IMG/VR virus record: IMGVR_UViG_3300040801_004386
Coordinates: 1-40,441 of that record
Reading direction: 5' to 3' (one strand)
DNA: 40,441 nt
Source: a virus
Position 1 is the first letter of the stretch. The number at the start of each line of letters is the position of its first letter. Position numbers and translations under genes: made by a program. The notes under the pieces were generated by a model, which made no database searches, was not told the origin of the DNA, and was given only the letters and a program-made list of their open reading frames with translations. Below, in pieces: positions 1 to 40,441 of the stretch.

Positions 1-117
1 GCAAGCGCTTCAGTTCCAATTGCAATTGTATTAACCACATCAGTTGCTGATCCTAATGCGTTTGTCCCTATTGCTATGGGAGAAGTACCATTTACCAGTG
101 AATCAAGAGCATTAAAC
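1..117. repeat. Terminal overlap copy A (identical to 40325-40441); circularisation signature
   Basis: Read base by base: 1-117 equals 40325-40441. The overlap lies inside a coding region and joins it in frame. Confidence 0.95.
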
Positions 118-1169
118 CCAATTGCAATTGCCCGATTAGAGGCGCTGTCGACGGTTAATGCATTGGTTCCTATTGCGACGTTGTCGGAACCAGTAGTATT
201 TGACCCAAGTGCCTGAAATCCTGCCGCTACGTTCTTCGACCCTGTGGTCGTTAAAGCGCAGCATCCAGGCCCTATTGCAACGTTATAATCACCAGTAGTC
301 AATGAAGCAAGGTTGCCCGCTCCGACACCTACGGACCCTTGTGATGTTAATGTAAAATTTCCAGCACCAGATCCAAGAAAAGTATTGTCGGTGCCGTAAT
401 TATGCATAAACCTTGTGCCGCCCGTACACTCAACTCCTGTACACGTGCCTCCTAAATAAATTACGCCTTCATCTCCAGCTGCATTTGTGTTAGGCCAACG
501 AATTACCCGGTTCAAATTAACCCACATATCATCATTGAGCGCATTGGTATTGGTGTTTTCACCATCAACAAAATTAATGTTATTGTTTGCAGGAGTTGCA
601 GTGCCATTATCCGTTGTAATCGTTGAAATTACATCAGTGTCAAGATTTATTGTAACTGTATTTCCAGCACCCGTGGTATTGATAAACGCTCCGCCAAGCA
701 CATTCAAAACGCCCGCTGCAGGGGTTGCATTTCCGGCGTCAGTAGCGTATGTTGTCGCAACTGTTCCATCAGTCTCAATCCAGACTTGATTGTTTGCTGA
801 AACACCACGGGTTACAATTGGCGCTGTTCCCTTTACAAAGATCGTATCAGTTGCATCTGGACCAACTGGATTTGTTCCAGTATCAGCCGTAAGTGTTTCA
901 AGCGCACCTGCACCACCATAAAAGCGTATCCATGTAGCAATTTGATTTTCTTTAAGAACAAGCATCCATACTTCTGGATCAGTTGTAGCAGACGCTGCGC
1001 TCAAATCAATCCATATATCTCCGATAAACCAATTATCATAATCTTTTTTGGTAGGTGCGCGATTTACACGTACAACCTGAGCCGAGGCGTTCGTGTCGCA
1101 AGAGCCCAAATATGCCAACGGAAATCGCCCCGGCTTTCTTCTATTTTGCCTTTTTTTATATTGGGCCAT
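1..1169 (-). CDS. Tail fibre protein, N-terminal part. Full ORF = complement(1169..1) joined to complement(40324..39505), 662 aa
   Basis: ATG at 1169. My translation begins MAQYKKRQNRRKPG...RAPTKKDYDNWFIGDIWIDL and continues with no stop down to base 1. The frame matches the 39505-40362 ORF through the overlap (1169-38 is divisible by 3). Contains NxAIGxxAL-type repeats. Confidence 0.8.
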   Translation of the reverse strand, partial: MAQYKKRQNRRKPGRFPLAYLGSCDTNASAQVVRVNRAPTKKDYDNWFIGDIWIDLSAASATTDPEVWMLVLKENQIATWIRFYGGAGALETLTADTGTNPVGPDATDTIFVKGTAPIVTRGVSANNQVWIETDGTVATTYATDAGNATPAAGVLNVLGGAFINTTGAGNTVTINLDTDVISTITTDNGTATPANNNINFVDGENTNTNALNDDMWVNLNRVIRWPNTNAAGDEGVIYLGGTCTGVECTGGTRFMHNYGTDNTFLGSGAGNFTLTSQGSVGVGAGNLASLTTGDYNVAIGPGCCALTTTGSKNVAAGFQALGSNTTGSDNVAIGTNALTVDSASNRAIAIGFNALDSLVNGTSPIAIGTNALGSATDVVNTIAIGTEAL

Positions 1170-1180
1170 TACTTATCCCT

Positions 1181-1477
1181 TTATTCTATGACGTTGGTGT
1201 TTCTCGCTTTACAATCTTTATAATTCGGTTGAGAGAAGACTAATTGAGCATACGCATCTGGATCTGTCGGAACACTTTCTACACCGTTTTCCGCAAGCTT
1301 CTTATCCCATTCAGCTTTGAGCCGCTTAAAACATCTTTCATATTTATGCTTTAAAACCCATTCTAAGCGCCGCTTCATGTCTTCTTCAAAAAGATCTGAA
1401 TCAACATCATTTTTAATCACTTTTTTCTGGATTTCACTCAACTCAAACAAATCAACATTATCAACTGATATTTTCAT
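1181..1477 (-). CDS. Hypothetical 98-aa helical, charged protein between two fibre genes (possible fibre assembly factor)
   Basis: ORF with AAGGAG SD upstream of the ATG at 1477. Tightly packed between fibre genes. Confidence 0.6.
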   Translation of the reverse strand: MKISVDNVDLFELSEIQKKVIKNDVDSDLFEEDMKRRLEWVLKHKYERCFKRLKAEWDKKLAENGVESVPTDPDAYAQLVFSQPNYKDCKARNTNVIE

Positions 1478-1486
1478 AAAATCTCC

Positions 1487-4063
1487 TTATGATAGTAAGG
1501 TTCCAGTAAATACATTTAGACCACCACCAGCATTTCCACCAATATCTACAGACTTTGCTCCATTGAGTACTACTACATTCACATACGCTGTGTCGCCAGA
1601 GCTCATATAGCCAGTGGTAGAAGCAGAATAAGTTAATGACCCCAGATCGGATCTTTCTGCGGCGGAGCTTGATATTCCAAACACAACTCCTACACTGCCG
1701 CCACTAATATTAAGTGAACATTGGCTGCGTGTATGAGTGGCAAGTAACCCTTCCAAAAAAATAGAAACTGTGAATAAGTATAAACCATCAACAGGCGCCG
1801 TGAATATCCCTGTTGATGTATCAAAGTCTGATCCAATATCGTATGATTCGGTGTCATAAACTATAGAATAGCTGCTACCATCACCAGTTACATTGAGTAT
1901 ATCAGAAGAAACATACGCTCTAAATCTTGGTTGTAGCGGATTCGTAACTTCGCCAGAATCCAAGGCCTGTATCACTGTTCCGCTTGCAGACGCGACTGTA
2001 AAATCTGCCGTTCCATACTGCAACGCTAGCTGAGATGCGCCATTGGTCGACCCAATAGTTGTTACTTTTGCTGCGGCGCCAGTTGCAATATTTACACTTG
2101 CTGCAGTGGCGTCATTAGACATATTAATTGTTGTTGCTGATGTTGTGCCAAGTTGTCCATTCGCATCAACCTGGACCACTTCCGTTGTTGCACCTGTTGC
2201 CGTTGATGTTATTCCAGCGATATAACATTTATTTTGCTGGCCATTTCCAGAGCCTTGCGTTCCAATCCTTGTTACATGTGACTCTGAAATTGTCCCCTGA
2301 TTCATCAGTGCGATATTTGATGATTCTGATGTTGTATACGCTGAACCAGCGGTATTACCAAGAAACAAATTATATGAACCAGTTGTTATGCTGCCCGAAT
2401 TGCTTCCGAGTGCGCTATTAAAATCACCAGAGGTTAACGATTTAAGAGAACCATTTCCAAATCCAGTATTTTCACGCCCACCCGTTATTATCGAGTCTGC
2501 CGCCTTAAAACCAAAAAATGTGTTGCCAGACGAACCTGCACCAAGTGCTAATGTTCCGCAATCTTCACCAAAGAATGTATTATTGTTGCTTGCACCTGCT
2601 GCAATTGATTGCGAATGGAATATAGTTTTGCTCGATTGAACGATTGTTCCTTGCGTTCCTCCAGCATTTGTTGCTGGCAAAGTCAAATTTCCAGCTACGA
2701 TATCAACATCACCTGTTGTTGCAGAGAACCCTGTTCCAGCTGTTACAGAACCAGAAACGGACGGACTACTAACAAGATCAACTGTGACAGTGCTTGCAGC
2801 AGCCGAAGTATTAATGTTTGAGCCACCAGCAATAGTAAACACAGCGCTACTTGCCTGCGCATCAGTCGGTCCATCTGCTCTTAGAATAAGATCATCAATT
2901 GTTTCTAGAGCTGCTTGAACTGTAGTATCTGCAGCGCTTAAAATATGATCAAAGTTAGTCGTTGTTGTTGTTATCAATGAAGCAACAGTTGACGCTCCAC
3001 CAGTAAAGACTGAACGGATTGTTTCTTTCTCGATGATTACTTCGGAAATACTACTTGATGACTCTTCAAATATTATGTATCCCAACTGGGTTAATTCTAA
3101 ACCAGCAAGCTCATTTGATATAACTGGAACACTGTCATTTGATATGGCTGTTTCTGCAAGTGTCTGGTTATTGTATTGTGCATCACCGATTACAGCAAAA
3201 TATACTGGAGTAGTTGAATTTAAATCATCTTTAGAAGCATAAAGGCGATACACACCATATTTATTTGCACCCAATGCAGTAACAGTTCCAGCATTGTTAT
3301 ATACACCAAGAAACGTATCATTTGAGTTATAGAGCGCCCATTTACCTGATCCATTCGTATAAACTTTATTCCACGTTTCAGCAACTCCACCACTATCAGA
3401 TATTGTAGTACGTAACCCATGATCAGATAAATAGTCAGTACCAACAATCTCAATCTTTTGAGTTCCATTAAGGGTGATATTTGCACCATTGTTCATATTC
3501 TCGATAATGGTTCCAAGTGCGCGATGTGTATACACTGAAACTGCTGGTTGGAAATCGTATGGATGATTTTCTTTAACAGTAAGTTGATTATTGGTTGGGG
3601 CTGTCGAATCTCTTAAGCATTCAAAGAGAACGATATTATCTTTATATAGAGATTCAGAAAATGTAGAAGTCTTTTGTATTGTTCCTGTCGAATCGATATA
3701 TATCCAATAAAGTGTTCCGGCCACAAGGCCTGTTACAGTTTGCGGGGCAGTCCAGGTTACTGGGTCTCCATAAATATATCCTGTGCCACTTTGCGATACT
3801 GTAAAACTTCCAAGCGTAGTATCGTCATAATATGGAGCACCTCCATCCCATGACTCAAATCCTGTTGCTGGCAAAATTACACCGTCATTAACATTCAGAG
3901 TTATAGAATTTGATCCAGGGGCGCCAACTGTATTTGCACCATTGCCACCAAGTATTGAAATATTACCAGCGGCATCTGGCGTAACTGCACCGCCAGTATC
4001 ACCAGTAAGAGATTCTACATCAGGATCTGTAGTTCTATTTAAATAGAATCCTGCTTTTGACAT
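1487..4063 (-). CDS. Tail fibre / receptor-binding protein (858 aa) with C-terminal C1q/TNF-like jelly-roll domain
   Basis: Long ORF with SD. Gly/Thr/Ser/Asn-rich fibre composition and the motif SLTGDTGGAVTPDAAGNISILGG. The last ~147 aa (FRAY..IVYDTESYDIGSDFDTSTGIFTAPVDGLYLFTV..SGDTAYVNV..VFTGTLL) match the C1q globular-head pattern. Confidence 0.8.
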   Translation of the reverse strand: MSKAGFYLNRTTDPDVESLTGDTGGAVTPDAAGNISILGGNGANTVGAPGSNSITLNVNDGVILPATGFESWDGGAPYYDDTTLGSFTVSQSGTGYIYGDPVTWTAPQTVTGLVAGTLYWIYIDSTGTIQKTSTFSESLYKDNIVLFECLRDSTAPTNNQLTVKENHPYDFQPAVSVYTHRALGTIIENMNNGANITLNGTQKIEIVGTDYLSDHGLRTTISDSGGVAETWNKVYTNGSGKWALYNSNDTFLGVYNNAGTVTALGANKYGVYRLYASKDDLNSTTPVYFAVIGDAQYNNQTLAETAISNDSVPVISNELAGLELTQLGYIIFEESSSSISEVIIEKETIRSVFTGGASTVASLITTTTTNFDHILSAADTTVQAALETIDDLILRADGPTDAQASSAVFTIAGGSNINTSAAASTVTVDLVSSPSVSGSVTAGTGFSATTGDVDIVAGNLTLPATNAGGTQGTIVQSSKTIFHSQSIAAGASNNNTFFGEDCGTLALGAGSSGNTFFGFKAADSIITGGRENTGFGNGSLKSLTSGDFNSALGSNSGSITTGSYNLFLGNTAGSAYTTSESSNIALMNQGTISESHVTRIGTQGSGNGQQNKCYIAGITSTATGATTEVVQVDANGQLGTTSATTINMSNDATAASVNIATGAAAKVTTIGSTNGASQLALQYGTADFTVASASGTVIQALDSGEVTNPLQPRFRAYVSSDILNVTGDGSSYSIVYDTESYDIGSDFDTSTGIFTAPVDGLYLFTVSIFLEGLLATHTRSQCSLNISGGSVGVVFGISSSAAERSDLGSLTYSASTTGYMSSGDTAYVNVVVLNGAKSVDIGGNAGGGLNVFTGTLLS

Positions 4064-4075
4064 ATCATATCCTTA

Positions 4076-4420
4076 TTAATAGGTGCTACTGCCATAAAAC
4101 ACAGTCAAATAAACAGATCCAGTTGTTGGTGTTACTACTTCTTTAGCATAAAAACGCGTACCTTCTGCAAAAAATAATCCACTTTGTTTGGATTTATTTG
4201 CAGTACAATCCAACATCATAAAACCACCAGCAGGAAGTGTAAGTTTGTCAGTAACTCCATCATCTGAAAACATAAGTTGCGAGTCAGTAAGATTTTGCAA
4301 AAATAGTATGCGAACAGGATGTGTGAAAGATGTTCCTATGCCAGCGTACGCTGCACCAATTCCACCAGCTGCTAACGAGCGGATCTCTTCAATTGCAATT
4401 CTACGCGCTCCAATAGACAT
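4076..4420 (-). CDS. Hypothetical 114-aa protein, paralog of the 4430-4762 product
   Basis: ORF with GGGAGAG SD. Shares the pattern AY.GI...R..F..N..D....S.DG..D......GT..Y....TG..Y with its neighbour. Confidence 0.65.
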   Translation of the reverse strand: MSIGARRIAIEEIRSLAAGGIGAAYAGIGTSFTHPVRILFLQNLTDSQLMFSDDGVTDKLTLPAGGFMMLDCTANKSKQSGLFFAEGTRFYAKEVVTPTTGSVYLTVFYGSSTY

Positions 4421-4429
4421 AATCTCTCC

Positions 4430-4762
4430 CTATACTACGTAATAACCGCTTATATAAATATTCCCAGTGCCCCCTTGGCCTGGGCCATGAAGATATATTT
4501 TTGTACCTACAGGCAACAATGCGACATGCGATCGTGGTTGTTTATTTGTTTGGAAGTTGATTTCAAGGCGGCCATCAGCAATAACCATGTCATGATCATC
4601 AATCCCATCATAACTAACCTTCACATCTTGATCTGAGTCATTAATGATTCGGATCAAAAAGATCGCTCTCGGAATACCATCATATGCTACGTCAAATCCA
4701 CCAGTAAGTGTTCCCGCATCAAAAGTTTCGAGTGGAATAGCAAAAACCCTATTTGTTGCCAT
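4430..4762 (-). CDS. Hypothetical 110-aa protein, paralog of the 4076-4420 product
   Basis: ORF in tandem with its paralog between fibre genes. Confidence 0.65.
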   Translation of the reverse strand: MATNRVFAIPLETFDAGTLTGGFDVAYDGIPRAIFLIRIINDSDQDVKVSYDGIDDHDMVIADGRLEINFQTNKQPRSHVALLPVGTKIYLHGPGQGGTGNIYISGYYVV

Positions 4763-4786
4763 CTGCTCTCCCTGGCATAAATATTA

Positions 4787-5008
4787 TTAGTTTTCTTCTT
4801 TTACTTCTTCTTTATCGCGTGCAGCTCGCTTTGATGCATCTTGAGCCATCTTTACAATCTCTTCAAGAATCTCATGTGCGCTGTCGTAACTTACGCCAAA
4901 TGGAGCTCCCATAGGCATAACAAACTCATATTTCAATAATGCTTCTTTACCATTGATTGTTGCTGTTTTTTCTACTTCTAATGACACTTTTCCAACTTGT
5001 TTGACCAT
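4787..5008 (-). CDS. Hypothetical 73-aa protein with acidic C-terminus
   Basis: ORF in the operon context downstream of the 752-aa fibre gene. Confidence 0.55.
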   Translation of the reverse strand: MVKQVGKVSLEVEKTATINGKEALLKYEFVMPMGAPFGVSYDSAHEILEEIVKMAQDASKRAARDKEEVKEEN

Positions 5009-5080
5009 ATTTTCCCTTTTTAGCAGGTTTGAGCAGATGACCTGCCCAAACCATACTATATTTCTTATCCGAGATACATA

Positions 5081-7339
5081 TTAATTCAACACCATCACCG
5101 AAATTAAAACATTGCCATTAAGCGCCTGCGTTCCGTTGTTAATTGTGTCTACTGTAAATGATCCAGCTCCTGGAGTTACACGTTGTACTTCAAGTTTTGC
5201 ATCATTAGCTCCAAGGTTTGAAATACTTACAAGAATCCCAGAGGTTGCACTGACCAATGTATTATTTATAGTGTATTGCTGGGTTGCTCCAGCTGCAGTC
5301 GTAAATCCGGTGAATGTATGCACTGACACGTTTGTATTAGACGTTGTAGCTGCTGCCGGAGAGGCTGCTGTTTGTGTATCTGGTGTGAAGTCAATTAATG
5401 CGCCTGAAGTAAATGTCACACCACCAGTTCCAGATTGAATTACCGTGTCGGATGTAGTATTCGTGCTACCCACGGTTGTCGTATGTGCAGTAGCTGAAGC
5501 ACCAACTGAACAGCCGCCAGTTCCGCAATCAACCGTGAATGCACTTGACCCAGTGGCTGAACCAATAGTTACATCATGGTCTGCCGCGTCAGCGCCAATC
5601 GATATATCACCCGTTCCAGTCGTTACCGTGAATGGTCCATTTGTGGCACCAAGAATGTAGCCGCCAGTACCAACTGCTCCCGTTGCACCACCGGCAGCGT
5701 CTGAAGCAGTCAATTGTATAGCGTCTGCTGCAGCTTCACCACTTGTAACAACAACTGCCCCAAGAGTTGACGCAAGAGTCAGATCTGCTGCACCAGTTAC
5801 CGTAAAGTTTGATGCAGCAGCACTGTCAATGGATATCAAATCAGTAGAATCAAGACGTATTCCACCAGTTCCTGCATCCATCACTATTCCGCCTGCGGCA
5901 TCTGACGCGTATAATCCAAGGGCAGTACCAACGCCTTCACCAGCATCGATAGAAATTGATCCAAGTGTAGACTCAAGACTTAAATCAAATGCACCGGTTA
6001 CTGTGAAATCAGAGTCACCTTCAGAATTAATTGAAACGGCATCTGTAGATGTGATAGCAGTTCCGCCTGTCCCTGAGTTGATTGCAACGCTTGTAGCACC
6101 TGTCACATTACCAATACTTACAGCGTGCGCTACCGCATCGGTACCAATCGATATATTGCCAGTTCCAGTTGTTAATGTGAATGGTCCATTTGTAGCGCCA
6201 AGAATGTAACCACCAGTTCCAACGGCACCAGTCACACCACCGGCAGCGTCTGACGCAGTCAATTGTATTGCATCTGCTACAGCTTCACCGCCATCAATTA
6301 TTACTGATCCAGCGCTTGAATCAAGAGTTAAATCAAATGCACCAGTTACCGTGAAGTTTGAATCAGATTGAGCATCAATTGAAATAGTGTCGTCCGAATC
6401 AAAAGTCATTCCACCAGTTGAACATGCAACCTCAATTCCACCGCCTATTGTACTTGCAGATATATAAATTGCATCAGCGGCCGCAGCTCCAGCATCTAAT
6501 CCTATGCCACCGGCATTTGAAGATATATCAATACTTGGGTTTACGGCACCAGTGGTTGTTCCTTGTTGTGAATAAATCGATACAGTCTCGTTAACACCAC
6601 CATTTGCATGCAAATAAATTGCTTCAACAGCATTAGTGTCTGACTCAATAGTAGCAGTTCCCGCTGTCTGTGTAATACCGGCATCACATGTTACCAGCCC
6701 GCTAAATGTTGGATTTGCAACAGTGTCAATTGATATGGTATTTGCTATTGCACCGCTTGTTTCGATATTTCCACCAACAACACCAAATACATTAACATTG
6801 CCACCACCATCTGGAACGGGGGTATTTGCATCATCCGTTGTATATTGAACTGCAGTACCACCCGGAGCAGATATAGTTATAGTTCCAGCACCATTAACAA
6901 TGCCGATACCAGCTCCTGCTGTAATCGTTGCAGCTACTGGAGGATTTCCTGTCGAACCAATTAAGATCTCTCCGTCAGCTAGCGCATTTGAAGTTACAAC
7001 GCCAGCCGCAGTATTTGTTAGGACTCCATCAGTTGTCATTGCACCAATTGTAACATTACCCGCAGTTACTGTAAGACCAGTTCCAGCAGTTATGGTCGTA
7101 GTTGAAGTTATAGAATCGAAAGTCCCTGATCCTGATCCGATGGCCAGCCATGATGCAGTTGCAGATGCAACTTCAAGCAAGACGTATGAATCATTACCAA
7201 CAGTATCAAGCCATAAAGTACCTGGTTGTGCGATATCTTTCGTAGTTGGTGCTCTACGCGCCGAAATTGGCAGAGGGCCAATTTCTTGTAAACCAGTAGG
7301 TGCATACACTAATCTTTGCTTAGATCTGTTTACAGCCAT
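5081..7339 (-). CDS. Tail fibre/spike-like structural protein (752 aa) with internal 183-aa tandem duplication
   Basis: Long ORF with AAGGAG SD. N-terminus ARRAPTTKDIAQPGTLWLD resembles the N-terminus of the 662-aa fibre. Gly/Thr/Ala-rich with repeated SNFTVTGAxDLxL...ASDAAGG units. Confidence 0.8.
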   Translation of the reverse strand: MAVNRSKQRLVYAPTGLQEIGPLPISARRAPTTKDIAQPGTLWLDTVGNDSYVLLEVASATASWLAIGSGSGTFDSITSTTTITAGTGLTVTAGNVTIGAMTTDGVLTNTAAGVVTSNALADGEILIGSTGNPPVAATITAGAGIGIVNGAGTITISAPGGTAVQYTTDDANTPVPDGGGNVNVFGVVGGNIETSGAIANTISIDTVANPTFSGLVTCDAGITQTAGTATIESDTNAVEAIYLHANGGVNETVSIYSQQGTTTGAVNPSIDISSNAGGIGLDAGAAAADAIYISASTIGGGIEVACSTGGMTFDSDDTISIDAQSDSNFTVTGAFDLTLDSSAGSVIIDGGEAVADAIQLTASDAAGGVTGAVGTGGYILGATNGPFTLTTGTGNISIGTDAVAHAVSIGNVTGATSVAINSGTGGTAITSTDAVSINSEGDSDFTVTGAFDLSLESTLGSISIDAGEGVGTALGLYASDAAGGIVMDAGTGGIRLDSTDLISIDSAAASNFTVTGAADLTLASTLGAVVVTSGEAAADAIQLTASDAAGGATGAVGTGGYILGATNGPFTVTTGTGDISIGADAADHDVTIGSATGSSAFTVDCGTGGCSVGASATAHTTTVGSTNTTSDTVIQSGTGGVTFTSGALIDFTPDTQTAASPAAATTSNTNVSVHTFTGFTTAAGATQQYTINNTLVSATSGILVSISNLGANDAKLEVQRVTPGAGSFTVDTINNGTQALNGNVLISVMVLN

Positions 7340-7377
7340 AATTCTCCTTGTTTGTAAAAATATTAATCTACTGACAT

Positions 7378-7431
7378 CCTAGACACGAAAAAAGACGATG
7401 CCCTAGACATTCTTTGAAAAAAGTCTAGACT
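7378..7431 (+). promoter_or_regulatory. Three CTAGAC-containing boxes (CCTAGACA, CCTAGACA, GTCTAGAC) upstream of the RHH gene; promoter and/or operator
   Basis: Boxes at 7378-7385, 7402-7409 and 7423-7430, spaced 24 and 22 bp. TAGACA-16 nt-TAGACT could serve as -35/-10 hexamers. Confidence 0.4.
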
Positions 7432-7449
7432 TTAGAAGAGGAGATAATT

Positions 7450-7620
7450 ATGGATACAAAATCACGGAAGAAATACGGCTTAAAACAGTTGAATATAGAA
7501 ATTCCTGAGTGTATACATATTGAAATAAAGAAGTCCGCAAAAGACAATGGGACCTCTTTAAAGACATGGATTATAAAAAGTCTTCTTGCGACTTTAAAGC
7601 ACACTAAGATGGAGAAATAA
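7450..7620 (+). CDS. Ribbon-helix-helix (Arc/CopG-like) DNA-binding protein, 56 aa
   Basis: Not in the ORF track (<60 aa). GGAG SD 6-7 nt upstream of the ATG. Sequence MDTKSRKKYGLKQLNIEIPECIHIEIKKSAKDNGTSLKTWIIKSLLATLKHTKMEK has a strand-helix-helix layout. Confidence 0.6.
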   Translation: MDTKSRKKYGLKQLNIEIPECIHIEIKKSAKDNGTSLKTWIIKSLLATLKHTKMEK

Positions 7621-7621
7621 A

Positions 7622-7693
7622 ATGTGTGAACTAATACTAATAATCATGGCATTAGCCGTTTCTGAAATAGTTTTACACTTGGCTGAAAACTAA
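7622..7693 (+). CDS. 23-aa hydrophobic peptide (MCELILIIMALAVSEIVLHLAEN) coupled to the RHH gene
   Basis: ATG lies 1 nt after the RHH stop. GGAG lies 7 nt upstream. The product is a single predicted membrane helix. Confidence 0.4.
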   Translation: MCELILIIMALAVSEIVLHLAEN

Positions 7694-7696
7694 AAG

Positions 7697-9736
7697 TTAA
7701 ATTTCGGTAGTTGACGCATCTTTTGCCGCAGCAGCAATTCCAGCTTTTACTAAGTCACCAAATTGCCTTTTAAAGGCTGGATTATTCATTAATTTAAGTG
7801 ATTTTTCAAGTTCACCAAATAAGCCAAGTGTACCAAATCCAGTCCCGCCAAGACGTGCTAATAACTTTGTTCGACCACCTAACCCAAGACTCCACAATAA
7901 ACCACTAAATAAGGCGTTTCTTTTTGTTAAAAGCTTCATCTTCTCAAATAACTTTGATGAAACATCTTTTGCTTTTGACAAGCCACTCAAGTCATTAATC
8001 ATTGATTTTATTTGTGGGTTCCCTTTTGCAATAACCTTCTCAATCTTACTGGCGACTTTAGGTAGATCTTGTTTTAATGATTCAGATAATCCTTTTATCT
8101 TTGAAGCATCACTAATCTTATTTCTTATTTTCCAGAGATCTGAACTGTTCATTGGAATCTTATCTACTGCCTGTATATCTTCCATTAATGATGTTTTAAA
8201 TGGCGTTTTAGCCCCTTTATTGAGTCCTTGCCAGACTTCGCTTAAGTCATTTGACAGTGAATATGACCTAACAGGTTTTGCATCTTCAATAACTGAACTT
8301 ATCTTATTTGCTAGCCTATTTGCTTGGAATTGAGCCATACGATTAGTTGCAGCTGCTGTTCCTAAACTTACAGCTATTTTACCAATTTCTTGCACACTTT
8401 TTGGCGCACCAGACTTTTCTAAGGCTGCTGCTGCAGAATTTCCAGCAGTCGAAATAGCTCCAGCTGCTTTAGGAGATATTTTTAAGAAAGATTCTGCCGT
8501 TTGAAGCCATTTCGGAACTTTTGCTATTTTACCAGCAACCTTTCCTGCTGCTCCAACGGCTGCTCCAGGCCCTACAAGTTCTGCAGTTTCACGTGCAATA
8601 TTCCCTAAAACTTCTTCAGCCTTACTCTCAGGAATACGGCTTCCAAATAGTTTTTTTTGAACACTTTCAGTCGTTGGCAAGCCCAACGAGGTCCGTGGAA
8701 TCATTCCACCAGTTGCCAAGCTACCAAGACCGGTTATTCCTTCTACAAGGCTTCCAACACTTCCAAGTGCTCCACTTGCACCCTTGCTTAATATTCTACT
8801 TATTGGACCCCCTAAAAGATCAGTGTCCAAAATATCACTTAGTTTTTCTGTGTAACTAGGCTCTCGTTCTCCAAAAACTGGAGTTCCTTCCGGAAACTCT
8901 TCAAACTCTTCTTGCTGTATTTCGGGAGTTATTTCATTTTTTTCGATTGGTTCAACTTGGGGAGCAGATTGATACTGTTCATTCGATTCTTCTGTATTTT
9001 TTTTTTGCTGATATGATCTTAATTTCACTCGCTTATTAAGTTGAGAAGTAAAATCCTTAGGAATAAGGTTATTGCTTTCATTAAGGATATCATTTGTAGC
9101 ATCTTTTCTCATTAATGAAGAACTAAATGTTTGTTCCATTTCATTTAAACGCTTATTCATAGCTTTTGGCGACAATGTTATCGATGGAAGCCCAGCTCCC
9201 TTTATTCCTGTGATACCACTTAATTGCTCTGATAGCTCGTTATATTGTTGGATAGCGTCATTACCCCAAAGACGCCCCAAAGCTTTGCTCTTGCCAGTTG
9301 GTATAACCGAAACAAGATTCTTCATTTGTTGTATAATAGGCAATGCCTTTTCTGCTATTGTTGCTTCTTTCTGGATAGTATCGAGTTCAGGCTTGTATCG
9401 CCTCTCTAATGATCTTTGTTGCTCAGACTCCAACTTAGTTTGCCGCGCTTGAGCTTTTGATATTATTTGAGGTATAAGATCAGGCCGGTTCATTTGAAGG
9501 GCTAAAACAGCTGATTGTTTATCAGCATCACTTAAGCCTGAAAGTTGGCTTCCCTGTTGTACTCCTTCAGCACCAAATATATTTTGGATAGTAGGAGCCA
9601 ATGATTGTATTTTTTGATTCTCAAGCATCTGTTTTATTTTATAATTTGCTAGTTGTTGTGCGCCAGAGGCTATCCCAGTACCAAGGCCAGTTGCTAGCAT
9701 TTCTCCAATAGAGCGTTGTCGCGGTAAAAGTGCCAT
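7697..9736 (-). CDS. Internal virion / ejection-type protein (679 aa), coiled-coil with glycine-zipper hydrophobic segments
   Basis: Long ORF with SD. Position after the nozzle-like gene follows T7-like order. Gly/Ala-rich hydrophobic blocks and long helical Q/K/E-rich regions. Confidence 0.55.
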   Translation of the reverse strand: MALLPRQRSIGEMLATGLGTGIASGAQQLANYKIKQMLENQKIQSLAPTIQNIFGAEGVQQGSQLSGLSDADKQSAVLALQMNRPDLIPQIISKAQARQTKLESEQQRSLERRYKPELDTIQKEATIAEKALPIIQQMKNLVSVIPTGKSKALGRLWGNDAIQQYNELSEQLSGITGIKGAGLPSITLSPKAMNKRLNEMEQTFSSSLMRKDATNDILNESNNLIPKDFTSQLNKRVKLRSYQQKKNTEESNEQYQSAPQVEPIEKNEITPEIQQEEFEEFPEGTPVFGEREPSYTEKLSDILDTDLLGGPISRILSKGASGALGSVGSLVEGITGLGSLATGGMIPRTSLGLPTTESVQKKLFGSRIPESKAEEVLGNIARETAELVGPGAAVGAAGKVAGKIAKVPKWLQTAESFLKISPKAAGAISTAGNSAAAALEKSGAPKSVQEIGKIAVSLGTAAATNRMAQFQANRLANKISSVIEDAKPVRSYSLSNDLSEVWQGLNKGAKTPFKTSLMEDIQAVDKIPMNSSDLWKIRNKISDASKIKGLSESLKQDLPKVASKIEKVIAKGNPQIKSMINDLSGLSKAKDVSSKLFEKMKLLTKRNALFSGLLWSLGLGGRTKLLARLGGTGFGTLGLFGELEKSLKLMNNPAFKRQFGDLVKAGIAAAAKDASTTEI

Positions 9737-9745
9737 ATTATCTCC

Positions 9746-10363
9746 TTATCCAAGATACTTTGATAACAACAATGGAATTATACTGCCAGCTCCTTGTGCT
9801 AATCCAGCACCAAGCCCACCAAGCGTGCTTTGTTGCGGTTCAATAAACTGTGTTTGATATTGTGGCGTCAATCCTGCTTGCAAGAGAGCTAAAAGGCGTT
9901 GCTGATCCATGCCTTGTTGTTGCTGATTAAAGCCTTGCTCCATAGCAGCTAACTTTTGAGAAAGATTGGAGCCTGCAGAACCAAGTGCTTGTTCAAAAGC
10001 GCTTGATCTTTGAGATCCAGAACCAATGCCGGTAAAACGTTCAGCAATCCCAGGAACAATGTTTTGGTAAAAGTCTGAGAGAGCAGATTCTTTTATAGGA
10101 GCAAAGCTAGCTGATGGAAGATTTTGCAATCCTCCAAGACCCTGTGATAACAATTGAGCCAATGCATTTTGTTGCTGTGGATTAAACTGATTCATTCTAA
10201 GAGCAGTAGTTCCACCCGGAATCTCTTGTGTTTGATATCCTAGATTATTAGGCATTAATTGCGGGTTTTGTTGAGTTGTATTATTTCTTCTACCAGAAAG
10301 CCAACCACCTATTAAACTTCCAATTGCAGGAGCTCCTAATACAGCAAGCGTTATTGGGTCCAT
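9746..10363 (-). CDS. Internal virion protein (205 aa), N-terminal TM segment, Q/G-rich
   Basis: ORF with SD. Starts MDPITLAVLGAPAIGSLIGGWL, followed by Q/N/G-rich low-complexity sequence. Confidence 0.5.
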   Translation of the reverse strand: MDPITLAVLGAPAIGSLIGGWLSGRRNNTTQQNPQLMPNNLGYQTQEIPGGTTALRMNQFNPQQQNALAQLLSQGLGGLQNLPSASFAPIKESALSDFYQNIVPGIAERFTGIGSGSQRSSAFEQALGSAGSNLSQKLAAMEQGFNQQQQGMDQQRLLALLQAGLTPQYQTQFIEPQQSTLGGLGAGLAQGAGSIIPLLLSKYLG

Positions 10364-10453
10364 TGTTATTCTCCTTCAAAACGTTTTATTATGAGATCTC
10401 AGAATGTAGCATACGACAGGCGCAAACCAACGCCAACCATTTAGGAGGATTTA

Positions 10454-10981
10454 ATGGCAAATTATGCTGATGAACTCAATCCTGGTCAACTTTTAGGCAC
10501 TACTCAAATATACGATTTGAGTGGGTATAAGGGTGAGGATTTTAACGTTAGATTGCGGCAAAATTTTAACAATGTCTTACTTACTCTCAACACGAAAGAT
10601 TCAGGTTATTATTCACAAGAGGAGTTTGTAAATGGCCAATTATTTTATCCCGACTATAGTCGTGTCAATAGTGGCAACACTGCTCCACCTACTTTTCGAC
10701 AAATATACCGGAAGGTTATAGAAACAGGACAACTACCGGATGCTGGCACTACTAATACCGCACACGGCTTAAATGTTACAGGGAATTTTATATTCACAAG
10801 AATCTATGGATGTGCAAGTGATCAAACAGGCAACGTATACATTCCATTGCCATATTCTTCTGCAGCTGGAGCGACTAACATAGAATTGTCCGTTAGTGCT
10901 CTTACTGTCGACATTGTAACAGCATCAAATAGGACCGCTTTTACTAAATCCCACGTAGTGCTTGAGTACATCAAATTTTAG
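10454..10981 (+). CDS. Hypothetical 175-aa protein on the opposite strand inside the tail module (possible tail-tip/receptor-binding accessory)
   Basis: Excellent TAGGAGGA SD. Followed by a hairpin shared with the convergent gene. Confidence 0.65.
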   Translation: MANYADELNPGQLLGTTQIYDLSGYKGEDFNVRLRQNFNNVLLTLNTKDSGYYSQEEFVNGQLFYPDYSRVNSGNTAPPTFRQIYRKVIETGQLPDAGTTNTAHGLNVTGNFIFTRIYGCASDQTGNVYIPLPYSSAAGATNIELSVSALTVDIVTASNRTAFTKSHVVLEYIKF

Positions 10982-11024
10982 TTCAACCAAAAAAGGTGTG
11001 CAATTAAATTTTGTGATATATAAG

Positions 11025-11048
11025 CGCAGGAATAAATAAACCTGCGCC
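11025..11048. terminator. Hairpin between convergent genes (GCGCAGG-10 nt loop-CCTGCGC)
   Basis: Perfect 7-bp GC-rich stem seen directly, located between the 10981 and 11060 gene ends. Confidence 0.5.
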
Positions 11049-11059
11049 CGAAGAAGTAA

Positions 11060-13261
11060 TTATAATCGTTGTCCTGTTGAGCGTGCATAAAAAGTCATTG
11101 AATGCAAAACAAAATCTTGTTGAGCCATATCAGTATTAGTTAATTGTTCGTCATTTTGGGTCAATCCGATTTGAACACAATCACCCTCAGCTTGCAAATA
11201 AACGGGGTGAACAAGGCGTGTTTGATATGCCTCGAGAGGATATATCGTATCATACGGATATGTATCTAAATTATAAGTACCAAGAGCAATGCCATCATCA
11301 ACTGCATCAGCTCCGAGATCGTAATTACCAGTTGAAGAAAAGAAACTTGCAGTAAATACGTTGTCTTGCGTACTATCAACTTCAAAATCAACTTTTTCAA
11401 TAGCTATTTTTTGTGCATCACCATAAAAATTAAATTCTTTTGTTATGAGCTGAACTTGACTAACTCGGGCACATGTCCCTCCGCCAGTGTAAGTACCAGC
11501 GGGAAGCGTTCCATCATTAATCCAAATGTTGATCGTATCTTTATCAATAACGCTTTGAACAACTCCAATTTTATTATTAAGATCAGTCGTTCCATTAGTG
11601 TATTCTATCCAAACATACTCATCTTCTACTAAGTTATGATCAATAATTGTCAATTGAAGAACCGGACTGCTTGTAAAATCAATATTGGTTATTTGTAATG
11701 CAGGCGCATTTCTATGCTGCGTAGGATCAATAACAAACGTCCATCCCTCTTGATTGCCAGCAAGTACGTTTCTATATTTTAAATTTGTAATCCCAGATGC
11801 CCATGTACGACCTGTAGTTGCCCATGTACTTTTTGTTGAAGACCACGTAGCATCTGTTTCATTTTGATAGTATCCAAAAGCTGTTATTGAATCATCAGCA
11901 GTTGACCATGAATTATTAACATAGTTATAGACGAGTAGCTTATTCGGATATTTCGCCGTATCTTTAAGTTCATCACTAAACGACCAATATGCCATTTCTA
12001 AAAAAAAGTCTCTGACGCCAGCAACACGTTCAAACCCTGTACTCCCATTAGTAATCTGGAACACTTTATCAGGAATTTGATTATCGATACGCTTAACAAG
12101 AAGTCCATCACACGAATGAATACCAGTTTCTCCAAATCCAAGAACAACTTTATCAAACTGTATTGATGAAAATGTTGATTCTGCCCCAAGCTCATTATCA
12201 ATGTTTTGCCATATAAAAGGGAGAATCTGATTACCAGTATAAACAAGTTCCCAGGTACTATTTTCAAAATAAACAATGAGCCTATCTTTTAAAAGGCGCG
12301 CTGTAATTATTGCTTCTTTCGTAGGCGCATCTATCCATCCACCCAGACCGGGAATATCTTCATGCCACGCATTTGCCGCACTTGGATTGCCGTTTTGGCA
12401 CCAACGTGCTCTATTGGCAAAATTATAATACGTGCCTGCGCCATTTACTTCTTCTGTTGTGTTGAGCGCAATAAGACGATCTTTAAACGAAACAATTAAG
12501 CGGCAGGTCTGTAAGGTGTAAACACCGGCAGAACGTGTCGCAGGAGCGATTGTCGACCATGTTCCAGCGGCACCATCCCAATATTTGATCTGGTCAGGCT
12601 GGTTATTATTTACAACAAACAACCAGTAATCATCATTTGTTGTTCCTAGATAATTTGTTGCCCAAAAAAATTGACTATCAGACCCACTCCACACGTCTGT
12701 TAATAAGCCAAGATTATTCCAGCCACTACTTTCTCGCTTGTAAGCAAACACAGTGTCAAATGCATATGTTAATTCATCGCTGATATTTATTCGTTCATAC
12801 GTTACAATACCCATTACAGGTAGTGCAGGATAAAAGTAAACATCTTCAGCCGCAGGAGCTCCTACAAAATTATACGCACCTGTTGTCGTATCGTATGTTG
12901 CTATTGCCGTACCGTCTGTGATCAACATATTCGCAGGAGTTCCAGTTTGATAAACCGTATAAATAGAAGTACCAATAGAGAACATCTGGCCCACTGCTGG
13001 AGTAACTCCTGCTGGAACAGTACCAGCTGCTGCACCTGCAACCGTTGTATCAACTTTTACCCTTAAGCGAGAGTTAAGTTGTTGATATTCAACACCAGCC
13101 GTATTGTCAAATAACCTACTGCCAAAGCGTTTTTTTACGCGACCACGCCATACATAAGCATTATCTAAAAATTCAAAAGCATCTTCAGGTAACAACCATG
13201 GCTTAACGGCATTAATTCGACCAGATTTATATGGACCAATAAAAAACGCTTTTTTAGGCAT
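11060..13261 (-). CDS. Large tail protein, tail-tubular-B/nozzle-like (about 733 aa)
   Basis: ATG at 13261 follows the upstream stop and a TAGGTGA SD. Size and position match T7-like gp12. The N-terminus KPWLLPEDAFEFLDNAYVWRGRVKKRFG is reminiscent of that family. Assignment is by synteny and by eye only. Confidence 0.45.
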   Translation of the reverse strand: MPKKAFFIGPYKSGRINAVKPWLLPEDAFEFLDNAYVWRGRVKKRFGSRLFDNTAGVEYQQLNSRLRVKVDTTVAGAAAGTVPAGVTPAVGQMFSIGTSIYTVYQTGTPANMLITDGTAIATYDTTTGAYNFVGAPAAEDVYFYPALPVMGIVTYERINISDELTYAFDTVFAYKRESSGWNNLGLLTDVWSGSDSQFFWATNYLGTTNDDYWLFVVNNNQPDQIKYWDGAAGTWSTIAPATRSAGVYTLQTCRLIVSFKDRLIALNTTEEVNGAGTYYNFANRARWCQNGNPSAANAWHEDIPGLGGWIDAPTKEAIITARLLKDRLIVYFENSTWELVYTGNQILPFIWQNIDNELGAESTFSSIQFDKVVLGFGETGIHSCDGLLVKRIDNQIPDKVFQITNGSTGFERVAGVRDFFLEMAYWSFSDELKDTAKYPNKLLVYNYVNNSWSTADDSITAFGYYQNETDATWSSTKSTWATTGRTWASGITNLKYRNVLAGNQEGWTFVIDPTQHRNAPALQITNIDFTSSPVLQLTIIDHNLVEDEYVWIEYTNGTTDLNNKIGVVQSVIDKDTINIWINDGTLPAGTYTGGGTCARVSQVQLITKEFNFYGDAQKIAIEKVDFEVDSTQDNVFTASFFSSTGNYDLGADAVDDGIALGTYNLDTYPYDTIYPLEAYQTRLVHPVYLQAEGDCVQIGLTQNDEQLTNTDMAQQDFVLHSMTFYARSTGQRL

Positions 13262-13262
13262 A

Positions 13263-13856
13263 TTAATCACCTATTACTATATAATATACTGAAAAAGCTA
13301 CCAATGGAGCATTGTTACTTAATCGCTGTTCTGCATACCACGTAAAGTTCGCGGCAGTTAATGTCTGCAAAAAGCCATGGACATTATCGGCAGGCTGTTT
13401 AATTGTGGTAAGACTACATGAATAAACGTTATTAAATGCTGGAGCTCCCCCTGGGAAGTTATAAGTATGAGCTTGAGGATTCCCCAGATTGTGATTATCA
13501 ACGCCCCATTTCATTAAAATTCCTGATGGCAAACGCGTCCAACCTACAGCCGCAGCTTCACCAGCTGTTATTTCAATTACATCTCCATTGCTCTCACGCC
13601 TAAAGCAAAGCTCAGTTACTCCGGATGTTGCACCTTCTTTTGTGTAAATAGCACCTTCATTTACCGCTGTTGCGGCATCGGCACCCTGTTCAGGCATTTG
13701 CACAAATTTATGTTTTCCATGATTTGTGCCATCGGTAAAATCGACATGATTTATCTGCCATTCGCTATCTATAGTCGCAAAGTTTTGAAGAATTAACGGC
13801 TGTGAGTCGTTTATCTGGTCACTCGGCTGTGGAATATTGTTATTGTAACCTGGCAT
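13263..13856 (-). CDS. Tail-associated protein (197 aa) with short-fibre-like N- and C-terminal motifs
   Basis: NHVDFTDGTNHGKHKFV and WTRLPSGILMKWG...FPGGAPAFNNVY resemble small phage fibre/baseplate receptor-binding domains. Confidence 0.45.
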   Translation of the reverse strand: MPGYNNNIPQPSDQINDSQPLILQNFATIDSEWQINHVDFTDGTNHGKHKFVQMPEQGADAATAVNEGAIYTKEGATSGVTELCFRRESNGDVIEITAGEAAAVGWTRLPSGILMKWGVDNHNLGNPQAHTYNFPGGAPAFNNVYSCSLTTIKQPADNVHGFLQTLTAANFTWYAEQRLSNNAPLVAFSVYYIVIGD

Positions 13857-13864
13857 TTTTTCTC

Positions 13865-14836
13865 CTAATAATTATTCCAATTCCAACCGTTTGGATTTAG
13901 TCCGGCTTGTTGCGTATATATTGTAGCACTACGCTCATTTGATTGTTGAACAATGGTTCTACGTTGCACTAACAATTCTTGCTCTTTAAACATAGGCATT
14001 ATTGCTTGTGCTGATTCCATATCCATACGATCTTCAAATATTTTTTTCGCTGCACCGATGGCAATATATTGCCAGTGCTGCTCTAGCACTGGTTCATCTG
14101 GATTGTCTAACAATTCAGTAGGTCTAATATATGTTTCTATGCGGACTTGATACGGCTTATCAGGAACTGGCCTCAAGGTGAACTTATTATCAAAATAAAG
14201 AACAGCTTGAGGCCGAGCAGCTTGATAGCTTACAATTTGCGCTTCTACTTTTTCACCTGCGCCTGGAGCTGCATTAAACGTAATGTCATATTCGCCTGTG
14301 ACGTAATCAATTGTACTTGGAGCTCCGAAATCGCCATAAAGCGTGCCATCGCCATCTTCATCATAAATAGACATACCATCATTATTTGCGTCAATTGACT
14401 CAAATAAGACGTTGTATCGTAACAATGGCGTTGAACTTAACGTTCCAGTGAAGTTAGTCGTTGCAGCATCACCTACTCCAATATTCTGTGTCGCCTGTAA
14501 AGCAGGATATATATTAAAAAACTCGTCTCTGCTCTGGGTAAACAATACTCTATAACCAGCAACATATACAGGATCATGAGTTGTTATGACAGCATTTTTA
14601 AAATCATAAAGCGGGTCATCCGTATCTACAAGATTAGTTTCATATACATCTATATTTGGCTGTGTATAAAACGTTAACGTTTTTCTAAAGGTAAACAGCC
14701 TTAGCTGTTCTGGCATATCATACAAGAGAAAGTCATTTATATAATCAGTTAATGTTGCATCTGACAATTGTGCTTCAGAGGGCGAGCGTGTAATTCGTCT
14801 CACTTTAGTTTTTATATCTGCAAGTGTAGCAGGCAT
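13865..14836 (-). CDS. Head-tail adaptor / tail-tubular-A-like structural protein (323 aa)
   Basis: ORF with SD. Assigned from its position in the T7-like gene order; no motif proof. Confidence 0.4.
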   Translation of the reverse strand: MPATLADIKTKVRRITRSPSEAQLSDATLTDYINDFLLYDMPEQLRLFTFRKTLTFYTQPNIDVYETNLVDTDDPLYDFKNAVITTHDPVYVAGYRVLFTQSRDEFFNIYPALQATQNIGVGDAATTNFTGTLSSTPLLRYNVLFESIDANNDGMSIYDEDGDGTLYGDFGAPSTIDYVTGEYDITFNAAPGAGEKVEAQIVSYQAARPQAVLYFDNKFTLRPVPDKPYQVRIETYIRPTELLDNPDEPVLEQHWQYIAIGAAKKIFEDRMDMESAQAIMPMFKEQELLVQRRTIVQQSNERSATIYTQQAGLNPNGWNWNNY

Positions 14837-14848
14837 ATCTCACCTTTC

Positions 14849-15202
14849 TTACGTAACATTTTTTACAGCCAGATTGTATGAGTCGGAGATGTTTCCTATG
14901 GGAATACATAAAGCAGTTTGACGATAATCAGCAGGAGAAGCGGGGGCTAAAAAGGAATCGTAGGTCGTAGTGTCAATTTCTACGCTAAATGTATCATTTG
15001 TTAAAGCAGTGACTGGGCCGTACATTCCATTTATCTGAAACATACCGTAATAGTTTGGCACATAAATCCTAATAATCAAACCTGTCCTGTAATCATGATC
15101 AATATTGGTAGTGATTACAGCATTTTTTGCTTTTGATATTCCCGTTACCAATCTCATCGCTGGCTGGTAAATAGGATCAGGATTTGCATACCAAGCACAC
15201 AT
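14849..15202 (-). CDS. Small structural protein (117 aa) consisting of one ~55-aa beta-barrel module
   Basis: AVITTNIDHDYRTGLIIRIYVPNYYGMFQINGMYGPVTALTNDTFSVEIDTTTYDSF is a module that recurs in neighbouring structural proteins. Confidence 0.55.
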   Translation of the reverse strand: MCAWYANPDPIYQPAMRLVTGISKAKNAVITTNIDHDYRTGLIIRIYVPNYYGMFQINGMYGPVTALTNDTFSVEIDTTTYDSFLAPASPADYRQTALCIPIGNISDSYNLAVKNVT

Positions 15203-15204
15203 AA

Positions 15205-15660
15205 CTATCCAATCACTGGCTTATTCTCAATTACTACTTCTTCTATTGCTGACTCTTCAAGTCCTTCGATATCAATAAACTCTAAACTCTGAAAACTACA
15301 TCTATGGACTTTCCGCCCTACATTTATAGATGGCTTTCCGTTTTCATCTTGTTGATATGCATGAACTGGATACCAGCAATTCTTATTTAAATGTTTAGCA
15401 ACTCCTAAAGGCAAAGTATATACTTGGCCATCAACTAAATCGTATCGTTCGACTGGGTCTTTCTTATAAGCTCTAAATACAAAAGACATAGTCCCACCTG
15501 GAACTTCGTGGAATCTAAAAATTCCTTTTACAAGTTCACGATCTTTATCTCTTTGTCGAACGAGTGCCTTTTTAATTTTATCTTTGTCAGGGCAATGTCT
15601 TTTACCGATACCAACAAGAGGACGAGCTGGTGATATACCTTGATTATTTTTTAACGACAT
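15205..15660 (-). CDS. Hypothetical head-module protein (151 aa from the ATG at 15660)
   Basis: GGAGAG SD upstream of ATG 15660; the track ORF extends to 15696 via an alternative start. Confidence 0.55.
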   Translation of the reverse strand: MSLKNNQGISPARPLVGIGKRHCPDKDKIKKALVRQRDKDRELVKGIFRFHEVPGGTMSFVFRAYKKDPVERYDLVDGQVYTLPLGVAKHLNKNCWYPVHAYQQDENGKPSINVGRKVHRCSFQSLEFIDIEGLEESAIEEVVIENKPVIG

Positions 15661-15718
15661 ATAATCTCTCCATGCAAAAAGGAGAAGCCGAACCAAGATA
15701 GTCCGGCTCTCCCATTAA

Positions 15719-16702
15719 TTAACCTTCTTGAAGATCACTGAATGACTTACCAGCAACCCAATACATAACATCATTGTTAGCACCACCTGGGCTTGCAACA
15801 CCAGTTGGAAGACGCATGCCAATGTATGCAGTATTTCGGGTAGCATCAGCCAATAGATCAACAGCGCCTGTAATTGCTGTTCCAGTGTCAATACCAATAG
15901 GAACTACCGTTGGTATTGTGAATGGGACATCTCCAGGCAATGCAAATGAAAAGGCTGTGAACGCTGTAGAATCAATGTTTGTGGTAATAGTAGATGCAGT
16001 CACTGCAGTCACTATTCCCTCAACACCATTGATCTCTATCATGTCAAAATTAGGATCTGGAAGATTTACACGTATCTTCTGACCAACCGTGAATCCATGC
16101 TGAACAGATGTCGTAATAACAGCATTTGCTGCTTGTGTAATATTTACGATATACCTGAAACGTGGATAAAAGATTGGATCATAAGGAATATGTCGATAAA
16201 ATCCAGCTGTGCCTGCTGCGCCAGCGGCATTTGCCATTGCATAACGCATATCAAACGATGTATTAGTTACAATATTATCAACTTCAAAATCCCAACCACC
16301 AAGTGATGTTGCACCAGTTACCGAATTCAATCGAACAATCGAACCAGTTTGAAGTGCACCAGTATTAGCAGTTGCAATTGTTGGCGTAACAGCATTTGTC
16401 GCACCAGTAATAGCAACTTCAGCATTGGGAGATGTATCAGATGAATCTACATAAAAGAATCCTGTTCCTGCTGCAAGAGCATTAACAGCAACAGTCTGAT
16501 CAGCTGCTGGATGATACCAATAGAGACCTGTCCCATTGGTCATCCCACGCTGCCAGTAATACTCAAATCCATCATTATTAGTAGCACCATCAGCCGCAGA
16601 ATAGTTATATACACGCATCCAATCAACACCTGATCGAAGAACAACGTATTTATCAGTTCCATCAGCTGTAAAAGTACCTTGCTGTATTATAGTTCTATCC
16701 AT
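15719..16702 (-). CDS. Abundant-looking virion protein (327 aa) immediately after the capsid gene; two copies of the beta-barrel module (decoration/auxiliary capsid protein candidate)
   Basis: Strong SD. Position directly downstream of the MCP gene. Modules: IVRLNSVTGATSLGGWDFEVDNIV and AVITTSVQHGFTVGQKIRVNLPDPNFDMIEINGVEGIVTAVTASTITTNIDSTAF. Confidence 0.5.
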   Translation of the reverse strand: MDRTIIQQGTFTADGTDKYVVLRSGVDWMRVYNYSAADGATNNDGFEYYWQRGMTNGTGLYWYHPAADQTVAVNALAAGTGFFYVDSSDTSPNAEVAITGATNAVTPTIATANTGALQTGSIVRLNSVTGATSLGGWDFEVDNIVTNTSFDMRYAMANAAGAAGTAGFYRHIPYDPIFYPRFRYIVNITQAANAVITTSVQHGFTVGQKIRVNLPDPNFDMIEINGVEGIVTAVTASTITTNIDSTAFTAFSFALPGDVPFTIPTVVPIGIDTGTAITGAVDLLADATRNTAYIGMRLPTGVASPGGANNDVMYWVAGKSFSDLQEG

Positions 16703-16720
16703 GAGTATATCTCCTTTCTA

Positions 16721-17668
16721 TTATGCGAGTGTTGCACGCAAGTTGATTACCCAAAGGTCATTGGTAATTCTAGGTACTTCAGCAAATTTATATCCCACCG
16801 AGCAGTTTAATGCCAATGGGCTATCATATACTGGAGGACGATAAATAAATTGACTACTATAATTATCCTGCTCGATACATGCATATGCTTCCATACCAAC
16901 ACAGAAGATATTATAAACATCATCACCGAATGCAGATCCTGCAGTTGACTTTGATCCAGCGCTTGACAGTAAGAATCGAAGATTCTGTATACTTCCCCAC
17001 TCAGATCTAAGCGTGTTCATAGGGGATGGATATGCATTTTTATGAATAAATCCGTCAGTATTATTAAGATCTCCACTCATGTCTGTATGGCATAAAGCGA
17101 AGTATGCATCACGGATTGGAGCTGTTCCGAACTTATCTTCACCCTCAATGTTATCCATAATGGTATAAGCATTGTTTCCAAGAAGAGTTCTCACAACAAC
17201 CGATATATCATCAGGAGTGATTTCTGTAGGATTGTCACCGTTAACTCCGCCAACACAGTTAATCTGTGCTGCGGTTCCCGCCAACATATTACGCGTCAGT
17301 TCATCCTCTGTCTGACGAAGCGATACACCCAAACGGGCAGCTGCCTCATTCAAAGCAGGGTCTTGATTTTGCAGGGTTACCTGTTCGTTCAATATTATAT
17401 ATTGGCCATAGTGATTCATCTTTGCATCGATATCAACTGCACTTAGTGTAGTTGCAGGTGGTGTGACACCTGTATTACCTAAAGGAACAGTTGCTGATGG
17501 CAATGGATTATATCTACGCATACGCAGTGTTGTTCCACCATTTCTTGGCATCTGCATTTTCATAGCAGGTATTTTATGTATAAATTGTGGCGTTGGAACA
17601 CTTAGAAGCTTATAAGAAAAACTCTGTTGCACTGGCGCAGGCAGGAGAGTTGTCGTAGTAATAGGCAT
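16721..17668 (-). CDS. Major capsid protein (315 aa), N4-gp56-like family
   Basis: AGGAG SD. Follows the scaffold gene. LRMRRYNPLPSATVPLGNTGVTPP...HYGQYIILNEQV resembles the N4-gp56-type capsid N-terminal signature. Confidence 0.7.
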   Translation of the reverse strand: MPITTTTLLPAPVQQSFSYKLLSVPTPQFIHKIPAMKMQMPRNGGTTLRMRRYNPLPSATVPLGNTGVTPPATTLSAVDIDAKMNHYGQYIILNEQVTLQNQDPALNEAAARLGVSLRQTEDELTRNMLAGTAAQINCVGGVNGDNPTEITPDDISVVVRTLLGNNAYTIMDNIEGEDKFGTAPIRDAYFALCHTDMSGDLNNTDGFIHKNAYPSPMNTLRSEWGSIQNLRFLLSSAGSKSTAGSAFGDDVYNIFCVGMEAYACIEQDNYSSQFIYRPPVYDSPLALNCSVGYKFAEVPRITNDLWVINLRATLA

Positions 17669-17707
17669 AATAACTCCTATCTGTAACCGAAATTAAACAA
17701 CTATCTC

Positions 17708-17784
17708 GGGTTGGCGATTCCCATACAGCCTTGGGTTGGCGATGCCCGTACAGCCAGGAGTGGGTGAGCGATTCCCATACAGCT
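17708..17784 (-). repeat. Three tandem 23-bp direct repeats (GGGTTGGCGATTCCCATACAGCC and variants) in the capsid gene leader
   Basis: Copies at 17708-17730, 17733-17755 and 17762-17784, with 2-4 mismatches. Located between a promoter-like element and the MCP start. Confidence 0.85.
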
Positions 17785-17818
17785 CAGTTATGTTCTACCA
17801 AAATTAAAAACAAAAGTT

Positions 17819-17853
17819 CAAGAAAAAAGCCACATTATCTAAGATAATGTGGC
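17819..17853 (-). terminator. Rho-independent terminator after the scaffold gene (11-bp perfect stem, 3-nt loop, T6 run on the minus strand)
   Basis: GCCACATTATC-TAA-GATAATGTGGC followed on the minus strand by TTTTTTC. Confidence 0.75.
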
Positions 17854-17872
17854 ACATCCAAAGGGGATTGGA

Positions 17873-18607
17873 TTATGAAGACTTTTTTCTATAATGATTC
17901 ATCTCTTTCCAGAGTTCGCTTGCTAGCTCAGGTGTTAATCCTTCAGCGAATGCATTTGCGCGTGAAAGTGGAGATTGCCCTTCTTGAGGAGATACAGAAG
18001 AAAGCGGGCGTGGCTTGCTTACATTCTTTTGGACAGTATCACGTTGTTTACTATAAGCATCTTCTTTAGCAAATCCATACATTTTTATAGCTCTATAAGC
18101 AGATTTTGCTTGTGAATAAAAGTTTGGATTATGCAAGATAGACTGTGCTAGGTCAGGGTCAGCATCTCGTAACATTGCTAGTGTTTCTTGCGTTACAACC
18201 TTTTTGTAATCAGGAAGTTCTGCATGAAGGCGTGATTCGGCAAGTTCTTGGCGGATCGATTGCAATTCTTTTTTTTGCTCAGCACGAGCTTTCTTTAGAT
18301 GTCTTGCCTCAACGAGATCTTCATCACTTAAAGTAAAATCATCTTCTTGCTTTTGCTCTACAGAAGATGTTTTGCGTTCGTATTCTTCAAGGCGCTTTTT
18401 AAGTTCTTGCCGTTCTCGCTCTGCTTGCTCTGCTCGCTCTCTAAGAACTCTCCAGTTTTGCACTCGTTTATTATACTCATCGTCTGGTTTTTCAGCTGCT
18501 TCTTTGGGAGCTTCTGTTTGTTCTGTGGTTGATTGTTGCTGAACTTCTTCATTCCCTTCTGAAACAGCCTCAAGAGGCTGCTGAGTCTCTTCTTGTTCAT
18601 CAATCAT
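17873..18607 (-). CDS. Scaffolding protein (244 aa from the ATG at 18607)
   Basis: AGGAG SD. Acidic, helical, coiled-coil composition. Lies directly upstream of the capsid gene. Confidence 0.6.
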   Translation of the reverse strand: MIDEQEETQQPLEAVSEGNEEVQQQSTTEQTEAPKEAAEKPDDEYNKRVQNWRVLRERAEQAERERQELKKRLEEYERKTSSVEQKQEDDFTLSDEDLVEARHLKKARAEQKKELQSIRQELAESRLHAELPDYKKVVTQETLAMLRDADPDLAQSILHNPNFYSQAKSAYRAIKMYGFAKEDAYSKQRDTVQKNVSKPRPLSSVSPQEGQSPLSRANAFAEGLTPELASELWKEMNHYRKKSS

Positions 18608-18614
18608 AATACTC

Positions 18615-19109
18615 CTATAGCTTTTCAATTATATTACTGTCTTTTCGTTCGCCATTTAATCGTTTAGCAAGCGTCAGTAGTGTACCATCATAGAAGTCTA
18701 AAACATATTTAAGCAGTCCTTGCTCCTCAGGAACAATATATATTGCACTTTGCTTGAACATCTCGCAAACATCTTTTGCTGGAACTACCCATAAAAAATC
18801 TAATCGAGCAGGTTTTCGATAATATTTATATACCGTCTGATCATAAGTAGGCGTAGGACAAGAAGTACGCCCAAAAATATAATTCCGCAGAACATTATGC
18901 ATCAATCTCTCTTTTTTTGTCTCAACGATTACATAAAAGTTACCAATAAACATGCTTTTACAACGTTCTACGCATGTTTCTATTTCTTTTTCATACGTTT
19001 TATGAATTTCTCTTTCTAGTTCTATCGGATCAGTAGTTTCAGGCACTTTGCGAGCGAGCTCGAGTGACATTTTCCCTACAGTTGGGCGTTTTTTATTTTT
19101 TTTCTGCAT
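18615..19109 (-). CDS. Hypothetical head-module protein (about 164 aa; start uncertain between 19109 and 19070)
   Basis: ORF in the operon; basic N-terminus. Confidence 0.5.
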   Translation of the reverse strand: MQKKNKKRPTVGKMSLELARKVPETTDPIELEREIHKTYEKEIETCVERCKSMFIGNFYVIVETKKERLMHNVLRNYIFGRTSCPTPTYDQTVYKYYRKPARLDFLWVVPAKDVCEMFKQSAIYIVPEEQGLLKYVLDFYDGTLLTLAKRLNGERKDSNIIEKL

Positions 19110-19171
19110 CTTCTCTTTCTTTCTGAGAACACATGCTATGCTAATGGATGGAAACAAACCAAGGAGATCAT

Positions 19172-19678
19172 ATGAAAATTTTTAAAGTTCTAGTGTTACT
19201 CAGTTTTATACCATTACATCCATCAGAATCGCAAGAAATTACACGCACTCGCTCAGGATCTGTAATCATAGACTTAGAGCCAGGATCTCCGCTAGCAATC
19301 AACTATGCACGATCTAAACATCCTATTGCTTATAAATTAGTGCATAAAGCAATGAATGGAAATTCCAATGCCTTTGTTATAAAAACGATCGGCAAGAGCC
19401 TTGATAAAGATAGAGATGGTAAACTCTATAAAGAACTACGCCAAACACGTAAATTATTGCAAGAAATTGCCGAACCTAAGAAAGAAAAAAACAAAAAATT
19501 AGACCAAACCCTGATAAGTGAATACATCATCAAGGAACTTTCTGAGAATATAGTTAGAAAAAAGGGCGAAGCTCAATATCATAAGAAACAGAAAGTTGTA
19601 ATAGCTATCGCAGGGGTTATTGGAACTATAGTAACAAGCGTCTCAGCGGCTGTAGCTGCTTATTTCTCTCATCAATAA
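19172..19678 (+). CDS. Opposite-strand cassette: secreted/membrane protein with N-terminal signal peptide and C-terminal TM anchor (168 aa)
   Basis: AAGGAG SD before ATG 19172. MKIFKVLVLLSFIPLHPSES at the N-terminus and VVIAIAGVIGTIVTSVSAAVAAYF at the C-terminus. Confidence 0.6.
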   Translation: MKIFKVLVLLSFIPLHPSESQEITRTRSGSVIIDLEPGSPLAINYARSKHPIAYKLVHKAMNGNSNAFVIKTIGKSLDKDRDGKLYKELRQTRKLLQEIAEPKKEKNKKLDQTLISEYIIKELSENIVRKKGEAQYHKKQKVVIAIAGVIGTIVTSVSAAVAAYFSHQ

Positions 19679-19679
19679 G

Positions 19680-19919
19680 CTATTTCTTCTTTGTACTAGC
19701 TCCACTTGCTTTTTTCAACCGTTTTTGACGCTTGTTGTCTCGCTTAGCCGTGTCTAAGGCTATCGCAATCGCTTGCTTTCGTGAAGTAACTTTTGGACCC
19801 GATTTGCTGCCTGAATTAAGAACTCCGCGATCGAACTCTTTCATTACCTTATGAATTTTTCTTTTTGCTTTTTTTGATTTTGGACATGCTTTTTTTACCA
19901 TTTTTTTTCTTGCCATTTT
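19680..19919 (-). CDS. Very basic 79-aa protein with conserved KVMKEFDRGVLNSGSKSGPKVTSRKQAIAIAL motif
   Basis: ATG at 19919 with GAGAGGA upstream. I recognise the motif as a widespread small bacterial/phage domain of unknown function. Overlaps the upstream gene by 71 nt in another frame. Confidence 0.55.
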   Translation of the reverse strand, partial: KMARKKMVKKACPKSKKAKRKIHKVMKEFDRGVLNSGSKSGPKVTSRKQAIAIALDTAKRDNKRQKRLKKASGASTKKK

Positions 19920-20184
19920 TTTTCGTCCTCTCAAGCTTATGTTCCATTTTTGATAATGCTTTATAATAGCGTCTATCCTCTTCAAGATGAGCAAGCGCTA
20001 TTTTTGCTGTCTTTGCAAGGCTTCCCTTAGTAACATTGGTCTGACTTGAAACTCCTCCTTTATTTTTTGGGCCATGTTCCATCTCCACACGAATACCCTT
20101 CTTAAACTCAGATATTGGAATATTTTTAGCTGCGAGATTAAACTTAGACGCAAGTTTTTTAACTTCTGAATCATTTATCTTCAT
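19849..20184 (-). CDS. Basic 111-aa protein with EMEHG...TNVT...KIALAHLEEDRRYYKAL motif and Lys-rich tail
   Basis: ATGA overlap with the upstream 48-aa ORF. The motif resembles a recurrent phage domain of unknown function. Confidence 0.55.
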   Translation of the reverse strand: MKINDSEVKKLASKFNLAAKNIPISEFKKGIRVEMEHGPKNKGGVSSQTNVTKGSLAKTAKIALAHLEEDRRYYKALSKMEHKLERTKKNGKKKNGKKSMSKIKKSKKKNS

Positions 20185-20327
20185 TTATATTTCTTTCTCT
20201 TACGTGATGTTTTCTTTAGCATCAAGGCTAAACGCACTCTTTTGGCGACTTTCGAGTTTCCTTTAGTAGCTTGAGTCAACCCCTCTTTAACTTGAGACTT
20301 TTCCTTTCTCGTTTTAGCATTAGGCAT
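20181..20327 (-). CDS. 48-aa highly basic peptide
   Basis: Not in the ORF track. GAGGTGA SD upstream of ATG 20327. Its stop overlaps the next start (ATGA). Confidence 0.5.
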   Translation of the reverse strand: MPNAKTRKEKSQVKEGLTQATKGNSKVAKRVRLALMLKKTSRKRKKYK

Positions 20328-20355
20328 ATTTCACCTCATATCTTGAAAGGTCACA

Positions 20356-20601
20356 ATGACTTATATTTTTGTGTTCATAGCATTGGTTTTACTATCAAAT
20401 CAAGGAGAAGTATATTATGAAACAATTGATAAAACTGGGAAAGTAGAACGTGTCCAAGGCATTCCTCCAAAAATTATCGAAGCAATGATAGCAGCTGATT
20501 GTAAGATTCCTCAAGAGAATCTTAACTTCTCTGAAGATATACTTAAAGATTTAGATGAGATAAATAATATTTATTACGATCCACACGACGACTATTGTTA
20601 A
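20356..20601 (+). CDS. Opposite-strand small signal-anchored protein (81 aa)
   Basis: N-terminus MTYIFVFIALVLLSNQ. Followed by a terminator hairpin. Confidence 0.55.
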   Translation: MTYIFVFIALVLLSNQGEVYYETIDKTGKVERVQGIPPKIIEAMIAADCKIPQENLNFSEDILKDLDEINNIYYDPHDDYC

Positions 20602-20680
20602 TCTCCCGATGATGCGTTAAAATAAATTATCTTCATTGAAAACAAAGTGATACTTTACATTCTCATACGGTATACTTGTT

Positions 20681-20794
20681 TTATAGGGAATCGGTTTTAT
20701 ATCGATTCCTTTTTTTCTTGGAACGTTTTCCTGGCCATAAAAGACGAGCTGCTATAGCAGTTGCCTTATTTTTGGGCCTAACTGCTTGTGGCAT
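20681..20794 (-). CDS. Possible 37-aa basic peptide
   Basis: AGAGGTG SD upstream of ATG 20794. Short, and overlaps the plus-strand terminator hairpin. Confidence 0.3.
   Translation of the reverse strand: MPQAVRPKNKATAIAARLLWPGKRSKKKRNRYKTDSL
20687..20716 (+). terminator. Rho-independent terminator (GGAATCG-9 nt-CGATTCC + T7)
   Basis: Stem and T-run seen directly downstream of the 20356-20601 gene. Confidence 0.6.
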
Positions 20795-20817
20795 ACCACA
20801 CCTCTTTTAGCTTTATA

Positions 20818-21039
20818 TTAATATCTCTTAGGATTACGGCCCTTTTTGCCACGCCCTTTGCGAGCATCATCATTCATTTGCTGATCTATTCCAGTAATAG
20901 TATCATCAAGTTGTTGTCTCATTCCATATACAATCTCTGGATATGACTTCATTATCACATTCTGTGGAAGATTAGCAAAAGCTGAGTGATCTTCTGAGAT
21001 CATTCCGCCTTTTGAGCCATAATATTTCTTCTTTGCCAT
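20818..21039 (-). CDS. Conserved-looking 73-aa protein after the portal gene (MAKKKYYGSKGGMISEDHSAFANLPQNVIMKSYP...)
   Basis: GAGGTG SD before ATG 21039. Confidence 0.55.
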   Translation of the reverse strand: MAKKKYYGSKGGMISEDHSAFANLPQNVIMKSYPEIVYGMRQQLDDTITGIDQQMNDDARKGRGKKGRNPKRY

Positions 21040-21105
21040 AGTACACCTCATGTAGAAACCATACAGATTGCTAATTCAATTCTCAATCTGTACAAGGATT
21101 TACCT

Positions 21106-23202
21106 CTAACTACCCAGCGGGCCACCCTGCTGCGGTGCTTGAGGCTGCATACTGGTTGATCCCTTCTGTGATCGTACAGCCTGCTTCAATTCTTCTTCTC
21201 GTCCTCCTTGTTCAACTTCATTTTTTGCCTGTTGCTCTTGTGATTTCATCATTTGTGAAAGCGAGACAAGGGTTTGAAGCTGACCAATATCAATAGATTC
21301 AATTTCTTTTAATGCCTTTACAAGATCTAATACACCAGACATTCTGTCTTTCTGTGCCTCAGCAACACGTTCAACAGCAAGCGCTTGATTCTCTTCAACT
21401 CGAGATGCACGCTCAAGAGCAAGACCCCTATCAGCCTCCGCCCGAGCATCAGCCAAATTAGCCCGTGCCTCAAGTTCTTTCATTTGAACTTGTGCCTGCA
21501 TTTGTTCAAGTTGCTGTTTCTGCTGAGCTGATTGTGCAACGGCATCTGTGAGCTCTTTCTTGTTCTGCAATGTACATGCTTCAAGCAACTGATCATCAGG
21601 AATTGGAACACCAACTTCACGCAATTGCAACAACTGAGCAAATTGCATTTGGCGTTGCGTTGTTGTATTAAGTCCTTCCTCAATAGAAGCATCATAAACA
21701 CCAAAGTTCTTGTTATAAAACTGCGGCGTAGGATCACCTTCTATGATTCGTGAAACTTTACCAGGAGTAAAATTATTTTGAATCAAGGATATAAACATTT
21801 TGCCAAGCAATTTCTGAGATGTATCGAGCTGGTCAAATAGAGACTGAAGAGTAGTAAGACCAGCCCCTTGCCGTAACATACTTAAAACACCAGCCTTATC
21901 ATCAATTGCACTTCCAAGAAGCTCTTCATTAACGCCGGATATTTGATTGATTTCTTCTCCGAGACTTCTTGATATTTCGAGTGTAGTTGGTGGTATTTGT
22001 GGCGATTGGATTTGCTGAACATCAGTCATTTGAGCGGTTGCTTTTAACGCAAGGCCTTTGCCCTGTCCTGCCATAAAGACATCTTTGGGATTTACAAGTG
22101 CATCTTCTTTATATATCCATCCAGAATTCAATTGTGATTCAAGTATATCGAGCTCAATCACTTTTCTGCGGTTATAAAGATATTGCGCATCTCTTAAACT
22201 CCTAACAACACCTTGTATCCTCCACCCATAATAAGGCATTTGTGGCCGATAGTATGCAAAAACTGGAACGAATGGATAAACATCAAGCCCCGTAGGATTA
22301 CGACCATCATACATAACTTTACCCTGTACAACGATCGCTAAGTTAACTGTTGGTATCTCTTGGTCAAAAACAGTCACCTGCGGATACACAGTTAAAAACT
22401 GGCGCAATGAATCATCATTCCCACGCCATTCCATAGTCTCACCAGTTTCTGAATCTATCAAAATACGCTGAGTGCGATAATCACGATAATAAAACTCATC
22501 ATATGTTAAAAGTTTTGATGTATTGGTGCTGTAATTTTCTGGCAAATATTGGAACTTTCCATCTTTATTCGCATCTTGAGGGCACATAGATGCAATCTCA
22601 TCAGCTTTATCTGGAAGCAACGACATACATTCAGACTTTGATACATATGTTCTTTTCCAAAGTCCATTACAATCAGAAAGATCCGATCTCTTAAAGTACG
22701 GATCAATCAGAAAACTGTTATACGGGCAGTTTGTAACACGTATATTTCCAGAAACAGGATCGTTACGATAGTCCATCCAGACTTGCAGAAGATTCATGCC
22801 TGTTACAAGAGCGCCATGGAATGCGTCAGATACTGTTTGCAAGACATCATCTTGTCGATTAGCCCACATTATTATTTGCGAAAGTTGGTCTGCCGTCTCT
22901 TGATCAGAATTCTCAACTGGCACTACAATCGTAGACTTTCTATTCTTACGCTGATGGCCAGATATCATACTTATGACACGGCGAACTCTATTAAAGTTAA
23001 ATTGTCTTCGCTGATGAGCTGGCAGATTTCCATACAAATCATTCCATAAAGATTGATCACCAGCTTCAAATCGTGTATCAATATCAGCCTCTGACCAATA
23101 CGCTTGGTTTTGCGTCAGCGCTTCTGAATAGAACTTTTGCATGCGCCTTAAGATAGGCCTGTCGCGCTCATCAAGACTTTCCGGAGCTCCTGGAAAAAGC
23201 AT
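21106..23202 (-). CDS. Portal protein (698 aa) with long helical Q/E-rich C-terminal extension
   Basis: Size and position at the head of the morphogenesis genes. The sequence is portal-like by eye; no search was run. Confidence 0.7.
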   Translation of the reverse strand: MLFPGAPESLDERDRPILRRMQKFYSEALTQNQAYWSEADIDTRFEAGDQSLWNDLYGNLPAHQRRQFNFNRVRRVISMISGHQRKNRKSTIVVPVENSDQETADQLSQIIMWANRQDDVLQTVSDAFHGALVTGMNLLQVWMDYRNDPVSGNIRVTNCPYNSFLIDPYFKRSDLSDCNGLWKRTYVSKSECMSLLPDKADEIASMCPQDANKDGKFQYLPENYSTNTSKLLTYDEFYYRDYRTQRILIDSETGETMEWRGNDDSLRQFLTVYPQVTVFDQEIPTVNLAIVVQGKVMYDGRNPTGLDVYPFVPVFAYYRPQMPYYGWRIQGVVRSLRDAQYLYNRRKVIELDILESQLNSGWIYKEDALVNPKDVFMAGQGKGLALKATAQMTDVQQIQSPQIPPTTLEISRSLGEEINQISGVNEELLGSAIDDKAGVLSMLRQGAGLTTLQSLFDQLDTSQKLLGKMFISLIQNNFTPGKVSRIIEGDPTPQFYNKNFGVYDASIEEGLNTTTQRQMQFAQLLQLREVGVPIPDDQLLEACTLQNKKELTDAVAQSAQQKQQLEQMQAQVQMKELEARANLADARAEADRGLALERASRVEENQALAVERVAEAQKDRMSGVLDLVKALKEIESIDIGQLQTLVSLSQMMKSQEQQAKNEVEQGGREEELKQAVRSQKGSTSMQPQAPQQGGPLGS

Positions 23203-23283
23203 GCATACCCCTTTTCTAGATCAAATTTTTAATTGTATATACAGGGGTATTCTAGAAACTCATATTACCAAAAGCAAGAAATT

Positions 23284-23529
23284 CTATTTCTCTTTGTTCC
23301 CTTCGCGAAGGTCATTATCCCAATGAATAGATTTTATATACTTACGAAGATCTTCGCATGAAGATTGTCGCTTCAATACAGGTCTTGCATATTTTCCTGA
23401 CGGATGCACATATATCTTTACCTTTTTAGCCTTCTTCTTCCATTCAAGATATCGGTCTTGAAGGTCTTTCTTCTCAGAAGCCCAAGAGAATAATGGTATT
23501 ATAATAATCCAGAAACAATATTTCATCAT
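23284..23529 (-). CDS. Small secreted basic protein (81 aa from ATG 23529)
   Basis: Signal-peptide-like MMKYCFWIIIIPLFSWA, then a Lys-rich mature part. Confidence 0.45.
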   Translation of the reverse strand: MMKYCFWIIIIPLFSWASEKKDLQDRYLEWKKKAKKVKIYVHPSGKYARPVLKRQSSCEDLRKYIKSIHWDNDLREGNKEK

Positions 23530-23655
23530 ATACCTTTTTTTAATACTCCGTACGACAAAAATATCCACAAGACGAATGACCCTATAAGCATTCCCACCGA
23601 AAACGTATGAAGCGCAAATGTTAACAATAGGCTCAGACATGCAAGTGTAATAATA

Positions 23656-23814
23656 TTATTTTCCATCATTGTCATCATTTACACCTCTTATAAAACGATT
23701 TATTATCTCTTTTATCGTAAGTCCTGCAGATAAAACATTACACCTAAAACGACGATACTCTTGTTCATCAACTTCAAACGTTTTCTTCACATACTTTTTT
23801 TCATTTTTTTTCAT
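23656..23814 (-). CDS. Ribbon-helix-helix-like small regulator (52 aa from ATG 23814)
   Basis: AAGGAG SD. KKTFEVDEQEYRRFRCNVLSAGLTIKEIINRFIRG has a strand-helix-helix layout. Divergent from a consensus promoter. Confidence 0.5.
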   Translation of the reverse strand: MKKNEKKYVKKTFEVDEQEYRRFRCNVLSAGLTIKEIINRFIRGVNDDNDGK

Positions 23815-23822
23815 ACTGCTCC

Positions 23823-23850
23823 TTGACAACCCTGGGTTCCCTGGTAATAT
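23823..23850 (+). promoter_or_regulatory. Sigma70-type promoter TTGACA-16 nt-TAATAT driving the plus-strand secreted-protein cassette
   Basis: Hexamers read directly. The spacer holds a CCCTGG direct repeat, and a TGTTAACA palindrome follows. Confidence 0.6.
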
Positions 23851-23916
23851 TGTTAACAAGTATAGGCCTATATAAGTAATTAGTCAATGAATAGTGTTTC
23901 TAACAAAAGGAAATCA

Positions 23917-24573
23917 ATGAAAAAGTTTCATTGTATAGGCTTACTATCTTTAATTGCAATGCAGGCAATTGCACTAGAGATACCTGAAAAATCAATAGTG
24001 GCTCAGAAGGGAACAAAAGTATCATTTAAAGACGGAGATTTCTTCGTAGAACGAGATGGAATCAAACATGAAACACAAATGTGCTTTAACGCTAAAGAGC
24101 TCAACAACATGGACAGAGCTAAATTGTTAGCGTTTCTTAAAAACGGCTACATCCAAGTAAAACCACACGGTAGTAGTTACTGCCTCGATACACATCAACG
24201 CCTCAACGGTGGATGGTGGATATCAGGATTCGTTGGATATTGGACAGTCAAGTTAGGAGCAGGCGCAGTTGTTAGCCTTGGTATCAATAGCCTTATAAGT
24301 AAAATGCGAGGAGGTCGCAGCAGAAGAGCAACGTCAGCTTTTAGCGATGCTACTTCATTTGCAGAAGCAGCATCATCTGGAATAAGCGGAATAGCATCGT
24401 ATACAGCTTCAAATGTCATAGAAAATACAATAAACAAGATCCCTGGGGCACAAAGTGCAAGCGAGTCAGCCGCACTAGTATCAGTTACAAGCGGTGCAGG
24501 CGCGATGGCCGCTGTTGAAAGTGCAGCCCTATGGGTAGGAGCTGTTTTAACCGCATGTCCATACATACCGTAA
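23917..24573 (+). CDS. Secreted protein (218 aa) with signal peptide and Gly/Ala/Ser-rich hydrophobic C-terminal half
   Basis: MKKFHCIGLLSLIAMQAIA signal. C-terminal WWISGFVGYWTVKLGAGAVVSLGINSLI and AGAMAAVESAALWVGAVLTA segments. Confidence 0.65.
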   Translation: MKKFHCIGLLSLIAMQAIALEIPEKSIVAQKGTKVSFKDGDFFVERDGIKHETQMCFNAKELNNMDRAKLLAFLKNGYIQVKPHGSSYCLDTHQRLNGGWWISGFVGYWTVKLGAGAVVSLGINSLISKMRGGRSRRATSAFSDATSFAEAASSGISGIASYTASNVIENTINKIPGAQSASESAALVSVTSGAGAMAAVESAALWVGAVLTACPYIP

Positions 24574-24582
24574 AGGGAAATA

Positions 24583-24888
24583 ATGAACTTTAAGAAACTA
24601 TTAGCCATTAGTGCACTCGCAATATCAACTCAAATGTCAGCAACAGGATGTTTCGATTGCTTTAGATTCATACCGCTATTTTCATCGGTAAGTAGATTGC
24701 TTTCACCTCGAGCAATATTTTCTGAAGATAGATCAACATCACAAGCTCAATTATACGCTGATATTGCCACAGTAATTACTTCATTCCAAGGGCAAAACAG
24801 AAGTAATTCATACAAAGAGAATAAATGGACTTCCTATGGAAAAGCATTTAAACCTGGGTTTTTCACAAATATGAACAGGGACAATTAA
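24583..24888 (+). CDS. Secreted/lipoprotein-like small protein (101 aa)
   Basis: MNFKKLLAISALAISTQMSATGC; possible lipobox Cys. Confidence 0.55.
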   Translation: MNFKKLLAISALAISTQMSATGCFDCFRFIPLFSSVSRLLSPRAIFSEDRSTSQAQLYADIATVITSFQGQNRSNSYKENKWTSYGKAFKPGFFTNMNRDN

Positions 24889-24892
24889 AGAC

Positions 24893-24916
24893 GGGGGCGG
24901 CTGTATAGCCGCCCCC
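24893..24916. terminator. Strong GC hairpin (GGGGGCGGCT-GTAT-AGCCGCCCCC) between convergent genes
   Basis: 10-bp perfect GC-rich stem seen directly. Confidence 0.7.
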
Positions 24917-24950
24917 CATCTGAAAATAGTAATGAAAGGTATCTAAGATA

Positions 24951-25328
24951 TTACTCTTTTAAAAGGAGTTTTTTATATAGCATATATTTTTCAACATCTG
25001 CATCACTACTATCATTCAAAAAAATGTGCTCATACTTTTTAAGAAATACTAGTTTGCGTTTTATAACAGGATAATAAATAGTCTCTTTTTCTTTATCAGT
25101 TAATCCCATTAACATATCGGTAGATTCAAGCTGTTCTATTGCAATAATAACTTCACTGTATATACGAACTATATCTTTTATATTTTTATTTCTCCACTCA
25201 ATTATTCCCAAAATAGTAAAATAAATGATAAACAGAGCTAATATTGACGGGACAAGAATAAATACAATATCATGCAAAGAAAACTTATTTAAAGCAACAA
25301 ATAAAGGAATGTAAGCGATAGGAACCAA
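24951..25328 (-). CDS. Two-TM membrane protein (about 125 aa) downstream of terL; holin-like candidate
   Basis: AGGAGG overlaps the terL stop, with an in-frame TTG 6 nt later at 25328. The track ORF extending to 25448 would overlap terL by 110 nt. Confidence 0.5.
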   Translation of the reverse strand: MVPIAYIPLFVALNKFSLHDIVFILVPSILALFIIYFTILGIIEWRNKNIKDIVRIYSEVIIAIEQLESTDMLMGLTDKEKETIYYPVIKRKLVFLKKYEHIFLNDSSDADVEKYMLYKKLLLKE

Positions 25329-25338
25329 TGCAATCCTC

Positions 25339-26697
25339 CTAATAATATCCTGGTTTTCTAAATGGAGCCGGTGTTCTTTCAGATTCACCATACATTGCTT
25401 CTCGATACCGCTTATCAAGATCTTGTGCTGATGATCCCTTCTGAACATAACGCAATGATAGCGATAAATATCTCATCGCATCTGCACCGTGACTATATTG
25501 GTCGTGCAAAGGTCGATCATGATAAATCTTGCGCTTCTCATTAAATTCACGACGATAATTCTCAAGGCATTTAATTAATCGACCACACTTTTTCTCGTCA
25601 ATCCACGTCTTAGGTAAAGTTGTTCTTACTGCCTCGATCCCATCAGCTATTAAAAGATTAGGCAACACACAGAAACGAAGGCCAAGTTCCTTGGCTTTTT
25701 CTAACCGAGACATACCAGTACCAAGCTCACGCACTTTTATGTCATGTGGGGCGAATACCTTGCCATAGGTATACTCTTTGTCTTGCAGAAAGCGAACATA
25801 ATACTCAAGACCTTGCGAATGTGCTTCATGATAATCAATTATATGAACAACTGCCCCAATCACCTGGTAGAAAATTAGAGCAGTTGCGTCACGCATACCT
25901 AAATCAAATGCTACATGAACTGGAAATGCAGGCTCCCACGGAACTTCCCCAATTTGATTATTTAAACGAAGCTTATCTATATATCTGCAATAATACGAAC
26001 CTTCAACACCCATTTCAAAGGATGTCCAGTACTCTTGTTGCGCCAACTCCCCAGACATTTCGCCCATTGCTATTTCTTTTTTGATCTGAGCAACAGAGAT
26101 ATGGCCTGTATCTTCAAGAGTTAATTTCTGACAGAACCAGTCTTTTGGATTATTTTTAGCGATCTGATAAAGATCCCAAAAATGGTTGTGGCCCCTGGGG
26201 GTAGAGACCACAACCACTGTACCATCATTAGCATTTAAGATTGGACGGACAAATTTATAAGCTCTATCATCCGCGAGGGCATACTCCGAAAAGACAACAC
26301 ATCGTGGATTAGTACCGACAAGAGACGTGTCATACGTATCAGAGCCTATTAGTTGGATGATAGAGCCATTTGTAAGTACGATCTTCATTTCCTGGCTGTT
26401 CTTCTTTGAAATTATCTCAGCAGGAATACAGTCAATAAACTTCTTTCCGTCATTGGTTATAGATTCATAAATTACAAGTCGAGCTTGTTTAAACGTAGGA
26501 AGACAATAGAAATACACACCAACCCTGCGCAAGGCCATGCGAACAACAAGGTTAAATACCGTAAAATCCTTACCTGCACGCCGTGGCCAGATTGCTAAAA
26601 TCTTTTTAAAGCCATCTTTTTCAACCGCATTAATGAGCGGCATCTGATAGCTACGGGGCTTAAAGCGGTTGAGGTGTATTTTCGTCTCGATTTTCAT
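25339..26697 (-). CDS. terL: Terminase large subunit (452 aa)
   Basis: P-loop-like WPRRAGKDFT, Walker-B-like CVVFSEYA, nuclease motifs AFDLGMRDATAL and HGADAMRYL. Confidence 0.85.
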   Translation of the reverse strand: MKIETKIHLNRFKPRSYQMPLINAVEKDGFKKILAIWPRRAGKDFTVFNLVVRMALRRVGVYFYCLPTFKQARLVIYESITNDGKKFIDCIPAEIISKKNSQEMKIVLTNGSIIQLIGSDTYDTSLVGTNPRCVVFSEYALADDRAYKFVRPILNANDGTVVVVSTPRGHNHFWDLYQIAKNNPKDWFCQKLTLEDTGHISVAQIKKEIAMGEMSGELAQQEYWTSFEMGVEGSYYCRYIDKLRLNNQIGEVPWEPAFPVHVAFDLGMRDATALIFYQVIGAVVHIIDYHEAHSQGLEYYVRFLQDKEYTYGKVFAPHDIKVRELGTGMSRLEKAKELGLRFCVLPNLLIADGIEAVRTTLPKTWIDEKKCGRLIKCLENYRREFNEKRKIYHDRPLHDQYSHGADAMRYLSLSLRYVQKGSSAQDLDKRYREAMYGESERTPAPFRKPGYY

Positions 26698-26714
26698 TAC
26701 TACCTTTTCCTTTT

Positions 26715-27014
26715 TTACATCTCTTCAACCATGTACGCTGAACTTCTAGCAGCAATTTCTGGATCTCTAATAGTATCGTTAGTAACTTCAAATTCTGGAA
26801 TCTTCATCCAACCAACAACAAACCAATACTTGTTTTGACGCCGATTTAGCCTCCAGCCACCATAACAATTCCATGTAGTTAATTCATACTCAAGAATATA
26901 TGGTCCACGCTCGCCATCTTTATTCATTATCACTGCCAAAACATCTGTGTCAGCAGGAGGTAGTACTTGTGGAAAATTATTCCATTTCATCTTCAAATCC
27001 TGATTTTTCATCAT
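26715..27014 (-). CDS. DUF551-like small protein (99 aa)
   Basis: KWNNFPQVLPPADTDVLAV...WFVVGWMKIPEFE pattern. Confidence 0.5.
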   Translation of the reverse strand: MMKNQDLKMKWNNFPQVLPPADTDVLAVIMNKDGERGPYILEYELTTWNCYGGWRLNRRQNKYWFVVGWMKIPEFEVTNDTIRDPEIAARSSAYMVEEM

Positions 27015-27183
27015 TAATCCATGCTAAAGTAGTAGGCGTAAATCTAATTACAAAATTTCTTTTATATAGACCGGGAGCAGCAACTCGTAAGAAATCTTTG
27101 AATCCATCTGTGCACATTGCTTCATCATAAAACGTCATAGGTGGTGGAACATAGACTGAGAATTTCAGCAATTTATTGCTCAT
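26977..27183 (-). CDS. Hypothetical 68-aa protein (possibly the C-terminal remnant of a DUF551-like gene)
   Basis: ATG at 27183; ends TLAWINDEKSGFEDE. Confidence 0.35.
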   Translation of the reverse strand: MSNKLLKFSVYVPPPMTFYDEAMCTDGFKDFLRVAAPGLYKRNFVIRFTPTTLAWINDEKSGFEDEME

Positions 27184-27185
27184 CT

Positions 27186-27269
27186 TCAAGTCCTATTTTT
27201 TCGGGTTGCAACAACTAAAACAGGAATATCTTCAGGGGGCAAATTTTCGGGGAATCTATTCCAAACCAT
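27186..27269 (-). pseudogene. 27-codon fragment resembling the N-terminus of the DUF551-like paralog (MVWNRFPENLPPEDIPVLVVATRKNRT)
   Basis: ATG immediately follows the stop of the 75-aa ORF. W-N-x-F-P-x-x-L-P-P-x-D-x-x-V-L matches the 26715-27014 product. The frame is broken relative to the following ORF. Confidence 0.3.
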
Positions 27270-27497
27270 TTAATCCTCTTTAATTGAATTACTATAAACC
27301 AGTTTTAGCATTTTAAGCTCATGCTCAGATTTTTTGTTCAAATATTCTGTAAGGATACTGCCATTAATATATTCTTGGTTCGGATAAAACCAATCAATAT
27401 ACTGCTCGAAAGAAGGAAAAGATGCTTCTCGTAAAGCAATGGCTTGAGAGTGCACTTTTTTAAATTTATTCAGATGTATTTTTGTCTCGATTTTCAT
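27270..27497 (-). CDS. 75-aa ORF whose first 13 codons duplicate the TerL N-terminus (MKIETKIHLNKFK)
   Basis: Direct comparison with codons 1-13 of terL. No obvious SD. Overlaps the upstream ORF by 32 nt. Confidence 0.45.
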   Translation of the reverse strand: MKIETKIHLNKFKKVHSQAIALREASFPSFEQYIDWFYPNQEYINGSILTEYLNKKSEHELKMLKLVYSNSIKED

Positions 27498-27804
27498 TCA
27501 TCCAATATCTATCAAAAATGTGTTTTCGCTCCAACTTACTTTCATTCCCATAGAGTTCTGGTATAAAGCAAATTTCCCATCTATCGTTATTTCTTTCTAA
27601 CCACCAGCCAGTTGCGACAATACGCAGACACATATCAATATCATTACCTTCGCGTCCCGGGAAATACGTATCATCAGCTATTTTTTTAAATTCTTCCCAT
27701 GTCGCAACCAAACCTTCTCCAAGGATATCAACCCACTTAATATCCTTTTCATCTAATCCATTTATGCTAAGAAATTCTAAAGTCTCATAAAGTAAGTTAC
27801 GCAT
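27466..27804 (-). CDS. Hypothetical 112-aa protein
   Basis: ORF in the operon context. Confidence 0.5.
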   Translation of the reverse strand: MRNLLYETLEFLSINGLDEKDIKWVDILGEGLVATWEEFKKIADDTYFPGREGNDIDMCLRIVATGWWLERNNDRWEICFIPELYGNESKLERKHIFDRYWMNENRDKNTSE

Positions 27805-27816
27805 TTTTTCTCATCC

Positions 27817-28314
27817 TTACTCACGTATCAATTGATATTTACAGTCATTATCAATCAAAACAAGATCTTCTTTTCCATAAACAATACGCTTTAAAGCATC
27901 TTTTTCCAATTTATATAAACAGATACCATCAACAGATCTTATTTTAACATCATCACGATATTCAATAGAGACAGGATCAAAACCTCGATTACTTATGTTC
28001 CTAAATCTAATCTCAGCTTCCCCTTTGTTTGTTCCTAAGCAATAACCGCAAGATAAAACACATCTAGGTGTCTCAGTAAAAATATTATCAAACCGTGGTT
28101 CTGCATCATAACTTGGTGCAATTGATATGGAATTAATTTTATTGCCAATCAAATTACCCAAGTCTTTAACAGGCTCAAAAATACATGTATCACAACAGTA
28201 AGGCACAATTTCATAAGCAAAAAAACGCCTTCCAGTAGCGTCAAGAAAGACCAAGAAGTCTTTATCCTGAGACATGTATACAGCATGAATAATTGACTCA
28301 AATAATTCTTTCAT
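27817..28314 (-). CDS. Hypothetical 165-aa Cys-rich protein
   Basis: ORF in the operon context. Confidence 0.5.
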   Translation of the reverse strand: MKELFESIIHAVYMSQDKDFLVFLDATGRRFFAYEIVPYCCDTCIFEPVKDLGNLIGNKINSISIAPSYDAEPRFDNIFTETPRCVLSCGYCLGTNKGEAEIRFRNISNRGFDPVSIEYRDDVKIRSVDGICLYKLEKDALKRIVYGKEDLVLIDNDCKYQLIRE

Positions 28315-28328
28315 TTTCTCTTAATGCT

Positions 28329-28451
28329 TCAATACCATGAGATGGATATGAAGACACGATACCAAAAATATGAAGACATAAAGACCAAAAAGATAATTGC
28401 AACTACAGATAAGATAGTCACAAAACATGAAGACTGTTCCTCATCCATCAT
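28329..28451 (-). CDS. Possible 40-aa single-TM peptide
   Basis: Not in the ORF track. MMDEEQSSCFVTILSVVAIIFLVFMSSYFWYRVFISISWY. Weak SD. Confidence 0.3.
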   Translation of the reverse strand: MMDEEQSSCFVTILSVVAIIFLVFMSSYFWYRVFISISWY

Positions 28452-28488
28452 TATTAATCTCTTCTCTTAAAGGATCCAAAACAACAAC

Positions 28489-29046
28489 TTATCTTTTAAT
28501 CCCAAAATCTTTTTTACGAATTTTACACATCTTACCTGTAAAACCTTTATCGTAAAAAACTATACCTTCAATATCATGAGATGGATCTGATAAATATTCT
28601 TTTATTGCATCAAATGAGACGTCATCTATATGCAAAATATTGCGTCCATGGGGAACCAACACATGGCTATCAAACTTCTCACGGTTTCCATTTATTTTTG
28701 GCCCACAAAGCTCATAAGTCCAACTTTCTTTACTTTCTAATGCATCAAAAGCCTCGAAAGCCCACCGATCAGCCTTCTTACTTCTATCACAAGGAACCCA
28801 GTGTGGATAATGTCCCGTTGTTGCATCTGGATCCTGGCAAGGAATTGCCCCATCTGGAAGGTTTCTACCTGGTTTTAGATCGAAACGTTTATAAAGCTCT
28901 CCATTTATTATTGCCACCGCAGTTCCATCATATTTTCTGGTGGCAAAGAATCCTTCCAAAATCCATTTGTTTTCTTCGCGCAATTTATTGATTACCCGAC
29001 CAAGATTATCAGGGTCTTTTTCAAATAACGTCTTAATCTTCCTCAT
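28489..29046 (-). CDS. Minimal ATP-dependent nucleic-acid ligase-like nucleotidyltransferase (185 aa)
   Basis: Motif I KYDG (ATRKYDGTAV), motif IV-like EGIVF, motif V-like KIRKKDFG. ATG 29046 with AGAGGG SD. Confidence 0.6.
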   Translation of the reverse strand: MRKIKTLFEKDPDNLGRVINKLREENKWILEGFFATRKYDGTAVAIINGELYKRFDLKPGRNLPDGAIPCQDPDATTGHYPHWVPCDRSKKADRWAFEAFDALESKESWTYELCGPKINGNREKFDSHVLVPHGRNILHIDDVSFDAIKEYLSDPSHDIEGIVFYDKGFTGKMCKIRKKDFGIKR

Positions 29047-29476
29047 CGGCCCTCTTTCTAATAAAATTAAGCATACACTCCTGATCTTCAGCGATTGGCA
29101 AAGAATCAGAAAACAACGAACTTTCAAGATTTATAGATACGGCTTCATAATGTTCGGCTAGCACAGAATCTACCATATACTTCAATTCAAGTAGAGATTC
29201 AATATCGTCAGATTCCTCCTGATAGAAGTATTCTACGTTTACCCTAGCTCCCGAATAGAACCCTTCAACTTCTTTTATTCTATAACCGTGCTTTGGATCC
29301 CACATTGCGATCTCAGAGTGAAACCGTGCTATTTCCTGTGGCTTTGAGTTTCTTACAAGAACAAGAAGGTCAACACCTCGTCTAGGAATAGCAATCTCAG
29401 CTTGGCGCCACACAATATCTATAAACTTAATGCCATGTAAAGTCCTAAACTTTATTTTGTCTTTAGTCTTTCTCAT
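29033..29476 (-). CDS. Hypothetical 147-aa protein
   Basis: ORF overlapping its neighbours by 14 nt on both sides. Confidence 0.5.
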   Translation of the reverse strand: MRKTKDKIKFRTLHGIKFIDIVWRQAEIAIPRRGVDLLVLVRNSKPQEIARFHSEIAMWDPKHGYRIKEVEGFYSGARVNVEYFYQEESDDIESLLELKYMVDSVLAEHYEAVSINLESSLFSDSLPIAEDQECMLNFIRKRADEED

Positions 29477-29945
29477 CGTCGCCCTCGCATGTTAATCGAT
29501 CTAAAATGATTGTTTGAATCTGTGACTTGGACTCTTCTGGCTTCTTGAGTTCCGCCCACCTCTTATCAGCCTTATCCCAATCATCACTATACCGATGCAT
29601 TATATGCATTACAGGGCGCTCACGCAACTTTCCTTTCAGCATAAGTTCTTCACGGCGGCAAGCAACAAGTGCCTTTGCTATCTTATTGGCACGAGCAAGA
29701 TGCTCATTCTCTCTGCAGAGCTCCCAAAAGTAATCTGGTGTTATCCCCTTAAGAAGTGGGAATTTGGTTAATACAAGAGAGTCTTCATAGCCTGCCCATT
29801 CTACATAATCATCTGCGAGTCTTTTAAATAAAACTGGTGGGTATGGTTTGTCGTTAGCGCTGCAAAACTCTGAATATATTCTGCTAAGCATTGCTGATTT
29901 AGGTCTTGCTTTTTTGGTAGGCTTAATATTTTTAGATTTCTTCAT
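29463..29945 (-). CDS. Terminase small subunit-like protein (160 aa)
   Basis: LLKGITPDYFWELCRENEHLARANKIAKALVACRREELMLKGKL...DDWDK resembles gp3/Terminase_5-type small subunits. Located 2.8 kb upstream of terL. Confidence 0.45.
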   Translation of the reverse strand: MKKSKNIKPTKKARPKSAMLSRIYSEFCSANDKPYPPVLFKRLADDYVEWAGYEDSLVLTKFPLLKGITPDYFWELCRENEHLARANKIAKALVACRREELMLKGKLRERPVMHIMHRYSDDWDKADKRWAELKKPEESKSQIQTIILDRLTCEGDDEKD

Positions 29946-30387
29946 TATTTTCCAGTCTTTGGATTATGAATTCGGTGCGCGGTTTTTTTGAATATATCTT
30001 TTTGCAATTTATTTCTGCTATCCGAGAGTCGTTTTCGAAGAGAACTTTTTGGGCGACGTCGCAAATATATTTTACGAGATTATCGAGGTCTGGTTTGACG
30101 GCGTGTGGATATCCTGGTTTGGATTTTCGCTCACGAGATGGGGGTATAACCATGTAAAATGTGGCGTTGAGTCTGAGGGGTCCTGAGTATTTTGGTCTAT
30201 TTCCGTGTTGAGCAACGAGTGTGATCTCTGAAGTTACTTTCAGTTGTTTTTGTGAGTCCCATGCTCTGTGCTGTCCGAAGCGAACACGTGCTAGAGGTAT
30301 AGGATCACCCACAAGGGTATACACAATATCATCGTCGTTGAATCTGTATTTATTCTCTAGCGAAAGCTTGCCTTTTTTGAGGGTCAT
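29932..30387 (-). CDS. rusA: RusA-family Holliday junction resolvase (151 aa)
   Basis: PIPLARVRF...HAVKPDLDNLVKYICDVAQKVLFENDSRIAEI matches the RusA catalytic region pattern. Confidence 0.75.
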   Translation of the reverse strand: MTLKKGKLSLENKYRFNDDDIVYTLVGDPIPLARVRFGQHRAWDSQKQLKVTSEITLVAQHGNRPKYSGPLRLNATFYMVIPPSRERKSKPGYPHAVKPDLDNLVKYICDVAQKVLFENDSRIAEINCKKIYSKKPRTEFIIQRLENNEEI

Positions 30388-30550
30388 TGCGCTTCTCCTG
30401 ATTAAAAGATTGCTTAGACCCTAAATTTACCCCCTGTCTCTATGACCATGCTAGCACACAAATAGACTCTCAATCTAGTAAGAATCCTAAAAAGGGATGG
30501 TGATAACCTATTTACAGGTAGAAAACACCTTTTTTAGGCATAATAATCAA

Positions 30551-30839
30551 ATGTTGGAAATGTTGGCATAATGTTGGCATTTTTTTGCCAACAAAATTGA
30601 TATGCTCAATATACTGATCTAATATATATATTGATATATATATATATATGTATATGTATAAATGTTGGAATGTTGGACAGGGGGGGGGTCTATCTTTAGG
30701 TTTTTGAAAATTTAAGAAAAAGAGGGGGAGTATGTCCAACATTCCAACATTTGCCATTTTTGCGACCAATAAGTCGACCAGATCGGCGTTGGCGTGTTGG
30801 CATTTTTTTGCCAACATTTTGCCAACATTTTGCCAACAC
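30551..30839. promoter_or_regulatory. Origin-like region: 12 copies of the hexamer TGTTGG/CCAACA in dyad arrangement, two identical 22-nt palindromes, an AT-only tract and a G9 run
   Basis: Six TGTTGG and six CCAACA counted. TGTTGGCATTTTTTTGCCAACA at 30572-30593 and 30795-30816. (TA)-rich tract at 30621-30660. G9 at 30680-30688. Confidence 0.6.
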
Positions 30840-30923
30840 AAATAAATACTAAAAAAATACAACCAAAACTCATTGAGTAATGATTGCATTAAAATTTTTA
30901 TTTATTTCAGTTTATATTTATTA

Positions 30924-32609
30924 TTACTCGTCAGGATAGATTCCTATTGGTTTGAAGAATTTGGCTCTTACTTTCATATCGACTTGTTCAATTTCGCCTC
31001 GATCTTCTAACAAAGTAAGGCAGCGATTAAAGTTTTCTGGTTTATCTTTAAATCGTTTGTGCTGAGCCTGTTGAATTGTGCGATATTTAATTGGAATGAA
31101 TGTTTTTTTATATTTATCTCTTATGAATTTCAGAACTTTTTCAGCTTTTTCTCCAAGATCGTCTGCTACGAAAACTTCTTCAAATAAGTTTATAGTAGAT
31201 TCGATAGCGGGTTCAACAAACGTATAGGCTATGAGAAATGCTTCTTCGCTAATTTCATCACAAGCATGTGGAAGGCGATGGTCACGATAACTTATAAAAG
31301 GCTGAAAGATTGCTGCAAGTTTTTCTATATTGGTCATCCAACGCTTGATAAAAGCTTTAAATGTTCCTTGTGGGTCATATTGTCTCATATTTTTATGAAG
31401 GATCTCATTTTTTATGTAGCGACCGATTTCTTTTGCCTTACTAGATAGTCTAAATTCTGTAGATTCAAATGATTCTATTATATGGTAAACAGCATTCTCA
31501 TATTTATAGAGTTTTTTTATATCAGTTTTGTCTTCAATGATATAATCATCATCCTCCGGATAAGGATCTTCATTAGGAAGTCTGTACAACAGGGGACGAT
31601 TAAGAAACCCAGTAGAAATATCAACATGACTTATATCATTTGTTAAAAAACTCTCTGTTGATGCTCCTACTACAGAAAAGAAAGGATCTGTTATTTTTAA
31701 CTTTCCACCATTCTTTGTTTCATAAAAGAGAGATTCACCATCAAACATGTTTATAAGCTGTTGCTTACCAGTACAATTATATTTTTGTCTGAGATCTCCG
31801 AGAAATCCGCTTAATTCAGATGCCTTTACAAGGGAAATATCTTGATCATAAGCAGATCTTATCCTTGCAGCTGAAGAACTATATACTGGCGCATCAATCA
31901 ACTTTCGCTTTTCTTGTAATATCTTCTTCTCGGTTTCGATATCATCTTCTGATATAGCATGTTCTTTTATATTTTCGATATTCTCATAAATTGATTTCTC
32001 ATATTTTTTAACAAGTCGATGGCCATGGTTTAGGCCTAATGACTTAAAAGAACCGCTTTCAGATATTATAAATATCCAGAGAGATGCAATATTTTGATAC
32101 TCATCGGAAGGTACACGTGAATACCTTATTCGTCTTCCAAAGAGCGCTGATAACGAAGCGAACAAAGAAGAGATCACTATAACTGGATGCGCAGGACATG
32201 TATCTAATAATGCTTGAGCATAAAGCTTTAAGTCACCTGGTAGATATTCAATTGTAAAACGTGAACATGGATTGTTCACGTCAAATACTCGTTCGCCAAG
32301 AATCCTTGACTTTAAGTCAGTTTTTGGTATCATAATAGTGTTTTCGCTATTGAGGGCGTCTTGCTGGACGCCTTTCTTTTTTATTAAATTCCTATTCAGG
32401 TAGTAATGTAGCACTGACAATCCAATACGGCAAGAAAGATCTGTCAACTCATAAGGTATTTTAGAAAGAACTTTTTCAATAAAAGCGAGATGCTCCTCTT
32501 CATAATCACCTGTTACTAACATTTGATTTTGTAGTTCTACTATAAATCCCATTATTGTAGGATCAATAAAATCAGTACTTATTTGTTCGGGAAATCTATT
32601 CACTACCAC
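30924..32609 (-). CDS. DUF3987-like replication protein (561 aa; putative initiator/helicase-loader type); start codon uncertain (GTG 32609 or 32603)
   Basis: ASELSGFLGDL...FDGESLFYETKNGG...FFSVVGASTESFL resembles the DUF3987 core. Degenerate P-loop SESGSFKS. Adjacent to the iteron region. Confidence 0.45.
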   Translation of the reverse strand: MVVNRFPEQISTDFIDPTIMGFIVELQNQMLVTGDYEEEHLAFIEKVLSKIPYELTDLSCRIGLSVLHYYLNRNLIKKKGVQQDALNSENTIMIPKTDLKSRILGERVFDVNNPCSRFTIEYLPGDLKLYAQALLDTCPAHPVIVISSLFASLSALFGRRIRYSRVPSDEYQNIASLWIFIISESGSFKSLGLNHGHRLVKKYEKSIYENIENIKEHAISEDDIETEKKILQEKRKLIDAPVYSSSAARIRSAYDQDISLVKASELSGFLGDLRQKYNCTGKQQLINMFDGESLFYETKNGGKLKITDPFFSVVGASTESFLTNDISHVDISTGFLNRPLLYRLPNEDPYPEDDDYIIEDKTDIKKLYKYENAVYHIIESFESTEFRLSSKAKEIGRYIKNEILHKNMRQYDPQGTFKAFIKRWMTNIEKLAAIFQPFISYRDHRLPHACDEISEEAFLIAYTFVEPAIESTINLFEEVFVADDLGEKAEKVLKFIRDKYKKTFIPIKYRTIQQAQHKRFKDKPENFNRCLTLLEDRGEIEQVDMKVRAKFFKPIGIYPDE

Positions 32610-32707
32610 TTCCTATCTAAAAGGCTTTCTGGTATAATATTAGGTGTTGATTCAAGGGGGGTTGTTGTGGTTTCTCCTAGAAGTTTCTCCATGGCAGCTT
32701 CCTTTTT

Positions 32708-33037
32708 TTATATGTTTTTATCGATCGTTTCCTGATAATTGCTAAGATCTACCAGTGCATTAGCAACAACGTAAACCTTTGATCTTTTTTCTCCTGCGCT
32801 TGTCTCCCAAGAATTAGATCGCAGTTCTCCAGCAATCTTTACACCATCTCCTCTTTGAAGTGTTTTAAGCAAATCAATCAACTTAGTATCCCAGCATGTT
32901 ACTTCAACATACGTCTTTCCACGGGAAGATATTGCCTCAAGGCGAAAAACACCTACTTGTCTGCCTCCTTTGATATCGCGTATTTCTGGATCAAATGCTA
33001 TCTTTCCCGTCAATCTTACTTCATTGTAACTTGTCAC
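32708..33037 (-). CDS. ssb: Single-stranded DNA-binding protein (109 aa, OB fold, no acidic tail)
   Basis: NEVRLTGKIAFDPEIRDIKGGRQVGVFRL...VTCWDTKL...GDGVKIAGELRSNSWE is a typical SSB OB-fold pattern. GTG start with GAGGAG SD. Confidence 0.75.
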   Translation of the reverse strand: MTSYNEVRLTGKIAFDPEIRDIKGGRQVGVFRLEAISSRGKTYVEVTCWDTKLIDLLKTLQRGDGVKIAGELRSNSWETSAGEKRSKVYVVANALVDLSNYQETIDKNI

Positions 33038-33162
33038 CTTATCTCCTCGGCTTCAATTACAGTTAAACAATACAACTTGGAATTTCTAACGGTATACGTA
33101 AATTTTTTGGATTTGATTTTATTTTTAAATACTTGACAAGATTTCTTGTTTTGTGGTATCAT
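33034..33162 (-). CDS. Possible 42-aa basic leader peptide coupled to ssb
   Basis: AAGGAG SD. Its stop overlaps the ssb GTG (GTGA). Confidence 0.3.
   Translation of the reverse strand: MIPQNKKSCQVFKNKIKSKKFTYTVRNSKLYCLTVIEAEEIR
33133..33162 (+). promoter_or_regulatory. Plus-strand promoter-like element TTGACA-18 nt-(TGg)TATCAT inside the minus-strand arm
   Basis: Hexamers and the extended -10 TG read directly. Confidence 0.4.
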
Positions 33163-33168
33163 AAGATC

Positions 33169-33270
33169 TCCTTATAAGAGATGGCATTCACTTCTAATGT
33201 CATTCTTTTCTCCTTAATAAAGTGGATGGGGGGGATGTGGTTGTTTTGCCATCCACTTTATACTTTTATT
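33169..33270 (+). ncRNA. Candidate ~100-nt antisense small RNA (promoter at 33133, terminator-like hairpin 33220-33258 plus T-rich tail)
   Basis: 10-bp perfect stem AAGTGGATGG/CCATCCACTT followed by TATACTTTTATT. It would be antisense to the leader and SD sites upstream of ssb. Confidence 0.25.
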
Positions 33271-33360
33271 GACGATCCGTCCAATTCATGCAACGATATC
33301 TGTGCTACTACTCATTACTGCGAATCTAGCAATGGCAGATGTTGCAAATCCTGTAATTCT

Positions 33361-33549
33361 TCATTGTCTAGATTCGTTTTTTACATATGCTTCTAATTTT
33401 TTCCATGTATCTACTCGTACCTTCTGGCCACGTACAAACTTTTTTAGTGTTAAGTGGTTGATATTGATCAAACTTGCTAATTCAAGCATCCCCAGTGGAT
33501 GTATTTCCATGTAATTGAGCAGCTCTTTGCGTATTTCATCTTGCGACAT
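33361..33549 (-). CDS. Cro/CI-type helix-turn-helix regulator (62 aa)
   Basis: LELASLININHLTLKKFVRGQK is a helix-turn-helix. It is the first gene of the leftward arm at the divergent control region. Confidence 0.65.
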   Translation of the reverse strand: MSQDEIRKELLNYMEIHPLGMLELASLININHLTLKKFVRGQKVRVDTWKKLEAYVKNESRQ

Positions 33550-33609
33550 TGCGACCTCATATGGTTGTATAAATTAATTATAAATTATTGTTGACTTTGT
33601 TATATTTAG

Positions 33610-33644
33610 TGTTATCATTATAACAGTTAATGATTAAAACACAA
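33610..33644 (-). promoter_or_regulatory. Leftward promoter TTGTGT-16 nt-TATAAT overlapping the palindrome TGTTATCATTATAACA (operator candidate)
   Basis: -10 at 33622-33617 and -35 at 33644-33639 on the minus strand. Palindrome at 33610-33625. A plus-strand TTGACT lies at 33591-33596. Confidence 0.5.
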
Positions 33645-33658
33645 GCAGAAGGATTAAA

Positions 33659-34189
33659 ATGAAAGAAACATACTGCAAACTTGAAATGCTGGCGTTAGTT
33701 CGTGCATATTCATGCTTACATGAACTAACCGATGATGATGAGTGCTATCTCATAGAAATGATGCAAATATTGCCATATAACGATGATCATATTTCCATTG
33801 AAAATGCTTGGAAATATTTTGATTATATTGAAACAGATCATGAATTACATCAAGATGGATGCGGATTTGTGTTATTGGAAGAAGATAAACCATATTTAGA
33901 TTGTAATTTTGAACACTGTGATTGTAACGCCCCTGAATTAATTGATTCATTCTTTAAGTTCATATCAGACGAATTAAAAGAGTGTCATATCGCAGATTTG
34001 TGTGCAACGGCAAATACTCGCACACGTTTTACAGTTCGTGAACTCATTTTACATGCACGTACCATGTATAATGCAGATACTCTCAATAAAGATGAAGCGC
34101 GATTAATTTGCAACTTTTTAGTAGGTGCACATTCAAAAAGATTCCTCGATGAATTGCGGAAAGAATTTAACTTAAAGGTTTCAGAATGA
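33659..34189 (+). CDS. First gene of the rightward arm: strongly acidic, Cys/His-rich 176-aa protein
   Basis: About 37 D/E versus about 18 K/R, counted by eye. 10 Cys. Confidence 0.6.
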   Translation: MKETYCKLEMLALVRAYSCLHELTDDDECYLIEMMQILPYNDDHISIENAWKYFDYIETDHELHQDGCGFVLLEEDKPYLDCNFEHCDCNAPELIDSFFKFISDELKECHIADLCATANTRTRFTVRELILHARTMYNADTLNKDEARLICNFLVGAHSKRFLDELRKEFNLKVSE

Positions 34190-34452
34190 TTACTGTACAA
34201 GCACTTTTATTTACAGCCATTATCGGCAATTTCATACTCACAATACTCCTTTATTACTACTCTCAGAAAAATGCTATCGATACGTGGGACAATATTATGA
34301 ATATGACGCAGAAGCACCAAAAAGAAATGGCAAAGAAACTGAACATTTCAACTGAAGGACTTCGAACTATTCAAAATAGAGTAATGGACATCCAAAATAC
34401 CTTCGACTCGATTTGCTCAATGGCAAAAAAGAAGGAAGAAGATGGAAAATAA
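34186..34452 (+). CDS. Membrane-anchored coiled-coil protein P1 (88 aa), paralog family member
   Basis: N-terminal TM LLFTAIIGNFILTILLYYY, helical C-terminus with a KKKEE tail. ATGA overlap upstream and 11-nt overlap downstream. Confidence 0.65.
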   Translation: MITVQALLFTAIIGNFILTILLYYYSQKNAIDTWDNIMNMTQKHQKEMAKKLNISTEGLRTIQNRVMDIQNTFDSICSMAKKKEEDGK

Positions 34453-34843
34453 TTTTAATTTATTAAAAACAAGTATTGAGAATTTCAGAAAAACACGTGA
34501 TTCATTCTCGGATACTATAGGTTCCATCGAAAAAACTCTTGCCAAAGCAGGAATTAATATAGAATTTTCTTTAGATTTTACTGATGAAACCGGACATTTA
34601 ATGAAGTTGAGCTGGTGCCCTTACAAGCAACCTGATCAAAAAAGGAGATCAAAATTCCGTTTGCTGTTTACATATTTTGATATAGAAGATGGTGAAATAA
34701 CAAAACCCCTCCAGGAACATCCACTTGAAGTTAGGTTGAAAACATTCCAACACCTAGCAACATTTGTTGCTTCGTTTTCGCACTTTATTGATAAAAAAAC
34801 GAAAAAGATTGCAGAACTAACACAAGTAAAGGAAGATAGATGA
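34442..34843 (+). CDS. Hypothetical 133-aa protein coupled to P1
   Basis: ORF overlapping both neighbours. Confidence 0.55.
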   Translation: MENNFNLLKTSIENFRKTRDSFSDTIGSIEKTLAKAGINIEFSLDFTDETGHLMKLSWCPYKQPDQKRRSKFRLLFTYFDIEDGEITKPLQEHPLEVRLKTFQHLATFVASFSHFIDKKTKKIAELTQVKEDR

Positions 34844-35106
34844 CAACAACCACATTATTACTCGCTTTTGGGGTTATCTCCAATTTTATAACAATAGCAC
34901 TTGTATATTATTACCTCGATAAGGAAAGCTTGAGTGTTCTTGTTGAAGCAAGTAAAAACGTTGTTGAATATAAATTGCATCGAATGGACAAAGACAAAGC
35001 AGTCAGTGAATCAATTTGCAAGATAGAGCAAGAAGTGCGCGATCTTAAAAAGAAAATAAAAACAATATCTAAGCGTGAAAAAAAGAAAGAAGGAAATGAA
35101 CAATAA
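34840..35106 (+). CDS. Membrane-anchored coiled-coil protein P2 (88 aa), paralog family member
   Basis: LLLAFGVISNFITIALVYYY TM, helical C-terminus with a KREKKKEG tail. Overlaps the ERF gene start. Confidence 0.65.
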   Translation: MTTTTLLLAFGVISNFITIALVYYYLDKESLSVLVEASKNVVEYKLHRMDKDKAVSESICKIEQEVRDLKKKIKTISKREKKKEGNEQ

Positions 35107-35704
35107 ATTACTTGAACTTGTAAAAGAAGGAACTCTCCCGTGGGGAGATTTTAAGAAAATGGTATGTGCGTACAATGATGCAATGACACAATGCCAAAAT
35201 CAAATTGAACCTATAAAAAAAGATAGTTCTGCAAGATATAAATACGCTTCATATGAAGTAATCAGAGAAAAGACAGCAAAGATAATTGCGTCGTGTGGCT
35301 TGGCAATTGAGCAGTGGCATGTAAAACGCGATGGTGAATATTCACTGGTAACCTTGATAAAACATAAAGATGGTTACGAAGAAGAAAAGACCTCGCCTAT
35401 TGTTATATCAGACATACGTACAAACCGAGATAATCAACCGCTGCTTACCGTTGAACAGCAGCTTGGATGTGCAATCACATATACCAAAAGATATGTGTAT
35501 AACACTATTTTTGGCATAGCAACCTATGAAGATGATGTCGATGGTCAAATAAATCAAAGTTCTGAACACAAGCAGTCTGCTGATGCCCTTAAATGCCCAA
35601 AATGTAACGGGTCAATGAAACTTCGACATAGCGCAAAAACAGGTCAAGACTTCTGGGGCTGTACAGCATACCCAAATTGTAATGGCGTCATGAAAAAGGA
35701 TTAA
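35075..35704 (+). CDS. erf: ERF-family single-strand annealing protein fused to a C-terminal topoisomerase-type C4 zinc ribbon (start GTG 35075 or ATG 35093)
   Basis: SARYKYASYEVIREKTAKIIASCGLAIEQW...LGCAITYTKRYVYNTIFGIATYEDDVDG is the ERF core. KCPKCNGSMKLRHSAKTGQDFWGCTAYPNCNG is the zinc ribbon. Confidence 0.7.
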   Translation: MKKRKKEMNNKLLELVKEGTLPWGDFKKMVCAYNDAMTQCQNQIEPIKKDSSARYKYASYEVIREKTAKIIASCGLAIEQWHVKRDGEYSLVTLIKHKDGYEEEKTSPIVISDIRTNRDNQPLLTVEQQLGCAITYTKRYVYNTIFGIATYEDDVDGQINQSSEHKQSADALKCPKCNGSMKLRHSAKTGQDFWGCTAYPNCNGVMKKD

Positions 35705-35708
35705 ATGA
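35682..35708 (+). repeat. Boundary direct repeat copy 1 (ATGGCGTCATGAAAAAGG + ATTAAATGA)
   Basis: 18-nt perfect match plus an imperfect tail with 37965-37992. Confidence 0.85.
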
Positions 35709-37930
35709 AACCAAGGGATTATCAACAAGAGGCTATCGATTCGGTAGTCTCTGAATTTAAAAAAAATGATCGTACTACAATAACGATGGCTTGTGGAACG
35801 GGTAAAACGCTCGTTGCAATGTGGATCATGGAAAAAATGAATTCCATGCGAACCATTTTTATTGCACCATCTTTAGCGCTCATAAGTCAAACAATTGAAT
35901 CCTGGTCAAAAGCAACATCATTCAAAAAGGTAAAATTTGCAGCTTTATGCTCAGAAGCGAAGGTCTATGATGATATCGAATTAGATGATTCATTCAAAGG
36001 GACAGTTTGTAAATCAAAAGATGAGCTGATTGAATTTTATAATAACAACAAGAATTATCGATTAATTGTATTTAGCACGTATCAATCTTCAGGATCTATA
36101 GATGCAAGTATTGAATTTGACTTGGCAATATATGATGAAGCTCATAAAACAGCAAATCATAGCGAAAGATGCTTTAGAAAAACTCTATATGATTTCAATG
36201 TATCCTTTCATAAGCGGCTTTTTATGACTGCAACACCTAAATGTTTTATATATGGAAAAGCCCAGGACGATGTTGTCGAATATTCTATGGATAATCAAAA
36301 CATCTATGGAAAGATTTGTTACGTCTTATCATTTGACCAAGCAATAAAACGCAATTTAATCTGTGATTATAAAATTTTAATCTCTATCATTGATCAAAGT
36401 GCACTTAAAAAACAAGAAGATGAATGCAGCTATGTGATGTCGCGTGATGCTCAAATATTATCACTTCTGAAAACATTCAAAAAATATAATATTAAGCGAT
36501 CTGTAACGTTCCATAGAACAATTAGACAAGCAATGCATTTCAGCAGAAAAATGCCTGATACATGCATTAAATCACTACATATAAATGGTCAATTACCATG
36601 TCATAAACGTGATGAAATTATGAATCTTTTTAAAAAAACAGACTATGTGAATATTAGCAATTCGCGATTTCTTACTGAAGGGGTAAATATCCCATCAATT
36701 GACCTTGTTGCCTTTATGACACCAAAAAGAAGCAAGATTGATATTATCCAGGCATGTGGGAGAGCCATGCGAAAATCTCCTGGAAAGTCATTCGGCTACA
36801 TTTTCTTGCCGCTTTTTGTTAATAAAAACGATCTTTCTAATTTAAATAATGTAATCGTTGAATCGCGTTATCTATATGTTTGGAAGATAATAAAGTCACT
36901 TGCTGAATATGACAATTCGCTTAATGAAGAAATTTTAAACAAAAGGATAAAAACAGGCCCTGGACAAAATAGTAGCTCAAAAATCATAATCAACACTGAA
37001 GACCAATCAATAAATATCAAAGATATTGAAAATGCAATCGATGTACATCTTATAAATTCAGTAATTAGTAAGTGGGATCTGCAATATCATAACTATAAAA
37101 ATTTCATAAAAAATTTTGAAAAAGAGCCTTCTGAATACAGCAAAAATACAGATGAAGTATCACTTGCACGTTGGACTCGCGCCTGTCGATATAATTACAA
37201 CGCACAGATTATGCCTAAAGACCAAATTGAAAAACTAAGGGCTATTAATTTTTCTTTCAGTCCTCTCACAGATAAGTGGCATAGCAAATTTGAAGAATTT
37301 AAAAATTCAATTTTGAAGAAGGGTTTTTTGCCGATAACTAATCATGGCAAATCTTTAGAGGATTGGTTTTATATTCAAAGACTAAAAATTAATTCGAATG
37401 CATTGCGTGACAATCGGGCAGCCATGCTAAAAGATTTTATCAAAAAATATGATCCGAAATTGAAAATCTTAAGTATAAAAAAACAAAATGGATGGGATTT
37501 ATTTGTTGCTGACATAGAAGAACATCGTAAAAAGACTGGTTCATATAATTTATACAAACCCAAAAATCCTAAAATCCGTAAGCAAATTGAATATATCCGT
37601 CGCAATAAAGACGCATTAAGCGCTCAGAAGCTAGAATATCTTGAAAAAATCAACTTTGACTTTAGAAACTTTTTACAACAAAAATGGGAGAAAAAATATG
37701 ACGAGATTATGCATTTCCTTGAAACATATAAACAACCCCAGTTAATGAATAGTAAGGCAAAAAATCTTAAAACTTGGCTCGATCGACAAAAATATAGATT
37801 TAAAAATAAAGAACTCGATAAATATCATGCAAAAAAGATATCAGATTTATTAAAACTGATTAAAGGTTTAAACAAACCCCAAAAAATAACGTTATCAGAT
37901 ATTTTTGAAGCCCAATTAAAAGAAAGGTAG
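35705..37930 (+). CDS. SF2 DEAH-box DNA helicase (741 aa) with four C-terminal helicase-associated (HA) repeats
   Basis: Motif I ACGTGKT, II DEAH, III TATP, VI QACGRAMR. C-terminal repeats W..(F/Y)....F........L..W...QR. Confidence 0.8.
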   Translation: MKPRDYQQEAIDSVVSEFKKNDRTTITMACGTGKTLVAMWIMEKMNSMRTIFIAPSLALISQTIESWSKATSFKKVKFAALCSEAKVYDDIELDDSFKGTVCKSKDELIEFYNNNKNYRLIVFSTYQSSGSIDASIEFDLAIYDEAHKTANHSERCFRKTLYDFNVSFHKRLFMTATPKCFIYGKAQDDVVEYSMDNQNIYGKICYVLSFDQAIKRNLICDYKILISIIDQSALKKQEDECSYVMSRDAQILSLLKTFKKYNIKRSVTFHRTIRQAMHFSRKMPDTCIKSLHINGQLPCHKRDEIMNLFKKTDYVNISNSRFLTEGVNIPSIDLVAFMTPKRSKIDIIQACGRAMRKSPGKSFGYIFLPLFVNKNDLSNLNNVIVESRYLYVWKIIKSLAEYDNSLNEEILNKRIKTGPGQNSSSKIIINTEDQSINIKDIENAIDVHLINSVISKWDLQYHNYKNFIKNFEKEPSEYSKNTDEVSLARWTRACRYNYNAQIMPKDQIEKLRAINFSFSPLTDKWHSKFEEFKNSILKKGFLPITNHGKSLEDWFYIQRLKINSNALRDNRAAMLKDFIKKYDPKLKILSIKKQNGWDLFVADIEEHRKKTGSYNLYKPKNPKIRKQIEYIRRNKDALSAQKLEYLEKINFDFRNFLQQKWEKKYDEIMHFLETYKQPQLMNSKAKNLKTWLDRQKYRFKNKELDKYHAKKISDLLKLIKGLNKPQKITLSDIFEAQLKER

Positions 37931-37964
37931 AAATTGGAAAATAATCAAGATCGTAAACGATCGC

Positions 37965-37992
37965 ATGGCGTCATGAAAAAGGGTTAGAATGA
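37965..37992 (+). repeat. Boundary direct repeat copy 2 (ATGGCGTCATGAAAAAGG + GTTAGAATGA)
   Basis: Copy of the last codons and stop-start junction of the ERF-Zn gene, placed after the helicase stop. Confidence 0.85.
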
Positions 37993-38231
37993 TAACGCTT
38001 GGAATGTTTTTGCTGATACTATGTATTTCAAATTTCATTATGACAACTTTATTGGCATTTAAGACAATTGATCATATATGGGATGCAGTAGGATATGCTA
38101 TAAAACATCAAAAAAACATTTCGAAATATCTAACAAGAGCTATACAACGAAATTCAAGTTGTCTTAAGGTTATTGAAAATAAAATTAGAGATTTTGAAAT
38201 TGCTAAAAAAAACAAAGAGAATGGGGCATAA
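37989..38231 (+). CDS. Membrane-anchored coiled-coil protein P3 (80 aa), paralog family member
   Basis: FLLILCISNFIMTTLLAF TM and IENKIRDFEIAKKNKE C-terminus. 9 nt upstream of the second ERF gene. Confidence 0.65.
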   Translation: MITLGMFLLILCISNFIMTTLLAFKTIDHIWDAVGYAIKHQKNISKYLTRAIQRNSSCLKVIENKIRDFEIAKKNKENGA

Positions 38232-38240
38232 GGATTAACA

Positions 38241-38984
38241 ATGGATGTAACGATAGAGACACTTTTTGAATCATACAAAACCGTTAACACGCTTATTGAG
38301 CAAGAAGTTATAAGAAGAACAGAGATCAACTCTAAGCCACGACATCAATCATCTTCGATAGATAAGATTGCTGAAGCCTTGTCTGCCGCTCAGGGCAAAT
38401 ATAAGCCGGTAGAGTTTAATCGTAAAACTGAGATGTGGTCAAATGAATATTCTGACTTTGATACACTCATGAAACATGTTCTTCCCATTTTAAGCGAACA
38501 ACAATTAATGTTTACACAAAGAACAGAACATGATGGCGATATATTATATTTACGCAGCATTCTAATGCACTCAAGTGGCCAATGGATATCATCAGTCATT
38601 AGAATAAACCCACCAAAGAACGATATTGAATGTCTCGATTCAATAATTATGGATCAAAAAAGAGACCAAGCAAAGCTTCTCTTGGGTATATCTCTTGAGA
38701 ATGATCCTCGCGATGATGATGGTGAATATGCCATGCGAAACGTACAAGAAGATATCAAAAAGGGAACAAAGGCATCACTTAATAGAAAGCAAGAATCATA
38801 CGAGTCAATCAGTAAAGAACAAGCTGAAGAACTTGAATATGAATTGCAAGGATATGAAGATATTGCAGAAGAAGTTCTTGAGAAGTTCAAGCTCAGACAA
38901 CTTGCTGATATGCCAAAAAGTGTATATCGAACTGCAATAACAAATGTTCGCAAGATCAAGCGGTATCGCCAAGAAGGAAAATAA
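38241..38984 (+). CDS. erf: Second ERF-family single-strand annealing protein (247 aa)
   Basis: IDKIAEALSAAQGKYKPVEFNRK...YSDFDTLMKHVLPILSEQQLMFTQ...LMHSSGQWISS...DPRDDDGE is the ERF pattern. Confidence 0.65.
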   Translation: MDVTIETLFESYKTVNTLIEQEVIRRTEINSKPRHQSSSIDKIAEALSAAQGKYKPVEFNRKTEMWSNEYSDFDTLMKHVLPILSEQQLMFTQRTEHDGDILYLRSILMHSSGQWISSVIRINPPKNDIECLDSIIMDQKRDQAKLLLGISLENDPRDDDGEYAMRNVQEDIKKGTKASLNRKQESYESISKEQAEELEYELQGYEDIAEEVLEKFKLRQLADMPKSVYRTAITNVRKIKRYRQEGK

Positions 38985-39187
38985 TGGAATCACCTGAAGT
39001 TAAAAACCCTACTAAATCTGGCAGTTATATTGTAACTGCACTCGCAGCGACTTGTGGAGGGGAAACTTGCATCATGGAACGAGCTTTCTACGACTGTCAA
39101 ACAAAAAAATGGTCTGCATGTGGAATGTTATCAAGTTTTCCCATAATTAAAATTGTTAAATGGACACCTATAGAAGAAGGAAAATAA
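38984..39187 (+). CDS. Small Cys-containing protein (67 aa), DUF551-like C-terminus (KIVKWTPIEE)
   Basis: TAATG overlap with the upstream gene. Confidence 0.5.
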   Translation: MESPEVKNPTKSGSYIVTALAATCGGETCIMERAFYDCQTKKWSACGMLSSFPIIKIVKWTPIEEGK

Positions 39188-39237
39188 CAACAGTCCTCAT
39201 GTTTCTGCTTGTGAATGAGGTGGTAAAAACACTGCGA

Positions 39238-39266
39238 GCGGTAGACTAACTATCTACCGCTTTTTT
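39238..39266 (+). terminator. Rho-independent terminator of the rightward arm (GCGGTAGA-7 nt-TCTACCGC + T6), at the convergence point
   Basis: Stem and T-run read directly. Confidence 0.7.
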
Positions 39267-39286
39267 CTTGCGAGCCCTACGTTTAG

Positions 39287-39505
39287 TCATACGTCTTTTT
39301 TTGACTTTTTTTTTGCTTGAACTTCATCATCAGGATCTGGAGTATCTGGTGAAAGATCAATATCCATGTCCGTCTTTTCCTTTATGACAACTTCAATGAT
39401 CTCTTCTATGTTATTGTCAGTCTTCCATCCTGGAATAAAACGAGATCCAACACCAATCAAACCCAAAGTGATTAAACCCGCATAAATTAGTATCGTCCAA
39501 TCCAT
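39287..39505 (-). CDS. 72-aa single-TM protein with acidic then Lys-rich C-terminus, coupled to the fibre gene (holin-like or fibre accessory)
   Basis: TGATG stop-start overlap with the fibre ORF. AGAAGGAAAG SD. TM WTILIYAGLITLGLIGVG. Confidence 0.55.
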   Translation of the reverse strand: MDWTILIYAGLITLGLIGVGSRFIPGWKTDNNIEEIIEVVIKEKTDMDIDLSPDTPDPDDEVQAKKKSKKDV

Positions 39506-40441
39506 CACTTTCCTTCTAATTTCTCAATACGCTCATTTAATTTGATAATCTCATTTAACATTAATGGAATCAAATCCATATATTTGACGGTTTCTGGTTG
39601 TCCACTCTCTGGATCATAAACCACAAGGCGCCGTAGTGTGCGTTCAACTTCCTCAGCTATCAAGCCATATTGTTTTGATTTTGTTTTGTCAGACCTGTAA
39701 TTAAACGTTACTGGGCGTAAATCATAAATACGACCCGATTCTTCAGTCTTAAGACTTTCTATGTTTTCTTTGTATCGTATCGATGATGAAACCGTTCCTA
39801 ATTGATGTGAACTGTCAATCAACACTGGAATTGCATCAGCTACACCTGTGGTTATGCCACGTATGCCTGCTATAAAACAGCGGTTCTGGGTGTAAACTGG
39901 TATTACCCCTGGATTAGGCGATGCAGTTCCTGTTTGATTTCCAATTCTTATCGTATTTGCCTCAGTGCCTACACCAAAATTACCGATACATATATTTTGT
40001 GCCTCGTTTGCTGTCCAATACCACCCACTATGTGGGCCAATTGCTATATTCCCCTCAACCTTGTTTGCGGCCGTACCAACGACATTGTGCATATTTTCAT
40101 AGCCGAGACCTGTGTTGTACCACCCAACTTCGATATTTTCAGCTCCCCTAAATCCTACGATTGTATTTTGGCCACCAAGGCTAGGAGCGCCAGGGTCGTC
40201 CGTTATGCTGGCAAGAACATTCAGCCCTATTGCTACGTTATTTATAGCACCGACTGTTGTGCTTAACGCCAAATTTCCGATCGCAATATTTTGATCGGAA
40301 ACCCCGTAACCAGAAACATACGAGGCAAGCGCTTCAGTTCCAATTGCAATTGTATTAACCACATCAGTTGCTGATCCTAATGCGTTTGTCCCTATTGCTA
40401 TGGGAGAAGTACCATTTACCAGTGAATCAAGAGCATTAAAC
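39505..40441 (-). CDS. Tail fibre protein, C-terminal part (continues from 1169..1) with peptidase-S74 intramolecular chaperone domain at 39505-39789
   Basis: CFIAGI...SSHQLGTVSSSIRYKENI...YGLIAEEVE...VKYMDLIPLMLNEIIKLNERIEKLE is the canonical autoproteolytic chaperone signature. The track start at 40362 is an internal GTG. Confidence 0.85.
   Translation of the reverse strand, partial: FNALDSLVNGTSPIAIGTNALGSATDVVNTIAIGTEALASYVSGYGVSDQNIAIGNLALSTTVGAINNVAIGLNVLASITDDPGAPSLGGQNTIVGFRGAENIEVGWYNTGLGYENMHNVVGTAANKVEGNIAIGPHSGWYWTANEAQNICIGNFGVGTEANTIRIGNQTGTASPNPGVIPVYTQNRCFIAGIRGITTGVADAIPVLIDSSHQLGTVSSSIRYKENIESLKTEESGRIYDLRPVTFNYRSDKTKSKQYGLIAEEVERTLRRLVVYDPESGQPETVKYMDLIPLMLNEIIKLNERIEKLEGK
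40325..40441. repeat. Terminal overlap copy B (identical to 1-117)
   Basis: Read base by base. Confidence 0.95.

Follow-up and report, generated by a model that had tools for sequence, protein, structure and literature searches.

The phi29 protein p16.7, of ~130 aa, has an N-terminal transmembrane (TM) segment, a coiled coil and a C-terminal DNA-binding domain. With phi29 p1, it provides the precedent for small early membrane proteins that anchor phage DNA transactions: both combine a helical oligomerisation region with a cytoplasmic portion acting on ssDNA or on proteins of DNA transactions (PMC4974454, PMC11476376). The described neighbors of SSAP genes are exonuclease, SSB, Gam-like, and Gp157-like genes, and the genes usually found 5' of erf in Firmicutes phages are of the Sipho_Gp157 or Mu Gam-like type (PMC8093625). 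In phage P22 the order is kil-arf-erf, where Arf (47 aa), encoded directly 5' of erf with a 4-nt ATGA overlap, is the one described "small partner gene" of erf.

Here we analyze a 40,441-nucleotide stretch of viral DNA (IMG/VR record IMGVR_UViG_3300040801_004386), hereafter the window. It encodes 3 anciently duplicated single-pass membrane proteins, P1–P3, within one early operon that also holds a helicase gene flanked by 2 Pfam-valid ERF genes.

Results and discussion

Layout of the operon

All ORF coordinates given in an initial annotation of the window were confirmed, and the features are as follows:

33361-33549, minus strand: small HTH-like gene, divergent from the plus-strand operon promoter
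33591..33618, plus strand: putative sigma-70-like promoter (TTGACT-16-TATCAT with TG); 10/12 matches in a consensus scan, consensus match only
33659..34189, plus strand: 176-aa Cys-rich protein, operon gene 1; its stop overlaps the P1 start (ATGA)
34186..34452, plus strand: P1, 88 aa; N-terminal TM helix IIGNFILTILLYYY, 2 more helices, K/E tail
34442..34843, plus strand: 133-aa protein; long helix, 4-stranded sheet, long helix (AF2)
34840..35106, plus strand: P2, 88 aa; TM helix VISNFITIALVYYY, clearest heptad helix, K/E tail with the ERF1 SD
35096..35704, plus strand: ERF1; ERF annealase domain and C-terminal topoisomerase-I-type C4 zinc ribbon; alternative GTG start at 35075
35705..37930, plus strand: SF2 helicase; ResIII/DEAD, Helicase_C, and HA domains; abuts ERF1
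37989..38231, plus strand: P3, 80 aa; TM helix CISNFIMTTLLAF, helical C-terminal part; RBS AAAGGG before ATG 37989
38241..38984, plus strand: ERF2, diverged ERF-family protein; ERF fold signature and C-terminal tail retained
38984..39187, plus strand: 67-aa Cys-containing protein, final gene of the operon; TAATG overlap with ERF2
39236..39262, plus strand: terminator-like hairpin and T-run, between convergent operons

The promoter at 33591..33618 is the candidate start of the plus-strand early/recombination operon. The 176-aa protein has no match in Pfam, PHROG, NCBIfam, or PADLOC and no relatives in the clade set surveyed below, and the 67-aa protein has no family match in Pfam or PHROG searches.

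Each P gene had been described as coupled or abutted to the next gene, and the distances hold: P1 overlaps the 133-aa gene by 11 nt, P2 overlaps ERF1 by 11 nt if translation starts at ATG 35096 (good SD) or by 32 nt if it starts at GTG 35075, and P3 is separated from ERF2 by a 9-nt gap. However, tight junctions run throughout the operon—i.e. ATGA overlaps 5' of P1 and P2 and TAATG 3' of ERF2—so the coupling does not single out P and the gene that follows it. The codons of the P1 and P2 K/E tails also encode the SD of the next gene (133-aa gene and ERF1, respectively).

P1–P3 are old paralogs with an N-terminal TM helix

The proposed paralogy of P1, P2, and P3 is borne out. BLASTP links P1 with P3 (E = 6e-10) and with P2 (E = 7e-9), while similarity between P2 and P3 is not detected by this method. 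Smith–Waterman comparisons of the P pairs give z = 12.8, 12.0, and 7.9 (no shuffle out of 300 scores as high), and z = 9.4, 11.4, and 5.0 when shuffles preserve blocks. Only the P reading frame shows the similarity, synonymous sites have reached saturation (pS 0.71–0.89; pN 0.40–0.51), and different codons encode over half of the identical residues, which together indicate, from the sequences, that P1–P3 are old duplicates under protein-level selection.

The N-terminal TM helix claimed for each protein is supported by Kyte-Doolittle 19-residue maxima of 2.08–2.28 (residues 4–24) and by an AF2 model from the 3-sequence alignment, which has helices at residues 2–25, 30–52, and 56–85 with modest confidence (pLDDT 67). 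No charged residue precedes the TM helix, which, with its buried Asn, is the best-conserved part of P and is followed by an aromatic cluster. The I(G/S)NFI motif and the aromatic cluster after it agree with the initial annotation, as does the Lys/Glu tail on each P, whereas the C-terminal motif IxN(R/K)(V/I)xD fits P1 and P3 and only loosely P2, which reads IEQEVRDL. The coiled-coil claim stands in part: a pattern of ~3 heptads occupies equivalent positions in P1–P3, and its score is reached or exceeded by 0/300 shuffles for P2 and 4/300 for P3, but by 11/300 for P1, which is marginal, and the AF2 model is helical at low confidence.

No domain match, DNA-binding domains included, was found for P1–P3 in Pfam, PHROG, and other profile searches. 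Homologs of P outside this contig are undetectable among 1.8 billion representative proteins, and among all PDB sequences the P profile scores best with designed coiled coils (E = 0.037) and does not match p16.7. The long P3 start (ATG 37989) has the AAAGGG RBS and a conserved N-terminus; in the public annotation P3 is called as a shortened form of 63 aa.

Set against the described systems, P resembles phi29 p16.7 and p1 as a small early membrane-anchored phage protein with a helical region and a predicted cytoplasmic part. It differs in size (80–88 aa), in having no DNA-binding domain, and in its association with an ERF annealase rather than a protein-primed replisome. P2 likewise lies 5' of an erf gene with an overlap, as does P22 Arf, but Arf is acidic and soluble, has no hydrophobic segment (max KD19 0.21), and shows no similarity to P. 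Kil of lambda and P22 is, like P, a small early protein beside recombination genes, although P22 Kil lacks a TM segment and is unrelated to P in sequence. The Sipho_Gp157/Gam-like proteins share with P their position and a helical (in P putatively coiled-coil) character, but are soluble, ~150–200 aa long, and without a TM segment; neither P1–P3 nor the 133-aa protein has a Pfam or PHROG match to them. As the initial annotation had supposed, a membrane-anchored 5' neighbor is not among the described SSAP neighbors (PMC8093625), and the pairing of a small TM protein with an ERF1-type gene has not been described before.

Two ERF genes and a 133-aa protein

Both ERF genes exceed the Pfam ERF cut-off (PF04404, cut-off 25), ERF1 with 66.1 bits (E = 4.6e-18) and ERF2 with 32.4 bits, a family match that they share with P22 Erf and SECphi27 Gp77 (PDB 9y6u). 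Both also match PHROG 2324 "Erf-like ssDNA annealing protein" (1e-23 and 6.9e-21, respectively), and ERF2 aligns to Gp77 with E = 2e-10, or 9e-19 when its profile is used. The zinc ribbon ascribed to ERF1 scores 36.7 bits against PF01396, above the cut-off, and this Topo-I-type ribbon stands in place of the usual C-terminal tail of other ERFs. Its core motif, GCAITYTKRY, fits G-x-x-I-(T/S)-Y-x-(K/R)-R-Y, and an ortholog in the related phage L095 aligns over the full length (29% identity, E = 6e-29).

By contrast, ERF2 lacks the canonical (T/S)Y-x-(K/R)R-Y of other ERFs: it reads DSIIMDQKRDQ where the ERF consensus has GSxITYxRRY, and it alone is without Y/R/Y among 10 aligned ERFs. The core motif is lost in 13/13 ERF2-type proteins that co-occur with ERF1. 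ERF2 loses the canonical motif only where ERF1 is present; the motif is kept in 0/13 ERF2-type proteins with ERF1 present versus 27/43. Having 2 ERFs is indeed unusual, as 0/75 ordinary ERF loci have another ERF gene less than 3 kb away, and in nearly all phage records a single place matches. Homologs of the helicase show 33–39% identity and lie on contigs of ~40 kb.

P1 had been paired with the 133-aa protein encoded downstream. This protein is not an ERF, its AF2 model (pTM 0.56) finds no fold match in structure comparison, and it has no Pfam or PHROG match. As an ERF candidate it was rejected with an hhalign probability of 0.5%. Its family is small and occurs in 5/56 related phages, each time within the recombination operon, and in 2 of those 5 directly 5' of an ERF2-type gene; the pairing of P1 with the 133-aa protein as a link to recombination is unsupported.

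A small TM protein repeatedly precedes ERF1-type genes within a phage clade

We surveyed a clade of ~56 related phages of ~35–41 kb, reached via the helicase and ERF2 and comprising 56 non-redundant loci. An ORF with an N-terminal TM segment lies directly 5' of 6/13 ERF1-type genes, compared with 51/765 other genes (6.7%; OR 12, P = 1.4e-4; P = 8.7e-4 with the window removed), although these and the following P-values overstate independence because the loci are phylogenetically related (e.g. L145 and L166). When six-frame ORFs are considered, 8/13 ERF1-type genes have such a neighbor, including 5/5 zinc-ribbon ERF1s. Using an Asn hallmark in the TM segment, defined post hoc with the data already seen, the counts are 6/12 versus 13/765 (P = 8e-8), or 5/10 versus 5/389 (P = 7e-7) with relatives collapsed and the window removed. 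The TM-core Asn itself occurs in 10/12 ERF-upstream TM proteins and in 19/98 other N-terminal-TM ORFs (P = 1.9e-5). Within the clade, small proteins with an N-terminal TM segment and a buried Asn are therefore strongly enriched directly 5' of the ERF1-type gene.

The association is not a general feature of ERF loci: none of 8 annotated ERF phages has a small TM partner, and in IMG/VR ERF loci one occurs at background level (2/63). The survey of gene neighborhoods proposed in the initial annotation thus favors the pairing at ERF1-type genes of this clade and not elsewhere. Its notion of one dedicated partner per annealase did not survive, as P1 precedes a non-ERF gene and TM ORFs are only weakly associated with ERF2-type genes (a priori P = 0.09; P = 0.28 with relatives collapsed and the window removed). 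Support for the P3–ERF2 pairing is weak.

In the TM proteins of the clade, the N-terminal TM segment has an Asn in its core, a helical/heptad region follows, and the C-terminal part ranges from 30 to 263 aa. Spacing to ERF1 ranges from −11 to +33 nt, while the flanks of the pair vary (helicase before or after, SSB, ERF2, and other small genes); the pair persists within the clade as the surrounding gene order changes, so the TM gene and ERF1 move as a unit. Lysine and arginine residues in the TM flanks number 4 on the N-terminal and 20 on the C-terminal side, with C exceeding N in 9/10 family members. The positional counterpart in L092, whose TM segment, helical region, and HTH domains closely match the p16.7 layout, scores 25.1 bits against the homeodomain-like HTH family PF13384 (cut-off 24.6) and has a weaker second HTH. 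On this domain content it is a membrane-anchored DNA-binding protein, and its C-terminus must be cytoplasmic. In L166, 2 tandem paralogs precede ERF1, so duplication recurs, whereas the L095 counterpart is a 30-aa peptide that is essentially a bare TM helix.

A TM neighbor is missing at 5/13 ERF1-type genes, and L098, L100, and L112 keep both ERFs without a P-like gene, so the ERFs do not need one. The P HMM finds nothing significant among 5,160 six-frame ORFs of the relatives, and with a best pairwise z of 4.0 homology between P1–P3 and the TM proteins of these phages is not established.

Possible roles of the P proteins

The interpretation put forward in the initial annotation is, overall, partly supported. 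The reading we favor, tentatively and by analogy with phi29 p16.7, is that P may be a cytoplasm-facing membrane anchor or organizer of the annealase module. P proteins would insert into the inner membrane with N-out/C-in topology and oligomerise by way of the heptad helix and the Asn within the membrane, and their cytoplasmic part would anchor or organize the annealase module, so that the ERF ring and/or its ssDNA substrate might be concentrated at the membrane surface, as with phi29 p16.7 and p1. In the window the P gene would have been triplicated, with P2 serving the canonical annealase ERF1, P3 now preceding the diverged ERF2, and P1 preceding a presumed accessory protein of 133 aa in the same operon. 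Several observations speak against an anchor. The highly variable C-termini and the 30-aa L095 peptide point to the TM helix, not a cytoplasmic docking domain, as the functional element; P1–P3 carry no DNA-binding domain and P1 precedes a non-ERF protein; and adjacency of an unrelated small early gene has a known case in P22, where kil lies beside arf-erf.

Two other roles, host-directed and anti-defence, are serious rivals. The first, which we consider unlikely, is that P is a host-directed early membrane protein with no mechanistic tie to recombination, so that its position beside ERF would reflect a hot spot for insertions or an inherited gene order in the operon. The target of the TM helix with its Asn would then be a protein of the host inner membrane (e.g. 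a divisome component, a transporter, or a receptor), and parallels would be Kil-type division inhibitors, superinfection-exclusion proteins, and SPO1 gp56, a small N-terminally anchored membrane protein. This fits the TM helix being the best-conserved part of P, the reduction to a TM peptide in L095, and the existence of phages with both ERFs and no P-like gene. The extreme sequence turnover, with variable C-termini and with copy number and presence differing among relatives, is what genes for host interaction typically show; both P1 and L099_83 lie 5' of non-ERF genes, and P22 kil adjoins arf-erf though it is not a recombination factor. We know of no toxicity or division phenotype for P. Against a host target, the pair stays adjacent despite rearranged flanks, the enrichment is specific to ERF1-type genes (OR 12–58), the predicted N-out/C-in topology places the variable part in the cytoplasm, and the HTH domains of the L092 counterpart suit a DNA-related role better than one at the host envelope.

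More doubtful is a counter-defence gene kept beside an ERF "liability", whether by hiding the ERF ring at the membrane from cytoplasmic sensors or by blocking a membrane-embedded abortive-infection effector via Asn-mediated helix–helix association. The case for it is circumstantial. To our knowledge, no anti-defence protein has the P architecture, which counts against this role, as does the lack of a PADLOC or other family match for P. In its favor, the ERF homolog matched by ERF2 (E = 2e-10), SECphi27 Gp77, forms 24-mer rings and directly triggers the RAZR abortive-infection RNase (PMC13017515), and phage recombinases are targets of several unrelated defence systems (PMC11846896). The accessory, patchy, and fast-evolving distribution also suits an arms race, and the gene is tied to the canonical annealase in each genome.

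It is improbable that the P ORFs are translational-coupling leaders that bring ribosomes to the downstream gene, with a peptide of little importance. The SDs of the 133-aa gene and ERF1 do lie inside the purine-rich P1 and P2 tails, with 11-nt overlaps in both cases, and overlaps of −4 to −11 nt recur in L097, L160, and L166; but protein conservation is restricted to frame 0 with saturated synonymous sites, a specific Asn TM motif is conserved across paralogs and clade, and all operon genes are equally tightly packed.

That P1–P3 are misplaced lysis proteins (i-spanin, holin, or antiholin) is largely refuted and scarcely credible: like i-spanins (Rz, DUF2570) they start with a TM helix, after which comes a putative coiled coil, P1 reaches 17.2 bits against DUF2570, and a lysis cassette was sought in the window and not identified, but that score is below the cut-off of 26.6 with none for P2 and P3, no endolysin, holin, or lipoprotein partner adjoins them, and whereas i-spanins are type II proteins (N-in/C-out) of lysis cassettes with an o-spanin partner, P1–P3 have no K/R before the TM helix, are predicted by the positive-inside rule to have a cytoplasmic C-terminus, and occur as 3 copies in an early operon with recombination genes.

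Organization of the recombination operon

The 40,441-bp metagenomic contig, which is the entire window, derives from a very divergent tailed phage with genes for a major head protein, portal, large terminase, RusA, SSB, and a DUF3987-type primase-like protein, as well as a tail fibre carrying an S74 chaperone domain. The closest portals, at ~23% identity, come from podophages of Gram-negative hosts. DNA-level searches of deposited phages found no relative, searches of GTDB genomes for prophage copies that could identify the host found none, and endolysin, holin, and spanin genes were not found by PHROGs or Pfam. A single plus-strand operon, bounded by a sigma-70-like promoter (33591) and a terminator-like hairpin (39236), contains the following genes in order:

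+, 176-aa protein
34186-34452, +, P1, small putative membrane-anchored protein
34442-34843, +, 133-aa protein
34840-35106, +, P2, P1-like protein
35096-35704, +, ERF1, ERF annealase with a zinc ribbon
+, SF2 helicase
37989-38231, +, P3, P1-like protein
38241-38984, +, ERF2, diverged second ERF-family protein
+, 67-aa protein

As initially annotated, there are two ERF genes, both above the Pfam curated cut-off. The helicase carries HA (helicase-associated) domains and abuts ERF1, the SSB and RusA genes lie on the opposite strand from this operon, and the interval 33659-39187 is without a recognisable exonuclease partner for ERF1 or ERF2. The 176-, 133-, and 67-aa proteins have nothing above threshold in searches of Pfam, PHROGs, NCBIfam, PADLOC, and PDB sequences; a by-eye likeness of the 176-aa protein to Cys-rich 62/92-aa proteins of two related phages (loci L092 and L095) is unsupported (BLASTP E = 2.1).

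The initial annotation viewed each P as the membrane-anchored partner of the gene that follows it, with the two translationally coupled or abutted. The coordinates and overlaps hold: P1 and P2 overlap the next gene by an identical 11 nt (ATGnAAnAATAA), and their K/E tails encode its Shine-Dalgarno. However, all junctions of the operon are equally tight, not just those after the P genes, so coupling is no evidence of a specific P partnership. Near the 3' ends of P1 and P2 (34410-34452 and 35065-35106) lies an in-frame A_AAA_AAG heptamer (GCA AAA AAG and GAA AAA AAG). On reading the sequence, a -1 frameshift there adds only ~13 codons, without fusion to the downstream gene, and nothing favours a +1 shift at the stop, which would join P to the downstream protein.

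P1-P3 are old paralogs with one N-terminal membrane helix

The three small ORFs are related, as originally proposed. BLASTP links P1 with P3 (E = 6e-10) and with P2 (E = 7e-9), and pairwise Smith-Waterman z-scores are 12.8, 12.0, and 7.9, with observed scores matched by 0 of 300 shuffles and still significant under separate shuffling of the hydrophobic block. This similarity is confined to the P frame, synonymous change has reached saturation (pS 0.71-0.89 vs pN 0.40-0.51), and different codons encode more than half of the identical residues; the P genes are thus old duplicates kept by protein-level selection. DNA similarity past the ends of the P ORFs is not convincing.

Each P has one strong hydrophobic segment at residues ~4-24 (KD19 2.1-2.3), with no charge ahead of it, consistent with the N-terminal TM helix originally assigned. 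The AF2 model of P, of modest confidence, has helices at 2-25, 30-52, and 56-85. All three proteins have a short heptad pattern in matching positions; of 300 shuffles each, none scored as high for P2, 4 did so for P3, and 11 for P1. The public JGI call of P3 (37989-38231) is a 63-aa form that starts at an internal ATG and so lacks most of the TM helix; an AAAGGG RBS precedes the upstream ATG, which yields an N-terminus conserved among the paralogs.

Searches with a profile of the three paralogs, covering 5.8 billion protein clusters and, exhaustively by HMMER, 1.84 billion representatives, recovered just this contig, fragments of its phage, and two long coiled-coil proteins. Nothing exceeded threshold in Pfam, PHROGs, NCBIfam, PADLOC, or PDB sequences.

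A membrane-protein gene often precedes ERF1-type annealases in related phages

Single-protein locus scans of IMG/VR with ERF1, the helicase, and ERF2 returned nothing, and the ERF1 homolog search returned ERF1 itself only. Homologs of the helicase (33-39% identity) lie on contigs of ~38-41 kb, in neighbourhoods of the same phage type that again have two ERF genes, an ERF1 type, in which the zinc ribbon is frequent, and an ERF2 type of ~252 aa; the window and L095 ERF1 proteins are 29% identical over their full length. An alignment of ERF2-type proteins retrieved 65 further loci, for a total of 56 non-redundant loci.

The test, set a priori, was whether the same-strand ORF directly upstream encodes a single-pass N-terminal-TM protein. 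Such an ORF precedes 6/13 ERF1-type genes, 6/45 ERF2-type genes, and 51/765 of all other genes, an enrichment that is significant for ERF1 (odds ratio 12, P = 1.4e-4; P = 8.7e-4 with the window removed) and reaches P = 0.09 for ERF2. When six-frame ORFs overlooked by the crude gene caller are added, the ERF1 count rises to 8/13; five ERF1 genes are without a TM neighbour. The flanks of the pair vary by phage, with the helicase upstream or downstream and with SSB, ERF2, or the operon end after ERF1, and the distance from TM gene to ERF1 is -11 to +33 nt throughout.

An Asn in the helix core, frequently within (G/S/F/I)-N-F-I, is found in 10/12 TM proteins upstream of ERF genes vs 19/98 other N-terminal-TM ORFs (P = 1.9e-5). 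With this TM-Asn hallmark, a post hoc criterion, the ERF1 link is 6/12 vs 13/765 (P = 8e-8), and 5/10 vs 5/389 once the window is removed and relatives are collapsed; the ERF2 link is lost under the same treatment (P = 0.28). When six-frame ORFs are counted, all zinc-ribbon ERF1s (5/5) have a TM-Asn gene directly upstream.

Beyond the clade, ERF neighbours in 8 diverse annotated ERF phages have a TM segment in 0/8 cases. Among 80 IMG/VR loci with canonical ERFs, 63 upstream ORFs were assessed and two are P-like, i.e. the 3.1% background, and none of the surveyed loci has a second ERF nearby; a general rule that ERF always has a TM partner is thus rejected. The initial annotation was right that a small membrane-anchored protein accompanies an annealase gene, a pairing previously undescribed. 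The observation is thus upheld and its interpretation partly supported: the pairing is one of gene order, is clade-specific, and is solid for the ERF1 type only.

The class ranges from a bare helix to a protein with HTH domains

Sequence homology between P1-P3 and the TM proteins of the clade is not demonstrable, and a P HMM has no significant match among six-frame ORFs of the relatives; we therefore group them by architecture and position into one class, possibly a single fast-evolving family. As this case shows, architecture and position can place ORFan mini-proteins that escape homology searches. Representative members, by locus of related ~35-41-kb phages, are:

L092, 6867-7658, +, TM protein of 263 aa directly upstream of the zinc-ribbon ERF
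L095, 9206-9298, +, uncalled mini-ORF of 30 aa (MTQLHLFFIMIASNFTIIIIMLTLIYMRIK), 33 nt upstream of the zinc-ribbon ERF
L166, 892-1230 and 1227-1610, -, TM-Asn paralogs in tandem (…ICINFISILYFIG…, …IIFNFIAILYFIW…), 5' of the ERF1-type gene
L099, 12052-12303, +, TM-Asn protein of 83 aa (…TLINAFFIILLWWYNHKLID…)

C-terminal parts range from nothing, in the L095 ORF, up to the L092 protein of 263 aa. The former is close to a bare TM helix with the SNF motif common to P2 and P3, and may be either a working mini-protein or a remnant. In the latter, the N-terminal TM helix (…WLAGNIIFILALLYIILKR) is followed by a helical region and then by HTH domains, one homeodomain-like (PF13384, above the Pfam cut-off) and a second weaker. 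These domains, arranged as in phi29 p16.7, make it a DNA-binding protein with a membrane anchor. Cytoplasmic HTH domains require an N-out/C-in topology, which charge distribution predicts in 9/10 class members. The tandem L166 paralogs indicate that duplication of the TM-Asn class is not unique to the window. The L099 protein matches P2 best in pairwise comparison (z = 4.0); its gene directly follows the helicase, like P3, and is followed by two genes (163 and 151 aa) and then by an ERF2-type gene.

Divergence of the two ERFs and the partners of P1 and P3

The C-terminus of ERF1 is a topoisomerase-I-type C4 zinc ribbon (residues ~165-200; PF01396, 36.7 bits) in place of the usual ERF tail, and the same fusion is found in L092, L095, L145, and L166. 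The motif of ERF1 is canonical (GxxITYxKRY), and ERF2 instead has DSIIMDQKRDQ. The (T/S)Y-x-(K/R)R-Y motif is absent from the ERF2-type protein in 13/13 clade phages with an ERF1-type gene; in sole-ERF phages it is strict in 27/43 ERF2-type proteins and near-intact in most others (P = 3.6e-5). The cases of loss are probably clustered phylogenetically, and may thus reflect one event or a few. Length and sequence are nevertheless conserved among the variant ERF2 proteins (31-45% identity), which points to sub- or neo-functionalisation following the gain of a second ERF. A sub-lineage likely acquired ERF1, often with a TM gene, and the resident ERF2, freed from annealase constraint, then took another role. 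Two-ERF phages, with one canonical copy and one that is motif-less yet conserved, thereby offer a natural case of paralog subfunctionalisation.

Taken literally, the pairing of each P with a recombination gene holds for the window's gene order, but elsewhere only the P2-ERF1 kind is seen again, given that the 133-aa protein is not an ERF and that P3 before ERF2 has few parallels (L113, L119, L134). A third, degenerate ERF, making three P-ERF modules, is rejected for the 133-aa protein (Smith-Waterman z = 0.6 and -0.2; hhalign probability 0.5%). Its reasonably confident AF2 model (helix, 4-stranded sheet, helix) has no fold match. Its small family, always within the recombination operon, occurs in 5/56 clade loci:

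Window, 34442-34843
L122, 5520-5921, directly upstream of the ERF2-type gene
L155, 1615-2016, directly upstream of the ERF2-type gene
L133, 4458-4841
L106, 4826-5305

Duplication of P and ERF as a unit is not supported: ERF1 and ERF2 have no detectable mutual similarity (z = 1.9), and ERF2 is nearer to ERFs of other phages than to ERF1.

Possible roles of the membrane protein

Phage annealases (ERF, Redβ, RecT) drive recombineering and genome mosaicism and also trigger bacterial immunity. Their described partners, i.e. exonucleases, SSB, Gam, Gp157, and Arf, are all soluble, and membrane proteins are absent from the described neighbours of SSAP genes (exonucleases, SSB, Gam-like, and Gp157-like; PMC8093625). 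P22 Arf, the sole described small gene 5' of erf, is acidic and soluble, whereas P is predicted to be membrane-anchored. The finding is best filed under a known theme, the phage recombination module with a small accessory gene; a membrane-anchored accessory that travels with ERF through rearrangements would give annealing a spatial dimension, i.e. where in the cell it occurs and why, and would offer P2 with ERF1 as a concrete pair to test.

We tentatively favour a reading in which the TM protein anchors or organises the annealase module at the membrane. Polar residues in TM helices promote helix association, and class proteins would insert N-out/C-in, oligomerise through the buried Asn, and act on the cytoplasmic face. 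The closest functional precedent is phi29 p16.7, which with p1 holds replication proteins and ssDNA at the membrane (PMC4974454, PMC11476376). The bare-TM member of L095 and the ERF1 genes without a TM neighbour both weigh against a tether. A more specific version is rather doubtful: an Asn-zipper protein would dock the ERF ring, and through it ssDNA recombination intermediates, at the cytoplasmic face of the inner membrane, with three P copies each serving one client (the 133-aa protein, ERF1, and the neo-functionalised ERF2), and the tether might also shield the ring from ring-sensing immune proteins like RAZR. If true, this would be the first membrane-tethered single-strand-annealing machinery.

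Among the alternatives, a host-directed early membrane protein whose adjacency to ERF is historical has a precedent in P22 kil, next to erf, and is unlikely, though less so than the others. A counter-defence function tied to ERF as immune trigger gains plausibility from the RAZR abortive-infection RNase, for which a ring of the ERF family is a direct activator (PMC13017515), and we give it a small chance. That the P genes are leader ORFs is highly improbable, and that they encode lysis proteins even more so.

Other small genes of the window

A 212-aa protein (28489-29127, -) strongly matches PHROG 14301 'RNA ligase' (4.5e-58), a gene uncommon in 40-kb phages. Plus-strand ORFs at 19148-19678, 23887-24573, and 20676-20810 sit inside the minus-strand structural region; two have signal-peptide-like N-termini, and a 44-aa ORF has a lipobox-like LTAC and may be a moron or a lysis-related gene. 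Directly after the tail-fibre gene, a further small N-terminal-TM protein, the fourth in the window and of a family different from P, is encoded (39287-39508, -; 73 aa, MMDWTILIYAGLITLGLIG…). L095 has a 62-aa counterpart in the same place (62% identity), and there the ERF2-type gene comes next on that strand.
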